Source: Promethearchaeia archaeon (lineage in GTDB: Archaea; Asgardarchaeota; Lokiarchaeia; Sigyniarchaeales; SOKP01). From it: DNA of 64,000 bases. The stretch is from contig JAHQWK010000001.1 in the NCBI GenBank assembly GCA_029856145.1, positions 480,001 through 544,000 on the forward strand, read 5' to 3'. Both the position numbers and the translations under genes were made by a program. Shown in pieces: positions 1 to 64,000 of this stretch. Numbering within the stretch: position 1 is the stretch's first letter; each line of letters opens with the position of its first letter. The notes under the pieces were generated by a model that worked only from the letters and a program-made list of their open reading frames with translations, was not told the origin of the DNA and ran no database searches.

Positions 1-1
1 C

Positions 2-94
2 ATAAATCTGAATTGACATTGGAACTTGAGGATATGGAATAAAATCTGGAAATGTAAACAGAAAACCTCTACTTCCTATTTTTTGTACTTTCAT
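2..94 (-). CDS. 5' end of a gene running off the window edge, probably a metallo-beta-lactamase-fold hydrolase
   Basis: My own translation from the ATG at 94 gives MKVQKIGSRGFLFTFPDFIPYPQVPMSIQIY, open to the edge. It resembles MBL-fold N-termini, but no catalytic motif is visible. Confidence 0.45.
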   Translation of the reverse strand, partial: MKVQKIGSRGFLFTFPDFIPYPQVPMSIQIY

Positions 95-286
95 AAATAC
101 GAAAAATATAATGTCAATATATACTTTTATCATTAGCATTTCAATATTCAAATAATTAAGTTAGGAGAAGTTTTAGTTTATAATTAAAATGAATTTGTAG
201 ATTTATTTCATTTAGAAGTTATTTTATTATTTTGAATCTTTACCAATCATGTAAGAAATAAAAAAAACATTGTACTCAATTTTTCT

Positions 287-1744
287 ATGACTAAAATTAA
301 TAATATTTTAAGTGAAGCATTAAAAGAAATTACCCCTACTCCAGAAGAAATAATTCTAATTAAAAATATCTCTGAGAAAATAAAGAGGGTATTACATAAA
401 AAAGCAATAGAATTAGATATTAATTATACAAAAATAGAACCTCAAGGATCAACTGGAATCAAACAAACACAGTTAAAAAATGATTTTGATATTGATCTTT
501 TTATTGGATTAGATTATAACCAGTATAAACCTAAATATGAAGGTTTGAGTAAAAGTAAATTAAGAAAAGAGTCAAAAAAAGATTTTTTAGCACTATGTAA
601 CAATTGGATTCTACAAAGTTTGACTTTAGATGAATTCCATAATCCTCGTCTCTTATACGCAGAACATCCATATGTAACGGTAGATTACCTTTTAGATGAT
701 ATTAAAGTGAAAATTGATATCGTTTTATATTTTGTTCTAGATTTAGAATTCATTAAAAAGAATGGTCCTATCACTGCAGTTGATAGATCTCCTTGGCATG
801 GATGTTTTGTAAGAGATGAATTAAATTCTGACCAAAAAAATGATGTAAGGCTTTTAAAACAGTTCTTTAAGTCTTGTTATAGTTATGGTGATAAGAGCCC
901 AGTAGGAAAAGTAGGTTTCATAGGTTATAGCGCTGAGTTATTAATCTATTACTTTAATAATCTTATAAATCTATTTGAGAATTTTAATGAGTTGAACAAA
1001 AAACCACTAGATTACTATAAAAGAAATGAGAAGGAATTAAGTAAAATTATCCATTTTCAAAATGATTATCTCATTATCATAGATCCGATCGATAAAAATA
1101 GAAATGTTGCTTCTGCAATATCTGAAAAAGCATATAAATATTGTAATCAGAAAGTTAGTGAATTTTTAAAACAACCAAGTCCAGAATTTTTTATCATTAA
1201 ACCGATTCCTGAAGCAGATTTATCAAATAAAGAAGACGTAATGCTGTCAAAAATCTATATTATTGAATTACTAAATACTGATTTTAAAGTTCACTATACT
1301 ATCAACAGAGACAAATTATATTCTTTAGGAGAAAGTATTAAAGCTAATGGAGAAAGGGAATTTTCTCATGCTGATCGCTTTGGGAAAATTATATTTGAAG
1401 TATATTTCGAAGAAGAGAAGAACCAGTATAATCTAGCTATTTTTTGTGAAAAAACTAATATCTCCAAGACTTATATTCGTAAAGGTCCCCCAATTACAGA
1501 AGAAACACATACCATTAATTTTAAGAAAAAAAATCCAGATTATTTTGAAAAAGAAGGTTCCTTGTATGTAGAAACTCAAAGAGAATTTAATAATTTCTCT
1601 AAATTTTTAAATCAATTTCTTAAGAATAAAATTCCTGATAATTTTAACGTTGTCAATATATCAAACGCGTTTCATACAGTAAGTTCTTCAGGAAAAAAAG
1701 CCATAAATATATTGAAAAATATTATTCTACCGTTCTATATCTAA
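287..1744 (+). CDS. cca: Archaeal class I CCA-adding enzyme (tRNA nucleotidyltransferase)
   Basis: QGS...T.L..D.DID nucleotidyltransferase motif, YAEHPYV, AVDRSPWH, GFIGYSAELL and IDPIDKNRNVA. Confidence 0.93.
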   Translation: MTKINNILSEALKEITPTPEEIILIKNISEKIKRVLHKKAIELDINYTKIEPQGSTGIKQTQLKNDFDIDLFIGLDYNQYKPKYEGLSKSKLRKESKKDFLALCNNWILQSLTLDEFHNPRLLYAEHPYVTVDYLLDDIKVKIDIVLYFVLDLEFIKKNGPITAVDRSPWHGCFVRDELNSDQKNDVRLLKQFFKSCYSYGDKSPVGKVGFIGYSAELLIYYFNNLINLFENFNELNKKPLDYYKRNEKELSKIIHFQNDYLIIIDPIDKNRNVASAISEKAYKYCNQKVSEFLKQPSPEFFIIKPIPEADLSNKEDVMLSKIYIIELLNTDFKVHYTINRDKLYSLGESIKANGEREFSHADRFGKIIFEVYFEEEKNQYNLAIFCEKTNISKTYIRKGPPITEETHTINFKKKNPDYFEKEGSLYVETQREFNNFSKFLNQFLKNKIPDNFNVVNISNAFHTVSSSGKKAINILKNIILPFYI

Positions 1745-1767
1745 AATTCCATAAGCTTCAAGGATTA

Positions 1768-1800
1768 AAATAATAACATTGTAAATAATAACATTATAAA
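1768..1800. repeat. Tandem 15-bp duplication AAATAATAACATT(G/A)T x2 upstream of the EF-2-like gene
   Basis: Read directly at 1768-1782 and 1783-1797, with one mismatch. Confidence 0.7.
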
Positions 1801-1931
1801 TTTGTACTTATCGTAAAATGGTATAGATTAGTGATTTATAGCTGAAATTCAAAAAATTTTTATGATTTCCCGAATTCTATTCTTCAATTATATCATGAAT
1901 TTAATTAGAAATTTATACAAGTGAATTATTT

Positions 1932-4184
1932 ATGGTTAAAGTTAAAAACCCAGACGAAATCGCTAAACTGGTTACTTCTGGTTCATACGAAAAGAAAAGG
2001 ATTTTTAGTATCACAGCTCACATTGACCACGGCAAAACTACTGCAACTGATTATCTTCTACGTAGAGCGGGACTAATGCGACCTGAAGACGCAGGTCAGC
2101 TTCAAATGACTGATTCAGATGATGAAGAACAAGAGAGAGGAATCACAATCTTTACTTCTGTAGTACTCCTTGCATTTAATGATTCAAGAAAACCAGATGA
2201 CGAAGAACCTTATATTATCCAACTTAATGATACTCCCGGTCATATCAGTTTTACAGGGGAAGTATCTCGAGCCCTCAGAGGTTCAGACGGAGCTATTATC
2301 TTAGTAGACGCTCTTGAAGGAGTTATGACACAAACTGAAACTAATATTAGATTGTCTGTTGGTGAAGAATTTTGTAAGCCTGTTCTATTTATCAATAAAG
2401 TTGACCGTCTAATTAGTGAACTTAAATTAAGTCCCCAGCAGACCTTTGAAAAAATCGATAAAATCACAAGAGAGGTTAATGAGTTAATTAAAAAAGTAAG
2501 GCCCGAAGGATCAGATTGGAGCATTGATTTTGCTAAAAATTCCGTAGCTGTTGGCTCAGCTAAACATGGATGGGGTTTTACTTATGAAATTTTAATTGAA
2601 AATGGTTTGAAACCTCAAGATGTTTTTGCGAAATATAATGAAGGAGATATCCAGTGGTTAAGAGATAATTTACCTTTGGATGAGCCTATGTTAAGAATGA
2701 TTGTAGACCATCTTCCTGATCCTATTACAGCCTCTAAATATAGAATCCCTCATATATGGGGAGGTGACCTAAATTCCGAATTAGGTAAAGCACTTCAGAA
2801 TAGTGATTCAAACGGACCACTTTACGGAATGATTACAAAAATTTTTCTTGACCCAAAGAGGAACTATCAACCTACACTTATAGGTCGGGTTTTTTCGGGT
2901 ACGTTTAATCAAACGGATTCAATTTATCTAATAAATAGTGGTACGAGCAATCGAGTGAAGAGATTAGGTGTTATGGAAATTACGGACATTTTAGACATTC
3001 CTAAGATCCCTGCAGGTAATTTATTTGCAATATTTGGTTTTATTTGCCCTTCTGGAGAGACTTTTATGTCGAACAATGACGTACCTAAAGATAAAGAAGA
3101 AAAGAAGAGACTGCCCTCTTTCGAGAAAATACAATATGCTTGTGAAGCAGTTGTCTCCAGAAGCATTAAACCAAAAGATCCGCATGAAATTGATAAATTA
3201 GACGATGTTGTAAGCAAATGGATTCAAGCCGACCCCACAGCAGAATATAGAAGGGACGAAGAATCAGGGGAATTTATTTTATCGGGAATCGATCCATTAC
3301 AAATCGAGATTTTAGTGAAAAGGATAAATAAGCAAGTTCAGATTAATATCGGAGAACCAATCATCGTTTATAGAGAAAAAATTACAGAAAAGAGTCCAAA
3401 TTATTATACTAAATCCGCAAACACGCATAATCGTATTTTATTACACCTAGAACCATTGGATGAAACTACTGAACGTCTAATCGAAACCGGTAAAGTTAAC
3501 GATTTACAAAATGATAAAGAAAGAGCTCAAATACTTAGAGAAGAAGCCGGATGGGATGCAAAAGAAGCAAGGCGTATTGTTGATGTATATCAGGGAAGTG
3601 CCCTTGTAAATGGTACTTCTGGATTACAGAGGTTTGATCGTGTTAAATCATATTTGAGTGCTGCATTTAGAGACTGGGTCGGCAATTGTATCATAGCAAA
3701 GGAACCCGCTACGGGAATTAAAGTAATATTTACAGACATGACTATACACGAAGATACCCGCCATACGTCTTATGGTCAGATTGCTGGAATGGCTTTTTCT
3801 GCTATGTCCTTAGCGATGTTGGATGCCGCCCCTCATCTTTTTGAACCAATTCAGAGAATAGATATTAAATCACCTCAAGGAACTGAAGGAAGTGTCACAG
3901 CTATCATAACCAAGCGAAGAGGTAGAATAACTAATGTTATTCCAGAAGGAGAATACGTGAGAATTCAAGGTCAGATTCCCGCAGCGGAGACAATTGGAAT
4001 CGCTGACGATATTAGAGGTTCAACTCAAGGGCGAGCGTTTTTTGGATACGAGTTTTTGGGCTTTGAGAAGGTACCTGCAAGTTTAGAGGAAGATCTTATA
4101 ATGGATATCCGAAAAAGAAAAAATATGCCATTAGAACTCCCAAATAGAAAGAGTTGGGAGCGGTTTATTTACAAACGGACCTAA
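1932..4184 (+). CDS. Elongation factor 2 family GTPase, divergent (probable aEF-2 paralog)
   Basis: AHIDHGKTT, EQERGITI, DTPGH and NKVD are present, with the full EF-2 length. The diphthamide loop reads HEDTRHTSYG instead of HxDxxHRG. The gene is not next to uS12/uS7. Confidence 0.9.
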   Translation: MVKVKNPDEIAKLVTSGSYEKKRIFSITAHIDHGKTTATDYLLRRAGLMRPEDAGQLQMTDSDDEEQERGITIFTSVVLLAFNDSRKPDDEEPYIIQLNDTPGHISFTGEVSRALRGSDGAIILVDALEGVMTQTETNIRLSVGEEFCKPVLFINKVDRLISELKLSPQQTFEKIDKITREVNELIKKVRPEGSDWSIDFAKNSVAVGSAKHGWGFTYEILIENGLKPQDVFAKYNEGDIQWLRDNLPLDEPMLRMIVDHLPDPITASKYRIPHIWGGDLNSELGKALQNSDSNGPLYGMITKIFLDPKRNYQPTLIGRVFSGTFNQTDSIYLINSGTSNRVKRLGVMEITDILDIPKIPAGNLFAIFGFICPSGETFMSNNDVPKDKEEKKRLPSFEKIQYACEAVVSRSIKPKDPHEIDKLDDVVSKWIQADPTAEYRRDEESGEFILSGIDPLQIEILVKRINKQVQINIGEPIIVYREKITEKSPNYYTKSANTHNRILLHLEPLDETTERLIETGKVNDLQNDKERAQILREEAGWDAKEARRIVDVYQGSALVNGTSGLQRFDRVKSYLSAAFRDWVGNCIIAKEPATGIKVIFTDMTIHEDTRHTSYGQIAGMAFSAMSLAMLDAAPHLFEPIQRIDIKSPQGTEGSVTAIITKRRGRITNVIPEGEYVRIQGQIPAAETIGIADDIRGSTQGRAFFGYEFLGFEKVPASLEEDLIMDIRKRKNMPLELPNRKSWERFIYKRT

Positions 4185-4188
4185 AATC

Positions 4189-4210
4189 ATTTTTTATTGT
4201 TATTTTTTTT
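4189..4210 (+). terminator. Oligo-T archaeal terminator candidate after the EF-2-like gene
   Basis: T-tracts immediately follow the stop codon. Confidence 0.45.
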
Positions 4211-4263
4211 CATCTAAATTATATAAAGAAATTGTAGTGATCAATTATAATCAGATCTTATAA

Positions 4264-4533
4264 TCAATCTTCATCCTCTACAATAACTGCTGTTCCATCG
4301 TAAATATTGTCGTTACCTCTATATGTAAATCGAACATTAGTGATCGCATTAGCACCTAACTTATAGGCAATTTTTTTCAATTTATCTGGAGCATTAAAAG
4401 CCCATTTAGCATGTTTTTTAAAATCCGTAGCATCTTGTTTGATTTTTACCTTACATATTGTCTTAATAATCTTTTTTCCCGGGATATCATTAGTATCACT
4501 CATTATTATATCCTCCCACGCTTTTTTTCCCAT
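4264..4533 (-). CDS. YbjQ/UPF0145-like small protein
   Basis: T.DIPG.KI...LGANAI.NVRF...GTAV pattern. Confidence 0.65.
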   Translation of the reverse strand: MGKKAWEDIIMSDTNDIPGKKIIKTICKVKIKQDATDFKKHAKWAFNAPDKLKKIAYKLGANAITNVRFTYRGNDNIYDGTAVIVEDED

Positions 4534-4610
4534 CTTAACACCACTTGTATAAATGGCTTTTCATATTTATTGTAATTAATCCTATTTTAAGAACTAAGAA
4601 TTTTTAAACA

Positions 4611-4623
4611 TTGTTGTCAACAA
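4611..4623. promoter_or_regulatory. Palindrome TTGTTG-T-CAACAA just upstream of a TATA-like TTTAAA for the YbjQ-like gene
   Basis: Perfect 6-bp arms. On the minus strand it is followed by tgTTTAAAAA. Confidence 0.35.
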
Positions 4624-4703
4624 GATTGATTTAAAGAAAAAAATTAACCAAAAATCATGCAAAAAAACTAGTAAGAACGCTAATAAGAGTAACTAGCTCA
4701 AGT

Positions 4704-5276
4704 TTAAGAGAAACTTGAGATTTTAGCAATCATATATAGTTTTTTGACAAGTGTTTTAAATGCATCAGTTACTCCTTGGCCGGTCAAAGCACTCGTTTTA
4801 TAATATCCAATAAATCTATTAGCTTTAACAAATTGTTCAACATTTGCATCAGAAGTTGTCACATTTGGATTTGATGCTAAATCTCCATCGTCAACTAAAT
4901 CCACTTTATTTCCAAATAGAATTATTGGAATATTCCCACAATGCTTTTTTAGATCATCAAGCCATCTGCTAACATGAGTGTAACTTTCAATTTGTTCTGG
5001 AGCGTGAGAAAAGACAATTATCGCTCCACTACTTCCTATATAAAATCTTTGACGTAATGCCTGAAATGAATCTTGACCTGCAATATCCCAAAGAAACAAT
5101 CCCACATTCTCCCCCTCAATTACTTCTTCATATTTAGAGAATTGTGTTCCCAAGGTTGATATATACTCCTTCTGAAAGGATCCTTGAGTATATTTTTTAA
5201 TTAAAGATGTTTTCCCTACAGCTCCGTCCCCGATTATGACAACCTTGAATCCATATCCTTTTTCATCGTCACTCAT
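4704..5276 (-). CDS. Rab-like small GTPase
   Basis: GDGAVGKT, YISTLG, WDIAGQ, GNKVD and TSAL. Start placed at MSDDEKGYG (5276) by comparison with the adjacent paralog; the ORF track extends it to 5303. Confidence 0.92.
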   Translation of the reverse strand: MSDDEKGYGFKVVIIGDGAVGKTSLIKKYTQGSFQKEYISTLGTQFSKYEEVIEGENVGLFLWDIAGQDSFQALRQRFYIGSSGAIIVFSHAPEQIESYTHVSRWLDDLKKHCGNIPIILFGNKVDLVDDGDLASNPNVTTSDANVEQFVKANRFIGYYKTSALTGQGVTDAFKTLVKKLYMIAKISSFS

Positions 5277-5493
5277 TTTATTTATCCATCCTTCTAAGTA
5301 CAATATCCCTTTTTTAAATAGTAATAATCAGATGTTTTAAATTTTTACAATACAATAATTAAAAGTAATTTTAAAGAATTATACTGATGTTTAGAATTAA
5401 AAGAATTATATTATCTCTATATTTTAAAATTGAATGAAGTCTAGTTTTGATTAATAGACAGATTAGATTATTATAAGAAGTAATTATTGATTT

Positions 5494-6048
5494 TTATAGT
5501 GTAGCTCGATGATATAATTTCCTCACCAATGTTTGAAAAGCTTCTATAACACCTTGACCTGTTAGGGCACTTGTTCTGAAATATTCACTAATATTGTGAT
5601 CTTGGGCAAATTTCTTAACATGAACATCTGAAGTTTCATAATTTGGGCTAGTAGCTAACGCATCCTGATCAACTAAATCAGCTTTATTTCCAAATAATAC
5701 TATTGGTATATTCCCGCACGCTTCCTTTATATTTGATAACCACTTATCAATATGACGATAAGTTTCGATTTCTTCAGGAGCAAGAGAAAAAACAATAATA
5801 GCACCACTACTTCCCTTATAAAATCTATCGCGTAAGGTATTAAATGATTCTTGACCCGCTAAATCCCATAAAAATAATTCAACCATTATTCCACTTAAAG
5901 TCTCTTTATATCTCGAAAATTGCATACCTAAAGTCGAAATATAATCTTTTTCAAACGTGTTTGTTGTATATCTTTTAATTAGCGAAGTTTTCCCTACAGC
6001 ACTATCCCCAACTATGGTTATCTTAAAGCCAAACGCTTTATCACTCAT
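5494..6048 (-). CDS. Rab-like small GTPase (tandem paralog of 4704-5276)
   Basis: GDSAVGKT, YISTLG, WDLAGQ, GNKAD and TSAL. Confidence 0.92.
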   Translation of the reverse strand: MSDKAFGFKITIVGDSAVGKTSLIKRYTTNTFEKDYISTLGMQFSRYKETLSGIMVELFLWDLAGQESFNTLRDRFYKGSSGAIIVFSLAPEEIETYRHIDKWLSNIKEACGNIPIVLFGNKADLVDQDALATSPNYETSDVHVKKFAQDHNISEYFRTSALTGQGVIEAFQTLVRKLYHRATL

Positions 6049-6182
6049 TGTCTTAGATTAATATTTTTTTTATTATTTATTTTACTAATAGTAGAAATAA
6101 GATCTTTTAAGCCTTGCTAAAATATCAATAATAGTGTAGATTGATAAGACAATTAAATATTAATATAACAAAACTTTCTCGC

Positions 6183-6896
6183 TTAGACGTTAAACAGCTT
6201 AATTAATTGCTCAGTATTATCTACTAAAATATTAGGTTGATGTTTGCTTAATGTTTCTTTCTGAGCTAACCCACTTGCAACACACACCATTTTCACTTTT
6301 GCAGCTTTTCCCGCTTCTATATCGGTTGTCATATCTCCAATAAATATAGCTTCCGATGGGTTGATTTTCCACTTTTGTAGAATTTTAAGAATTCCTTCTG
6401 GATTTGGTTTAACTTCCGAAACATCGTTAAATCCTATAATTATACTAAAAAATTTTGTCAAATTAAACTTCTTTAAAACTTCCTCAGCATACTGGCTTTT
6501 ATTGTTTGTTAGAATAGCCATTTCCAACTTTTTATTGAAAAGATCTGATAATAATATATCTATTCCTTCAAAAATTGTAGATTCAGCTTCTTTATATTTA
6601 TTAAATTGATTAAATAAGAAAATTGCTGTTCTAATCTTTTTAAAAAAACTGATATCCTCTAAAAAATTCACTTTTAATAAGTCATATGAATTGAGCAGAA
6701 TCTTAGGTACGGGATAATTTTGGATTTCCTCAATTAGATGGGCAACTTCTTCCATTATTTCATTTCGATTAACCGTTAAGTTATATTTTTCAATAGTATC
6801 ATCAATCGCTTTCTTTATAGCCACTGTGATATCGTATATCGTTCCATCAAGATCCCATATTATCCCTTTATAATTTTCTATGCTAATTTTTTCCAT
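6183..6896 (-). CDS. HAD-IA hydrolase (phosphoglycolate phosphatase-like)
   Basis: WDLDGT, ILTN, KPNPEG and FIGDMTTDIEAG. Confidence 0.88.
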   Translation of the reverse strand: MEKISIENYKGIIWDLDGTIYDITVAIKKAIDDTIEKYNLTVNRNEIMEEVAHLIEEIQNYPVPKILLNSYDLLKVNFLEDISFFKKIRTAIFLFNQFNKYKEAESTIFEGIDILLSDLFNKKLEMAILTNNKSQYAEEVLKKFNLTKFFSIIIGFNDVSEVKPNPEGILKILQKWKINPSEAIFIGDMTTDIEAGKAAKVKMVCVASGLAQKETLSKHQPNILVDNTEQLIKLFNV

Positions 6897-6993
6897 ATTA
6901 AAGTCTATTAATATTTAGAACAATTTTAATTATACGAATATCAATAATTTAATTATACAAATATCAAGAAATTTTATTTAAAATATTTTTTTA

Positions 6994-7890
6994 ATGACAA
7001 TGAACGAAAACCAAGAAGAAGAAAGCGAAGAACAAACAATAGAAGAAAATCAATTGAAAGAAGATGATTTGGAAGCTTACCTAAGAGATATGAAAGCACT
7101 TGAATCAGATTTTTCAGATATGGAGGATCTAGACATGGATGAGCTTCAAGAGATACAAGACGCAATTGAGAAGGTTAAGGAGGGGGAAGAAATACATGAT
7201 GATGGCTTAGATAGCGATGGAATCCCTTCTGAAGAAATGCTTGTGGATGAATATAAAACTCAAGAAGAAGTTAAGGAAACCATGATCTCTGATTTTTCTG
7301 ACATGGATGAGATTGATTTTGATGAATTAAAAGAGATGCAAGAAGCCATTGAATCAGTAAAGCAAGAGGAAATAGAGGACTTAGCCACACCAGAAGGTGA
7401 AACTCAATACACTCAAGAAGTTTCTAAGGAATTAGAAGAAAGGATTAAGCAAGAGCTTTTAAAAAGAAAAAAACTAGAAGTAAAGGAAATTATTACACCT
7501 GAGAAGTTTTTAGATTATGTTAAAAATAGACGTGATAAGATATGGTACCATGCTCTTTATTATTTGGTTTTTAACGTTGAAGACTATATTGCTTCAAAAG
7601 CATTATTATATGACGTCTTAAAAGAAGTAACAAGCAAATCTCCAATTGATCCAATTCTCGAACACCAATTTTATTTTGGCTTGGGTTATCTTTTAAGGCT
7701 AACCTTGAATGATAGACAAGTTGTACGATTTCTAAGAGATGGAAAGTTTAAAATTAATGTTAATATTGATATTTTAAAAGAAATATTAGAAGAAGCTGGG
7801 GAACCAATAAGTACAAGGCCAGTTATAAAAGAAGAAGAAAAGAAAAAAATGTTTCAGGATTTTTTAGATGATAATTTTCTTGATGTCTAA
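6994..7890 (+). CDS. Hypothetical protein with a very acidic repeated N-terminus and a compact C-terminal domain
   Basis: 298-aa ORF with a D/E-rich first half containing an internal duplication. Confidence 0.8.
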   Translation: MTMNENQEEESEEQTIEENQLKEDDLEAYLRDMKALESDFSDMEDLDMDELQEIQDAIEKVKEGEEIHDDGLDSDGIPSEEMLVDEYKTQEEVKETMISDFSDMDEIDFDELKEMQEAIESVKQEEIEDLATPEGETQYTQEVSKELEERIKQELLKRKKLEVKEIITPEKFLDYVKNRRDKIWYHALYYLVFNVEDYIASKALLYDVLKEVTSKSPIDPILEHQFYFGLGYLLRLTLNDRQVVRFLRDGKFKINVNIDILKEILEEAGEPISTRPVIKEEEKKKMFQDFLDDNFLDV

Positions 7891-7914
7891 GTTTGAAATT
7901 TATTTTGTAAAAAG

Positions 7915-8553
7915 ATGAATCAAAAACCATCATTATTAATTATAGGAAATTCAAATGTAGGGAAAACTTCAATAACTAGATTATTGATGCCAAATCCTAG
8001 AAAATTTAAAGGGAAAATTGGGAAAACTCCAGGTAGCACATTATTAATAAAATCTATTACCCAAGAGAATTTACCTTATAATATAGTAGATCTTCCGGGA
8101 TTTGGGTATGTAAGTCAATCAAGTCGGAGACGGGCAGAGCATATAAAAAAGCAAATGGTAATTCATATTGAAAAGCACCATACAGATTATTTTTTTGGTT
8201 TGGTTGTAATTAATATCTTGAGGATTGAAGATGAATTAGAAAAATATTTCATTCAGAATAAGAAAACCATTCCTCTAAGCTTTGAATTAGTTAACTTTCT
8301 TAAGGAATTTCAGATTCCTCTTTTAATAATAATCAATAAAATTGATAAAGTATCTAATCTGGATAAAATCAAAAATATCAAATTATTTGTTGAATCAGCA
8401 AAAGAATATGGAATAAGCATTGTTCATTTAAATAAGCGCGAACTTAATAACAAGGAAGAAATTCCTTATTTAGATTTTTCAGCTTTAAAAAAAACAAATC
8501 TAGAAAAATTAAAAAAAATAATTCAACAATTATTAAACCAAATTAAGAGATAG
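7915..8553 (+). CDS. engB: EngB/YihA-family GTPase
   Basis: GNSNVGKTS, PGST, DLPGFG and NKID. Confidence 0.85.
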   Translation: MNQKPSLLIIGNSNVGKTSITRLLMPNPRKFKGKIGKTPGSTLLIKSITQENLPYNIVDLPGFGYVSQSSRRRAEHIKKQMVIHIEKHHTDYFFGLVVINILRIEDELEKYFIQNKKTIPLSFELVNFLKEFQIPLLIIINKIDKVSNLDKIKNIKLFVESAKEYGISIVHLNKRELNNKEEIPYLDFSALKKTNLEKLKKIIQQLLNQIKR

Positions 8554-8554
8554 G

Positions 8555-9091
8555 TCAACCTCTTTTTCTTAGAATGAAATATTTAATGATTCCTAATAAA
8601 GGATTAAGACGAGGCACTTTTGCTTTATATTTTTTATAATCTTCACCAAATTTATCAATAAGATTTTTATCCTCTGCGTAAGTCCATTGATATGTTAGAA
8701 TGAGGATGATGATGCTAAGAATTAAGCTAAGCCATATTTGAGTCCAGAATGTAATACTTATAGTAAATAATATACCTCCTAAATATTGTGGATGACGGAT
8801 TATAGCATATGGACCTCTATCTACTACCTTTGTAGTATAAAGATAACTTTTTCCCTTTTCCACAGCTCCTCGTTTTTTAAAAGTCCAAAAAGAAATAAAC
8901 CCAAAATAAAGACTAAATCCCCAAATCACATATCCTATATATAATAAAATGATAATATCTAATTCATTAAAGAATAGGAACATTAAGATTATTTGAACTA
9001 TAAAAGATATCGTAAAAATTGTCGTAAAGATAATATCCTTTAAACTAAATCTTTTCTTATTTTTTTCAGCATCAGTATCATTTTTCAGCAT
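8555..9091 (-). CDS. Isoprenylcysteine carboxyl methyltransferase/PEMT-family membrane methyltransferase
   Basis: GPYAIIRHPQYLG and ED..L...FGEDY..Y...VPR. Confidence 0.85.
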   Translation of the reverse strand: MLKNDTDAEKNKKRFSLKDIIFTTIFTISFIVQIILMFLFFNELDIIILLYIGYVIWGFSLYFGFISFWTFKKRGAVEKGKSYLYTTKVVDRGPYAIIRHPQYLGGILFTISITFWTQIWLSLILSIIILILTYQWTYAEDKNLIDKFGEDYKKYKAKVPRLNPLLGIIKYFILRKRG

Positions 9092-9169
9092 TTCTGAAAC
9101 AATATCTAAAATCTTATATATCTTCAGCTATAATTATATAATTAAAATTAAATATTTAAATTTAACTAT

Positions 9170-9179
9170 TCAAATTTGA
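9170..9179. promoter_or_regulatory. Palindrome TCAAATTTGA, candidate PadR operator between divergent genes
   Basis: Perfect 10-bp palindrome about 10 nt downstream of TTTAAA (9155-9160) in front of the padR-like gene. Confidence 0.4.
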
Positions 9180-9239
9180 CCATTTTGAAAATAGAAAAAC
9201 TAAAAAATATATATGTATATAAAGAGTTGAGGAAAATAG

Positions 9240-9878
9240 ATGCCAAAGAAAAGATATACGCCACTTAAAACATTTATTTTAGGTGTAATGAGTACAATTC
9301 CTAAACCTATGAGCGGTTATGAGCTCATATCATTAGCAAAAGCATGGCGTTATGATCATTACATTAAAGCTACAAACGCATCTTTTTATTATACGTTAAG
9401 GCAACTTTTAGGTGATAAAATCATCAAAGTAGTAGGATCTAAGCAAGAAGGTAATCGTCCCGAGCAAATTATCTATAAGTTATTAAATAAGGGTAAAAAG
9501 GAATTTCAAGAACAGATTTCTTATATTCTTAATCAAGTTCAAGAAACATTTTTTGATATAGATGCTGCAACTCCTTTTATTTTACTTTTTGGTGTAACAA
9601 AGGGAAAACAGTTTATACTAGATTCTATAGAAAAGCAAATTATTGAAAGAAGAAATTTGTTCAAGCATGCTGATGAAGGTGAAAAATTAGTTAAATCTAA
9701 TATACTCTATGATTTAAGCCCGTTTTATATACTACCTCTGAGACATTGGAGATTTCATAATAAAGCGGAAATAAAATGGCTGGAATATTTTAAAGAAATG
9801 GTTGAAAGTATTGAAAATTTTGAAGAACAGTATAATAAAATTATAAAAAAAACAATTAGCGAAGGTTTATTGGATTAA
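9240..9878 (+). CDS. PadR-family transcriptional regulator
   Basis: PMSGYEL, SFYYTLRQL, GNRPEQIIY and GKKEF, plus a C-terminal helix ending AEIKWLE. Confidence 0.85.
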   Translation: MPKKRYTPLKTFILGVMSTIPKPMSGYELISLAKAWRYDHYIKATNASFYYTLRQLLGDKIIKVVGSKQEGNRPEQIIYKLLNKGKKEFQEQISYILNQVQETFFDIDAATPFILLFGVTKGKQFILDSIEKQIIERRNLFKHADEGEKLVKSNILYDLSPFYILPLRHWRFHNKAEIKWLEYFKEMVESIENFEEQYNKIIKKTISEGLLD

Positions 9879-9906
9879 AATGGAGATTATGTCATTCTTT
9901 TTATAA

Positions 9907-11199
9907 TTAAGGGTTAGTTATTTTTGGATCTTTATCTTTATCCCAATTTATAGCAAATAAGAAATCCCTACTTGCTTTGTTTTTATAGATTAGCGGAAAT
10001 CCACTCACTTTCTCAAATTTTAGCGCTAAATCCTCTAAATAATCATATTCGGGAAAAAAAGCTTGGACTTGCTTTTCCGTTTTCAATCTTTCTTTTATTA
10101 ATAATGCTTTTGCTTGTAAGGTGAATCCCTTCATCTCAAAAAAGTTGGGACTTGCTTTCTCAATTATTTTAGCATATTCATTAATCATATTTTCATTTAA
10201 ATTAAGATCTTTAATTGCTGTTAGCCTGACAACTGACCTGCAAGATAATGATTTAACTAAATCTAAGCTATTCATTATATTATTCCAACCATTTTTAATC
10301 ATAGGGCGACATGTTTTTTTATAGACTTTTTCATTAGAAGCAGGTAATGTAATATATAACTGAGTAGGTAAGGGATCTAATTTTTCAATTATTTCAGGCA
10401 ATGTCCCATTAGTCACTATGAATGTAGTCATATTTCGATTCTTAAATTCTTGAACGAATTCAGAGATTCTTGGATACAAAAGAGGCTCTCCATCTAAAGA
10501 AATGGCAGCATGATTTGGTATCATGGCTTCACTATGAGCTTGCATTATCTCATCAGGTGAAGTCAATTCTCTATTAATCAAAACTTCTAACTCCTCTCTA
10601 GAGCCAATACAACCATTTACATCATTATCTAATCTAAAACTATCATATGAAGAGTTTGTTGGCTTAATAAATTCTTGGTTCTTTAGAAGAGTAACTGCCC
10701 GCTCAATTTTATTTTTTGAAACGTGAATATTATTACTGAGTGAATTTATATTATGGGTTTGGTTGCAGTTTAAAAGAATAAAATAGAGGATATCAATCAT
10801 TATTTCATAATTATCAAGGTATCTCCTTAGTGGTAAATGGTTTTTAACGATATCTTTATGGTGTCTTAACATTTCATCAACAAGAAATTTAGGATCATCT
10901 GGTTCAACAATAAATTCACTTCCAAGTGATCCAGACTCAATATCTCTCCAACAAAAGACACATTGATGATTACAAAAAGGTAATGAAGGAGTGTTTTGTA
11001 AGCATCTATGACTTTGTATTCCAAAAACACCTTTATAACAATTACGATTATCTCTTCCCGTTGCTAACCTTTGCTCAAACCAATGACATGGTTTGATAGA
11101 TGAATGTTTATTATCTCCAATTATCCTATATGTTGTTTTTGTATAAGATTCAACAAATTCATTTGTGATCTTATTGTCAATGATAAACCTATTATTCAT
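9907..11199 (-). CDS. taw1: Radical SAM 4-demethylwyosine synthase (Taw1/TYW1) with an internal insertion
   Basis: KPCHW, CYK, IQSHRCLQ, CNHQCVFCWR, HAAISLDGEP and TFIVTNGT. Confidence 0.92.
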   Translation of the reverse strand: MNNRFIIDNKITNEFVESYTKTTYRIIGDNKHSSIKPCHWFEQRLATGRDNRNCYKGVFGIQSHRCLQNTPSLPFCNHQCVFCWRDIESGSLGSEFIVEPDDPKFLVDEMLRHHKDIVKNHLPLRRYLDNYEIMIDILYFILLNCNQTHNINSLSNNIHVSKNKIERAVTLLKNQEFIKPTNSSYDSFRLDNDVNGCIGSREELEVLINRELTSPDEIMQAHSEAMIPNHAAISLDGEPLLYPRISEFVQEFKNRNMTTFIVTNGTLPEIIEKLDPLPTQLYITLPASNEKVYKKTCRPMIKNGWNNIMNSLDLVKSLSCRSVVRLTAIKDLNLNENMINEYAKIIEKASPNFFEMKGFTLQAKALLIKERLKTEKQVQAFFPEYDYLEDLALKFEKVSGFPLIYKNKASRDFLFAINWDKDKDPKITNP

Positions 11200-11370
11200 T
11201 AAAGGACCACTCTGAACTCAAAATTATCACTATCTTATATAAATAAATGTATTTTATTAAGATATTAAATTATATTCTTTAAAATTATAAGTACATAAAT
11301 AATTAGTATAATACTTATAGATTATAATCAAAATTTCATGTTTGGTTTCCTAAGATAAATAATAATCTGG

Positions 11371-12255
11371 TTGAAAATGTTAAATAGAATCAAAAGCGAG
11401 TTGCTAAATGTAGGTTTAAAATTTATAAGTGTAGATGAGAAAATCGTCCGTATGATACTTGAAACAAGTCCTTCAAATGTAAATGAAATTGTTATCCTCC
11501 CAGCTATTAAAATAGTTATGAAGAAATTATTACAAAAATTACAAAATAAACGGAACTATGGAAGAGTATATAATGGGGAGTTGAATAATGTTAAAGTTAG
11601 TATTGTTCGTTCTTTAATCGGAGCACCTAATTGTGCAATGGTTGTAGAAGCTTTAAAACGATGTAAAACGAAAGTTATTATTAGAATTGATGTATGTGGA
11701 GGAATAGAAAATGTAATTACACCAATTAACATTGGAGATATTTTAATCCCAAAATTAGCTTTTTGTGATGATGGGACTTGTCCTCAATATTTTAGAGAGA
11801 ATCCCGCTTTAGTAAATGAACTAGAATCAATTTCTAATCCAATGGGAAAATTTCAAAAAATGTTTACGGGGAATCAAACTGTATTTATATCCAAACCAAA
11901 TGACACATTAAAAGAAATATTGTTTAATAAAGGCGTATTATTTTTAAGGGAAAAGGTAAAATTAGCTGATTTATGGACAACCGATGCTCTATTTTGTGAA
12001 AGTTTTGATTTTGTCCGAGCATTGAGTTCAATAAACATACAATGTGTCGATATGGAGTCTTCTATATTATTCTTATTAGGAAAGATTTACAATCTAAAAA
12101 CTTGTTCTATTCTTTCAGTTTCAGATTTACCAGGGCATTCGAAATATGATTTACTTAATTCAAATGAAATACACCACGATATGGAGAATGGAATTGATAA
12201 CACAATTAAAATCCTTATCAATTCATTACCCCAAATAAAGTATGAATTAATCTAA
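11371..12255 (+). CDS. Purine/uridine nucleoside phosphorylase family protein (divergent)
   Basis: IGAP, WTTDALFCE, VDMESS and SVSD. Confidence 0.75.
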   Translation: MKMLNRIKSELLNVGLKFISVDEKIVRMILETSPSNVNEIVILPAIKIVMKKLLQKLQNKRNYGRVYNGELNNVKVSIVRSLIGAPNCAMVVEALKRCKTKVIIRIDVCGGIENVITPINIGDILIPKLAFCDDGTCPQYFRENPALVNELESISNPMGKFQKMFTGNQTVFISKPNDTLKEILFNKGVLFLREKVKLADLWTTDALFCESFDFVRALSSINIQCVDMESSILFLLGKIYNLKTCSILSVSDLPGHSKYDLLNSNEIHHDMENGIDNTIKILINSLPQIKYELI

Positions 12256-12269
12256 GTTCAGTTCAGAGA

Positions 12270-13166
12270 CTAAAGTCCTTTTAAAAGTTGAGAAAAATCA
12301 GGTTCCGAAAAAAAATCATTATAAACCTTTAGCAACTCAATATTTATAAGGAAAACTTTTTTACCCGATTTATTTTTTGTAGTTCTCATAAGATTAAGTT
12401 GTTTTAATTTTTTAATGTGATACAATATGGTTCCTGAATAAATGTCAAGATTTTCTCCGATTTTTGATACAGCTACTTCTTCATCCTTAAATATTTCTTC
12501 TAATATTTTTGGGATTAATGGATTTAAAAAAATAGCTTTAAATTCTTGATAATCTTCAGGTACCTCACTTAAAAAGTAATGAAGAGTTTTACCAATTTTT
12601 TTGGATCTAATTAGATTAAATCTTTCAAGTGTCATTACATGTTTTAGAAAAGGAGTTCTTGTTATTTCTAATACTTCTTCGATTTTCTCATCGCGAGCGT
12701 GAATTCCCGGATTGTTTTTAATGAAATCTAGTATTTTCACAAGTTTTTTATTACTAAGTATCTCTAATTTGGTACGTCTTTCATTTGTTACAATCCAATT
12801 CTTCTCTTCTAAACTTCGAATTGCTAGAAAAATTTCTTCTTTACTATATCCTTTATTATAAGATAATTTAGCAATACACTTGGCATATAATTTTTCGATT
12901 ATTGGATATTTTTGAATTTGAGCTTCCGAAACAATTTCAAATTCTGTATCGTATCTCTTTAATTTTAATATATCTTTAGCAATTTTTAAAACATCTTTTT
13001 CTATTTCACTTAGCTCTTCAACAATTTCTTCTTTTATTACTTCTTTGCCTAGTTTTTTTTTTTTCTTTTCCCCTAAAGGTTTAAAATCAAGACGCCTAAA
13101 TGAACTCTCCTGTAGATTTTCATTTTCTTTATTTCCTCTGGGTTCTCTTCTTCTTTCGAGCGACAT
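12270..13166 (-). CDS. Multi-winged-helix DNA-binding protein
   Basis: ILDFIKNNPGIH...H...LE...I.S...G....YF, followed by a second wHTH (GTILYHIKKL). Confidence 0.75.
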   Translation of the reverse strand: MSLERRREPRGNKENENLQESSFRRLDFKPLGEKKKKKLGKEVIKEEIVEELSEIEKDVLKIAKDILKLKRYDTEFEIVSEAQIQKYPIIEKLYAKCIAKLSYNKGYSKEEIFLAIRSLEEKNWIVTNERRTKLEILSNKKLVKILDFIKNNPGIHARDEKIEEVLEITRTPFLKHVMTLERFNLIRSKKIGKTLHYFLSEVPEDYQEFKAIFLNPLIPKILEEIFKDEEVAVSKIGENLDIYSGTILYHIKKLKQLNLMRTTKNKSGKKVFLINIELLKVYNDFFSEPDFSQLLKGL

Positions 13167-13168
13167 CT

Positions 13169-14713
13169 TTAAGCGTTTTCCTCTAAGAATTGAACAAATT
13201 GTATTTGTTCCTCAACATCCATATATTTTAATTCTTCAACAATTTTATCATAATGTTTAGGTTTAACATTAGGAAGTTTACGAATTCTATTAATCAGCCT
13301 TTTAGGTATTTCTTTATATAGACTAACCATTGCTTCGATATATTTTACTTGCTCTTCTTTTGTTAAGAATGCAAGTTCTTCCAATAATTCTTTCTTTTCC
13401 TTTTTAGAAATTTTTAGACCTATTATTTGCTTCCTTAAATCTTTTGACAATACAGCAAATATCTTTGATAAATATTCTTTAACTAATTTTTTATCTTTTT
13501 CATCTTTTACAGGTAAGAGAGAGTCATGTAATTTTAATCTAAATTCTTCTTCCCTTTTTGCTTTTTCCTCATTATCTATTTTTAAAGGTATCTCTTCAAG
13601 TTCTTTTATTGGTACTTCTTTAATTTTTTTTTGTTCAATTTTAATTTCTTCTTTTACAGGAGCTACTTTTTGTGGGCGGTCTAATTTTTCAGATGGCGTA
13701 AGTGGCGTAGGGGGGATAGGCGAAGTAGGAGCATATATTACTGGTTTTTCAATTTCAGATACTTGTTGGGCTTTTTCTGATGGTTTACCGAAAGATAAGA
13801 AAATTACTAAGATTCCTTTTAGTAGTATAAAGATACCTGCAGCATAAAACATAGTTCCTAAAATCCCTAGGATAATAAACTTAACTGCATCTTTTGATAC
13901 AAATTTTTGTTTTTCCTTGATTCTTTTTTTCATTCCACTATCTATGAGCAAAATTATTAATGCAGTGATTAGAAGAACAACCCAAATTAGTATTCCTAAA
14001 GGGATTTGGATACCAAAAGGTAAATTTATTAGCGTATTACCCCCGTCTGGGAGATAAATCCCATCTGAAAATGCTCTGTAAATACCATATAATATTAATA
14101 TAAATCCTGCTTTATTAGAGAAATAATTCAATGAATTCTTTGCGAGCAAACCGTAATCATAGATTTTAAAATCCTTATTTTTGGAGTTTGTAAACACATA
14201 TATTATGATAAAAACCCCTTTAATAAGAATAATTACACCTAAACCATACATAATACAACCTAATATTCCCCAACAGAAAGAATCTAGAAAAATTTCATTA
14301 TATTTTTTCTCCTTTACTTTTTGAGTAATATAAGTTCTATCATATATTAGCAGAAATAAACAAATTATAATATTTGCAATATTATCTAAAAGGTTAGCAA
14401 GACTATAGTATGGGAATAGATTAAAAAAAATTGATATTACTAAATAAAAGAAAAAAATAAACAATGGTAAAGAAGATATTTTATTTAGAAATTGAATAAA
14501 CTTGTCTAAACTAGATGATTTTATTTCAGGGAAGGTATGATATGGTTTTTTTGCCCTAATATATGGAGTTGGAGCGGGCTTGAATGTAACCCCTTCCAAA
14601 ATAAAAGGAGAACCACATCTTTCACAATAAACTTGAATATTACTTTCTATTAAGTGAGAGAGTTCCTGGGGGAATACATATTCGCACTCCCGGCAGACAA
14701 AAATTTTACTCAT
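13169..14713 (-). CDS. Membrane protein with an N-terminal Zn ribbon, duplicated TM module, Pro-rich linker and helical C-terminal repeat
   Basis: CRECE...CERCG, multiple hydrophobic spans and internal repeats. Confidence 0.75.
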   Translation of the reverse strand: MSKIFVCRECEYVFPQELSHLIESNIQVYCERCGSPFILEGVTFKPAPTPYIRAKKPYHTFPEIKSSSLDKFIQFLNKISSLPLFIFFFYLVISIFFNLFPYYSLANLLDNIANIIICLFLLIYDRTYITQKVKEKKYNEIFLDSFCWGILGCIMYGLGVIILIKGVFIIIYVFTNSKNKDFKIYDYGLLAKNSLNYFSNKAGFILILYGIYRAFSDGIYLPDGGNTLINLPFGIQIPLGILIWVVLLITALIILLIDSGMKKRIKEKQKFVSKDAVKFIILGILGTMFYAAGIFILLKGILVIFLSFGKPSEKAQQVSEIEKPVIYAPTSPIPPTPLTPSEKLDRPQKVAPVKEEIKIEQKKIKEVPIKELEEIPLKIDNEEKAKREEEFRLKLHDSLLPVKDEKDKKLVKEYLSKIFAVLSKDLRKQIIGLKISKKEKKELLEELAFLTKEEQVKYIEAMVSLYKEIPKRLINRIRKLPNVKPKHYDKIVEELKYMDVEEQIQFVQFLEENA

Positions 14714-14789
14714 TCTTTTTAATTACACCTTTATTATGATCATTTGCTTTTACTTTAATTTTTTTCGAATAAAATGGAATAAAAATTAA

Positions 14790-15275
14790 TTAATGAGAGA
14801 CAGTAAGCGGTTGAATAGCTTGATCTATTCTTAACCTTGTACCACAATTAACACAAAATACAATTTCAGTTGATTCTAAGTGATATTTCATTTTATTGGT
14901 AAATTTTTTTCCACATTCACTGCAATATTCTAAGAAAATTCGAGGTTCCTTAGTAGAATTATTCTGAATATTGTATTGATTATTATTTTGTGTCTGAGAT
15001 TTTGATTTCCCCGAAACCAGAAGGTAAAAACCCTCAAATAATTTATAGATCCCATAACCAATGTATTTAAGAAGGTAAAAAATCCCTTTGATAATATAAT
15101 AAATCAAGTATGCGATTCCTTTAATGATATAATAAAGCAACGTTACAGTTAAAGCTAATAGTGCGACTAAACCAATAATAGCTAATACTTGGCCATAAAG
15201 AGGTTGTGCTAAATACCATTCGACAAAAGTGTTATACCAAACACCGATATTTTCAAGAAAGTTTTCCCAATCCAT
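14790..15275 (-). CDS. Membrane protein with a C-terminal Zn ribbon
   Basis: N-terminal hydrophobic helices; CSECG...CVNCG. Confidence 0.75.
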   Translation of the reverse strand: MDWENFLENIGVWYNTFVEWYLAQPLYGQVLAIIGLVALLALTVTLLYYIIKGIAYLIYYIIKGIFYLLKYIGYGIYKLFEGFYLLVSGKSKSQTQNNNQYNIQNNSTKEPRIFLEYCSECGKKFTNKMKYHLESTEIVFCVNCGTRLRIDQAIQPLTVSH

Positions 15276-15388
15276 AATTATTCATCCAATTTTTTAGTAC
15301 TTTTTATTAATAAAAAAGTGTTAAGAATTGATTTTAAAATTCTTGGAGTCCAATTTTTGAAATGTAAAAGAATGAGTTTAGACAACAT

Positions 15389-15895
15389 TTAATTTTTTTT
15401 TATTAAATTTTCCCAATCCAAAGTTACAACTGTTTTATGAAGGGAATGATCATCATCAACTATATTGTATTTTAGATTTGTAAAAAGTTTTTCAGCACGA
15501 ACTCGAGACTGGTTTATTGAAACTATTTTATCATGTTTACCATGGTAAACTACAACGGGAATTTTGACTGTAGAATAAATCTTAGGATTTAACTTGGGAA
15601 AAGACAAATATGGAGCGAGTAAAATCAATTTTGATACCTTATCAGGATTTTCTAAAGTGAAGATACTCGCTATCAAACCACCAAAACTACTACCTATAAT
15701 AATCCAAGGGCTTTTTTCTTTTAATATTGAATATAATTGTTTCATACGGATCTCTAATAAAACTTTAGTTGATATGTTTGGATTGTACTTTTCAAAATCT
15801 GGAGTTAAGCATTCAGGGAGCCGTTTTCGAAGAAGTTGCCCTTTAAAACCTTTCCCTGAACTTTCAAGGCCGTGAATAAAAATGATACTTTGCAT
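15389..15895 (-). CDS. YqiA-like alpha/beta hydrolase (esterase)
   Basis: FIHGLESS, GSSFGG, HG..D.IV and DDHSL. Confidence 0.85.
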   Translation of the reverse strand: MQSIIFIHGLESSGKGFKGQLLRKRLPECLTPDFEKYNPNISTKVLLEIRMKQLYSILKEKSPWIIIGSSFGGLIASIFTLENPDKVSKLILLAPYLSFPKLNPKIYSTVKIPVVVYHGKHDKIVSINQSRVRAEKLFTNLKYNIVDDDHSLHKTVVTLDWENLIKKN

Positions 15896-15910
15896 AATTT
15901 TATAAGAATG

Positions 15911-16969
15911 TTAAGGCTCTCTCTCGACAGAAAACTTATCCATTTCTTCTTTCAATAATCTCATTTCCTTCTTGTGACCAAAATAGACAAGTAATCCGAA
16001 AATAGTGAAGTAAATTGTTAAAATTATCATTGTATAAAAATAATACTTATAGGTATAACTCATAAAATGTAAAGCTAAACCAATAATGAATCCAGTGAAT
16101 AATCTAGATTCAGTAGAGCTTTTTCTTAATAAAAGTCTTTGCGTTCCCCAATCAGTTAATCCCGGTATTGGAAGGATTATGCAAAGAAGTAAGGCAATTT
16201 CCGGACTAAAATCAATTTGATAGATTTTAGATATTAAGTACGTAGTAAAAAGAGCTATTAATCCCCCAAGTATTACTCCTGAACATCTTGAGCAAAAATA
16301 GATTTTGGTTCTTCCAAATTTAAGATAAAATGTATGATCGCTCGCAGAGAGAGGATGATGAGTTAAGAACATATAATATAATTGTTTTTCTTCTTTTGCA
16401 AGCACTTTATCATATAGAAATAATAGTATTGGAACAATAAATAAAACTGAGATAAGTACTGCGAGTAAGAATTTGATGCCATAATTAATAAAAATAATAT
16501 CAAGTGTAAATTGGCCAGGATAAAAGACAATTTGAAAAGAAATTATGAGACTAAAAATAATGAAAGAAGTAATAATTAATGCTATGAAGGTATAAAGCAC
16601 ATTAATTCGTTTATGATATTTTAAAGGCTGGTATTTATAGATACCAACCAAGAATCCATAAATTGCTATAATAAAACACCATTCAATATAAATCGTTCCA
16701 TAAAATGCTAACTGAAAGATAAATTCCCCCAAAAAACCAGTGATTAAACCATTTATAGGGCCTGCGAGAACAGATAGAAATGTAAAAAGCAAAAGTGTTA
16801 TTCCAAACTGAATTGAAAGCTCTTGATTATTTATAAAAATGGTAGAGATTGAGCCAAAAGGTTCAGAAATATATACATATGATATTGTAATGAACGCAAT
16901 AATGAATATATTTAAAAATATACGTCTTAAAATATCATATTGCTCTTCATTATGAGCAGATTCAGTCAC
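15911..16969 (-). CDS. ECF S-component-like domain fused to a DUF2085-like membrane domain
   Basis: LAGPINGLITGFLGE (S-component pattern); FCSRCSG, DWGTQ and RLFTGFIIG (DUF2085 pattern). Confidence 0.65.
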   Translation of the reverse strand: MTESAHNEEQYDILRRIFLNIFIIAFITISYVYISEPFGSISTIFINNQELSIQFGITLLLFTFLSVLAGPINGLITGFLGEFIFQLAFYGTIYIEWCFIIAIYGFLVGIYKYQPLKYHKRINVLYTFIALIITSFIIFSLIISFQIVFYPGQFTLDIIFINYGIKFLLAVLISVLFIVPILLFLYDKVLAKEEKQLYYMFLTHHPLSASDHTFYLKFGRTKIYFCSRCSGVILGGLIALFTTYLISKIYQIDFSPEIALLLCIILPIPGLTDWGTQRLLLRKSSTESRLFTGFIIGLALHFMSYTYKYYFYTMIILTIYFTIFGLLVYFGHKKEMRLLKEEMDKFSVEREP

Positions 16970-17024
16970 GATATCTTCTCAATTCTTTTTTATTTATGCT
17001 ATTTATAATTAGTTTGATGTAATA

Positions 17025-17684
17025 TTAATTAAAAATCGTATCAAGTTCTTCGATTAAGTTCTCTTTCGTCATTTCAAAACCCATACGTAGTACTTTTAAA
17101 ATTATGTTTTTTCCGAAAGGAACTTTTAAAATTGAATCATCTTGTTCTACAATAGAAATTCCTTCGTCATTATAATCAAGTTGACGCTTTAATGCTTGAT
17201 ATGCTTTTTCTTTTATTTTAAATGTCGCTCTGGATAATTCATTGTAATTCTTAACATCATCTTTAACATTAAAAAAAAGGATAGCTTCTTCTAATTGTGT
17301 AATGAAGCACTTTTTAGTAACTTCTTTTAACTTTTTATAGTTACGGTGAGTGTCTTTACACTGGATGAATGTCTGGTCGTTTTTTAGATAAATAGGAAAG
17401 TTATTATTAACAACTCTTTCAAATTTTTCTTTTGAAATATCTCCATTTTGTATTAATTGTTTAGCGGAATCAAGTGTAACTCGAATTTGCTCTAGTGTAC
17501 CTACTTTTGCTTCTTTATCACTCCAGTATTTATAAAATGATTTGATTATAGGTTTAACAACAAAATTTAGAGTACCCACATCTAATTCAGAATCTATAAG
17601 GTCTCGTCCGTAGTTAAGACTGGTCTCCATTTGGTCAACCATTCTTTTCTCTAAGATCTGGTAATTTCGGTCTAAGTAGTCCAT
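17025..17684 (-). CDS. Uncharacterised helical protein (paralog of 17795-18457)
   Basis: Aligns end to end with its neighbour (MDYL.RNY, YL.NDQT..QC...H.NY). Confidence 0.85.
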   Translation of the reverse strand: MDYLDRNYQILEKRMVDQMETSLNYGRDLIDSELDVGTLNFVVKPIIKSFYKYWSDKEAKVGTLEQIRVTLDSAKQLIQNGDISKEKFERVVNNNFPIYLKNDQTFIQCKDTHRNYKKLKEVTKKCFITQLEEAILFFNVKDDVKNYNELSRATFKIKEKAYQALKRQLDYNDEGISIVEQDDSILKVPFGKNIILKVLRMGFEMTKENLIEELDTIFN

Positions 17685-17794
17685 TATTCAACTCCGATCT
17701 ATTTAATACTAGTAATTTTTGCAAGTTTGATTATTTATTTAAAGTTATTATCCGAATTTATTTGTTAAAATCTATAATGAAATTAATATTTTGA

Positions 17795-18457
17795 CTATTT
17801 ATTATCGTATGTTTCATTGAGTGATGTAATAAACTCTTTTTTAGTTAACTTAAAGCCTTGTCTAAGCGCTCTAACTATTATTTTTCTCCCAATTGGGATT
17901 TTAAGCATTGATGAGTCTTCTTCAACTATTTTAATACCCATATCTGTAAATTCTAATTGTTTCCTTAAATTTTGCTCAGCTATATCTTTTGAAGGAAATG
18001 CTATTAAACATAAGTCTCCATAATCATTCACTTCATCCTTTACCTCTAAAAATCTTACAACTTCTCTTAAATAATTTCTAAATGTTTCTTTTGCTACCTG
18101 CTTTAATCTTTCATAATTTTTATGTGATTTCGAGCATTGGGAATCCGTTTGATCATTTGCCAAATAGATAGGAAAATTCTCCTCTATAATTTTATTAAAA
18201 CTCTCTTGAGTTTTCCCATTTAGTAATAATTGTTTACCAGAATCCAATGTAATTTTAATTTGTTTTAAAGTACCAGATCTTGCCTCGCTTTTTGCCCAAT
18301 AATCATAGAAAGTTTTGACGATTGGTTTGACAATGAAGTTTAATAAACCTGTATCTAATTCAGTATCGATTAATTTTCTTCCTAATTCTAAAGATTTTTG
18401 CATTTGCTCAATCATTCGTTCCTTTATAATCAAGTAATTTCTCTCTAAGTAATCCAA
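17795..18457 (-). CDS. Uncharacterised helical protein (paralog of 17025-17684), TTG start
   Basis: Same motifs as its neighbour, with a GGAG SD upstream of the TTG. Confidence 0.85.
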   Translation of the reverse strand: MDYLERNYLIIKERMIEQMQKSLELGRKLIDTELDTGLLNFIVKPIVKTFYDYWAKSEARSGTLKQIKITLDSGKQLLLNGKTQESFNKIIEENFPIYLANDQTDSQCSKSHKNYERLKQVAKETFRNYLREVVRFLEVKDEVNDYGDLCLIAFPSKDIAEQNLRKQLEFTDMGIKIVEEDSSMLKIPIGRKIIVRALRQGFKLTKKEFITSLNETYDNK

Positions 18458-18649
18458 TATTAAATCTCCGTATATATTTTAAAACAAAAATATAAATTCT
18501 CAAATAATTATTATAAAAAGACTTCTATTCTTTTAAAATGATTTCATAATCATTATACTATTAATTTTATGTGTTCAAAAATCTTTATAATCGAAATAAA
18601 ATTAATCAATCAATAGAAATTGAAAAAAAAAGTTTGAATTTTCTATAAA

Positions 18650-21600
18650 ATGTCAATTTTTTATTTTCGAACTTTGTTGCTTGGTTCAGACCCTGATACT
18701 ATTCATTTTTATATATCAAGAGCTTTTGGTGAACCTGGCGAAGATAAGGAGACTTATGTCTCATGGTATAAAGAATTAAACGTCTTAGATAATAAATGTG
18801 ATTTAGAAATTGATGCTCTTACAAGTTTTTCTGCTAATTTAGATGAAATAATTCCAACGGTAGATGGAATTGTTTATTTTTTAAATCCTACAATTCAGGA
18901 AGAGTCAGAACTTTTTGAAATGATACTTCCGGATATTTTTTCCGTAAAACGGGATATCCCTACGATTATTATGTTTTATGATCAAAATGGAATTCTTCCT
19001 ATCTCTATTAATGATTTATTAACACATATATGGGTTAATTTTCCTAGCCTTGAAGCATTTGTGAATCTTCCTCCTAACGATTTTCATCAAACTCTCCAAT
19101 CTTTATGCTTAGCTATGATTAATGGAGATACGCCATTAAATATAGAAAATGCATGGATGCGATTTCCAATATTTATACAAATGGCAAATATCTATTTTAA
19201 TAACAAAAATTACTTTTATGCCGCTCAAGCTATCAGAAAAGCAGCTCAAATTGCAGAGATCTATAATAAAGAAGAATTTTTTATAATCAGTGAACAAGCA
19301 GCATACCTTTTTTCCAAAATGAATTTATATTTAGAAGCAAGTAAAATTTTAGAAAAAGTAGATAAACGGAAATCAAGAAATTTCAAGAAGTTATATGCTG
19401 AAGCTATAGTAAGAGAGGGCAATCATTTTTTCAAAAGGAATGAATATGAAAAAGCAGCTAGAAGCTATGAAAGAGCAGCTCAATGGTCAAGTATAGAATT
19501 ATTAGATAAAAAACTTATTAATGAAGCATTTAGATTAGCTATAAATTCGTGGATTTCTGCATGTAGTGTTGAGGATGCTTTTAGAATTTTTCTAAGTTTA
19601 CCTCATAAAGAGGTTATCACCATTTTAAAAGAAATTTCGGATAAAATTTGTGCTGCAGCTGATTATTTGGCAAGTATTAATAATTTTGAATTAGCAAGAG
19701 AACAGCTATATAGCGCAGTTAACAGATATCAATTGGAGGATCTTTTTGATGAATTAAAAAACTTGACTACCAAACTTTCCGAAGTTCTAATTGAACTTTT
19801 TAAGCATCAAGTAAAAGAACAAAAAAAACATGCTGCTAGAAATACTTATGATGAGATTGAAAACATGTGGATCTCTTATAAGGTAAAAAAAGTAGATTTA
19901 AATTTGACTCTAGAAGAGTTGATTAATCAATTTTTTGAAGTTAATAATTTTGGAATGGCTACAATATTAATAGATAAATTAAGTTCAAGAAAATCCAAAC
20001 AACAATTAGCAAAAGTTAGAGATGAGCTCGAAGATAAATATAGAGCTTTGAAAAAGAAAGAAGTAGAAGACAATATCAATAAAGGAGTTCAAGTTATAAG
20101 AGATTTTGGCGAAGTTGAACGAGAAATACTTATAGAGATGAATTCTCAAAAAATAACTGAAGTAAATGAATTTATTAAACATAATAGTTATTTAACAGCA
20201 GCAAATCTGCTGAAAAAACAAGCAGAATATCTTAAAAGTATTGGAAAAGATGAAATAAGGGATCAAATTCTAACAAAATCTTTAGACATCTTGTTAGATG
20301 GTTTAGAATTTGAAAATTTCTTCATAACTTGTAATACACTCTCAGGTGAAATGAAAACCAAATATTTAACTAGAATTTTTCCAAAATATATTCAAAAATT
20401 AAATGAACTTAAGGATTCTGAGGATTATCTAAGAAAAGAAAGAATTTTTGAGAATTCAATCAGAATTTACCGAGATCAAATGCTTTATGACCATTCAAAA
20501 GAAATAAGCTTACTTTTCATAAAACTTGTTAAAACTGAAGCCTTAAGGATATTGGAGAGCGAAGATAATCTCTCTGCTGTCAATAAAGCTGAAGTTTTAA
20601 TCAAAAAAGCTCTAAATATAACTTCAGCATATCTGGAAAAAGAGGAAAATATTAAAATTACTTTTAACAAAATCTATAAAAAAATTACTGAAATTTATAT
20701 TGAATTAGATAACTTGCATTTAGCACACGTTTATAATGATAAAATTGAAAAACCAACTTACAAAATAGAACTCAATAAGAAAATAGAGAAACTTGAAGCT
20801 AAGAAAAGTGAAATTAGATCTAAAAAAGCTAAGGAAACACGTAAAGGAGAAGAATTAAAGGAAAAAGATTCAATTATCGAAAAAAGAGCGCAAGAAGCGA
20901 GATTAGATAAAGAAAATGATATGAAAGAACGAAAAGGATTAATAAGAGGATATTTCAAAGATGGTTTGAGTTATTTAAAATCCCAACAGTATGATGAAGC
21001 GCTTGAGATCTACAAAAATACAATGAATCGATTAAATTTGACTAAAAAATATAAATTAGCAGGAGTTTCTTTAGCCATAGCAAGTTTAATACTTATGAAA
21101 CAAAATAAATTTGAACAAGCGAGGAATTTATTAAATGAGACAAAAAAGAAATTATCTGGTTTAGCTAAATTATTTTCTGAAACATTTGCGGTTACATTGA
21201 TCGAATATGTTATTGATTTGAAGAGTTTTCAAGATGAAGAAAAATTGAAAGAATCACTGCACTTTTTTGAAATACTCCCATTATTTGAAGAGGAATTATT
21301 TTTATTATATGATCTAATAGGCGAAGAATATCAAAAGGAAGAAAAGCGTGAAAAAACTATTGAGACGTTCGCAAAACAAAAAGAAATTGAAAGGATTGTT
21401 AAAAAGCTAGCAGGATCTATTGAAAAAAAAACACATCACATAAAACAACGAGAGGCAATCAAAAGCCAATATTGGAGACTTATATTAGATGATATCTTTA
21501 ATGGAAAAATGATAAATGCATCAATAGGTTATTTTGACATAATACCAAAACTAATCAAAGAAGGTTATATTAAACTAGCTGCAGTTAGTTTGATCTTAGG

Positions 21601-22378
21601 TTCGATAATCCTTATTAATGAAAAAACAGTTAAAATTTCTGAAGAAACATTCCAGAAACATGTAGATGAAAATAAATCTGATTTAAAGCCTCTTCCAGAA
21701 ATCGAGATTATGAAGTATTTTTTCCCTGCAATAAGAAATGATGAAAAATCGGTTATTAAACTAATCATTGATTCATTTATCGAGAAATTGGTTTTGTTCG
21801 AACCTGAAATTCAGATATTAAGAAATATTGCTGGAGAAGAAATTTCGGAAGAAGAAGAAATTGAAGAAATGTCAAGAAAAGAATATGGAAAATTATCAAA
21901 AATACGAATAGATTTTGAGCAAAGATATGGCAAACTACATTCTAAACAAGGAGATGCTAGAAGAGATAAAGAAAATTCATTAAAGAAAAGAAAACCAATG
22001 AGAAAGAGGTATTATTTATTGATATTAGAGTTGTTGGAAACAAAAAAATTTAAGGAGGGTGCAGAAAAATACTTAGAATTAGCATATAGTTTCTCTAAAA
22101 GGAAAGATCTCGAGAGTAGTTCATTAATGGTGATTTTTTATGGATTAGCTCTTTTAAAGGCAGAAGAACCCTTAAAATCAATTAAAAAGAATATTAATAT
22201 TTATTTAAATAGCTTAGGAGTTAACAAAAAATTGGTCGAAGAAACATTTTATATTATGCTAATTATGTTTCTGATTGATGTAAAACTATATAATTTTGAC
22301 AAATTTTTGCCTAAAATTAAAGAAATATTGGAGATACTGCCTATGTTCGAAGAAGAGAAGGTTTTAATTGAAGAATAA
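18650..22378 (+). CDS. Large alpha-solenoid (TPR/SNAP-like) protein with a degenerate small-GTPase-like N-terminus
   Basis: 1242 aa, helical throughout, with three C-terminal repeats ending L(P/V)(L/M)FE(E/P)E. Confidence 0.7.
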   Translation: MSIFYFRTLLLGSDPDTIHFYISRAFGEPGEDKETYVSWYKELNVLDNKCDLEIDALTSFSANLDEIIPTVDGIVYFLNPTIQEESELFEMILPDIFSVKRDIPTIIMFYDQNGILPISINDLLTHIWVNFPSLEAFVNLPPNDFHQTLQSLCLAMINGDTPLNIENAWMRFPIFIQMANIYFNNKNYFYAAQAIRKAAQIAEIYNKEEFFIISEQAAYLFSKMNLYLEASKILEKVDKRKSRNFKKLYAEAIVREGNHFFKRNEYEKAARSYERAAQWSSIELLDKKLINEAFRLAINSWISACSVEDAFRIFLSLPHKEVITILKEISDKICAAADYLASINNFELAREQLYSAVNRYQLEDLFDELKNLTTKLSEVLIELFKHQVKEQKKHAARNTYDEIENMWISYKVKKVDLNLTLEELINQFFEVNNFGMATILIDKLSSRKSKQQLAKVRDELEDKYRALKKKEVEDNINKGVQVIRDFGEVEREILIEMNSQKITEVNEFIKHNSYLTAANLLKKQAEYLKSIGKDEIRDQILTKSLDILLDGLEFENFFITCNTLSGEMKTKYLTRIFPKYIQKLNELKDSEDYLRKERIFENSIRIYRDQMLYDHSKEISLLFIKLVKTEALRILESEDNLSAVNKAEVLIKKALNITSAYLEKEENIKITFNKIYKKITEIYIELDNLHLAHVYNDKIEKPTYKIELNKKIEKLEAKKSEIRSKKAKETRKGEELKEKDSIIEKRAQEARLDKENDMKERKGLIRGYFKDGLSYLKSQQYDEALEIYKNTMNRLNLTKKYKLAGVSLAIASLILMKQNKFEQARNLLNETKKKLSGLAKLFSETFAVTLIEYVIDLKSFQDEEKLKESLHFFEILPLFEEELFLLYDLIGEEYQKEEKREKTIETFAKQKEIERIVKKLAGSIEKKTHHIKQREAIKSQYWRLILDDIFNGKMINASIGYFDIIPKLIKEGYIKLAAVSLILGSIILINEKTVKISEETFQKHVDENKSDLKPLPEIEIMKYFFPAIRNDEKSVIKLIIDSFIEKLVLFEPEIQILRNIAGEEISEEEEIEEMSRKEYGKLSKIRIDFEQRYGKLHSKQGDARRDKENSLKKRKPMRKRYYLLILELLETKKFKEGAEKYLELAYSFSKRKDLESSSLMVIFYGLALLKAEEPLKSIKKNINIYLNSLGVNKKLVEETFYIMLIMFLIDVKLYNFDKFLPKIKEILEILPMFEEEKVLIEE

Positions 22379-22387
22379 AAAGATTTT

Positions 22388-23311
22388 TTAATCGGCCATA
22401 TTAGCATAATTTTGTAAATCCTTGACACGCATTCTCAGAGTAACTTCAGTAACCCTAGCTAATTTTGAAATTTCTTTTTGAGTTCGGTTCTCATTACAAA
22501 TTTTCGAACCAATATAAATAGCTGCTGCTGCTATCCCTTTAGGATCCTTTCCCGCCGAATTAAATCCACTTTCCCTAGCTTTTTCAATAATTTTAACAGC
22601 TATATTTCGACATTTCATAGATAGCTTTAATTCTTCATTAAATTTATCTACATAACGCTCACTAGAAAAGTGAGTCACTTTCAAACCTAATTTCGGCAAT
22701 ACTTCCATCAAAATTAAACGATAACTTTTGATCACTTTTTTTTTAGGAATTTGTGCAACTTTTGTAATCTCTTCGGCAGTTCTGGGTATTCCATGGACTC
22801 GTAAAGCCGCAAAAATCGAAGCTGATAATAGGGTATCAATACTACGACCCATTGTTAATTTCTTTTTTACTGTTTGAGTATAAATCCGAAGTGCATCCTC
22901 TGCAACCGCATCAGGAATTCCTAATCTCTTTTGTAAACGCTGTAAATTTGGTAAAGCAATCCATAAATTTCTTTCATAGCTAGTTGTTAGTGATCTATGT
23001 ATTTTAGCTAATCTATTGAACTTTGACTTATATTTTGGACTTAATAACGTACCTCTGGCATCTCTAGAACCTCTAATAATGGTTCTTGGGCCAATAGGAC
23101 TGTATACTCTCTCGTTACTTTTTCTTTTTTGGATTTCTTCTTGAGTAAAAGCTCTCCGAGGACTATCATCAAGAATACGAGAATATACAAATCCGCAATT
23201 TAAACACACATACCAGCCATCCTCTTCCGAAATTTTTGGGCTGTCACAGCAAGGGGGTCCTTCTTCGGTGCCATCTTCAAAAAAATCATCATCTTCAAAA
23301 TGTGCTGGCAT
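22388..23311 (-). CDS. tfb: Transcription initiation factor TFB (TFIIB)
   Basis: Zn ribbon (CC...VCLNCG), two cyclin repeats (GRS...AS...PRT and GKDPKGIAAAAIY) and TEVTLR. Confidence 0.93.
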   Translation of the reverse strand: MPAHFEDDDFFEDGTEEGPPCCDSPKISEEDGWYVCLNCGFVYSRILDDSPRRAFTQEEIQKRKSNERVYSPIGPRTIIRGSRDARGTLLSPKYKSKFNRLAKIHRSLTTSYERNLWIALPNLQRLQKRLGIPDAVAEDALRIYTQTVKKKLTMGRSIDTLLSASIFAALRVHGIPRTAEEITKVAQIPKKKVIKSYRLILMEVLPKLGLKVTHFSSERYVDKFNEELKLSMKCRNIAVKIIEKARESGFNSAGKDPKGIAAAAIYIGSKICNENRTQKEISKLARVTEVTLRMRVKDLQNYANMAD

Positions 23312-23415
23312 AGTTTTTAAAATGCAAAAGGACGGTAATTGAATTTTTAATTTTTTTCCTTAGAAATACATAAATTAAAAAATATATAAGTGTAATCTAT
23401 TTCAAATTAACTTGT

Positions 23416-23428
23416 GAAAATTTATATC
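23416..23428 (+). promoter_or_regulatory. BRE/TATA candidate (GAAAATTTATATC) for the Arf-like GTPase gene
   Basis: Matches the archaeal purine-rich BRE plus TTTATA. The same motif occurs at 36412 and 62167. Confidence 0.45.
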
Positions 23429-23511
23429 TTTATCTTTTTAACTAGTATAGTAATAAATAATAATAAAAATTAAATCAACCTATTAATAATAAAGAAAAAT
23501 CGTTATTTGTA

Positions 23512-24750
23512 ATGTCTACTGAAGTCTCTAGCTTGATAAAAGTCATCTCTAAATTTTTAGACCCGAAATCTGCTAAAGTTAGTAAATTAAAAGAAATTGA
23601 TGACATTTTAAAATTACATATTGATTCTTATAAATTTATTGATAAAGAAGAATTCACAATCATTAAGCAATTATTGGACATCACGACCATTGGAGATGCC
23701 TCAAAGTTAAATAAAGATGACCCGTTTGGGAGTCTTATTGAAATTGAAGAAACGGATGATTCTATAGAATTAGCAATAGACTTGCAGAAAAAAATTGAGG
23801 AATTAAAAGAAAAATACCCTTTTCTTGAAACTAAATTAAAGAAAACAGGCACAATTAGTTCACTTATTGCGAGTATTAAAGAGGAAAAAGAAGGAATAGA
23901 GATTAAAGGTCAAAAAGTTCTTGTATGTGGTTTAGACGCAGCTGGGAAAACATCATTGTTATCCAAATTTGGAGGACGTTTAGGAATAAGTGATATGATC
24001 GCAACACATCCAACAAAAGGAGTGGTACGAATGAAATTTGGCACTAGCAATTTGAATCTATTTATATGGGATTTGGGTGGTCAAGAGGAATATAGAGAAA
24101 GATATTTAAATAATCCAGAGCAATATTTTGTCCAATTGGATTTATTAATGTTTGTAATTGATGTACAGGATCCTGATAGATTTGAAGAATCTCTTCAATA
24201 TTTTGATAAGATAATAGATTCAATAATCTTGTTAGAGGAAACTCCCTATATATTAATATTCATTCATAAGTATGATCCTGATCTGAAAAATGACCCAAAA
24301 ATACTCTTAAATGTTGAACTTTTAAAGGATAACTTAAATGAACTTTTAAAAAGTAAAACGAGCGAATTTGAGCTTGAGATCTATTTAACATCAATATATT
24401 CTCTTATTTCTCGTGAACCTCAGTTTGCTAAATATATAAAGAATTTGATGAGTGCAAGTTCTTCTCTAACTGATCCGACAGTACGAAAAGTGGAGGGTCT
24501 TGGAAAGACTTTAGAAGAAACTTTGAATGCTGTAATTCGTTTATCAGAAAGTATTTCTATGCAACTCAGCGATCTTGATAATCGACTTCGAGCAATAGAG
24601 TCAGGAGCGTTTCAAGTTGCTCAAAGTGGTATTCCAATTGAAATTGCTAATCCCAATCAGCCAACCGCAAGGCGTCAAGAAAATGTACGTTTAAATGTCC
24701 TTAATGAGTTAAAAGATTTATTTAGCAAGAGGAAAAGTCTAGACCTTTAA
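23512..24750 (+). CDS. Arf/Rag-like small GTPase with an N-terminal helical domain and a C-terminal coiled coil
   Basis: GLDAAGKTS, PTKG, WDLGGQ and HKYD. Confidence 0.88.
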   Translation: MSTEVSSLIKVISKFLDPKSAKVSKLKEIDDILKLHIDSYKFIDKEEFTIIKQLLDITTIGDASKLNKDDPFGSLIEIEETDDSIELAIDLQKKIEELKEKYPFLETKLKKTGTISSLIASIKEEKEGIEIKGQKVLVCGLDAAGKTSLLSKFGGRLGISDMIATHPTKGVVRMKFGTSNLNLFIWDLGGQEEYRERYLNNPEQYFVQLDLLMFVIDVQDPDRFEESLQYFDKIIDSIILLEETPYILIFIHKYDPDLKNDPKILLNVELLKDNLNELLKSKTSEFELEIYLTSIYSLISREPQFAKYIKNLMSASSSLTDPTVRKVEGLGKTLEETLNAVIRLSESISMQLSDLDNRLRAIESGAFQVAQSGIPIEIANPNQPTARRQENVRLNVLNELKDLFSKRKSLDL

Positions 24751-24759
24751 ATCTTTAGC

Positions 24760-25479
24760 CTATTCTTTTTTAAAAGATTTCATAATCTTCTTATAGAATG
24801 TTAACAAAAAAATAGCAAAAAATATACTAATCGAGAGTAATAGATACCCTATATTACTAATCAACATTGTATTAATTTCTTGATATTGAATTTCATATGC
24901 TACAAACTGTTCTAAGTAGGTTAGCATTTTATATATTAGTGGACCGGTTAAATAGAGCGTTATTAAAAATCCTATTATACCAAAAATGCAACCAAATATG
25001 ACATCTGTAGGGTAATGCACACCAAGCTGAATTCTTGAAAATGAAACCATAATCACAAGTAAAAATAGTAAAATACAAATAATTGGTGATTTCGTAAAAA
25101 ACAAACCAAATAATAAACCTTGTGCCATAACATTATACGAATGCCACGACGGAAAACTTCTCGAAGTAGGTTTTCGTTCAAAAACAATTATTTCACCTTC
25201 TTCAAATCTTTCAAATGGCCTTTTTCTTTTTACTGTTTGTTTTATCACTAATATTAGAATTAATCCAGTAAGAAATGTAGCGGAGATATAGGCTAATAAA
25301 AAAGGATCATACCAAATAAATAAATAAAAAGCAATTAAGAAAAGCCATAAAGTTTCTCTTCCAAAAAAAGAAATAAATCTTAAAATGATTGTGAATGGTT
25401 TACCCCCTAAACCATTGTATTTCATAATAATTCTTTGGTCCCATTGGTCAATTCTATTTGAAAATTCTTTGAAATCCAT
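24760..25479 (-). CDS. PAP2-family membrane phosphatase
   Basis: K....R.RP, SFPSWH and SRIQLGVHYPTD. Confidence 0.9.
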   Translation of the reverse strand: MDFKEFSNRIDQWDQRIIMKYNGLGGKPFTIILRFISFFGRETLWLFLIAFYLFIWYDPFLLAYISATFLTGLILILVIKQTVKRKRPFERFEEGEIIVFERKPTSRSFPSWHSYNVMAQGLLFGLFFTKSPIICILLFLLVIMVSFSRIQLGVHYPTDVIFGCIFGIIGFLITLYLTGPLIYKMLTYLEQFVAYEIQYQEINTMLISNIGYLLLSISIFFAIFLLTFYKKIMKSFKKE

Positions 25480-25502
25480 AATAGTTTGTATGTCTTGGTT
25501 TT

Positions 25503-26297
25503 TTAATGTGGATTTAATAACTTATAAGCTTCAATCACTTTAGGGATTTGATCTTTAAAATAGTCTAATGAATGTGAATCAGATCCAACAAAAAATTCTA
25601 CTCCTTCTTTCCTTAACTGCTTCATAACACTCATGGATGGAAATGATCTATTTATTGGAAATCGCAATCCAGATAAATTTAATTCTACTTTTATTTTGTT
25701 TTTTATACATAGGCGACCTAAATCTATTACTCGATTATCAGATACATCACAATCATCTGTAGGTATGCAATCATTATTATTAATATAACGAAAGATAGTA
25801 TCAATATGACAGATATTTTTAAAAATTTGCGAGTTAATCATTTTTGTACTTAATTCAAAATAATTATCTATAATCTGTTTCATTGGAATTTTTTCTAACA
25901 ATTTTGTTAACCCCTCTCTTGTTGTAATGGGATATCCAATTATCCATTCGTGAATAGATCCTCCAATAAAATCAAATTCTTTCCCATAATCATCCATAAA
26001 TTCAATTAATTGAATCTCTTTACTCTCATAGTATTCAATTTCTAAGCCACTGAGTATGAAATCATATGTTTCTTTATATATATCGATCTCTTCAAGATAA
26101 TCATTAACTCTTCCATTATAAAAGGGATTAGTCTTGTCATTTTCCACATAATAAAGTTCATAATGGTCAAGAAAACAGACATTAATTTGGTGTTCTTCAG
26201 CAACTTTTATATAATCTTCAAAAGTAGGACCGTCTTGTGCCACATCTCCGCTCCAATTTCTAGTATGAACATGAAAATCTGTAAATTTAAACTTCAT
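25503..26297 (-). CDS. PHP-family histidinol-phosphatase-like protein
   Basis: DFHVHT, DH, GLEIE, GSIH, HID and GSDSH. Confidence 0.85.
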   Translation of the reverse strand: MKFKFTDFHVHTRNWSGDVAQDGPTFEDYIKVAEEHQINVCFLDHYELYYVENDKTNPFYNGRVNDYLEEIDIYKETYDFILSGLEIEYYESKEIQLIEFMDDYGKEFDFIGGSIHEWIIGYPITTREGLTKLLEKIPMKQIIDNYFELSTKMINSQIFKNICHIDTIFRYINNNDCIPTDDCDVSDNRVIDLGRLCIKNKIKVELNLSGLRFPINRSFPSMSVMKQLRKEGVEFFVGSDSHSLDYFKDQIPKVIEAYKLLNPH

Positions 26298-26346
26298 AAA
26301 ATAACAAGATTGATAATTAAAGAAGAAAAATAAAAATTTGGATTAA

Positions 26347-28251
26347 TCAACTAATTGAATCTTCTTTATCAAAAAAAACTCTGTAAAACAGTTCTTTTTC
26401 ACCTATATCTGGCGGAGTTATCTTAGTATAGCCTCCCTTATGAATAACACGAATTGTTTCTTTATTTTGAATGTGTATATTTCCATAGAATCCCTTTATA
26501 CCTTTTTCCTTAGCAACAATAATTATATGTTGATATAGAAATGTACCAATACCCTTTCCTCGATAATCTTCCCTAACTAAAAAGCTATATTCCGCCATAT
26601 TCATTTGAGGGTTTAAATAATATGTAGCACTTCCTATCATTTCTTCTTTTCCAATTTCCCCAATAAATGCTCCTAGTGAAAAAACATTATGATAATCAAT
26701 ATTAACTTCACTCTGAGTTTTTGAATGTGTGAATTCTTTTCTAAGCTCAAAAAATCGTAAATATCTATCTCTTTCATTTAATGAATAATACAATTCTTTA
26801 AGGACTTGTTCATCTGTAGTTTTAACAGGTCGAATATTAATTTTTTCTCTATCTCTTGTTGTATAAATGGTTTCGTATTCTGAAGGATATAAACAAATTC
26901 GACCATCATCATCACAAGGAAGCATCTGATCAGAAAATATATAATTCAATTTTTTAGCTTCGTCTAATAATGATTGTCGGAATTTTGGGTGAGCTATACA
27001 AATCAACTCAAGCACTCTTTCACGAATAGTTTTACCATGAAGGTATGCCACACCCCATTCAGTCACAATATAATGAACATCACCACGAGATAACAATATT
27101 CCTGCTCCTTCATCTAGATGAGGCACAATTCGTGATTTTTCACCATCTCTAGATGTTGAAGGTATTATTATAATGGGTTTTCCTCCTTTAGAAAATGCTG
27201 CACCCCTCATAAAATCAATAGTTTCACCTAATCCCGAATAAAAACTGTAACCCTCAGTAGCAGCATTTACTTGTCCAGTCAAATCAATTTGTCTAGCAGA
27301 ATTGACAGAGACCATTTTTTTATTCATTCCAATGTATCTAGGATTACATACATAATCAGATGGAAAAAATTCTATATAGGGATTATTGTCTACAAAATCA
27401 TATAATTTTTTTGTTCCTAAAGCAAAACTAGTAAGAATTTTTTCAGGATGGAAATTCTTTTTTCTACAAGTCAATACTCCGTTTTCAATGAGTGGTATTA
27501 CATTGTCTGTAATATAATGAGAATGCATTCCAAGATCTCTTTTATCCTTTAGAAATTTTAAGCTTGCATTTGGTAAGTCACCAAAACCTATATGAATCGT
27601 AGATTTATTTTCTATTATGTTTGCAAGATTTTTTCCGATTCTTTCAGCTATTTCATCAGGCTCATCAAAAATAAATTCTAATAACGGTGTGTCATTAAAG
27701 ACAAAAAAATCAATTTCTTTCATATGTATGAAACTATTTCCTAAAGTTCGCGGCATTTGTGGGTTAATTTCAACAATAGTGATATAGGATGATTGAGCTA
27801 TTGGCTTCGCAATATCTACATTAATCCCTAAAGAGCAAAAACCATAGGGATCTGGGGGAGAAACTTGTATAAGGGCAACATCGATATGTTTCTTACCAGT
27901 TAGAAATAAAGATGGAATTTCACTAGTAAAAATAGGTGTATAGTCTGCTTGACCTTTGTTAATTTCCTCTCTAAGAGTTTTTCCAATAAAAAATGCATTA
28001 TGTCTAAAGAGATCCTCTGCCTTATCCTTAAAATATTTTTCTGGACCTATAGTTAAGAAGTGAAGTATTTCAGTATCAATTAATTTCTCTGAGTGTTTAA
28101 TCAATTCTGATGTTAGTAACTGTGGCTCTGAACATCCAGAATCAATAAAAACTCTATTTCCAGGAATTATTTTTTTAATTGCTTCCTCTGCTGTTATTTC
28201 CTTATCTTTCCATTTTTCTCTCCAGTCTTCTTTCATAATATTAGATTTCAC
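26347..28251 (-). CDS. Acetyl-CoA hydrolase/4-hydroxybutyrate CoA-transferase-like domain fused to a C-terminal Pat-like GNAT acetyltransferase
   Basis: DVALIQVSPPD.YGFCSLG and VHYIVTEWG.A.L.GK..RER in the transferase domain; IRP...D...L.....SL...DRYLRFF and YRGKGIG in the GNAT domain. Confidence 0.88.
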   Translation of the reverse strand: MKSNIMKEDWREKWKDKEITAEEAIKKIIPGNRVFIDSGCSEPQLLTSELIKHSEKLIDTEILHFLTIGPEKYFKDKAEDLFRHNAFFIGKTLREEINKGQADYTPIFTSEIPSLFLTGKKHIDVALIQVSPPDPYGFCSLGINVDIAKPIAQSSYITIVEINPQMPRTLGNSFIHMKEIDFFVFNDTPLLEFIFDEPDEIAERIGKNLANIIENKSTIHIGFGDLPNASLKFLKDKRDLGMHSHYITDNVIPLIENGVLTCRKKNFHPEKILTSFALGTKKLYDFVDNNPYIEFFPSDYVCNPRYIGMNKKMVSVNSARQIDLTGQVNAATEGYSFYSGLGETIDFMRGAAFSKGGKPIIIIPSTSRDGEKSRIVPHLDEGAGILLSRGDVHYIVTEWGVAYLHGKTIRERVLELICIAHPKFRQSLLDEAKKLNYIFSDQMLPCDDDGRICLYPSEYETIYTTRDREKINIRPVKTTDEQVLKELYYSLNERDRYLRFFELRKEFTHSKTQSEVNIDYHNVFSLGAFIGEIGKEEMIGSATYYLNPQMNMAEYSFLVREDYRGKGIGTFLYQHIIIVAKEKGIKGFYGNIHIQNKETIRVIHKGGYTKITPPDIGEKELFYRVFFDKEDSIS

Positions 28252-28402
28252 CTTTTATTCTAGTTTAATTTAATTCTTTAAAATATAAATATAATCTCCA
28301 GTCTCTTTATTAATTGTATTATCATCAATATAATGTTTTTGAAATTATAAATAAAATGTTTAAATTCAATTCTATATATCTCTCAATTGATTCAAATCTG
28401 TC

Positions 28403-28427
28403 CATTTAAATCTAAAAGGTTTAAATG
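28403..28427. promoter_or_regulatory. Inverted repeat CATTTAAA-N9-TTTAAATG in the divergent acs / CoA-transferase-GNAT promoter region
   Basis: Perfect 8-bp arms, upstream of the AAAAATCTTTAAAA TATA-like element of acs. Confidence 0.35.
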
Positions 28428-28528
28428 TGATGTGTATAAAAAAAAATCTTTAAAATGGTTAAAGAATTTATTAAAATTAGAATTCTAAATAATATAAATT
28501 GACTGAAAATTTGTTTAAGTGAAGAATT

Positions 28529-30511
28529 ATGTCAGAAGAAGATAAGAAAATGGAAAGTATTCTAACAGAGACTCGTAAATTCGACCCAGTTAAACTAAAC
28601 GAGAAGTTTGCGAAAACTGGCATGTCTTTTGAAGAATATAAGAATCTATATAAGCAATCAATAGAAGATATGGAAGGTTTCTGGGGAGAACAAGCTAAAT
28701 CTCTTGATTGGTTCAAACCCTATGAAAAAGTTTGGGAAAAAACCGATCTATTTCCTGGTAAGTGGTTTATTGGCGGTAAACTTAACGTTGCTTACAATTG
28801 CCTTGATAGGCATGTAAAAAATGGAAAAGGTGATCAAGCAGCTCTTATTTGGGAAGCTGATGAGCCCGGACAGATTAAATCTTATACTTATAAAGAATTA
28901 CTTGCTGAAGTAAGTAAAACTGCAAATGCTATGAAAAAAGTTGGATTAAAAAAAGGCGATAGAGTCACAATTTGGCTTCCTATGATTCCTGAATTGGCAA
29001 TTATTATGTTAGCATGCGCTCGAATTGGCGTTATTCATTCAATTGTTTTTGGTGGCTTTTCTAAAGAAGCAGTAAAAGATAGAATTGAGGATTCTGATTC
29101 TCGATTACTCTTCACAAGTGATGAAACAGCACGTGCGGGTAAATTTTACCCCAAAATAGCTGATGTAGTCCAGATCATTAATGATGTACCAACGATTGAG
29201 CATGTCATTGTTGTAAAGCGAACTGGAAGAGACGTACCTCATACTGAAAAAGATATCTGGTATCACGACTTCATTGAAGGAATGAGTGAGGAATGTGAGC
29301 CTGAAATGATGGACTCTGAAGATACACTATTCATTCTTTATACAAGTGGAACTACTGGAAAACCCAAGGGCGTTAATCATACTACAGCAGGCTATATATT
29401 ATTTACATCTATTACCCATAAAATCGTATTTAATTACCATGAAGGTGATATCTGGTATTGTACTGCAGATATTGGTTGGATTACAGGTCATTCTTATATT
29501 GTATATGGACCTTTAGCTAATGGTGCTACTTCATTAATGTTTGAGGGAGTTCCAACTTATCCTGATGTTGATCGTTTCTGGGATATTGTAGAACGTCATA
29601 AAGTGACTCATTTCTATACAGCTCCTACTGCAATTCGTGCTATAATGAGATATGGTGATGATCATGTTAACAAGCATGATCTTAGTTCATTAAAAGTCCT
29701 AGGTACTGTTGGAGAACCTATAAATCCCGAAGCATGGACATGGTATCATAGAGTTGTTGGAAAAGAGAAATGTCCTATAGTTGATACTTACTGGCAAACT
29801 GAAACCGGGGGGTTTATTATGACCCCAATCGCTACAGCAACACCCACAAAACCTGGGTCTTGTTGTCTACCATTTTTAGGTATTAAACCAATCATTTTCG
29901 ATTTAGAAGGGGATGAAATTACAGAACCAAACGAAGGTGGATACTTTGCAATTGCTCAAAGTTGGCCGGGTATGTTACGTGATGTTTGGGGTGATACTGA
30001 GAGATTTAAATCAACTTATCTCGAAAAATATCCAGGATATTATTATACTGGTGATGGAGCACGACGAGATGAAGATGGTTATTATTGGATTTTAGGTAGA
30101 CTTGATGATGTTATTAAAGTATCTGGACATAGAATAGGAACCATGGAAGTAGAATCTGCTCTTGTAAGTCATCCAAAAGTAGCTGAAGCAGCAATTGCCC
30201 CATTTCCCCATAAAATTAAAGGGCAGGCAATATGGGCGTATGTTACTTTAATGCAAGGAGTTGAAAAATCTGCTAAATTATCCAAAGAAATTAGAATGCA
30301 TGTTAGACAAGAAATTGGGCCTGTATTTCAACCAGACGTTATTCAATTTGCTGATGCCTTGCCTAAGACGAGAAGTGGTAAGATAATGAGAAGAATATTA
30401 AAAGCTATTGCCGCTGGCACGAATATTGGAAATGTTACAACATTAGCTGATCCCTCTGTAGTAGATGCTTTACTTGAAGAACGTAAAAAGATGGATGTTG
30501 AAATAGGTTAA
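28529..30511 (+). CDS. acs: AMP-forming acetyl-CoA synthetase
   Basis: YTSGTTGKPKG, ADIGWITGH, DTYWQTETGG and PKTRSGKIMRR. Confidence 0.96.
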   Translation: MSEEDKKMESILTETRKFDPVKLNEKFAKTGMSFEEYKNLYKQSIEDMEGFWGEQAKSLDWFKPYEKVWEKTDLFPGKWFIGGKLNVAYNCLDRHVKNGKGDQAALIWEADEPGQIKSYTYKELLAEVSKTANAMKKVGLKKGDRVTIWLPMIPELAIIMLACARIGVIHSIVFGGFSKEAVKDRIEDSDSRLLFTSDETARAGKFYPKIADVVQIINDVPTIEHVIVVKRTGRDVPHTEKDIWYHDFIEGMSEECEPEMMDSEDTLFILYTSGTTGKPKGVNHTTAGYILFTSITHKIVFNYHEGDIWYCTADIGWITGHSYIVYGPLANGATSLMFEGVPTYPDVDRFWDIVERHKVTHFYTAPTAIRAIMRYGDDHVNKHDLSSLKVLGTVGEPINPEAWTWYHRVVGKEKCPIVDTYWQTETGGFIMTPIATATPTKPGSCCLPFLGIKPIIFDLEGDEITEPNEGGYFAIAQSWPGMLRDVWGDTERFKSTYLEKYPGYYYTGDGARRDEDGYYWILGRLDDVIKVSGHRIGTMEVESALVSHPKVAEAAIAPFPHKIKGQAIWAYVTLMQGVEKSAKLSKEIRMHVRQEIGPVFQPDVIQFADALPKTRSGKIMRRILKAIAAGTNIGNVTTLADPSVVDALLEERKKMDVEIG

Positions 30512-30517
30512 ATTATA

Positions 30518-30546
30518 TTTTTATTTTATATTTTTTTTTAATTTTT
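30518..30546 (+). terminator. Oligo-T terminator candidate after acs
   Basis: Long T tracts follow the stop codon. Confidence 0.45.
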
Positions 30547-30564
30547 AAAAAATCCAATTTTTCC

Positions 30565-31407
30565 TCAACCTTTTGCAAAAGTACCTATTATGTATAGTAA
30601 ATCTAATTCCTTATTAATATCTTTTCCCAATATCATCTTTACACTGGCTCTATTTTCTAGTTCAGTTAAATTGAACAATTCAAAAATCCTTTTTGGGAAG
30701 TATTGATGTTTAGCAATAATCATATGATCAGCTTCTAATGCAATACTCTTATTAATTATCTGTGATGCTGCATCTAAATTCGTGGCAATTAATGGGCCTA
30801 ACCGCTTATTCGCCACTAATCCATATCCTTCATTTTCAATAATTAAAATCCTAGCACCCAATTTAATTCTCATGGTTAAATAATTAGTTCTATTAAATCC
30901 CATTGCTTTCTTATCTAGAGCTAACACCCAGTCCGGAACTGTATTTAAAACCTTTACCTCTTTATTTGCAATTCCTAATTTTGGAGGTTGTATTGGTAAA
31001 TGATACATCACCCCATAAAATCTTCTTTTAAAACCAAATTTTTTATAGATGGGTTCTCCTAATTTGGAAGCATAAAGTATCATTGTCTCGCAATTCATTT
31101 TATTTGCAATTCCTACTAAATTTCTAAAAATTTCTGTGCCTACTCCTCTTCCTCTGTATTCTTTCAACACAACCATATATCCAAAACTACTAACTTTTTC
31201 AAATATAAAAACCCCACCCACACCAATAATCTTTCCTTTCTCTTCAGAAATAAGGAATTTTCCAATTTTCCATTTTATTAAAGCCTTCCATATTTTTTCT
31301 TCTTCTTGAATACTCGCTGGAGGAGCTCTACCAAAAGCAGAATAGAGTACATTTATACATTTGGAAATTTCTTCGTCTGCTGGTTCTCTAATAGTATATT
31401 TAAACAT
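30565..31407 (-). CDS. GNAT-family N-acetyltransferase (two-domain)
   Basis: V..EYRGRGVG, LYAS..G.PIY.K.GF and a C-terminal RLGPLIA domain. Confidence 0.85.
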   Translation of the reverse strand: MFKYTIREPADEEISKCINVLYSAFGRAPPASIQEEEKIWKALIKWKIGKFLISEEKGKIIGVGGVFIFEKVSSFGYMVVLKEYRGRGVGTEIFRNLVGIANKMNCETMILYASKLGEPIYKKFGFKRRFYGVMYHLPIQPPKLGIANKEVKVLNTVPDWVLALDKKAMGFNRTNYLTMRIKLGARILIIENEGYGLVANKRLGPLIATNLDAASQIINKSIALEADHMIIAKHQYFPKRIFELFNLTELENRASVKMILGKDINKELDLLYIIGTFAKG

Positions 31408-31485
31408 AAAATTTATTTTAAAGCGTTTTTCTTAAAAGAATAAAAATAAATAAATCAATTTATTTTTAATACTTCAAAGAATTAT

Positions 31486-33204
31486 TTGTTTTCTGTACTT
31501 TATATTTATTTTAAGTATTTTGAGGTTTTACAATTGAGTTTTGACAATGATCAGTTAGTTGAAAAGATAAAGTCGATGGATAAAGATGAAGCTGTTGAAA
31601 TTCTTCTTTCAATATTATCAACATCTAAAAATATGGAAAGTAAAATAAAAGCGGTTGAACTATTAATTCAATTCGACGATAGTAATAATACACACTTTCA
31701 AACTATAAAAGATACTTTTTTAAATGATCGGCATCCACAATTGAGACTTCAGTTAATAAAATTAATAGGGACATATTATAAAGAGAAGGGAATTGATTTC
31801 TTAAAAGAACAATATAAAAATTGTAGCGATGGAACGGTCAGGAAGAATCTTATTGATATAGTAGGAAAAGTGGATTTAAATGCCTCATTATCTTTTCTTG
31901 TTGAGGCTTTAAATGATGCTAATATGGAAGCAAAAAAAATCGCTATAACTAACTTAGGAAAAATTAGCGCTAGTGAAGCGTTAATCCCTCTAATCAACAT
32001 GCTGCATTTTAGAAATACTGAGATTTATGATTCTTTGATTAATGCTATTGTAAAAATTGGAAAAAAAGGAAATTTAGAAATTATTTATGATTATATTGAT
32101 ACAGAGGACCCTCACATCAAAAGAGAAATTCCCATAATACTTGGTAAGATAGGAAGTAAAGAGAGCGCAGCTGTTTTAATCGATTTTTTGAAAGATGATA
32201 ATCCAATTATAAGAAAAAATTCAATAAAGGCATTAGATGGAATAATTGAATTAAGGAATGTAAAGCATGTTATTGATCTTTTAACAGATCAAGATATTGA
32301 GGTAAGGAAAGAAGTTATTCGAGTCTTAGGTAATGTTAGAAGTAAGAGGGCAATCAATCCATTAATTGAATCACTAAAAGAAAATGATGCAAAAATCAGG
32401 AATCTTGCTAAAAATGCTCTTTATAAAATTCTTGAGAAAACTAAATCATATGAACCACTTTTTGAGGTTGTAAAAGGAAGAAATATTAATGCAAGAAGAG
32501 AAGCAGTAAAACTATTAGGAATGTTAAAAGATGTTGCTGCTATTAATTTATTGATATCTCTTTTTAATAGTAAAGTAGCAAGTTTACGAGGTTCTGCTTA
32601 TCGATCTCTCTTAAGAATTTTAGATAATAAAATCGATAATAAGATTATTAGCGCACTATCGGATAAATCTTGGCAAATAAGAATGTTTTGTGCTAAAATT
32701 ATAGGTGAAATTGCTGATCCGAGTACTATCGATCATTTATTTAATTTATTCGAAGATGAAAATGGAAGTGTAAGGAAAGTAGCTGTGGATGCATTAGTCA
32801 AATTTGATAATAAAAAAGTAATAGACTTTGCAATTGAATCGTTGAAGAGTTCAAATTGGAAGACACGTAGAGCTGCAGTCAACTTATTGTTAAGAACTGG
32901 AAGTAAGGAATCATTCAATTCTCTAATTTCTTGTTTAAATGATGAAGATGTATATATAAAAAGTTGGGCTGCTATGGCATTAGGAAAACTTAAAGATATA
33001 GATTCTATTGAACCTTTTATTCAATTATTAAAAGAAAATGACGATAAAATACGAATATCAGCGATTAAAGCATTAGGTGAAATTGGAAATAAAGACGCAA
33101 TTAAACCTTTAATTGAAGTATTAGGAGATGATAATTGGGACGTACGAAAAGAAATAGAGAACACTCTTAATCAGATTGATCCAGATTGGATGAGCTACTT
33201 ATAA
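31486..33204 (+). CDS. HEAT/PBS-lyase repeat protein
   Basis: Many L.D....VR..A..ALG.IG...A...L repeats. The true start may be the TTG at 31534. Confidence 0.9.
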   Translation: MFSVLYIYFKYFEVLQLSFDNDQLVEKIKSMDKDEAVEILLSILSTSKNMESKIKAVELLIQFDDSNNTHFQTIKDTFLNDRHPQLRLQLIKLIGTYYKEKGIDFLKEQYKNCSDGTVRKNLIDIVGKVDLNASLSFLVEALNDANMEAKKIAITNLGKISASEALIPLINMLHFRNTEIYDSLINAIVKIGKKGNLEIIYDYIDTEDPHIKREIPIILGKIGSKESAAVLIDFLKDDNPIIRKNSIKALDGIIELRNVKHVIDLLTDQDIEVRKEVIRVLGNVRSKRAINPLIESLKENDAKIRNLAKNALYKILEKTKSYEPLFEVVKGRNINARREAVKLLGMLKDVAAINLLISLFNSKVASLRGSAYRSLLRILDNKIDNKIISALSDKSWQIRMFCAKIIGEIADPSTIDHLFNLFEDENGSVRKVAVDALVKFDNKKVIDFAIESLKSSNWKTRRAAVNLLLRTGSKESFNSLISCLNDEDVYIKSWAAMALGKLKDIDSIEPFIQLLKENDDKIRISAIKALGEIGNKDAIKPLIEVLGDDNWDVRKEIENTLNQIDPDWMSYL

Positions 33205-33255
33205 AAATTGATTATTATAACCAAAATTAACCTTTAAAAAATACTAAATTTAAAA

Positions 33256-33678
33256 TTAATACATTTTAATAATTTTTTGAATTATTCCCTCTAATTTGCT
33301 TAAAATATAAGAAACTTTAGATTCCCTATTAATAATTAATATTAAAAATGTATTATTATCACATTCAAAAATTAGTATTGTTTTATCTTCTAATTCTGCA
33401 ATGACTTTAATAATTTCTTGATTACCTATTGCTTCTCCAATTCCTACGGCGCTTTCCAAAACGGAAGCACACATAGATACAAATTCTTTACTTTTAAAAT
33501 CATTTCCTAAATTTTCTATTATAAGACCTCCGTCTCTATATGCAAAAATAGCCCCATCTAAGTTTCCCTTATTTTTTAGTTCATTAAGGAGTAGAGACAA
33601 CTCACCGAAATGCTGCAAATTAGAATGATTCATACTATTCATTAAATAAGATACTTCAGTTTCTATAAATATGGACAA
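33256..33678 (-). CDS. Roadblock/LC7 domain protein
   Basis: GAIFAYRDGGLII and SMCASVLESA pattern. The true start is probably a downstream ATG. Confidence 0.75.
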   Translation of the reverse strand: MSIFIETEVSYLMNSMNHSNLQHFGELSLLLNELKNKGNLDGAIFAYRDGGLIIENLGNDFKSKEFVSMCASVLESAVGIGEAIGNQEIIKVIAELEDKTILIFECDNNTFLILIINRESKVSYILSKLEGIIQKIIKMY

Positions 33679-33710
33679 TTAAATAAAACTATTTAATCAT
33701 TATATTATAT

Positions 33711-35126
33711 ATGGAAATCGCAAATTCAGAAACAAATATAATTGAATTAATACGAAATTCAAATAAGCCATTTATTGAAAATGAATTGCGTCTATTTCTA
33801 ACAATTCCAAGTAATACTCTTAATCATGAAGGAATAGCAAAAGCCAAAAATTATCTTATCTCTTACATCTCTGAAATTTCTGAAGAAATAAATGAATATA
33901 AAGGAGTAATAAATCCATTAATCCTTGCTAAAGTAGAGGGAAAAATAAAGGAATCACTCTTGATATACATGATGTATGATACTCAACCTGTTAATAAAGA
34001 AAAAGAATGGATAAGTAACCCATTTGGAGCAGAAATTAAGATTCTACCTTCACCTCTTAATAAATTAGGCAATTGCATTATAGCAAGGGGTGCTTATAAT
34101 TCAAAAACTCCATTATTATGTTTTTTAAATATTATAAAAATCTTGAAAAAAAACGATTGCCTTCCAATTTCTTTATTACTTTTATTTGATGGTGAAGAGG
34201 AAAAGGGGTCACCTTCTCTTCTAAGATTTCTTGAAAATAACACTCATAGAAAAATGTTCGAAAATTGCATAGATGCTTATTATCCCTCAACAAAACAAGA
34301 TCTTAACCGAAAATCCGTTTTAAAATTAGGATATAAAGGTATTCTATCGTTAACAATTAGAATTTCATCAAGAAATAAAGAACCACATTCAGCTTTTGGT
34401 GGTATGATTCCTAATCCTGCAACTGATTTGGTCTCTTTACTTAATACAATTTATACCAATAATGAATTTCAAATCGATAGCTTGAAAAACCCATATGACC
34501 TTACTGATGATGAGCAATCTCTCATTGATATGCTTATTAAAGAACTTGATTTAGAAAAAATTAAGGAGAAAGCGGGAATACAACAAACAATTGAAGATAA
34601 TCCTCAAAAAGCCTTTATAAATTATTTATTTAATCCTACTTTCAATATTTCTACTCTAAGGTCAGGATTTTTAGAGGAAGGGACAAAAAATTATGTACCT
34701 AATGAAGCTATATGCAATATAGATATTAGATTCGCTCGTGATGTTACAATTGAAGAAATTTTTAAAGAAATTAAAGAAAAAGTAGATTTTTTCTCCAAAA
34801 GCACTAAATCTCAAGTTGAGATAGCTAAAAATATAGGTTATGAAAGCTCACGGGTCAAAAAAGATTCAACTCTTGTTAAGAGTCTAATTAATAGTACTGA
34901 AAGTCTAGGCTTTACAACTGAACTTTGGCCTTTAAGTGCAGCCGCAGCCCCATTAAGTAAAATTCAAAAAGTATTAGGATTAAATTTCATTACTGGAGGT
35001 TTGGGTATTGGGGGATTTGCTCATTCTGCAAATGAATTCATTCAGTATGATTCAATAATTAATACTAGACTAGCTGATTATCATTTCCTAAAGAATTATT
35101 CAAAAATGGTAAAAGAAAACTTGTAA
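33711..35126 (+). CDS. M20-family metallopeptidase/amidohydrolase (dipeptidase-like, atypical ligands)
   Basis: YD.QP, ARGA, DGEEE.GS, DIRF and AHSANE. Confidence 0.85.
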   Translation: MEIANSETNIIELIRNSNKPFIENELRLFLTIPSNTLNHEGIAKAKNYLISYISEISEEINEYKGVINPLILAKVEGKIKESLLIYMMYDTQPVNKEKEWISNPFGAEIKILPSPLNKLGNCIIARGAYNSKTPLLCFLNIIKILKKNDCLPISLLLLFDGEEEKGSPSLLRFLENNTHRKMFENCIDAYYPSTKQDLNRKSVLKLGYKGILSLTIRISSRNKEPHSAFGGMIPNPATDLVSLLNTIYTNNEFQIDSLKNPYDLTDDEQSLIDMLIKELDLEKIKEKAGIQQTIEDNPQKAFINYLFNPTFNISTLRSGFLEEGTKNYVPNEAICNIDIRFARDVTIEEIFKEIKEKVDFFSKSTKSQVEIAKNIGYESSRVKKDSTLVKSLINSTESLGFTTELWPLSAAAAPLSKIQKVLGLNFITGGLGIGGFAHSANEFIQYDSIINTRLADYHFLKNYSKMVKENL

Positions 35127-35127
35127 T

Positions 35128-36282
35128 TTAATCAAATATTCCTCTTAATCCCCTTTTTTTTGCCTTTATTGCATTCTCAGGACATAATTCCATACAACAT
35201 AAACAAGAAATACATTTTTTCCTTGAGAACATTGGATAATTCCCTTCTTCAAATTTTATTGCTTCTGCAGGACAAATTTCAGCGCATTGACCACATTGTG
35301 CGCATTTTTCCTTTATTAAATCTGGAATTTTTTTCATTATTTTATAAGCAAGATGTCCAGTAATATAACTAATAAAACTTGTCATATTACTTCCAAGGAC
35401 ATTAAATTTAGGGGTTTGATTTTTAGCTTCATCTAAAGACATTCCAACAATCTCAATTTTGTCTAAATCTCCGACACCTAAGTCTCTTTCGATAGCATTT
35501 TTAATATGAGGAACATTTTTCGCTTTTAGTTTTCCAATTTCTAACGCAATAATATCTAACGCTAGCTCATCTGTTCCGGCCAAAATTAAATTCCATTTAA
35601 CCATTTTACCTGCAGCAGGACCCATTGAACCTTCCATAATCTCTTGTAAGTCATATACAGTTAATCTTTTTGGTTTATGTTTTAAAACCCATGAAAAATT
35701 ATCTGCAAGAACCTCTCCAAATCTATCAGCAGTTTTTCCTAATAAGTGATACTTAGCTTTTAACCCTCCCGGAATTATGCCCCAATAGTTTTTTATTGCT
35801 CCTGTAATCATAGCTTCTGCATGACTTTTAAGTCGTGGCAAATTTATCAAAATATCGCAATTTTTAATGGCTTTAGCGACATGAAAATTTTTCATTTGTA
35901 TAGCATCTTCGATTGTTTCAACTACTGGCACATCCCTTTCAAAATCAATAACTTTAATATCGTTTTTTTTACAAATATCTAATACTCCAATTTCTCTTGC
36001 TACGTCAGAGGCATTTGTTCCCTGTTGTCCAGGAGAATCTCCAAGAGAGACATTATTCATAGATATTCCCTTCTCTTTTAAATAAGAAATAACCCCTTCA
36101 ACAAAATCAGGCTGAGTACATGCGTCTTTCTTTGCTCTAAGAAAATTAGGTTTCAAAAGAATTTGGTTAGAATTGGAAAAATCAAATGATAGATTATCTT
36201 CAACTAACTTAATAGCTCCAACTACAGCCTTAGAAATAGAATCATAATCCCTAACATTTACAATACTAACTCTTGTAGACAT
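35128..36282 (-). CDS. DUF362 protein with a C-terminal 2x[4Fe-4S] ferredoxin domain
   Basis: LLKPN, GDSPG, LKSH, TGAIKN, and CxxCxxCxxxCP twice. Confidence 0.9.
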   Translation of the reverse strand: MSTRVSIVNVRDYDSISKAVVGAIKLVEDNLSFDFSNSNQILLKPNFLRAKKDACTQPDFVEGVISYLKEKGISMNNVSLGDSPGQQGTNASDVAREIGVLDICKKNDIKVIDFERDVPVVETIEDAIQMKNFHVAKAIKNCDILINLPRLKSHAEAMITGAIKNYWGIIPGGLKAKYHLLGKTADRFGEVLADNFSWVLKHKPKRLTVYDLQEIMEGSMGPAAGKMVKWNLILAGTDELALDIIALEIGKLKAKNVPHIKNAIERDLGVGDLDKIEIVGMSLDEAKNQTPKFNVLGSNMTSFISYITGHLAYKIMKKIPDLIKEKCAQCGQCAEICPAEAIKFEEGNYPMFSRKKCISCLCCMELCPENAIKAKKRGLRGIFD

Positions 36283-36411
36283 AGCTTATATTGATTAAAT
36301 TTTTTGTTTTTTAAAATATTTCTTCTAATAAATTGTAAAAAATATTTTAAATTTGAGATTATTAGGTATCTAAAACCAATTATTTTTAATAATCTAATCC
36401 ATTATATTTAT

Positions 36412-36426
36412 AAAAAAATTTATATC
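36412..36426 (+). promoter_or_regulatory. BRE/TATA candidate for the Rab-like gene
   Basis: AAAAAAATTTATATC. Confidence 0.45.
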
Positions 36427-36533
36427 AACTAAGTCAAATAAAAGGTTACTTACTAGTGTTTTTAATTAAATTTTGCTAGTATAAATAGGCTAATAAAAAC
36501 TGAATGATTAAATTAACTAAATAGAAGGAGAGG

Positions 36534-37076
36534 GTGAAGGAAATGGTTGATGCGATGTTTAAAATCGTGTTTTTTGGAGACGGAGGGGTTGGAAAAACAA
36601 CTCTAATTAACCGTTTTCTCACGGGTGTTTTCAGAAGCGATTCGCAAATTACGATAGGGGTTGACTTTCACGTAAAAAAAGTTGATATTAATGGAAATAG
36701 AGTTAGTTTACAAATCTGGGATTTTGCTGGTGAAGATAGGTTTAGATTTCTTATGCCTAGTTATGTTGTTGGGGCCTCTGGAGGAATCTTTATGTTTGAC
36801 ATAACAAGATATACTAGTCTTAAAAATTTTGACGACTGGATTGAAATATTTAAAAAAGGTTATAAAGGGGATAATCATCAAATGCCCGTTCTTATGGTAG
36901 GCAGTAAACTAGATCTTGAGTATAAAAGAGCAGTATCTAGAGATGAAGCATTTGAGTTGGCAAAAAAGAATAATCTTTTTGGTTACCTTGAATGTTCTGC
37001 TAAAAGTGGTGAAAATGTAGAAGATATCTTCCAAGAAATAAGTCGATTGATGATGATTAAAGCAGGACTCTTATAA
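36534..37076 (+). CDS. Rab-like small GTPase
   Basis: GDGGVGKT, TIGVDF, LQIWDFAGE, GSKLD and ECSAK. Confidence 0.93.
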   Translation: MKEMVDAMFKIVFFGDGGVGKTTLINRFLTGVFRSDSQITIGVDFHVKKVDINGNRVSLQIWDFAGEDRFRFLMPSYVVGASGGIFMFDITRYTSLKNFDDWIEIFKKGYKGDNHQMPVLMVGSKLDLEYKRAVSRDEAFELAKKNNLFGYLECSAKSGENVEDIFQEISRLMMIKAGLL

Positions 37077-37093
37077 ATATTCTTTAATAGGTA

Positions 37094-37939
37094 CTATTTT
37101 TTAAACATCTCATTCAAATTCTTAATTATTATATCGGGAATTAAATTCCTATCAATATTTTCAGATTTTATAGATCTCATTTTTAAATCATTAATTATTT
37201 CCATTGTAGTAACTCCTGTTAAAACAGCTATAGTTTTTATACCTGCTCGATTACCTGCTAAAATATCAGTATTCAAGCGATCTCCAAAAATACAAGCTTT
37301 TTCGGCAGGTATTTGGGTATCATTCAATATCAAATTAATACCAAACGGTTCAGGCTTTCCAAAAATTCTTACTGGCTCTTTCCCTGTACATGTTTTTAGA
37401 GCATTCACCATTACACCGGCTCCCGGTTTAAGACCACGAACAACTGGTAAGGTTGAATCCGCGTTTGTCGCATAAAATTGGGCATTACCTTCTAAAATAC
37501 ATTTTTGGGCTGTTGCTAAATTTTGATATTTAAAATCTCTGTCAAGCCCTACAATGACAAAATTGATATCATTGTAATTAGAAACTTCTTCTATTACATT
37601 ATGCCCTTGAGCTTTTAGTTCTGATCTTAATCCCCTTTCTCCAATCACGAATATTTTAGCATTTTTCTTTATTTTTGTTATTTCTGTAGAAGTAATTGAA
37701 GCACTTGTATAAAAATCGGATATTTCACACTCAATGCCGAATTTTTTTAATCTTTCAACATATATCTGCCTTGTTACCGTAGAATTATTAGAATTAAATA
37801 CTACTTTTATTGATCTTTCTTTTAGTTCTTTAACGATTTCATCTGAATGAGGGATTAATGTATCTCCACGATAAATTACTCCATCTAAATCAAATATAGC
37901 TAGTTCTATGTTTTTTAAATCGTCTATTAATTCACGCAT
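37094..37939 (-). CDS. HAD-IIA (NagD-like) phosphatase
   Basis: FDLDGVIY, SNNS, ATNAD, GKP and GDRLNTDI. Confidence 0.9.
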   Translation of the reverse strand: MRELIDDLKNIELAIFDLDGVIYRGDTLIPHSDEIVKELKERSIKVVFNSNNSTVTRQIYVERLKKFGIECEISDFYTSASITSTEITKIKKNAKIFVIGERGLRSELKAQGHNVIEEVSNYNDINFVIVGLDRDFKYQNLATAQKCILEGNAQFYATNADSTLPVVRGLKPGAGVMVNALKTCTGKEPVRIFGKPEPFGINLILNDTQIPAEKACIFGDRLNTDILAGNRAGIKTIAVLTGVTTMEIINDLKMRSIKSENIDRNLIPDIIIKNLNEMFKK

Positions 37940-37975
37940 AGTTTTTAATAAATCATTTATTTATATGAATCTTAA

Positions 37976-39118
37976 TTACCAACCGATTGGTAAACCTAAT
38001 AAGAGAAATCCAAGCTGGATTCCAATCGGAATGAATATTGGATTTAAAATGTTATCAGCAGTGTATATTGGAAAATAGTCAGTAATAAAGAAAATTACAG
38101 CACCTATTATTGCATATATGGGTCCTACGAGGATTAAACCAATTATATACGCTACAACTGTACCTGCAAGAAAACCTTCCACAGATTTACTGTCTTTACT
38201 CCTTACTTTGACCTTGTGTTTTCCATATCTTCTTCCAATTAAAGCAGCTGCTGCATCAGATAGACATGCTATAAGGACTCCTGAAAAAAAAGCTAAAATA
38301 TCGATTAATCCCACCATATAAAGCATATAGGAAAAAATAAAACCGGTAATTATGTAAATTTGCGGACCCATAGCATTTAACTCTTTCTTTCGTAACATTG
38401 AGTGTGTTAGAAAATTAAAAAGTGAATATTCTGGACCCCTAAGAACTCTGATTAAATCAGAAATTAATGCAAACATTAAGGCTCCTATTAAAGCCATCAT
38501 GGTGAGGTGCTTAAGGCCTCGAGGATCACCTAGACTATATTCAAATAAAGATATATCCCCCCAAATAAATTCATATGCAGGTTTTATATCATTAATAAGC
38601 ATAACTACACCATCACTTATTAGTTGTATAAGTGGTGGGAGTAGAAAAAACCCAAAATATCCTATTAATAATACCAATCCCATTAAATGAAAACTTTTTC
38701 GAATTAGCTCCATTTTAAATGAGATATCTTCCAGATATGGATTTTCTTTTGTTAGTCTTTCCACATATCTTCTTAAAATGGATTTTTTACTATTAACCAA
38801 TTCCACATCTTCACTTTTTAAATCAATTTTATTAACTACTCTTTTGATTAGCAAGAAAAAAATCAGAGCGACAAGTAAATTTATTCCAATCCACCACACC
38901 ATAAACCCATTATAGGGATAATGAAAAAATCTTATGATGGAATTATAATATCCAAAAATTAAGAAACAAAAGCCACATATAATTGTTGAAATTCCACCAT
39001 ACTTATTTTTTGCTTTAATTCCCTTCCGACCAATATGAAACATTAAAATCATTAAGATAAAAAAAGAGAGAGATAATGTAATATTATAAATATTATCAAC
39101 AGCTGTCCAATAGTCCAT
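37976..39118 (-). CDS. CTP-dependent polyprenol/diacylglycerol kinase family protein (dolichol/phytol kinase, Dgk1-like)
   Basis: E..RKSFH, DAAAALIGRRYGKH, KSVEG and DNILNP. Confidence 0.8.
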   Translation of the reverse strand: MDYWTAVDNIYNITLSLSFFILMILMFHIGRKGIKAKNKYGGISTIICGFCFLIFGYYNSIIRFFHYPYNGFMVWWIGINLLVALIFFLLIKRVVNKIDLKSEDVELVNSKKSILRRYVERLTKENPYLEDISFKMELIRKSFHLMGLVLLIGYFGFFLLPPLIQLISDGVVMLINDIKPAYEFIWGDISLFEYSLGDPRGLKHLTMMALIGALMFALISDLIRVLRGPEYSLFNFLTHSMLRKKELNAMGPQIYIITGFIFSYMLYMVGLIDILAFFSGVLIACLSDAAAALIGRRYGKHKVKVRSKDSKSVEGFLAGTVVAYIIGLILVGPIYAIIGAVIFFITDYFPIYTADNILNPIFIPIGIQLGFLLLGLPIGW

Positions 39119-39189
39119 AATTTATCTGGTAAAGAATTTTATTAATTATTGAAATAATTTATAATCTAATAATTAATTCCGCTTTAATA

Positions 39190-40242
39190 ATGTCTAGACA
39201 TAAAACTGATTTTATTAAAACATTATCAAAAGAACCAACAACCAGAGTTCCATTATATTGTACAGGATACCCAGATTTAGAGTTTATTAACAATTTTGTA
39301 GATCAATATAATCTTAAAACTGAAAAAATCGACTTAATGTTAAATAATAAGAATTATAACATAATTGAACAAATGGGTTTTAATGCTATTTCTCTATGGG
39401 ATTTTCGACGAGGAGAAGGAGGCTATAACTTGAATGATGAAAGAAGAGTAGATGGATGGGGCCGCCTATATAAAGGAGAATGGTATTTATGGGATGGTGT
39501 TTTTAAAGATGAAAAAACGGTACAAAATTGGGAATACTTAAATTTTCCCTCTAAAGAAAACCTAATGAATTTAAAAAATTTTTTAAATAGAGCAAATGTA
39601 AATTTAGAATACGTAATCTCTTTACCTGGTTTATTTGAAAAAACTTGGCAATCAATGAGCTTTCATTATTTCGCTAAATGTTTAAAAAAAAAAAATATTG
39701 AGTTTGTGAAAAGGGTCATCTCTTTTTTCTCAAATTATTTGAAAACATTAATTAAAAATCTCCAAACAACAGGGGCAGAAACATTTCTAATAGCAGATGA
39801 TCTGGGTTATAAGAATAGAACATTCATATCAAAAGAAATGTGGCGAAAACTATTCTATAATAAATATAAGGAAATTATTAATATTATACATCAAAGAAAG
39901 CAACATATCATAATCCATTCTGACGGATATATTTCTGATATGATTGGAACTTTCATAGATTTAGGCTTTGATGCGATTCAAAGTTTAGAACCTAGTGCTG
40001 GAGTGAATATCTTTAGTCTTTTCAAGAAATTTAAAAATCAGATCTGCTTTATTGGAAATCTAGATATGAGTCTCCTGTCTTTTGGTACACCACAAGAAGT
40101 AAGAAACTATACCAAAAAATTAATTACAAAAGCAAAAGAAAATAAATGCCCTTTAGTAGTTTCACCATCACATCAAATCAATATAAAATGTAAACCCAAA
40201 AATATTAATGCAATAATTGAAACGACTAAAATATTTAAATAA
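39190..40242 (+). CDS. Uroporphyrinogen decarboxylase/MtaA-like family protein
   Basis: ADDLGY, HSDG, GFDAIQSLEP and GNLD...L..GTP.EV. Confidence 0.82.
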   Translation: MSRHKTDFIKTLSKEPTTRVPLYCTGYPDLEFINNFVDQYNLKTEKIDLMLNNKNYNIIEQMGFNAISLWDFRRGEGGYNLNDERRVDGWGRLYKGEWYLWDGVFKDEKTVQNWEYLNFPSKENLMNLKNFLNRANVNLEYVISLPGLFEKTWQSMSFHYFAKCLKKKNIEFVKRVISFFSNYLKTLIKNLQTTGAETFLIADDLGYKNRTFISKEMWRKLFYNKYKEIINIIHQRKQHIIIHSDGYISDMIGTFIDLGFDAIQSLEPSAGVNIFSLFKKFKNQICFIGNLDMSLLSFGTPQEVRNYTKKLITKAKENKCPLVVSPSHQINIKCKPKNINAIIETTKIFK

Positions 40243-40472
40243 TAATTTTGATATTTACTACAAATAAGGTTATTATAAAAATAATAATAGTGCTTAAGAG
40301 TATAATAATACAAAATTTCTAAACTAAATTAATAAGGAAATAATAATATAATTTAATACATAGTAAGAAATAAAAAAAAATAAATAAAATTAAAATAAGT
40401 TAATTATATCTAATATAATAAGATTATATTAGAAATTATATCCTCAATATTTATCCTAATAAACAAAAAAAA

Positions 40473-40850
40473 ATGACTTCCATGGAACCAACTACAGACT
40501 CGCTCGATGACATTTTGAAGAAATTGTTAGCAGCAATCCCAGAAGTGAAAGCCGCCGCAATTGTATCTGCTGAAGGTCTACCAATCGCTTCTGCACTTCC
40601 ACAAGGAGTTGATGAAACAAGGATTGCCGCGATGACTGCTGCATTACTCTCCTTAGCCGAAAGGTCAGTTATCGAGATGGAGAAGGGTGAGTTCGATCAA
40701 TTATATGTTAAGGGAAGCGACGGTTATCTCTTAGTCTTACAAGCTGGTCCCAATGCGGTATTAACAGTTTCTACAACGAAGGATGTAAGATTGGGATTAA
40801 TATTTTTAGATTGTAAGAGAACGTGTGAAAAAATCGCGAAATTAATTTAA
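40473..40850 (+). CDS. Roadblock/LC7 (MglB-like) protein
   Basis: IVSAEGLPIAS, RIAAMTAALLSLAER and YVKG..GY. Confidence 0.92.
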   Translation: MTSMEPTTDSLDDILKKLLAAIPEVKAAAIVSAEGLPIASALPQGVDETRIAAMTAALLSLAERSVIEMEKGEFDQLYVKGSDGYLLVLQAGPNAVLTVSTTKDVRLGLIFLDCKRTCEKIAKLI

Positions 40851-41566
40851 TCTTCTTCTATTATCGTATCATTTATCATATCGTAATAAAGATAGATATA
40901 TGAATGTTTTAACACTTCACATTTCTTAAGCATTAGAGCTTTAATGTTGAATAAATCGTCATCAGTCTGAGGAGCGACTCCATCTATTGATGTAGGAGTA
41001 TCCTTTCCGCCAATTAAGCAGGGAGCGATGATAAGAGAAATATGATCTATAAGTTTTTGTTTAAGAAATAAAGAATTCAATATCCCCCCTGATTGAAGTG
41101 ATATCTTTTCAATTTTATAATCTTGCTTTAGTTTTACAAATAATTCTTTAATATTAATCTCATTTGGATAATAAATAATATTCATTTCTTTTTCATTTGC
41201 TATTTCGAAAGCCGGATGGTTTTTGTTGTTTGTTACGATGTAAATAGATTTAAATGAATTTATTAGATAATTGACTCCCATTTTGTTAAGGTGTGGTTTG
41301 CGATCAATAATAATTAGGTTGACATCCTTATGGTTATCCGCTTTTTCACGTAAGTTAACACCAATTTTAGCCAATACTTTTCCACTAATTAACGCATCCC
41401 TTTCAGTTTTAAATAAAAGATCATAGTATTGATAATTTCCTTCTTTAATTCCTTTGATTTTAGGAAAATCGATTTCTTGATCTCGTTTATCAACATCCCC
41501 TGTAGAAATTTTTCCATCCAGTGACTGCATTAGAAAAAGAGTTGTTTCAGGTCGATTCTTATCCAT
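40847..41566 (-). CDS. RibD C-terminal (dihydrofolate/pyrimidine reductase-like) protein
   Basis: SLDGKI, SGG.LN..FL...LID and APCLIGG. Confidence 0.85.
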   Translation of the reverse strand: MDKNRPETTLFLMQSLDGKISTGDVDKRDQEIDFPKIKGIKEGNYQYYDLLFKTERDALISGKVLAKIGVNLREKADNHKDVNLIIIDRKPHLNKMGVNYLINSFKSIYIVTNNKNHPAFEIANEKEMNIIYYPNEINIKELFVKLKQDYKIEKISLQSGGILNSLFLKQKLIDHISLIIAPCLIGGKDTPTSIDGVAPQTDDDLFNIKALMLKKCEVLKHSYIYLYYDMINDTIIEED

Positions 41567-41680
41567 TAATTTCTCACTTTTTATATTCTTTTAATAATTT
41601 AATAACAATTAAGTATAGTAATAAAACAATTAATAAACTCATAGTTAGTTGATTTATTAATCTCTTATAATTAAATTAAT

Positions 41681-42115
41681 ATGGAGTCGGTTAAAATCCA
41701 AGATAAAAGAAGTCCATTTTTTATAAATATTGAAGATGCTCCAAAATTCATGCAAATGGAAGGATTAGAGACAACAATTCTTACAGGCATACATGGTGAA
41801 AAGATGATGATGGCGCTCAATGCAACCTTACCAGGTCATTCAGTTCCAACACATTCTCATAAACATGAACAAATTGGCATGGTTTATGGTGGTAAAGCAA
41901 AACTTCGTATCGGAGATGAAGAGCGAATTGTAAAGAAGGGAGATTTTTATTGTATCCCCTCCAACACTCCTCATAGTGATACATGTATAGGCGATGAACC
42001 ATTTATTATGCTAGATATTTTTTATCCATTAAGAAAAGATTTTTTGAAGAAGTTAAGGAGTAAATCTAGAACTCTCAAAATGAATAGAAATATATATAGA
42101 GATTTCAATAAATAA
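41681..42115 (+). CDS. Cupin domain protein
   Basis: HSHKHEQ...G and IPSNTPH. Confidence 0.88.
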   Translation: MESVKIQDKRSPFFINIEDAPKFMQMEGLETTILTGIHGEKMMMALNATLPGHSVPTHSHKHEQIGMVYGGKAKLRIGDEERIVKKGDFYCIPSNTPHSDTCIGDEPFIMLDIFYPLRKDFLKKLRSKSRTLKMNRNIYRDFNK

Positions 42116-42156
42116 AAAAAAAAGAAGATTTAAATTAAGTTTTTTTATCATTTCTT

Positions 42157-42471
42157 TTATCCCTTTATTTTCTTAGCCAATTTCATGAGTAGTGGGACTA
42201 CTTTGACTACTTCCATCGCAGGAGTGCTTTTAATGAACTTAAAAATACCTGGTTTTGCAATTCTCCACATACCCGTTATTTCTGTCAATTGCTCTTCAGT
42301 TTCAGCTTCTACTATGGTTATACCCCAATAATCAGAAGCGCTAACATACCATGCAATTTCTTTAGTACCTTCCACTGGCCACAATTTTTTGCTTATTAAC
42401 GTTTGGGCAACTCCTGCTAATTCTGATGGATCAAAATCTGGATTAAGTTCCCAATAAGTGATAAAAATCAT
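42157..42471 (-). CDS. Small ferredoxin-like alpha+beta protein (DUF3303-like)
   Basis: F..YWEL...W.....G...VEAE pattern, with a GGAGG SD upstream. Confidence 0.6.
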   Translation of the reverse strand: MIFITYWELNPDFDPSELAGVAQTLISKKLWPVEGTKEIAWYVSASDYWGITIVEAETEEQLTEITGMWRIAKPGIFKFIKSTPAMEVVKVVPLLMKLAKKIKG

Positions 42472-42630
42472 TTTATTACCTCCTTTACATTCTTAAGATT
42501 GGATTTGTTTTTGTATAGTCCTTTAAGCTATACACTACAATCCTATATTCATACTTATTATTTAAGGATTTCTAAAGCATTTCAAGTTATTAAAAAGAAG
42601 AAGATTGATTTCATTCAAAATCCAGTTCAA

Positions 42631-43407
42631 CTAAATCAAAGCATTTTCAATTGCTTCTCTAAGTTTACTTTTCTCTATTTCTGGACCTACTTTAATCATT
42701 TCACCATTAACGTAGATTCTTCTCTCAATGCCATATCGCTGTAAAATTTTTTGATCAACCGCTGAAAATTCATTGAGAATAACATCATTTCCGTATTCTG
42801 AGACTACATCTCGCACTCTTTGTGCTTCAACATCACTAGTTAAACAAAATCTATTCCAAAATAAATCTATAACAATTTTACCTTTTATAGGTTTAAAATT
42901 GTAATTTTCTTTTCGGAAATGAGGAGGCTCAGCATTTGGATCAAATTGCTTCCAAAGAATTGCTTCTTCACCCCGTTTTTCTGCGACTTTAAATCCTAAC
43001 TTTAAAAAATATTCTGCTGGCATAAACCAAAAATCCCAAAAATATCCTATAGTTGCGATTCCTTTCCGATCTTGGCGTTTAGTTTCTTCTTCTGCCGTTT
43101 TAATTAACTCTTTCCCTACGCTCTTTTTAGAAAATTTAGAATGTGAAACTAAGCAAGGAAATACCATCAAATCTTTACCTTGTATTTGCCAAGGATTTAT
43201 TTCAATTGGCATGATATATAAAAATCCTGCATGAATATCATCTAAAAGAGCAACCTTGACTTTCAAACCATATTTTTCCATACTTTTGAGCCAGGATATA
43301 CGGCGTGGACAAGACGATTCACGCTCAATGTTATTCTCATTTACATGAGTACAGGTACCAACATAATATTCATCATCTTTAGTCATATCTCGGATATTAA
43401 TTGACAT
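42631..43407 (-). CDS. GNAT acetyltransferase with a C-terminal thioredoxin-like (YoaP-like) domain
   Basis: GFLYIMPIE, CLV...K.VGKELI and FLKLGF; C-terminal W.RFC and IYVNGE. Confidence 0.75.
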   Translation of the reverse strand: MSINIRDMTKDDEYYVGTCTHVNENNIERESSCPRRISWLKSMEKYGLKVKVALLDDIHAGFLYIMPIEINPWQIQGKDLMVFPCLVSHSKFSKKSVGKELIKTAEEETKRQDRKGIATIGYFWDFWFMPAEYFLKLGFKVAEKRGEEAILWKQFDPNAEPPHFRKENYNFKPIKGKIVIDLFWNRFCLTSDVEAQRVRDVVSEYGNDVILNEFSAVDQKILQRYGIERRIYVNGEMIKVGPEIEKSKLREAIENALI

Positions 43408-43578
43408 TTTTTTACATCTAAATTGGTTCTCAAAGATTTATGTTTATATAATAATGTTATTGTTTGAAAATAGGAAATTTAAAATAATATTTATATTATT
43501 TCCAGACAACTATCTAACTTCAAATAATTCAAATAAGATCAATTTAAAATTTATAAGAAATTAAAATTATTAATAATT

Positions 43579-43887
43579 ATGACAAAAAAGCAGCATTTTT
43601 ACGCAATCATCAAACCGTATCGGCAGGATTTCATTACAAATCCAAAAGAAGAAGAAGAAAAAATCATGTCTGATCATTTTTATTATCTAAAATCTTTATT
43701 AAAACAGAAGAAATTATATCTTGCGGGTCCAAAATTGATTCCTGAGGATCCTTTTGGATTAATAATCCTTGAAACTGAATCCGAAGATGAAGCAAAAAAA
43801 TTACTTGAAAATGATCCTTCAGTTAAAGCAGAAATTCAAAAAGTTGTAGATTTTAGACCCATTAGGTTATCTCTTATGAAAAAATAA
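43579..43887 (+). CDS. YciI-family protein
   Basis: H..YL..L......LAGP and ENDP.V. Confidence 0.85.
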   Translation: MTKKQHFYAIIKPYRQDFITNPKEEEEKIMSDHFYYLKSLLKQKKLYLAGPKLIPEDPFGLIILETESEDEAKKLLENDPSVKAEIQKVVDFRPIRLSLMKK

Positions 43888-43892
43888 ATAGT

Positions 43893-45122
43893 TTACCCCC
43901 CAAGTGTAAAGAACCATAAAAAAGTAAGTATAGTGTTAAAAAAATATAAGATTAATATTCCAAGAATTATATACACAATTCTTCTATAAATTTGAAAATC
44001 TAAGATCTTTCTAAACTTTCTTTTATTGCTAATCTTTAAAGCTTTAATAAGTTTTGATGAGTGATAAGCCATAACAGTACCAATCACACAATAAGGAACT
44101 ATCCATTTATGAGGGAACCCAATTATCCCAACGACTATTCCAGTCTTATAATCGATGATTAAAATCGTATCTGAAAATAAATTACTTACAAGGATGTTAC
44201 CATTGGGTAACATATCAGCTTCATATGGATTTGCTAACCAAGGTGATTTTATTTCCTTAACGACTTTTTTAGATTTCATATCATATATTAATAAGCGATT
44301 ATTTCCCGAATCAGTTATCAATCTCATATCGTTTCCAATATCATCACAATCTCTTGCGAATCTAAACTTTCCAAATGGAAATTCTAATTTTAATTCCCAA
44401 ACTATTTTCTTAGTTGAAGTATTAACTTCAATTATTCTATCATTTCCCGTATCACAAATTACTGTATTTCCGTTATCATATCGATCGGGATTATGTTGAT
44501 GATTGATAATTGTTATATTTGTTGGGTGACCATACCACCAGATAATTTCTTTGGTTTCACTATAGTTAATTTCAATAACCATGTTAAAATTATTTAAAGA
44601 AATTAAGATAGAATCAAAATTCCTTCCAAATTTTGACCCATTAATGAAGTCTACATCATTAAGATGTGTCCATGAACTTATCAGCGATGACTGGTCTTCT
44701 AAAAACGGAATGTCAGTCCAACCTTGATCAAGGCTAAATCTTGTCCAATTTATATCCGAAATGTTTAGCGCATCCCAACTCCATAATATTTTAGAAGGAT
44801 TGTTTATATCTACTTCAATTACTCTGTTATCCGATGTGTCAGCCATAAGAATATTACCATTTGGTAGAACATCACTATCATGTAAGAAAAACTTATTATC
44901 ATGGCTCCTCCATTTAACGATTCCATTTTGATCCACAATTACAACATGACCCCAAATAGGCGATACCAAATAACATCCTGCATATTCTCCATCTGAAATA
45001 TAATCTACATCACAAGGACTATTAAAAGGCATAAAACCCGGAATTATTGTATAAAAAATTATTGATAAAAATGAAAATATAACAACCAAGCCGATAATTA
45101 ATTTTTTTGTATTCACTTTCAT
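43893..45122 (-). CDS. Arylsulfotransferase (ASST)-like beta-propeller membrane protein
   Basis: HDSD.LPNGN, WTHLNDVD, QHNPD and YEAD, with N- and C-terminal TM helices. Confidence 0.75.
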   Translation of the reverse strand: MKVNTKKLIIGLVVIFSFLSIIFYTIIPGFMPFNSPCDVDYISDGEYAGCYLVSPIWGHVVIVDQNGIVKWRSHDNKFFLHDSDVLPNGNILMADTSDNRVIEVDINNPSKILWSWDALNISDINWTRFSLDQGWTDIPFLEDQSSLISSWTHLNDVDFINGSKFGRNFDSILISLNNFNMVIEINYSETKEIIWWYGHPTNITIINHQHNPDRYDNGNTVICDTGNDRIIEVNTSTKKIVWELKLEFPFGKFRFARDCDDIGNDMRLITDSGNNRLLIYDMKSKKVVKEIKSPWLANPYEADMLPNGNILVSNLFSDTILIIDYKTGIVVGIIGFPHKWIVPYCVIGTVMAYHSSKLIKALKISNKRKFRKILDFQIYRRIVYIILGILILYFFNTILTFLWFFTLGG

Positions 45123-45145
45123 GATTATTCAGAACTTAAGTATTA

Positions 45146-45529
45146 TCAGAAACCTATATAAAATGTTATACTAGCACTGATGAAGAAAACTACTATAAAT
45201 ATAAAAGAAAATCTCAATGAAAATCTCCAAAGATTTTCATTATTAGGCACCAATTTTTGAAATTTTTTTTTTAAAAATAATAAAATAAGAATAATCAAAA
45301 ACTGGATAAATGAAAAATAAGCAAAAATTATGCTATTTATAAATAATCCACGTAAAATGTAATGAACATTAAAACTTCCAATGTGAAACAATATTCGTTG
45401 AATGAAGTAATGAGTAATACCTCCAACTATACCAAAAAATATTTTTAACCAAAATAGGAAAATTGAAGGTAGATCTTTATCCCTAATATCCTTATTTTTG
45501 TGCAGAATATCTTTCATATTTAAATTCAA
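45146..45529 (-). CDS. Small 3-TM membrane protein, possibly EMC6-like
   Basis: Three hydrophobic spans. FWLKIFFGIVGG resembles TM1 of EMC6/Rab5ip. Confidence 0.5.
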   Translation of the reverse strand: MNLNMKDILHKNKDIRDKDLPSIFLFWLKIFFGIVGGITHYFIQRILFHIGSFNVHYILRGLFINSIIFAYFSFIQFLIILILLFLKKKFQKLVPNNENLWRFSLRFSFIFIVVFFISASITFYIGF

Positions 45530-45546
45530 CTCAAAAAAAATTACAT

Positions 45547-45578
45547 TTTAAATACTTAAAAATCATATATTTCAATAT
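45547..45578 (+). promoter_or_regulatory. Duplicated promoter block, copy 1 (TTTAAATACTT...ATATTTCAATAT)
   Basis: 28/32 identical to 46241-46272, and 80 nt before the MVDIK ATG. Confidence 0.65.
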
Positions 45579-45614
45579 TAAATTTATGAATATTTAATTA
45601 TATAATTACAAAAA

Positions 45615-46094
45615 ATGGGTGAAAAAATGGTTGATATTAAAGGAAATTTATGGCTTATTTCTATAGTGGCGGGTATAATAGGAGTTATCACAATCTTTAC
45701 TCCAGCCTGGGGATATTTATCAGGAAGTGAAAATGTAGCTGCTTGGTTATGGGGTTTGTATATAAACAATGGAAATGTTAACTTTATTGATTTAGATGAA
45801 CCAATAGTTATTTTAGGTATTATTTCAACACTAATTATTGCTATTGGGACATTGCCATTACTACTCGGGGGAATACTTACAAAAGTAAAAGATAGGGAGA
45901 TTAGTTTATTATATCTTGTGGGGGGAATTTTACCAATTATAGGAATTATTGTGTTTTTAGCAGGTACAGAATCATTATATTCAGGTTGGTGGTCATACTA
46001 TATCGTACATGTTGGTACAATTCTCGCTTTCATCGCCGGGGGATTAGGAATTTCCGCAGGAGTAATAAGTATAATGGAAAATCGAAAAACATAG
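45615..46094 (+). CDS. 4-TM membrane protein, claudin/PMP22-like topology (paralog 1)
   Basis: TPAW...WLWGLY and four hydrophobic helices. The likely start is 45627. Confidence 0.75.
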   Translation: MGEKMVDIKGNLWLISIVAGIIGVITIFTPAWGYLSGSENVAAWLWGLYINNGNVNFIDLDEPIVILGIISTLIIAIGTLPLLLGGILTKVKDREISLLYLVGGILPIIGIIVFLAGTESLYSGWWSYYIVHVGTILAFIAGGLGISAGVISIMENRKT

Positions 46095-46240
46095 TAATCC
46101 ACTTTATTTTGTTATATCACTAATTCCTTTTTTTTTCAGTTCTAAATCTTAACAATAATTTATTTAATTAATTCCATGCGAAATTAAAATTTTATATAGA
46201 AGATCCTTTATTATTTAATTGAATTTAGACATTAAATCAA

Positions 46241-46272
46241 TTTAAATACTTTAGAATCCAATATTTCAATAT
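46241..46272 (+). promoter_or_regulatory. Duplicated promoter block, copy 2
   Basis: 28/32 identical to 45547-45578, and 82 nt before the MVGIK ATG. Confidence 0.65.
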
Positions 46273-46313
46273 ATAACTTTTAAACGATTAATTCCATAAT
46301 TCTAAGAAAATAG

Positions 46314-46808
46314 TTGATAAAAATGGTTGGTATTAAGGATATTAAAGAAAATTTATGGGCTATAGCTATTCTGGGAGGAATTTTTGGTGCAATTTCAATT
46401 TTTACACCTGCTTGGGGCCTTATCTCTGGAGGGGATTTTATGGTTGCTTGGTATTGGAATTTGTATTATGTGAGCGCAGGTGGAGGCACCTTTGGTTGGA
46501 TAGATACCGAGGAAATGCTTTTCTTTTTGGATCTGGGGGCTTTAATTGTTATAGCAATAGCAACATGTATTTTACTTATGGCAGGGATCCTTGATAAAGT
46601 TAAGAATAAAAAATTGTATATCTTAAATCTTTTGGGTGGAATTTTACTAATTTTAGGACCTACTATTGTGTTAGCTGGTGCAGAAGCTGCCTATGCGGGG
46701 TTCTTTCTTGCCTATAATGTCAATGTAGCTATGATTTTACCTTTCATAGGGGGCGCATTAGGAATTTTAACTGGAGTAATGGGTATTATGGAAAAGCGAA
46801 GTGAGTAA
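46314..46808 (+). CDS. 4-TM membrane protein, claudin/PMP22-like topology (paralog 2)
   Basis: TPAW...WYWNLY; aligns end to end with 45615-46094. The likely start is 46323. Confidence 0.75.
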   Translation: MIKMVGIKDIKENLWAIAILGGIFGAISIFTPAWGLISGGDFMVAWYWNLYYVSAGGGTFGWIDTEEMLFFLDLGALIVIAIATCILLMAGILDKVKNKKLYILNLLGGILLILGPTIVLAGAEAAYAGFFLAYNVNVAMILPFIGGALGILTGVMGIMEKRSE

Positions 46809-46937
46809 ATTACATCTATTTTAAATTTCTTTTTTTTAATTTCTATGAGTACAAAACCACAAACTATTAATTTTTTTGCGTATTCTATCAATTACTTAAC
46901 TTTATTAAATTTCATTATTTTTACGTGAAAAGTTCTT

Positions 46938-47540
46938 ATGTTCCAATTATTTACCATTGAAGGAAAAATCGAGATACCTCCGTTTCTTTTTGGTCAAGAG
47001 AAAGATGTAAGTGCAAGAATAATCCTTTCGGAAGATTATGAAGGAATCATAACTCGTAATTATGGTTTTATAATAGCAGTTGTAGATGTTCTTAATGTCG
47101 GAAAAGGGATAATCATACCAGGTAACGCAAATACCTTTCATGAAGTAGAGTTCACTATTCTAGCATTTAAACCAACTGTTTCAGAAGTGGTTGAAGGAAC
47201 TGTTGTAGAAATTGTTGATTTTGGTTCATTTGTCCGTTTAGGCCCATTAGATGGATTAGTCCATGTATCACAAATTTGCGATGACTATATCTCTTATGAA
47301 CAAGTTGGGAACCGATTTATAGGCAAAGAAACTGGAAAAATCCTGGAGGTTAATGACCAAGTAAGAGCTAAAATTATTGCTGTTTCATTAGGTACTGGAA
47401 GAAGTGGAAAACTTGGTTTAACAATGAGACAAAAATTTCTAGGGAAAGAAGAGTGGATTGAAGACGATGTCGAAGAAGTATTTGCTGAAAAGGAAGGAAA
47501 AAAAGCAGGATCAAGTGAAGGAGAAGAGAATAAAGAATAA
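46938..47540 (+). CDS. rpo7: RNA polymerase subunit E' (Rpo7)
   Basis: EVVEG.V.EIVDFGSFVRLGPLDGLVHVSQI and KLGLTMRQ..LG. Confidence 0.96.
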   Translation: MFQLFTIEGKIEIPPFLFGQEKDVSARIILSEDYEGIITRNYGFIIAVVDVLNVGKGIIIPGNANTFHEVEFTILAFKPTVSEVVEGTVVEIVDFGSFVRLGPLDGLVHVSQICDDYISYEQVGNRFIGKETGKILEVNDQVRAKIIAVSLGTGRSGKLGLTMRQKFLGKEEWIEDDVEEVFAEKEGKKAGSSEGEENKE

Positions 47541-47565
47541 TAATTAAAGGAAGAAGGGAATAAAT

Positions 47566-47754
47566 ATGAAAGAGAAAGCTTGTAAAAATTGCCACTTAAT
47601 AACTAAAAATGAAACAATTTGCCCAAAGTGTAAAACACATACTCTAAGCGAAGACTTTACAGGAGAGGTAATAATAATAAATCCTAAGGAATCGAAGTTC
47701 GCGGCTCATTTAAAGGTTGTTTACCCCGGAAAATACGCTTTAAGAGTACGCTAA
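47566..47754 (+). CDS. spt4: Transcription elongation factor Spt4 (RpoE'')
   Basis: ACKNCH...CPKC and PGKYALRVR, directly after rpo7. Confidence 0.93.
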   Translation: MKEKACKNCHLITKNETICPKCKTHTLSEDFTGEVIIINPKESKFAAHLKVVYPGKYALRVR

Positions 47755-47846
47755 AACCATAATTAATGTTAACCTGTTATATTTCTACCAAGACTAATTT
47801 CTTAATAAATATTAAATTACACTCTTTCTTTATAATCTTGATTTAA

Positions 47847-48434
47847 ATGGATTTCAATTTACGAATTCCTCAAGATAAAAGGCATTTATTTACAGAACCT
47901 CTTGATAAATTAATAGCAGGAACACGAGAAGAAACAATTCTTCAAGTAGAAAACATTTTTAAAGATTATTTAAAATCAGGAATACATATAAACTTTTATA
48001 TTGTTGGAGATATTGTAGCTAAAGACTTTCTGGCTAATCAATTTCTAAAAATATTCATTAAGATTTGTATAATTGATGAAAAGACCCAAAGAAATTATAT
48101 AAAGTTAGATTTTGAGGAATTTTTTGAACAAACTATTGAATTTCAAAACCCTGAAGGAACAATTAATAGTGATTGTTGGAAACTCTTTAGAGACGTCATT
48201 AATTCTGGGAAAAGAACCTTAATCAAAATAACAGAGGGAGAGGAGGATCTATTAATACTTCCTCTTTTAGTTGAAATTCCTCTTTTAAAAGGAATAAAAA
48301 ACTTCTGTTTTTATGGTCAACCACCTATTACGGATTCTAAATTCATAATTCCAGAAGGAATCGTAATTGTTGATGTTGATAAAAACATTCAAGAAAAGGT
48401 TAAAAAAGTTATATCAATAATGGAAAGTTTCTAA
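47847..48434 (+). CDS. GTP-dependent dephospho-CoA kinase (DUF359)
   Basis: VGDIV, IDEKTQR, NPEGTI, GEEDLL and YGQP, in its canonical operon position. Confidence 0.9.
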   Translation: MDFNLRIPQDKRHLFTEPLDKLIAGTREETILQVENIFKDYLKSGIHINFYIVGDIVAKDFLANQFLKIFIKICIIDEKTQRNYIKLDFEEFFEQTIEFQNPEGTINSDCWKLFRDVINSGKRTLIKITEGEEDLLILPLLVEIPLLKGIKNFCFYGQPPITDSKFIIPEGIVIVDVDKNIQEKVKKVISIMESF

Positions 48435-48577
48435 AGATTTATTTTAAATTAATTAGTAATAATTTAACTTTTACCTATAGTAAAAAGCAAAATTTTATTT
48501 TATATCTATTCTTTTGAATTTTATAATAGTAAAAATCTTTAATTAATAGATGTTATAAAAAGTTAGTACGCTGAAAA

Positions 48578-48931
48578 ATGCCATTAAATATAGAAATACT
48601 GGAAGAGAAGAAAAACCCCCTAATTGAGCGAACAGAAATCAAATTTAGAATTGATCATTTTGGAGTGGGTACTCCAAATAGGCTAGATATTAAGAAAAAA
48701 ATTGCTGCAATGCAAGGGAGCGATGAAAAATTGACCATAATTAGAAAACTAGGTACTCATTTTGGAGTATCTTATACTATTGGAAAAGTTTACATTTATA
48801 AAGATGCTAAAGAGCTGCGCTATTTTGAACCCTTCCATGTTCAAGTTCGTAATCTTGAAAAAGAAAAAAGAACCGAAATTATTCAATTGAAAAAAAGAAA
48901 AGAACCTTATAAACATCTATTTGAATATTAA
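48578..48931 (+). CDS. rps24e: 30S ribosomal protein eS24
   Basis: NPLIER.E, GTP.R and T.FG. Confidence 0.92.
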   Translation: MPLNIEILEEKKNPLIERTEIKFRIDHFGVGTPNRLDIKKKIAAMQGSDEKLTIIRKLGTHFGVSYTIGKVYIYKDAKELRYFEPFHVQVRNLEKEKRTEIIQLKKRKEPYKHLFEY

Positions 48932-48953
48932 TTAAATATATATTAAGATTGAG

Positions 48954-49160
48954 ATGAATTCTTCGAATTATTATAAAATTGAAGGAAACAAGTTGGTTAG
49001 AACCCATCGATCATGCCCTAAATGTGGTCCAAGTTTTTTCCTTGCAAATCATTTTGATAGATGGTCTTGCGGGTCTTGTGGATATACCGTATTTAAAAGA
49101 AAAGGTGCTCCAAAACCTAAAACTACTAGACGAACTCCTCGAAAACGTCAAAAAGCATAG
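48954..49160 (+). CDS. rps27ae: 30S ribosomal protein eS31 (S27ae)
   Basis: CPKCG..F.A.H.DRW.CG.CGYT. Confidence 0.94.
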   Translation: MNSSNYYKIEGNKLVRTHRSCPKCGPSFFLANHFDRWSCGSCGYTVFKRKGAPKPKTTRRTPRKRQKA

Positions 49161-49269
49161 CGTACTTAATCTTTAAATACTTTATTTAATTGAAAAATTA
49201 AATCTAAGTCATTAATTTAAAAGTAATTCAATTTTTAACCCTTAAAATTTATTAACCTGAATTGAAAAT

Positions 49270-50289
49270 TTGGCGAAATTAATGAAAAAGTTATGTTTAG
49301 GTATTGAATCTACTGCACATACGTTTTCAGTAGGAATTCTCGATTTTAATGGAAATGTATATAGTCTAATAAATGATATTTTCGTACCTGATAAAGGAGG
49401 ACTCCATCCTGCCTTGGTTAGAGAACAACACTTAAACAACTTTATGAAGATCATAAATCGAGCTCTATTAGAAGCAAATATCTCAATAAAAGATATTAAT
49501 TTAATGGCTTTTAGTCAAAGTCCTGGTTTAGGATCTGTTTTAAAAATTGGTGCTATGGTTGCACGCATGTTAAGCCAACTCTTAAATATTCCGATTGTTG
49601 GGGTTAATCATTGTGTTGCTCATATTGAAATAGGAAGACTATTATGCCATATTGAAGATCCTCTTGTTTTGTACGTTTCAGGTGGGAATACTATTGTAAG
49701 TGCGTATGAATCTAGTAGATACCAAATCTTTGGAGAAACGCTTGATTTAGCAATTGGTAATATGATTGATTCTTTTGCTAGAGATGCTGGATTACAGCAT
49801 CCTGGTGGTCCTAAAATAGAAAAAATGGCTTTAGAATCTAATAAAGATTACCTTCCATTACCCTATGTTGTAAAAGGGATGAATTTATCATTTTCTGGAC
49901 TTTATACGGCAGCAAAGTATCTACTTCAATCTGAAGAGTATGATAAAAAATATAATTTAGGTGATATCGCTTATTCTTTACAAGAAACGGCTTTTGGGAT
50001 GTTAACGGAAGTTACAGAAAGAGCTTTAGCTCATACGGAAAAGAAAGAAGTTCTTCTCACTGGAGGCGTAGCTGCAAATAAAAGATTGCAGTCTATGATA
50101 GAATATATCAGTAAGGAGCATGATGCAAGATTTGAAGTCGTACCATTAAGATATGCAGGTGACAATGGAGCAATGATAGGTTGGACAGGAATTCTAAGAT
50201 ATCAAGCAGAAGGAGGGCATGAAATTTCTGAGACAATCATTAAACCTAAAGAGAGAATGGATCAAATAACTATCCCATGGAGGTCGTAA
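49270..50289 (+). CDS. kae1: KEOPS subunit Kae1 (t6A synthesis)
   Basis: LGIESTAH, NHCVAHIEIG, YVSGGNT, GETLD and DNGAMI. The likely start is 49282. Confidence 0.96.
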   Translation: MAKLMKKLCLGIESTAHTFSVGILDFNGNVYSLINDIFVPDKGGLHPALVREQHLNNFMKIINRALLEANISIKDINLMAFSQSPGLGSVLKIGAMVARMLSQLLNIPIVGVNHCVAHIEIGRLLCHIEDPLVLYVSGGNTIVSAYESSRYQIFGETLDLAIGNMIDSFARDAGLQHPGGPKIEKMALESNKDYLPLPYVVKGMNLSFSGLYTAAKYLLQSEEYDKKYNLGDIAYSLQETAFGMLTEVTERALAHTEKKEVLLTGGVAANKRLQSMIEYISKEHDARFEVVPLRYAGDNGAMIGWTGILRYQAEGGHEISETIIKPKERMDQITIPWRS

Positions 50290-50295
50290 ATATAA

Positions 50296-50970
50296 TTGAG
50301 TTCTGATGTGGAGAAGGAAAAAATCATTCGAAAAGGTGCGGAGGCAAATCTTTATTATGGGCATTGGTTCGGAAAAGAAGTAATATTTAAGTATAGAATC
50401 CCAAAGAAATACCGAATAGAAGAATTAGATAAGAGAATTAGAACAGAAAGAACATTAAATGAGGCTCGAGCTTTAATAAGAGTAAAAAAATATGGGATAA
50501 ACGTACCGCAAGTATTTGAAATTGACACAGTTAATTCTACAATCGTTATGAAATATGTACATGGTACTAAGTTAAAAGATATATTGCCTAATTTAGATGA
50601 TAGTAAAAAACAGCTTTATTTTAATGAAATAGGTAGAATTATAGCAAATTTACATAAAAATGGACATATCCATGGTGATATTACTACAAGTAATATTATA
50701 ATAACTCCAGAAGAAAATATATTTCTTATAGATTTTGGATTACATGAATATTCTGATACAATAGAAGATAAAAGCGTTGATCTTCATCTCTTTAAGAGAG
50801 TTTTAATCTCATCTCATGGGAAAGATTATAAATATTGCTTTGACGCATTTCTCGAAGGATATAGGTCAGAATATAAGAAAATCGATTCAACTGAATGGAA
50901 GGCGATTATTAAAAACATAGATGCCATTGAAAGCCGTGGAAGGTATATCAAATCGGAAGAACGCTTATAA
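50296..50970 (+). CDS. bud32: KEOPS kinase/ATPase Bud32
   Basis: KGAEA, HGDITTSN, IDFGL, ED..VDL and RGRY. Confidence 0.95.
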   Translation: MSSDVEKEKIIRKGAEANLYYGHWFGKEVIFKYRIPKKYRIEELDKRIRTERTLNEARALIRVKKYGINVPQVFEIDTVNSTIVMKYVHGTKLKDILPNLDDSKKQLYFNEIGRIIANLHKNGHIHGDITTSNIIITPEENIFLIDFGLHEYSDTIEDKSVDLHLFKRVLISSHGKDYKYCFDAFLEGYRSEYKKIDSTEWKAIIKNIDAIESRGRYIKSEERL

Positions 50971-51262
50971 AACTTCGTTATTTACCCTTCTAATTATCTT
51001 GAAAGAGATCTTACAAAATTAATAAAATATTTTCAACTAGACTATTAATTTGTAGTGCAAAACGTTCATCAAAATAATTAAACAATCTAAATTATTTATA
51101 TCTTAAATAAACAAACAGAATAATTTATATCTTATTTTAACTTAAAAGATTATATTAGAAAAGAGTGAATAATTAAGGGCAAAGAATATATCTTCTTTCT
51201 AATTCACTTTTATCATTAGGAATAAGAGATTTTTAGACGCAGAAATTTTTGGAGTTAGGTAA

Positions 51263-51472
51263 ATGGCAGATAACGATAAAAAGAAAAAAAAGAAGAAAAT
51301 GGTAAATATAACCATTAATCTGCCCTATATTTATGACGTAAATATTCAAAAACTTATTGGTATGAAGATTGTTGCCTCAAGGTCAGAGGCAATCCGTACC
51401 GCATTACGTGATTTCCTCCATGATGAGTATAACAATCTAAAATTACTCGGTTATTTTGAGGATAGCCCCTAA
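51263..51472 (+). CDS. Ribbon-helix-helix (CopG/Arc-like) protein
   Basis: ITINLP...SRSEAIRTALRDFL. Confidence 0.85.
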   Translation: MADNDKKKKKKKMVNITINLPYIYDVNIQKLIGMKIVASRSEAIRTALRDFLHDEYNNLKLLGYFEDSP

Positions 51473-51566
51473 ACAATCTCTCTTTATTTGTTCACATGTA
51501 ATAAAGATTTATATCATTAATTTACTTATTTTTACTATATTATACTTAAGTACATAAAGAATTAGA

Positions 51567-52160
51567 ATGCTTTTATATAATATTGCTGAGAATGGTGCTT
51601 TAAGAAAGGTTACTAAAGTGGATTTTAATGAAAACAAAGTGTTTTTAATTGATGATTTTAAGACATTGTATTTATGGGTTGGATCAAAAGCTTCTAAAAA
51701 AAAGAAAGATTTGAGCATAAAAAGAACCGAAAAACTGAAAGATCAGAAAGAAAAACTTGTTAAAATTCAAATTATTAACCAAAATCAAGAATTTGGAGCA
51801 TTTTTAGCAATAATGGACATTTTAAAGAAAGGATTTAAATCGGTTGAATCTATTGAAAAAAGACCTGAATTAGAAATAGAATTTGAGGGCACCATGGAAC
51901 TGATTGAAGCGGGAATTGATCCCGATTTTGAAACTGAAATAACTTTACTGGCTCATAAGCTTTCCCAAGAAAGCCATTCCTATGAGGGTCTCTGCAACAA
52001 ACTTGCAAAATTACAAATGGACTTCTTGAAAGGTAAAGGAAAAGCCTCAGAAAAAGAAATCAAGAAAAAATATGAAGAAATATATAAATCTTCATCAACA
52101 TATGACGAGCTATGTTGGTTAATTTCAGAATTAAGTAAATTTTTAGAAAAGAAATTCTGA
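51567..52160 (+). CDS. Asgard single-gelsolin-domain protein with a C-terminal helical X domain (1DGelX-like)
   Basis: F.ENKVFLIDD...LYLWVG and Q.QE...FL gelsolin motif; C-terminal YDELCW. Confidence 0.8.
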   Translation: MLLYNIAENGALRKVTKVDFNENKVFLIDDFKTLYLWVGSKASKKKKDLSIKRTEKLKDQKEKLVKIQIINQNQEFGAFLAIMDILKKGFKSVESIEKRPELEIEFEGTMELIEAGIDPDFETEITLLAHKLSQESHSYEGLCNKLAKLQMDFLKGKGKASEKEIKKKYEEIYKSSSTYDELCWLISELSKFLEKKF

Positions 52161-52162
52161 AA

Positions 52163-52678
52163 TTATTCAGTTGCTCGGCATTTAATTGTTAAAGGAGTAT
52201 AGCTATTGTTAAAAAGAATATGTTTATACATCAACTCATTTACAGCTTTAATGTAGCAGCCACGTTCACCCACTGCAATATGATAAATGTTTAAATCTTT
52301 TAAAAAACAAATAGAGACTTCATATATACCTTGTTTTTTATTGATTTCAATTTGTATATCATCTATACATAAATCTGGAAATAAATTGAAGATCAGATTT
52401 ATTAGAATATTATCAAATCTAATTATCATAACTTTTTTATTATTGATGTGATTTCTTATTGAATTTAGAAAGGTTTTTGCCTGAAAATATTTTTCTTGTT
52501 TTACAAAGAAAAATATGAAATCTTTATTTTCGATTTTGATGAGAATTATATATGATGGGTCTATTTGTGTCTTATTATAGAAATAACTGTGAAGAATAAG
52601 CTCGTAATTTGAATATTTTAAGGATTTGATTGTCAATTGCTGATAAAGAATTAAATCATCGAGAATTGTATAAAACAT
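52163..52678 (-). CDS. Degenerate NusA-like KH-domain protein
   Basis: IFNLFP and IAVGERGCYIKAVNEL (second KH of archaeal NusA). The first KH GxxG is absent. Confidence 0.65.
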   Translation of the reverse strand: MFYTILDDLILYQQLTIKSLKYSNYELILHSYFYNKTQIDPSYIILIKIENKDFIFFFVKQEKYFQAKTFLNSIRNHINNKKVMIIRFDNILINLIFNLFPDLCIDDIQIEINKKQGIYEVSICFLKDLNIYHIAVGERGCYIKAVNELMYKHILFNNSYTPLTIKCRATE

Positions 52679-52902
52679 ATATAAAATATCTCAGAACAGA
52701 TTTATAAAGTCCTATGAAATTGATTTTATCTATAAATAAGTTTCATCAACAGCAAATAAATTAGGTAATCTCGCGGAAGATTTAATAAATGATTTACTTA
52801 GGTTTAAGGTATAAAAATTTAAAAAAATTGAAGATTTTTCTGACCAGATTATTAATCAGAGATCTGCTAGGATAAGTCATTAGTCCTAATTTTATATTTC
52901 TA

Positions 52903-53148
52903 TTATCGGCGTCTCCTAATTTTACGTGCTTCTCGTTCTACTTCCCGCAAAACAACAATATCATTCAATTTAATAGGTCCTTTTACATTTCGGGTTAATA
53001 TTCGATTTCTATCTGGACCTTCAAGAATGCGTACTTTGATCTGAGTAATTTCTCCAGTGAGCCCAGTTCGCCCAATAATTTGAATAACTTGTGCTGGAAT
53101 GGATAAATTTTGGACTGAGGCTCCTTTTGATTTGTCTAATTTGACCAC
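52903..53148 (-). CDS. rps28e: 30S ribosomal protein eS28
   Basis: [16 protein letters not shown] and E.EREAR. Confidence 0.96.
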
Positions 53149-53171
53149 ATATTTTCACCAAACTTTTTTTT

Positions 53172-53543
53172 TTACTTTTTGATTTCCTCTAATTTCTTGA
53201 TAACATCATTTAAAGCACCATCGTTTCCAGTTCCTCCATTTTCGATTGCAATGGCACTTGAAGAAATGTTAATTCTGACTGTGTTTCCAAGCTCTTTTTT
53301 AGTGGAAAGATATCCATAAGGAATATTTTTTTCTTCGCACAGTAGGGGAATATGGAAAAGGATCTCCGGAGGGCTTACATCTTCTGCCATAACGACTAGT
53401 TTTGCCTGAACTCGTTCAATTGATTTCGTGACTTCATTCATTCCTTTTCGTATCTTTGAATCTCTTGTTTCTGCTATTTGGCCTAAAGTTTTCTTAATTT
53501 GAGTCTTTAATTTGTCAGGAATCTTAAATTTAACATAAGAAAT
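53172..53543 (-). CDS. rpl7ae: Ribosomal protein eL8/L7Ae (K-turn binding), apparent ATT start
   Basis: KIRKGMNEVTK, AEDVSPPEI..H.PLLCEEK.IPY and SSAIAI. Homology (SYVKF.IP) extends to 53543, beyond the ORF-track start at 53441. Confidence 0.92.
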   Translation of the reverse strand: MSYVKFKIPDKLKTQIKKTLGQIAETRDSKIRKGMNEVTKSIERVQAKLVVMAEDVSPPEILFHIPLLCEEKNIPYGYLSTKKELGNTVRINISSSAIAIENGGTGNDGALNDVIKKLEEIKK

Positions 53544-53549
53544 TTTTAA

Positions 53550-53605
53550 TCATCTCCTTCAAATATATTTAATTTTAGATATATTTTCATAAATCATCGA
53601 GATAG
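53550..53605 (-). promoter_or_regulatory. Candidate kink-turn hairpin in the L7Ae 5' leader overlapping the SD
   Basis: mRNA sense AUCUC-GAUGAUUUAU-GA-AAAUAUAU(loop)AUAUAUUU-GA-AG-GAGAU: an 8-bp stem closed by GA/GA. Confidence 0.55.
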
Positions 53606-53935
53606 TATGAGAACAGTAGTAAAGGATATTAAATAAAATTTTTGATTTAGTTTTGCTTTAATTCATAGAATCTTAAGATAATTTGTTTATTATAATATAT
53701 TTTATTTAGAAAATTTGCTTAGGTTTTTACATATGAATAGTGTAATCTTTCTTTTTCTTGAATTTAAGTTTAAATTTTGGGTCAAAAGTGTATACAAATT
53801 CCAAAAAGATTGAAATTAGGAGAAAAAGTTTATATTTCTAATTTCCAAATATTCCATCAAAACTCAAGATCCGAAATTCATCTTTCATTAAGTTATTAAT
53901 TTTTCAAAAAAAAAACTGTTAGTATAGACATAATT

Positions 53936-56287
53936 ATGAATAGAAAAACTAAATATTTTTTACCGATTCTAATTTTTTGGATTCTCTCACTCAGCACTCT
54001 TAGTCGTTGTAATTTGTATTTTGAATGGATCTTTGGATGGACTTCAGTATTTAATGATTTAGAAGTATATAATAATGTTTTATACTCTTATTATGTGGGA
54101 TGTTTTTCTTGGTCAATTGTAACATATTATCTTGGAACGATTAATATAGAAAGGTTTAGAAGGGGTATTAAGTCAATAATTTTGTTTTATCCATTCTGGT
54201 TAGGTATAAGTATCTTTGTAAGCAGTGTTGGATTATCGTCATTTTATAATGCTTGGATTTTGGTTCATGTTCTAATGCGTTTTTGGGTTGGCACAGGGCT
54301 CATATTAGCGGGTATTATGGTATTAAACTTTATAGCATATCGAATCTATAAACCTATTCTTAAGGATAAATTATTCAGAGCACCAATGGAACTAGATAAG
54401 ATACCCTCAGAACCTAAATCATATTTTATTAAATTTGTTGAAATCTTAGAAAAATGTCAACTTAAAATTTTCATTTTCATATCCTTAGTTTTAGGGGTAT
54501 TTTTTATTATATCAACTACAATAGGATCCTCAGGAGTTACATATCTTAGTTCTGTATTTCTATTTTTTACACTCATTATCATCAATTTTCTTTACGATAT
54601 CAATTACCTGTTTTCAAAAAAGAAAGAATATTCATACCACATTAAAATTAAAAGGAAGTTCCCTTATACAAATGAATTTGATAATCTTTTAAACAAATTT
54701 AAGAAATTGATAGATGAGGGAAATATATTTTATTCAAATGAGTCATATGAATCAGCTATAGAAAACTGGAAAGAAGCAGTCAATATCTATTTAAGTTTCT
54801 CCAAAATGGTTATCCAAAAGAAAATGATAAAAGTAAATCTTAAAATTTTGAAGGAAAATTTAAATGATGCATATAATGGCGCTATTATCGTCCATCTTAA
54901 AAATGCTCAAGAAGCATTTACAAATTTAGATTTTAAGACTGCAAAAGATGAATGGAGCTTATCTATTGATGATCTTTATTCTTTACTTAAATTAAGGAAG
55001 TTTGGAAAATCAAAAGTATCTCGCAAAGAAATTATATTAAAAATAGAAGATATAACCTCAAACCTTAAACGTTTGGAAATTGAAGTTATGATTGTTAAGG
55101 CTGATGACGAATTAAAATCTGCTCATGTATTGCAGGATCAAGAATTAGTTAAATCAATTAAATTAACCAATAATAGCATTCTATTGTATTCAAACGCAAA
55201 AAAGAAAGCTAAGAACTCCAACCAATATAAGGATTATAATGAAAAAATACAAAATCGACTTCTAAATGTTCGAGTATTTCAAGAAAAACTTCAGGAGAAA
55301 TTAGATAAATCAATGGGTATCACACCATTGGAAAAACGGGTGAAATTTGATGTGGATGAACTTAGCGAGTTTGAAATTGCGTCAGTAATAAAGGATGAAA
55401 TCATAAAACAAATACTTTCGATTGTTAGAGAATATGAATTTATAGGAGGTCAAGTAAGATTTAAAATAGGTTTAGTAAATAATACAAATTATCCTTTAAC
55501 TAATTTCAGGATTACTTTTGATTTACCTAAATCGTTAAAATGGATAATGCATGAACCTAATTACGAACGAAAAGGAGACAGTATACTCATTCCAAAATTA
55601 GGAGCAAAAGAAAAAAAGGCAGTGTCTCTTTATTTTGAACCTCTCAATTGTATGGAAAGCCATATAAATGCCACTGTAAGTTTTTTTGATGTAAAAGATA
55701 AGCCACATGCAATACCTATGAAACCTAAAATGATTGCCATTTCTTGTCCAATTTTCTTCACTGAAAGTGATGCAAATTTGGCAAGGGTTAAGAGTCTAAG
55801 GCGCAATCTTACACATCGAGATAAAAAAGTATTTCCAATTATTGATCCTGAAAAAGCACACTCTATTTTTTCTTCCATTCTATCTGTTTTAGAACAATTT
55901 GATATAAAATTAATCTCTAATGAATTTTTTGAAGATGACAATTTTGGAGAAGCTTGGTTTTTTGGTATAACAAAAGTTAAGAAAGAAAGACTTGTTATGA
56001 ACGTTCTATTAGATGGAGATAGAAAAACTTTAGAATTTGAAGTATCCGGAAATAATGAAGAACAAATAACAGCATTCTTAGCCGAAATTGGTGATCGTGT
56101 AAGACAAAAATTAATTGAAAATAATATTATCACTTCTGAAGAGGGATTCTATGATATGAGAATCGCTATTTTATCATGTTTGTGTCCATATTGTTATACT
56201 CTATTGTCATCTGAGTCAGTTGAGAAATTTTGTAATGGGGAAATTATTAGTTGTGAAAATTGTTGTGTTAACATCAAAATTGATTAA
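53936..56287 (+). CDS. Multi-TM protein with a TPR-like helical region, appendage-like (Ig sandwich + platform) module and Zn ribbon (paralog 1)
   Basis: Hydrophobic N-terminal ~225 aa, REYEFIGGQVRFKIG, and CPYC...CENC. Confidence 0.75.
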   Translation: MNRKTKYFLPILIFWILSLSTLSRCNLYFEWIFGWTSVFNDLEVYNNVLYSYYVGCFSWSIVTYYLGTINIERFRRGIKSIILFYPFWLGISIFVSSVGLSSFYNAWILVHVLMRFWVGTGLILAGIMVLNFIAYRIYKPILKDKLFRAPMELDKIPSEPKSYFIKFVEILEKCQLKIFIFISLVLGVFFIISTTIGSSGVTYLSSVFLFFTLIIINFLYDINYLFSKKKEYSYHIKIKRKFPYTNEFDNLLNKFKKLIDEGNIFYSNESYESAIENWKEAVNIYLSFSKMVIQKKMIKVNLKILKENLNDAYNGAIIVHLKNAQEAFTNLDFKTAKDEWSLSIDDLYSLLKLRKFGKSKVSRKEIILKIEDITSNLKRLEIEVMIVKADDELKSAHVLQDQELVKSIKLTNNSILLYSNAKKKAKNSNQYKDYNEKIQNRLLNVRVFQEKLQEKLDKSMGITPLEKRVKFDVDELSEFEIASVIKDEIIKQILSIVREYEFIGGQVRFKIGLVNNTNYPLTNFRITFDLPKSLKWIMHEPNYERKGDSILIPKLGAKEKKAVSLYFEPLNCMESHINATVSFFDVKDKPHAIPMKPKMIAISCPIFFTESDANLARVKSLRRNLTHRDKKVFPIIDPEKAHSIFSSILSVLEQFDIKLISNEFFEDDNFGEAWFFGITKVKKERLVMNVLLDGDRKTLEFEVSGNNEEQITAFLAEIGDRVRQKLIENNIITSEEGFYDMRIAILSCLCPYCYTLLSSESVEKFCNGEIISCENCCVNIKID

Positions 56288-56337
56288 TATTAAGAATATT
56301 CAATTAAAATTAAATATAGATAAATTCGAGGGATTAA

Positions 56338-58638
56338 ATGCGAAATTGGGTAAAATATTTTTTTTATCTAGTACCTTTTATATTTTTTTTAAGTGGTGGT
56401 ATTTATTGGGGTACCCAAATAATAGTTTATCTAAACGAAGTGAATATCAATTTAACGTATTTTTTATTTAATTGGATAAATTTTACTGATGAATATCTGT
56501 TAAATATCAATAGTTTCTTTCTCTTATCTATTGGATGTTGTTTTTGGATAATAATAATTTTCTATATTCTAAAAAACAAGACTACACAATTTAGAGGCAT
56601 CATTAAATCTATCATTTTATTTAATCTTTTTTGGTTTAATTTAATAATATTTGCCTGGATTGCTGGTATAACTTCATACTGGGATTTTTGGTTCATAGTC
56701 CATATTTTCATTCTATTTTGGATTAGTATAGGTATACTATTTTCTATTTTAGTTATCTTATTTTCTTTATCATCGGTGATAAAATCCAAATTTTATACTA
56801 GATTTCATAGATTACCCAATGTAAAATTTGTATATTTATTGGATAAGTATGAGTCTGGTCTTTTGATATTTATACAGTTTGCATTAGGACTTTATTTAAG
56901 TATAGCTGATATAACTTACCCAACCAGAATCCATGAATATAACGCTGTTTTAACCCCCCTAATTATTATAATCTCCACAATTATTGCTGTTGATTTGCTT
57001 TTCTTATTTAATTTCATTTTATCAACAAAGAAAGATAAGTATATTCTTACTACAAAAGAAAAAGAACAATTTTATCAAAATCGATTGAGCTATATTTTAA
57101 ATCACGCGAAAAGAGTAATTGCTAAGAAAAGTCTAAGATATTCAGAGAAATCGCTTGATGGAATTATAAAATTTTTGGAGGAAGGACTACATTATTTTAA
57201 AAGTGCAAAAAGTGAGCAAGATAATATCTTATTGAGGGATCTTAAATTATCATTAATATATGCTTATGAAAGGAGGGGAAAAATGCATGAATCAAATGCA
57301 TTAAGAGTTTATAAAAAACTTATGCTGTTTCAAGCTCAAAGTGAATGGAACTTCGCTATAAATGATTTTGAAGCATGCTTAAAATTAAATAAATTAGAAA
57401 ATCTCAACAATTCTATGGAATATTTGGAGCAGAGAATTTCGAACATGAAAGATCTATTAAAGAAACATGAAATTGAAATCAAGATTATAGAAATTGATAA
57501 GGGCTTAAAACAAGTTAAGAGTATACAAAAAAAAGATTTATCAAAAGCTATTGAATTAATAAATAATATTATTGCATCATATTCAGAAGTTAAAGAGAAA
57601 ACAGAAGAGTCTTATGAATTTAAGGATATCATAGATAATTTAGAGTCAAAGATTCAAAATGCTCAATTTTTACGATCCCACATTCAGGAAAAAAGAGATG
57701 ATTATATAGGTTTAAAGAAAATTCCAACTATTCTCAAAGAAGGAGATCAAGATAGTATCTTATCAATTATTCGAGAGTATGAATTTATTGGCGGTCAAAT
57801 TAGGTTTAAAATAGGAGTAGTAAATAATACCAGTTTCACATTTACTAATTTAAGACTTGCTTTTGATCTCCCTATAGCATTAAAGTGGATTGTCCATGAA
57901 CCAAATTATGAACGTAAGGGAGATAGCCTTCTTATTTCCAAATTAGGCGCTCATGAAAAACAAGCAGTATCACTATATCTCGAACCTGTTAATTGTATGG
58001 AGAGTTCAGTGAATGTCACTGTAAGCTTCTTTGATGCAAAAGAGAAACCACACGCAATACCTATGAAACCTAAAATGATTGCTATATCTTGTCCAATATT
58101 CTTCACTGAAGATGAAGCAAATTTAGCAAGAGTTAAGAGTCTCATTCATTCACTTGCTAATCGTGATAAAAAAGTCTTCCCTATTGCAGATCCCAAAAAA
58201 GGAAATTTAATTTTTTCATCAATTTTATCTGTTCTTGGTAAATTTGACATAAAACTGGTTAATAAAGAATTTGATGAAGAAATTAATTTCGGTGAAGCTT
58301 GGTTTTATGGGATAACTAAAGTGAAAAAACATAGAATCATTCCTTATGTAATGTTAGATAATGAAAATAAAGTGTTAGAATTGGAAGTTTCTGGTGATGA
58401 TGCTGAACAAATAACCGCTTTTCTTGCTGAAGTGAGCGATCGTGTGAGAAAACAATTAATCCGCGATAAAGTAATAAAGCCCGAAGAAAAATTTTATGAT
58501 ATGAGAATTACCGTAATATCAAATTTTTGTCCTTACTGTTATACATTAATCTCAAGTGATTTAGTTCAGAGATTTCTGAAAGGCGAATCGATTCAATGTA
58601 AAAATTGCTATGCGTCCATAAATTTAGATGAACGTTAA
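56338..58638 (+). CDS. Multi-TM protein with a TPR-like helical region, appendage-like module and Zn ribbon (paralog 2)
   Basis: Same architecture; REYEFIGGQIRFKIG and CPYC...CKNC. Confidence 0.75.
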   Translation: MRNWVKYFFYLVPFIFFLSGGIYWGTQIIVYLNEVNINLTYFLFNWINFTDEYLLNINSFFLLSIGCCFWIIIIFYILKNKTTQFRGIIKSIILFNLFWFNLIIFAWIAGITSYWDFWFIVHIFILFWISIGILFSILVILFSLSSVIKSKFYTRFHRLPNVKFVYLLDKYESGLLIFIQFALGLYLSIADITYPTRIHEYNAVLTPLIIIISTIIAVDLLFLFNFILSTKKDKYILTTKEKEQFYQNRLSYILNHAKRVIAKKSLRYSEKSLDGIIKFLEEGLHYFKSAKSEQDNILLRDLKLSLIYAYERRGKMHESNALRVYKKLMLFQAQSEWNFAINDFEACLKLNKLENLNNSMEYLEQRISNMKDLLKKHEIEIKIIEIDKGLKQVKSIQKKDLSKAIELINNIIASYSEVKEKTEESYEFKDIIDNLESKIQNAQFLRSHIQEKRDDYIGLKKIPTILKEGDQDSILSIIREYEFIGGQIRFKIGVVNNTSFTFTNLRLAFDLPIALKWIVHEPNYERKGDSLLISKLGAHEKQAVSLYLEPVNCMESSVNVTVSFFDAKEKPHAIPMKPKMIAISCPIFFTEDEANLARVKSLIHSLANRDKKVFPIADPKKGNLIFSSILSVLGKFDIKLVNKEFDEEINFGEAWFYGITKVKKHRIIPYVMLDNENKVLELEVSGDDAEQITAFLAEVSDRVRKQLIRDKVIKPEEKFYDMRITVISNFCPYCYTLISSDLVQRFLKGESIQCKNCYASINLDER

Positions 58639-58699
58639 AGGATAATTAGATTTTTGTAAAAAACAAAAAATTTTTTTACAATGCTTCTTTTAATAGATT

Positions 58700-58900
58700 A
58701 TGATTATACCCATTCGCTGTTTTTCATGTGGTAAGCTCATCGCTCATGTTTATAAACCATATTTGGAACTCTTAGAAAAAGGTGAATCTTCCGAAAAAGC
58801 CTTTAAAGAGTTAGGAATTGAACGTTTCTGCTGTAAACGTATGATTGTAAGTCATGTGGACTTGATTGATGAATTACTTAAATTTCCACGCTTACAATAG
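58700..58900 (+). CDS. rpo10: RNA polymerase subunit N (Rpo10)
   Basis: MIIPIRCFSCGK and RFCCKRM. Confidence 0.96.
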   Translation: MIIPIRCFSCGKLIAHVYKPYLELLEKGESSEKAFKELGIERFCCKRMIVSHVDLIDELLKFPRLQ

Positions 58901-59051
58901 ACAAAATATCTTTTTAATTATTAGAAAAAAGTAACTAGAACTAAAATCTCGCCTTCAATAATATATTGACATTTGTTAAAATTTAAAGATATCTTTAAAT
59001 TTACATTTATACCTTTATTATCAAAAGAAAATTTATCATTTTTTTTTACAT

Positions 59052-60545
59052 ATGAGAAATCCAAGAATTTTGAATTTTTATATTCTTTTTCTAATATTTA
59101 ATCTAAATTTAATAATACAAACAATACCATCATCTTCTTATGAGTCTGAATTAAAACCAACTTCAAATAATTCTGACTCCTGGGGTAGAATAATTAATCC
59201 AAATCAAAAAATATATTATCCCACTATGAGATTTATAAATGATAATATATATATTGCTGGACATATGAATTACAACTCCTATTATGCAATATACACAACA
59301 AAGTATAATAGTTCAGGAGTAAAACTATGGGAAAAAATTTGGGATTCATCAGTATTTGACAATTTGAAGGGATTTGAGATTGATTCGGCAGAAAATGTCT
59401 ATATATTAGGTACCACATCAAGTCTGGGTTCTGGTCAGCAACCCGAGAGTATTTTTCTATTGAAGTACTCTAATTCAGGAGAGTTTCTATGGTATAAGAT
59501 TTTAAATTCATCCTATTCCTGTGATGCTTACTCAATCAAATTAGATTTAAATGATTCAATCTATATCTCTGGTGGGGGATGGAGTCCTGACATCGAATAT
59601 AATTTTCTAGTGAAGTTGAATAGTTCAGGGAATATTATGTGGTATCGTAATTTAACTTTTAGCCTTCAAAAAATACAAATAGACACTAAGAATAACATTT
59701 ATGGATGTGAAGCCAACTTTATTAATAAATATAATAGCTCTGGATCTAAATTATGGTCTAAAGAATTGGGAGAGTTTTATTATGCATCTTCATTGGAATT
59801 AGATTCAAATGAAAATATCATACTAACGGGATATTATGGTGTAACTCATTGGATTTTAAAATACAATAATTCAGGTATTTTTATGAATAAATTAGAATTT
59901 ACAATTTTAGATTATGATTGGTGGGTTGGTTGGTGTCAAACATGGCTCATTGGAGATAATTTTTATATTTTTATAGATTATCCCTATTCTCCAAATTCTT
60001 GTTTATTAAAATATAATTCTACTCTCCATATTAAGTGGAATGTATCTTTAAATGACCATTTCGTTACTCCTTATTGGAATTCAATAATTTTGGCTATTGG
60101 GATTGATTCTCATGAAAATATCATAATTCTTTATAATAATCCGAGGGGTAATTATACAAGTGAAATTAGCAAGGAAAAATACCATGCTGAAGATATTTCG
60201 GTTTTAAAACTTAATAGTTCAGGTGAAATATTATCTCATTACTACTGGGGTGGATCTTATCATGATGAGCCGATTCAAATGTTAATAGATCCTCTAAATA
60301 ATATGTATTTATTATGTACTTCTACGTATGTGGATATTTGGAATATACATAGAGATCGAATTGTCTTAGTAAAAAATCCTGAAATTAATGGAACGCCTCC
60401 TCAATTAAAATTATTTGGTAAATACGATTATTATATATTTTCATTAATGGGAGTCATGAGTGTTATATCCATTATTCTTTTAATCTCAATTATTAAACCA
60501 AAATTAAATAGAATTTTTGAGAAGAAAAAATCATTTCTACGCTAA
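59052..60545 (+). CDS. Cell-surface beta-propeller (SBBP-like repeats) with a signal peptide and C-terminal TM anchor
   Basis: Repeated D..NIYI.G...LLKYNSSG..LW motif and hydrophobic termini. Confidence 0.8.
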   Translation: MRNPRILNFYILFLIFNLNLIIQTIPSSSYESELKPTSNNSDSWGRIINPNQKIYYPTMRFINDNIYIAGHMNYNSYYAIYTTKYNSSGVKLWEKIWDSSVFDNLKGFEIDSAENVYILGTTSSLGSGQQPESIFLLKYSNSGEFLWYKILNSSYSCDAYSIKLDLNDSIYISGGGWSPDIEYNFLVKLNSSGNIMWYRNLTFSLQKIQIDTKNNIYGCEANFINKYNSSGSKLWSKELGEFYYASSLELDSNENIILTGYYGVTHWILKYNNSGIFMNKLEFTILDYDWWVGWCQTWLIGDNFYIFIDYPYSPNSCLLKYNSTLHIKWNVSLNDHFVTPYWNSIILAIGIDSHENIIILYNNPRGNYTSEISKEKYHAEDISVLKLNSSGEILSHYYWGGSYHDEPIQMLIDPLNNMYLLCTSTYVDIWNIHRDRIVLVKNPEINGTPPQLKLFGKYDYYIFSLMGVMSVISIILLISIIKPKLNRIFEKKKSFLR

Positions 60546-61064
60546 GAGAGTAAATGGAGGTACAAAGGCTAATAATCCTACTAAAAATGATAAAAAATTA
60601 GCTTCAATTGAACCAATTAAAATCTTTTTTGATACAAATCTCTGTGGATTTGAAAAAATCTCAAGAGATTTGATTAGATTTTCAAATTTAATTTTTAATA
60701 ATCCCCATTCAATATTTATAACGAGAAGTTCAATTATGATAATATATATCCAAAAGTATAATTCTGCATATACATAAATAATATAAGCAAGAATTTGTGT
60801 AATTGGAAAAGTTATAAAATTAACTTTATAACAAGATTTCAATAAAATTCGCCGTTCGAACTTCTCAATTTTAAAATTTAATATAAAAACTCCATATTCA
60901 ATAGTAGTGCCTAAAAAGAAGATAAAAAATATGAATATTGACCTCAATATTGGATTTTCTACTGGGTACCAAAAAACTATTCCATCAGCGTGTACTTCAT
61001 TGATAAAAAAACATGAAAGTAAAATGAAAATATAAAAAATATAAATGTAAAATCGCCGCTTCAT
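60537..61064 (-). CDS. Hypothetical membrane protein
   Basis: Five hydrophobic spans with intramembrane E/N residues (IEY, N.IT.P, IE...IE, AN..SF). Confidence 0.7.
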   Translation of the reverse strand: MKRRFYIYIFYIFILLSCFFINEVHADGIVFWYPVENPILRSIFIFFIFFLGTTIEYGVFILNFKIEKFERRILLKSCYKVNFITFPITQILAYIIYVYAELYFWIYIIIIELLVINIEWGLLKIKFENLIKSLEIFSNPQRFVSKKILIGSIEANFLSFLVGLLAFVPPFTLLA

Positions 61065-61243
61065 AAATCCTAGTTAGATAAGTGATTTTATAAGGTTTTG
61101 TACTAGTTTTTTTATTAAATTTAATTTCAAATCAAGAAATTGTAATTATAGCTTGAAAAGTAGATATTAAATAATTAAGTCTTCGCTTACAATAAATTAG
61201 ATAACTTGTTAAACGTTAGAAAGAGAAAATTCGAATAAAAAAA

Positions 61244-61426
61244 TTATTGTTTCCCGTAGTGTGCGGTCCATCTTGTTCTTCTTGCTTTTTTCTTATGTAC
61301 CACCATCGTTTTTCTACACTTATTACTACAAAAAGTTAATATTCTTCCATCATTTCTAATCATCATCACTCCCCTTCCAATAGGGATATCATAACCGCAA
61401 AAACTACACTTTTTTACCTTAACCAT
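61244..61426 (-). CDS. rpl24e: 50S ribosomal protein eL24
   Basis: CSFCG.DI..G.G and FCS.KC...WT. Confidence 0.95.
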   Translation of the reverse strand: MVKVKKCSFCGYDIPIGRGVMMIRNDGRILTFCSNKCRKTMVVHKKKARRTRWTAHYGKQ

Positions 61427-61454
61427 AAAAGATCATCATAGAATTTGTTTAATT

Positions 61455-61853
61455 TCATTCCTTCTTAAATAGTTTAGCTTCTCCGTATTTTACAACCTTC
61501 AAATTAATCAATGTCATATCATGTGTTACTTCATTACCGCGAACCGTTCTCCTCCTCTTTTCACCCTTCCGTTTAGGTTTATAACCAATGCCTCTTTTTG
61601 AAACCAGAATCTTTTTTTTAACTGGCCCATGGACACCTTTTCTCATCGGAAATCCGCTTGAATCGCTGCCCCCGGTAATTTGAAATTCATAATTTGGAAA
61701 TCCTATAACTCCCCCCTTGATGATGTCTCCGATTTTCATCCCTTCAAATCGAAATTTCTTCTCATCAATCTCAATTACCTTAGATAATCCTTTTCCGGGA
61801 CCTTCGTTTCCACCACTAATGTTCAATTTATAGACTATTTTTTCAGAACTCAC
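61455..61853 (-). CDS. rps6e: 30S ribosomal protein eS6
   Basis: ITGGSD.SGFPMR.GV.G and GE.RR.TVRGN. Confidence 0.95.
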   Translation of the reverse strand: MSSEKIVYKLNISGGNEGPGKGLSKVIEIDEKKFRFEGMKIGDIIKGGVIGFPNYEFQITGGSDSSGFPMRKGVHGPVKKKILVSKRGIGYKPKRKGEKRRRTVRGNEVTHDMTLINLKVVKYGEAKLFKKE

Positions 61854-62150
61854 GATACATCAATATCGAACTTAAAAAAGCAAGATTAACTTCTAAAATG
61901 TATATTTTCATAAAAATTTTATGGAATGTCCTATGGAAAGAATAAGTAAAAAAGTGGCTCTCAAATTAGAATTTATTTTACGATGCAAAAATCAAATTTA
62001 TATTCTTAATTAGTTCCATTGTTTTAAGTCAGGAGATTACCATTAGTATAGTTATATTAATCAGATTATTAATTTGATAATAAAATCAATCAAAATTGAA
62101 AGCCATGAAGTTAATCATATAATCTTAAAGGAAAAGTGATATTCAAAAAC

Positions 62151-62179
62151 TTGGTCAATATTGGACAAAAATTTATATA
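62151..62179 (+). promoter_or_regulatory. Imperfect palindrome TTG-GT-CAATATTG-GA-CAA abutting the BRE/TATA of the SBP gene
   Basis: Palindrome at 62151-62168 and TTTATATA at 62172-62179. Confidence 0.45.
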
Positions 62180-62239
62180 CAACTAATAAGAGAATATCTA
62201 ATGATTCAAGAGAAAACCAAATAAATAACAATTCTCAAT

Positions 62240-63979
62240 ATGAAAATGGAAAGGAAAAAGTTAGTGGTATATATTTTAATAGTATTATTCGTTGTTCTTG
62301 GTGTTGTAAACATTCTTAATGCTATGATGTATATCTATTTTGTTCCTGATTTGAAAGTTCTTAAAGTAGCAAGAACCGTCAACCCTGTTACCATGGACCC
62401 ATGTGATTCTTGGGATAATGTGTCAAACAATATGCTTGATCAAGTTGTAGAAACCCTAATTGCGTATAATTTATCTGACCCCACCTTTCCACTTATTGGG
62501 AGGCTTGCGGAATCGTGGTACTGGAGTGATAATGTATCATTAACATTCAAACTCCGAGAAAACGTATTCTTCCATGACGGTTCTAAATTTACTGCTGATT
62601 GCGTTTTACATTCTATCGAAAGAATTAATTTTTTCGGGAATGCGACCGGCACTTTAACAGATCCCCATCATATGGCGGCTCCACACTCTCTTTACAAATT
62701 TGCTGATGGAACACCCATCTTTAATGAGACCCTCAGTTTCATTACAGCTGATTTAAATGTTACTCTTGTGCTAAATCGTCCCTTTGGTCCTGTTGAAGGA
62801 TTATTGACCTATACAGCAAGTTCAATAGTCCATCCTGATTCTACTCCGGTCAATGAAATGTTAGTTCTTGGTGAAGACCTAGTCGTTGGAACAGGGCCAT
62901 TCAAATTAGTTTCTTATGTACCAAATTGGGAGGTTAAGTTTAAGCGTTGGGATAGATATTGGGATGAACCCGCTTATTGGAATGAAATCGTCTATGTCTA
63001 TTATGAAGATGCTGTCAACGTTAATACTGCTATGTTGGTTGGAGATATTGACTACTTAGGGCAGGGTATTGCAGCACTAAAAGAAATTTTTGAAAATAGT
63101 TCTAATATCACGGTTACTGGAGATGGAGTTCATGACTCTATCAATGGCTCTACCTATAACTATGTTCTATTTAAATCAGAATGGATAAATCATACTTGGA
63201 GAAAGGCGATTTGCCATGCGTTTAATTATTCCTATCTTATCCATAATCTCCTGGAAGACACCATTGTGAGAGCCCATTCATTAGTTCCTCCTGGATTTCC
63301 TGCGTATAATTCTTCCATGTTAGGTGGAACATATAATATTCCTTATGCCAGACAACTCATGCAGAGTATGGGTTATGGTTATACGGGTGGTGTTCCTTGG
63401 GATATAGGGTCTCAGATTGGAGATGTATTCATTCCTGGTGCGGATGAAAATCTATGGAAAGCAGCAGAATTTATACCAAATGTAGGAAACTTCTCTGATA
63501 ATTTATGGAATTTCTATCATCGACCAGGTAGCTATTTCTTGGAATCCCTCATACAACAATTTGAACATGATATGGATTTAATTGGAATTAAGGTAGGACC
63601 ATGCTTTTACTCGTGGGGAGAATGGCCTATACCACAAGACTTTTGGGAAAGAATCCACTTATGTTGGTTAAGCAGATATCCTGATTATTTTGAAACTTTC
63701 AACAGGATTGATTCATTAATCAACCCAGAATCTTCCCTCGATATCCATAAAATTGATAATGCTGAAATCAATGCTCTTTTAGCCACTACTATAGCTGAAA
63801 CTGATACTTTTAAGCGGTATGAATATTATGAGAAACTTCAATATTTAATTCATGACAAGTACTACTATCATATGCCTTTGTTTTATGATAAGCTCTACTA
63901 TGTCCATGCTGCCAGCTTGAAAGGATTTCCATATAATTGTATGAGGAATTTATACTGGTATCCAACTTATCGTGAATAA
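62240..63979 (+). CDS. ABC transporter family-5 (oligopeptide/nickel-type) substrate-binding protein
   Basis: LAESW, F.LRENV.FHDGS.FTAD.V, GTGPFKL and RKAI.HAFN, with an N-terminal TM anchor. Confidence 0.92.
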   Translation: MKMERKKLVVYILIVLFVVLGVVNILNAMMYIYFVPDLKVLKVARTVNPVTMDPCDSWDNVSNNMLDQVVETLIAYNLSDPTFPLIGRLAESWYWSDNVSLTFKLRENVFFHDGSKFTADCVLHSIERINFFGNATGTLTDPHHMAAPHSLYKFADGTPIFNETLSFITADLNVTLVLNRPFGPVEGLLTYTASSIVHPDSTPVNEMLVLGEDLVVGTGPFKLVSYVPNWEVKFKRWDRYWDEPAYWNEIVYVYYEDAVNVNTAMLVGDIDYLGQGIAALKEIFENSSNITVTGDGVHDSINGSTYNYVLFKSEWINHTWRKAICHAFNYSYLIHNLLEDTIVRAHSLVPPGFPAYNSSMLGGTYNIPYARQLMQSMGYGYTGGVPWDIGSQIGDVFIPGADENLWKAAEFIPNVGNFSDNLWNFYHRPGSYFLESLIQQFEHDMDLIGIKVGPCFYSWGEWPIPQDFWERIHLCWLSRYPDYFETFNRIDSLINPESSLDIHKIDNAEINALLATTIAETDTFKRYEYYEKLQYLIHDKYYYHMPLFYDKLYYVHAASLKGFPYNCMRNLYWYPTYRE

Positions 63980-64000
63980 GACATATAGAAATGAGATATT

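Follow-up and report, generated by a model that had tools for sequence, protein, structure and literature searches.

The locus described here raises the question of whether a protein in which a CoA-transferase-like domain is joined to a GNAT acetyltransferase controls the Acs encoded beside it, and what has become of its transferase domain. The locus lies in a stretch of 64,000 nucleotides from a Promethearchaeia archaeon, referred to below as the window. Bacteria and eukaryotes are both known to regulate Acs through acetylation, and the gate of the acetyltransferase varies by lineage. A sequence-only reading of this DNA had proposed that a dead CoA-transferase fold serves here as such a gate. 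We give about an even chance to the whole reading that the fusion is a Pat-family acetyltransferase silencing Acs, that its N-terminal domain (N-domain) is a control module and that this copy stems from a duplication in Lokiarchaeia.

Table 1. Features of the fusion-acs locus, in window coordinates
Feature	Position	Strand	Basis or remark
CoA-transferase-like::GNAT fusion gene	26347-28251	minus	629 aa from ATG 28236 (residue numbering used here); 634 aa from GTG 28251
Pat-type GNAT domain, ~residues 450-612	26401-26889	minus	RFF motif 494-496; catalytic Glu549 (26590-26592); acetyl-CoA-binding RxxGxG loop 559-564
Cat1 / 4-hydroxybutyrate-type family I CoA-transferase domain, residues 5-427	26956-28224	minus	PF02550 and PF13336; 3GK7 TM 0.93 (by target), 38% identity
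Glu338-Thr339 replacing Gly-Gln of the GGQxDF loop (G336/Q337 of 3GK7)	27220-27225	minus	alignment
His240 replacing the catalytic Glu (E238 of 3GK7)	27517-27519	minus	alignment
Altered QxGhG gating loop: Gln to His215, Ile to Phe218 (Asn in relatives)	27583-27594	minus	alignment
Second conserved element, probable fusion promoter	28325-28342	minus	~90-110 nt before the fusion
Conserved AT-rich element, probable acs promoter	28347-28364	plus	fixed distance of ~164 nt from the acs start even when insertions separate the genes
acs	28529-30511	plus	TIGR02188 and NF001208, both above cut-off
Acs Lys618, candidate acetylation site	30380-30382	plus	aligns with S. enterica Acs K609
Second GNAT, Acetyltransf_18, tandem type	30565-31407	minus	Pfam; locus neighbour, no conserved part of the system

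The open reading frames of the window confirmed that the fusion gene and acs are divergent, i.e. head-to-head, as the sequence-only reading had described (Table 1). Its account of a CoA-transferase domain joined to a Pat-type GNAT was borne out by the Pfam domains (AcetylCoA_hydro 5-182, AcetylCoA_hyd_C 274-427, Acetyltransf_1 502-600) and by the best PDB matches of the GNAT, S. lividans PatA (4NXY/4U5Y, E 7e-15) and E. coli PatZ (9IT0), with 3F8K also among the top ones. The two-subdomain CoA-transferase fold was evident from Pfam, from the 3GK7 match and from the structure model of the fusion protein (pLDDT 91.8, pTM 0.89). The second GNAT reported on the other side of acs is indeed present, but just 5 of the 49 loci have it close to acs; since it also belongs to a different GNAT family, it was rejected as a component of the switch. 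The acuB and acuC genes of AcuABC-type systems are absent from the window locus, and the deacetylases of the source genome (three sirtuins and four zinc deacetylases) are encoded on other contigs. A shared bidirectional promoter was unsupported, as the two conserved intergenic elements are separate and move apart with insertions of up to 5.8 kb; the genes inserted between the fusion and acs are unrelated.

Glu549 of the GNAT aligned with E123 of SlPatA and E809 of PatZ, and this catalytic residue was invariant in all 47 acs-linked homologues. The target lysine noted earlier in Acs is also in place. However, this lysine is catalytic and universal across the Acs family, and thus cannot itself be taken as a sign of acetylation. 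In the model of the GNAT in complex with the C-domain of Acs, which scored 0.82 (best control 0.00), Lys618 lies against the RFF motif with Glu549 near; because a similar complex has been solved (4U5Y), the model shows likeness only. The mark used for such models was reached by 58 of 80 solved pairs and by 2 of 110 mismatched pairs, and the runs had a contact agreement of at least 93% with a partner pLDDT of at least 87. On balance, the fusion is likely to be an Acs acetyltransferase.

The active site of the N-domain is altered at several positions. His240 stands opposite the catalytic Glu of 3GK7, 3EH7, 2OAS and 9VAG, so that the E-to-H change claimed from the sequence stood up to alignment with CoA-transferase structures. 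None of the 121 close homologues has Glu at this position, where His prevails and Tyr or Leu also occur; therefore, the loss is neither an assembly error nor a mutation private to this genome. The altered SG.GGQ.DF loop was likewise confirmed, GGQ being replaced by GET at residues 337-339. Asp341-Phe342 are retained in this loop, and Thr339 occupies the position of a CoA-contacting Gln (Gln337; PMC11659651). Throughout the Glu-lost clade residue 338 is acidic (Glu 71%, Asp 29%), and the pocket-lining His238, acid 338, Asp341, Cys297 and Asn324 are fixed. Judged by residue offsets, residue 338 may correspond to the oxyanion-hole Gly388 of AarC. The QxGhG loop, to which a gating role has been assigned (PMC11659651, PMC3180442), is also changed, and the substitutions at the CoA-contacting positions (Thr for the Gln337 equivalent, Phe or Asn at the gate) may weaken CoA binding. 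At the same time, the N-domain is as well conserved in the clade (84/82%) as the GNAT (78%), and its substitutions are concentrated in the active site; of the 69 genomes of the family f1, 57 have it as a full-length open frame. Normal transferase activity has very probably been lost. Nevertheless, to call the domain dead was an overstatement, since ThnP, a Cat1-family enzyme in which Gly replaces the canonical Glu, is active (PMC11659651).

A natural deletion separates the contributions of the two domains. In three genomes of the related genus g3 the CoA-transferase domain is deleted and a solo GNAT, such as that at L246:6377-6907, stands head-to-head with acs, with 38 codons of the N-domain left in front of it. 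This GNAT grouped within the Glu-lost clade (support 99) and is under purifying selection (dN/dS 0.13-0.23). This implies that the GNAT is tied to Acs and that the N-domain is accessory. A fourth g3 genome (G040, 100% complete) had no match to acs, and all that is left of the GNAT at the locus is a fragment of 27 residues; this double loss could reflect one deletion of adjacent genes; in the genus g2 neither acs nor the fusion was found with the queries used here. An N-domain that is conserved and yet dispensable in one genus is what would be expected of a control module.

Linkage to acs extends beyond the window. We found acs near the Glu-lost fusion in 49 of 66 loci, and 12 of the remaining 17 end no more than 1.1 kb upstream. 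Within f1 such synteny alone proves little, because a PHP-PAP2-GTPase-TFIIB block is equally syntenic there. In addition, CoA-transferases are expected near acyl-CoA ligases anyway for metabolic reasons, which counts against an acs switch. The linkage is, however, repeated in separate, unrelated branches of the fusion tree: in the Asgard family f9 the fusion is divergent from acs with a gene for an acetate permease (YaaH) or MFS protein lying between them, in family f18 it is tail-to-tail with acs, and in Armatimonadota, Thermoplasmata and one Desulfobacterota genome it is in tandem with acs. Many other fusions adjoin long-chain or aryl ligases or NDP-forming synthetases instead. Three Desulfobacterota loci have the order deacetylase, CBS protein, NDP-forming synthetase, fusion, and so resemble acuC-acuB with the fusion standing where acuA would be; some homologues carry a deacetylase domain within the same chain.

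Glu loss is clade-wide and accompanied by acs linkage, but the catalytic Glu is retained in 101 of 168 dereplicated fusion rows, and Glu-intact fusions also stand beside acs or beside acuC/acuB-like genes. The linkage is thus independent of the dead domain, and Glu loss was rejected as its reason. Nor is the design specific to Asgard archaea: the family occurred in 165 of 301 sampled Asgard genomes and in 54 of 121 Desulfobacterota genomes (a threshold count that includes a few stand-alone transferases), as well as in Thermoplasmata. The source genome itself encodes a Glu-intact paralogue (G000:C9:142478-144277). Degenerate duplicates were also seen in f1 (L149, L170).

According to the mechanism we propose, the GNAT would take acetyl-CoA and acetylate Lys618 of the adjacent Acs, which would switch off acetate activation, and one of the sirtuins or zinc deacetylases of the genome would restore Acs by deacetylation. 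The N-domain, presumably no longer performing the normal glutamyl ping-pong but keeping its fold and CoA cleft, would most likely bind acyl-CoA or CoA and relay an open/closed motion to the GNAT. The Glu-lost copy may have arisen by duplication of a Glu-intact fusion within Lokiarchaeia, the intact paralogue being kept elsewhere in the genome. Putative acyl-CoA sensing is in our judgement evenly balanced between right and wrong; it is consistent with AarC-E294A, an inactive variant that retains CoA binding and still undergoes closure around the ligand (PMC4876117), and with the dead synthetase domains that bind acetyl-CoA and gate Pat and PatZ (PMC8556138, PMC12184503).

The N-domain could instead serve a GNAT that acetylates Acs without sensing anything, as a dimer scaffold, a substrate docking surface or a partner of the Glu-intact paralogue. 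Cat1 enzymes are dimeric (bioRxiv 10.1101/2025.10.31.685773; PMC3180442), the regulatory domain of PatZ helps to form the Acs pocket (PMC12184503), the CoA-contacting residues are altered, the intact paralogue does exist and the solo GNAT persists in g3. We nevertheless regard this as unlikely, as a mere scaffold would have no need of the fixed pocket residues. A persisting enzyme, either an acyl-CoA hydrolase or an unusual transferase, in which acid 338, with or without His240, replaces the nucleophile or no covalent Glu is required, appears slightly less probable still. Among rows lacking an acid at 240, 30 have one at 338, whereas none of the ~120 rows whose residue 240 is Glu or Asp does. 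Two origins of this acid are clear and there may be as many as four; it is always present in the Glu-lost clade, and ThnP is a precedent for Cat1 catalysis without the Glu (PMC11659651). However, the covariation of 240 and 338 was not significant on independent pairs (p ~0.25) and fits simple charge filling, the reaction of ThnP is intramolecular, most other Glu losses came without a gained acid, and g3 dispensed with the domain altogether. Moreover, Glu and Asp are freely swapped at 338, and such interchange is unusual for the covalent nucleophile of family I CoA-transferases.

The main target could also be something other than Acs, such as another acyl-CoA ligase, an NDP-forming synthetase or a CoA-transferase (the N-domain itself or the paralogue), in which case the proximity to acs would reflect shared acetate metabolism. 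In T. thermophilus a GNAT acetylates a 4-hydroxybutyrate-type CoA-transferase (bioRxiv 10.1101/2025.10.31.685773), whose annotation is shared by 9VAG, the PDB entry closest to the fusion; many fusions adjoin ligases or synthetases other than acs, and the source genome has ~14 AMP-forming ligases. We find this distinctly improbable, given that the g3 GNAT stayed with acs after losing the transferase domain and that acs links recur in separate branches; Acs is also compatible with a broader range of targets, since Pat enzymes modify many ligases. That the N-domain is a decaying relic in an incidental arrangement would agree with its complete loss in g3 and with the further, degenerate duplicates of f1. 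This is very improbable: the prevalence of full-length open copies, the intact fold in a confident model and, above all, conservation as strong as that of the GNAT largely refute it.

The preferred reading, an Acs acetyltransferase with a control module, places the fusion beside several known systems. Type I/II Pat enzymes (S. enterica Pat, E. coli PatZ 9IT0/9ISQ, S. lividans PatA 4NXY, and 4U5Y with Acs) combine a GNAT that is homologous to that of the fusion, down to the catalytic Glu and the RFF motif, with a large domain that derives from an enzyme and lacks its catalytic residue; the proposed target, the catalytic Lys of Acs, is also shared. Their second domain is, however, an NDP-forming acyl-CoA synthetase (~700 aa), which Pfam did not find in the fusion, whereas the fusion has a family I CoA-transferase fold (~430 aa); many members of the fusion family retain the catalytic Glu. 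Type III GNATs (MtPat with a cAMP, MaKat with an ACT and MxKat with an NADP domain) likewise carry a module of 300-430 aa on the N-terminal side of a Pat-like GNAT, and the fusion weakly matched NF058543 (Mycobacterium Pat). Its module has a different fold and presumably a different ligand, no cAMP-binding, ACT or NADP Rossmann domain being detected by Pfam, and the architecture is absent from the five GNAT types listed in published schemes (PMC8556138, PMC12184503). In Bacillus acs is divergent from the acetyltransferase gene, as here, and the AcuC-like and CBS (AcuB-like) genes adjoining the Desulfobacterota homologues recall AcuABC; but AcuA is a single GNAT domain, and the window locus has neither a deacetylase nor a CBS gene. 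With the Cat1 CoA-transferases (AbfT 3GK7/3QDQ, RipA 3QLI, T. thermophilus CoAT, AarC) the N-domain shares the fold, ~40% identity and most motifs, differing in His for the catalytic Glu, GET/GDT for GGQ, the altered gating loop and the fused GNAT. ThnP, with Gly where the fusion has His and a new acid, is a stand-alone, proven intramolecular CoA-transferase acting on dicarboxyl-CoA (PMC11659651).

Tentatively, and with rather more doubt than belief, we suggest that CoA-transferase::GNAT fusions may be an undescribed type of protein acetyltransferase, common among anaerobic bacteria and archaea, in which the transferase domain senses the acyl-CoA/carboxylate state and tunes the acetylation of acyl-CoA ligases. 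They would form a graded series from active enzyme (Glu) through rebuilt pocket (His and Glu/Asp338, the new acid replacing the nucleophile or a bound carboxylate) to deleted domain, with a dedicated Acs switch in Asgard archaea. The family offers a candidate acetyltransferase gate made from another enzyme fold, in hosts (Desulfobacterota, Asgard) for which acetate flux matters greatly. Three natural forms, namely the Glu-intact and Glu-lost copies of one genome and the bare GNAT of the sister genus, would allow a direct test of how an enzyme may have turned into a sensor. Our search of largely open-access literature found no characterised member or functional study of the family. The architecture itself is widespread and already named in databases: the automatic label 'bifunctional acetyl-CoA hydrolase/transferase family protein/GNAT family N-acetyltransferase' denotes an identical one, and Atlas clusters matched over the full length with TM 0.92-0.96.

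The fusion of a CoA-transferase-like domain with a GNAT is real and conserved, and the features proposed from the sequence alone were all present in the window: the fusion itself, His in place of Glu, the GET loop, the Pat-type GNAT and the neighbouring acs. Both acetyl-CoA hydrolase/transferase domains were detected in residues 5-427, together with the GNAT domain, and the predicted structure (pLDDT 91.8) resembled the Cat1-family enzyme 3GK7 with a TM of 0.93. Alignment with the CoA-transferase structures 3GK7, 3EH7, 2OAS and 9VAG confirmed that His240 stands at the catalytic Glu, and their GGQ loop reads GET in the fusion. Among solved structures the GNAT was closest to S. lividans PatA and E. 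coli PatZ, whose catalytic Glu aligns with Glu549 of the fusion. By alignment, Lys618 of Acs is equivalent to S. enterica K609. Homologues with 92% identity carry the names Lokiarchaeota/Promethearchaeota.

Coordinates of the acs-linked fusion locus and of the Glu-intact paralogue in the same genome
Feature	Position	Strand	Remark
Fusion ORF	26347-28251	minus	629 aa counted from ATG 28236
acs	28529-30511	plus	Acs above curated cut-off
Second GNAT	30565-31407		Acetyltransf_18 type
His240 codon	27517-27519	minus	catalytic Glu position
Glu-intact paralogue	G000:C9:142478-144277 (L081:8422-10329)		neighbours include radical SAM-like and MutY-like genes

The catalytic Glu was absent from all 121 close homologues (121/121), in which residue 338 was almost always Glu or Asp. 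Full-length members of this Glu-lost clade were present in 57 of the 69 genomes of the window's family f1, and none was found outside this family among 301 Asgard genomes. The second fusion in the window's genome (54% identity) has intact Glu and GGQ loop and no acs nearby. Both copies are present in most f1 genomes. In the FastTree phylogeny, whose root was not inferred, the Glu-lost rows formed a single clade (support 100) nested in a larger one (support 99) dominated by Glu-intact Lokiarchaeia paralogues; this suggests that the Glu-lost copy arose by duplication. Family-wide, Glu was retained in 101 of 168 rows, with about 22 state changes on the tree, and more often in stand-alone transferases (56/72) than in fusions (43/~80). 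The CoA-transferase::GNAT architecture forms dozens of clusters at 50% identity, with matches in 54/121 Desulfobacterota genomes and in named Atlas clusters too. The core of the Asgard switch suggested by the sequence-only reading is good as a hypothesis, but the architecture is widespread, and a dead domain is a condition of particular lineages in a broad family, not a unique Asgard switch.

Decay of the N-domain in the Glu-lost clade was largely ruled out, as the mean identity of the transferase subdomains (84% and 82%) exceeded that of the GNAT (78%). Fixed changes were concentrated in the active site: two belong to the gating loop (His215 and Phe/Asn218), and the others are His240, Cys297, Glu/Asp338 and Thr339. 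In the Clostridium enzyme, the Gln corresponding to Thr339 and the Ile corresponding to 218 both contact CoA (PMC11659651). Judged by these substitutions, the pocket is rebuilt, not abandoned.

The model of the GNAT in complex with the Acs C-domain scored 0.82 (best control 0.00), the mark being attained by 58/80 solved complexes and 2/110 mismatched pairs; contact agreement of the runs was at least 93% and partner pLDDT at least 87. Lys618 was placed against the RFF motif, and Glu549 beside the residues preceding Lys618. Since a like complex, 4U5Y, has been solved, the model speaks for a preserved resemblance to it, not for binding of this GNAT/Acs pair. The biochemistry of Pat, PatZ and AcuA, a precedent for Acs acetylation (PMC8556138, PMC12184503, PMC11255334), together with the gene links suggests that the GNAT probably acetylates Acs at Lys618 and inactivates it. 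This would occur when acetyl-CoA is plentiful and could be reversed by a sirtuin or a zinc deacetylase; the window's genome encodes 3 and 4 of these, respectively.

The gene links were examined beyond the window. In the Glu-lost clade, acs was close by in 49/66 loci, and 12 of the remaining loci end early. For a single family, simple synteny could account for this, because the downstream block is equally stable. In most f1 loci the fusion is followed by this conserved block (window 18650-26297), which encodes a 1242-aa helical protein, TFIIB, a 412-aa small-GTPase-domain protein, PAP2 and a PHP-type phosphatase. Three sets of observations carry the link further than such synteny: fusions in other branches, the Desulfobacterota neighbourhoods and the solo GNAT of genus g3. 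Glu-intact fusions from other branches adjoin acs too: divergently in family f9, with an acetate permease or MFS gene between; tail-to-tail in family f18; and in tandem in Armatimonadota, Thermoplasmata and one Desulfobacterota genome. An AMP-forming ligase was a close neighbour in ~9/60 Desulfobacterota loci. Three loci of this phylum (L188, L213, L214) contain an operon of a zinc deacetylase, a CBS protein (AcuB-sized), an NDP-forming acyl-CoA synthetase and the fusion, which resembles acuC-acuB and suggests acetylation control of the NDP-forming enzyme. Some fusion homologues include a deacetylase domain. The second GNAT, noted earlier on the other side of acs, was near acs in only 5/49 loci, and a place for it in the proposed switch was not borne out. 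Two separate conserved elements lie between acs and the fusion, each moving with its own gene; at window 28252-28528 and related loci this spacer often carries 0.5-5.8 kb of inserted mobile DNA or unrelated genes. In several MAGs (L038, L059, L112, L113, L114, L116) acs is broken into two ORFs while the fusion is whole, reflecting either sequencing errors or real breaks.

In three genomes of the related genus g3, a bare GNAT lies head-to-head with acs and falls in the Glu-lost clade (identity 57-64%, support 99). These loci (L246:6377-7100, L247, L266) carry an internal deletion, with a 38-codon N-domain remnant ending ~13 nt before the solo-GNAT ATG. The dN/dS of the solo GNAT, 0.13-0.23 from few changes, indicates purifying selection. 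The fourth g3 genome had no acs match and a GNAT fragment alone at the corresponding place; in genus g2, neither acs nor the fusion was found with the queries used. On this evidence the GNAT is the part that is tied to acs, and the transferase domain can be lost.

As the canonical family I CoA-transferase reaction requires Glu (PMC3180442), the N-domain, to judge from its residues, cannot perform it. In AarC-E294A, a mutant that lacks this Glu, CoA binding and closure of the domain persist (PMC4876117), so a Glu-less domain would be a natural acyl-CoA clamp with built-in motion. We put at even chances that the N-domain clamps acyl-CoA and gates the GNAT by opening and closing. The N-domains found in nature, whether intact, rebuilt or deleted, form a series that makes this sensing claim easy to test and is the strongest addition to the sequence-only reading. 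That the domain is a scaffold without sensing seems unlikely, and there is only a very slight chance that the rebuilt pocket belongs to a relic.

A relocated nucleophile at 338, or other chemistry, appears improbable. An acid occurs at 338 only where 240 is non-acidic (30 rows, against 0/~120 with acidic 240), where it clearly arose twice and may have arisen as many as four times, and the Cat1-like ThnP shows that Glu loss need not abolish activity (PMC11659651). However, the 240/338 covariation gave p ~0.25 on independent pairs, and Glu and Asp interchange freely at 338. The GNAT could also have main targets other than Acs, as a T. thermophilus CoA-transferase of the N-domain's family is acetylated by a GNAT (bioRxiv 10.1101/2025.10.31.685773); we consider this improbable.

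The fusion is like type I Pat in joining a GNAT to a disabled enzyme domain, and like type III GNATs in joining one to a putative ligand module, but differs from both in the identity of its second domain; the loss of the defining Glu excludes it from active family I CoA-transferases. The architecture is absent from two published GNAT type schemes, its database name is an automatic 'bifunctional' label, and no functional study was found in the literature searched, which covered subscription journals thinly. The fusion is apparently uncharacterised so far.

Further variants were observed in the family. Triple CoA-transferase::GNAT::deacetylase fusions occur (P0158, P0174, Atlas row 7; a 100-member cluster with Verrucomicrobiota as its commonest phylum), and P0124 and P0127 have an extra N-terminal region with a 4Fe-4S dicluster domain and lack the catalytic Glu. 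A Desulfobacterota clade (L180, L182, L183, L186, L192, L212) carries Gln for Glu and GDQ for GGQ, so that this swap arose there independently, and four members directly adjoin AMP-forming ligases. Twelve stand-alone CoA-transferase clusters (P0222, P0225-P0266) have Gly at the catalytic position, like ThnP. In Asgard family f24 (L259, L261, L262, L265) a Glu-intact fusion is the first gene of an operon that also encodes an NDP-forming synthetase and a DRTGG protein, an arrangement also found in some Desulfobacterota (L218). Six records titled Odin-, Hod-, Thorarchaeota or Nanopelagicaceae (L016, L019, L024, L026, L032, L037) contain the window's Lokiarchaeia block at 81-91% identity and are probably mislabelled or misbinned.
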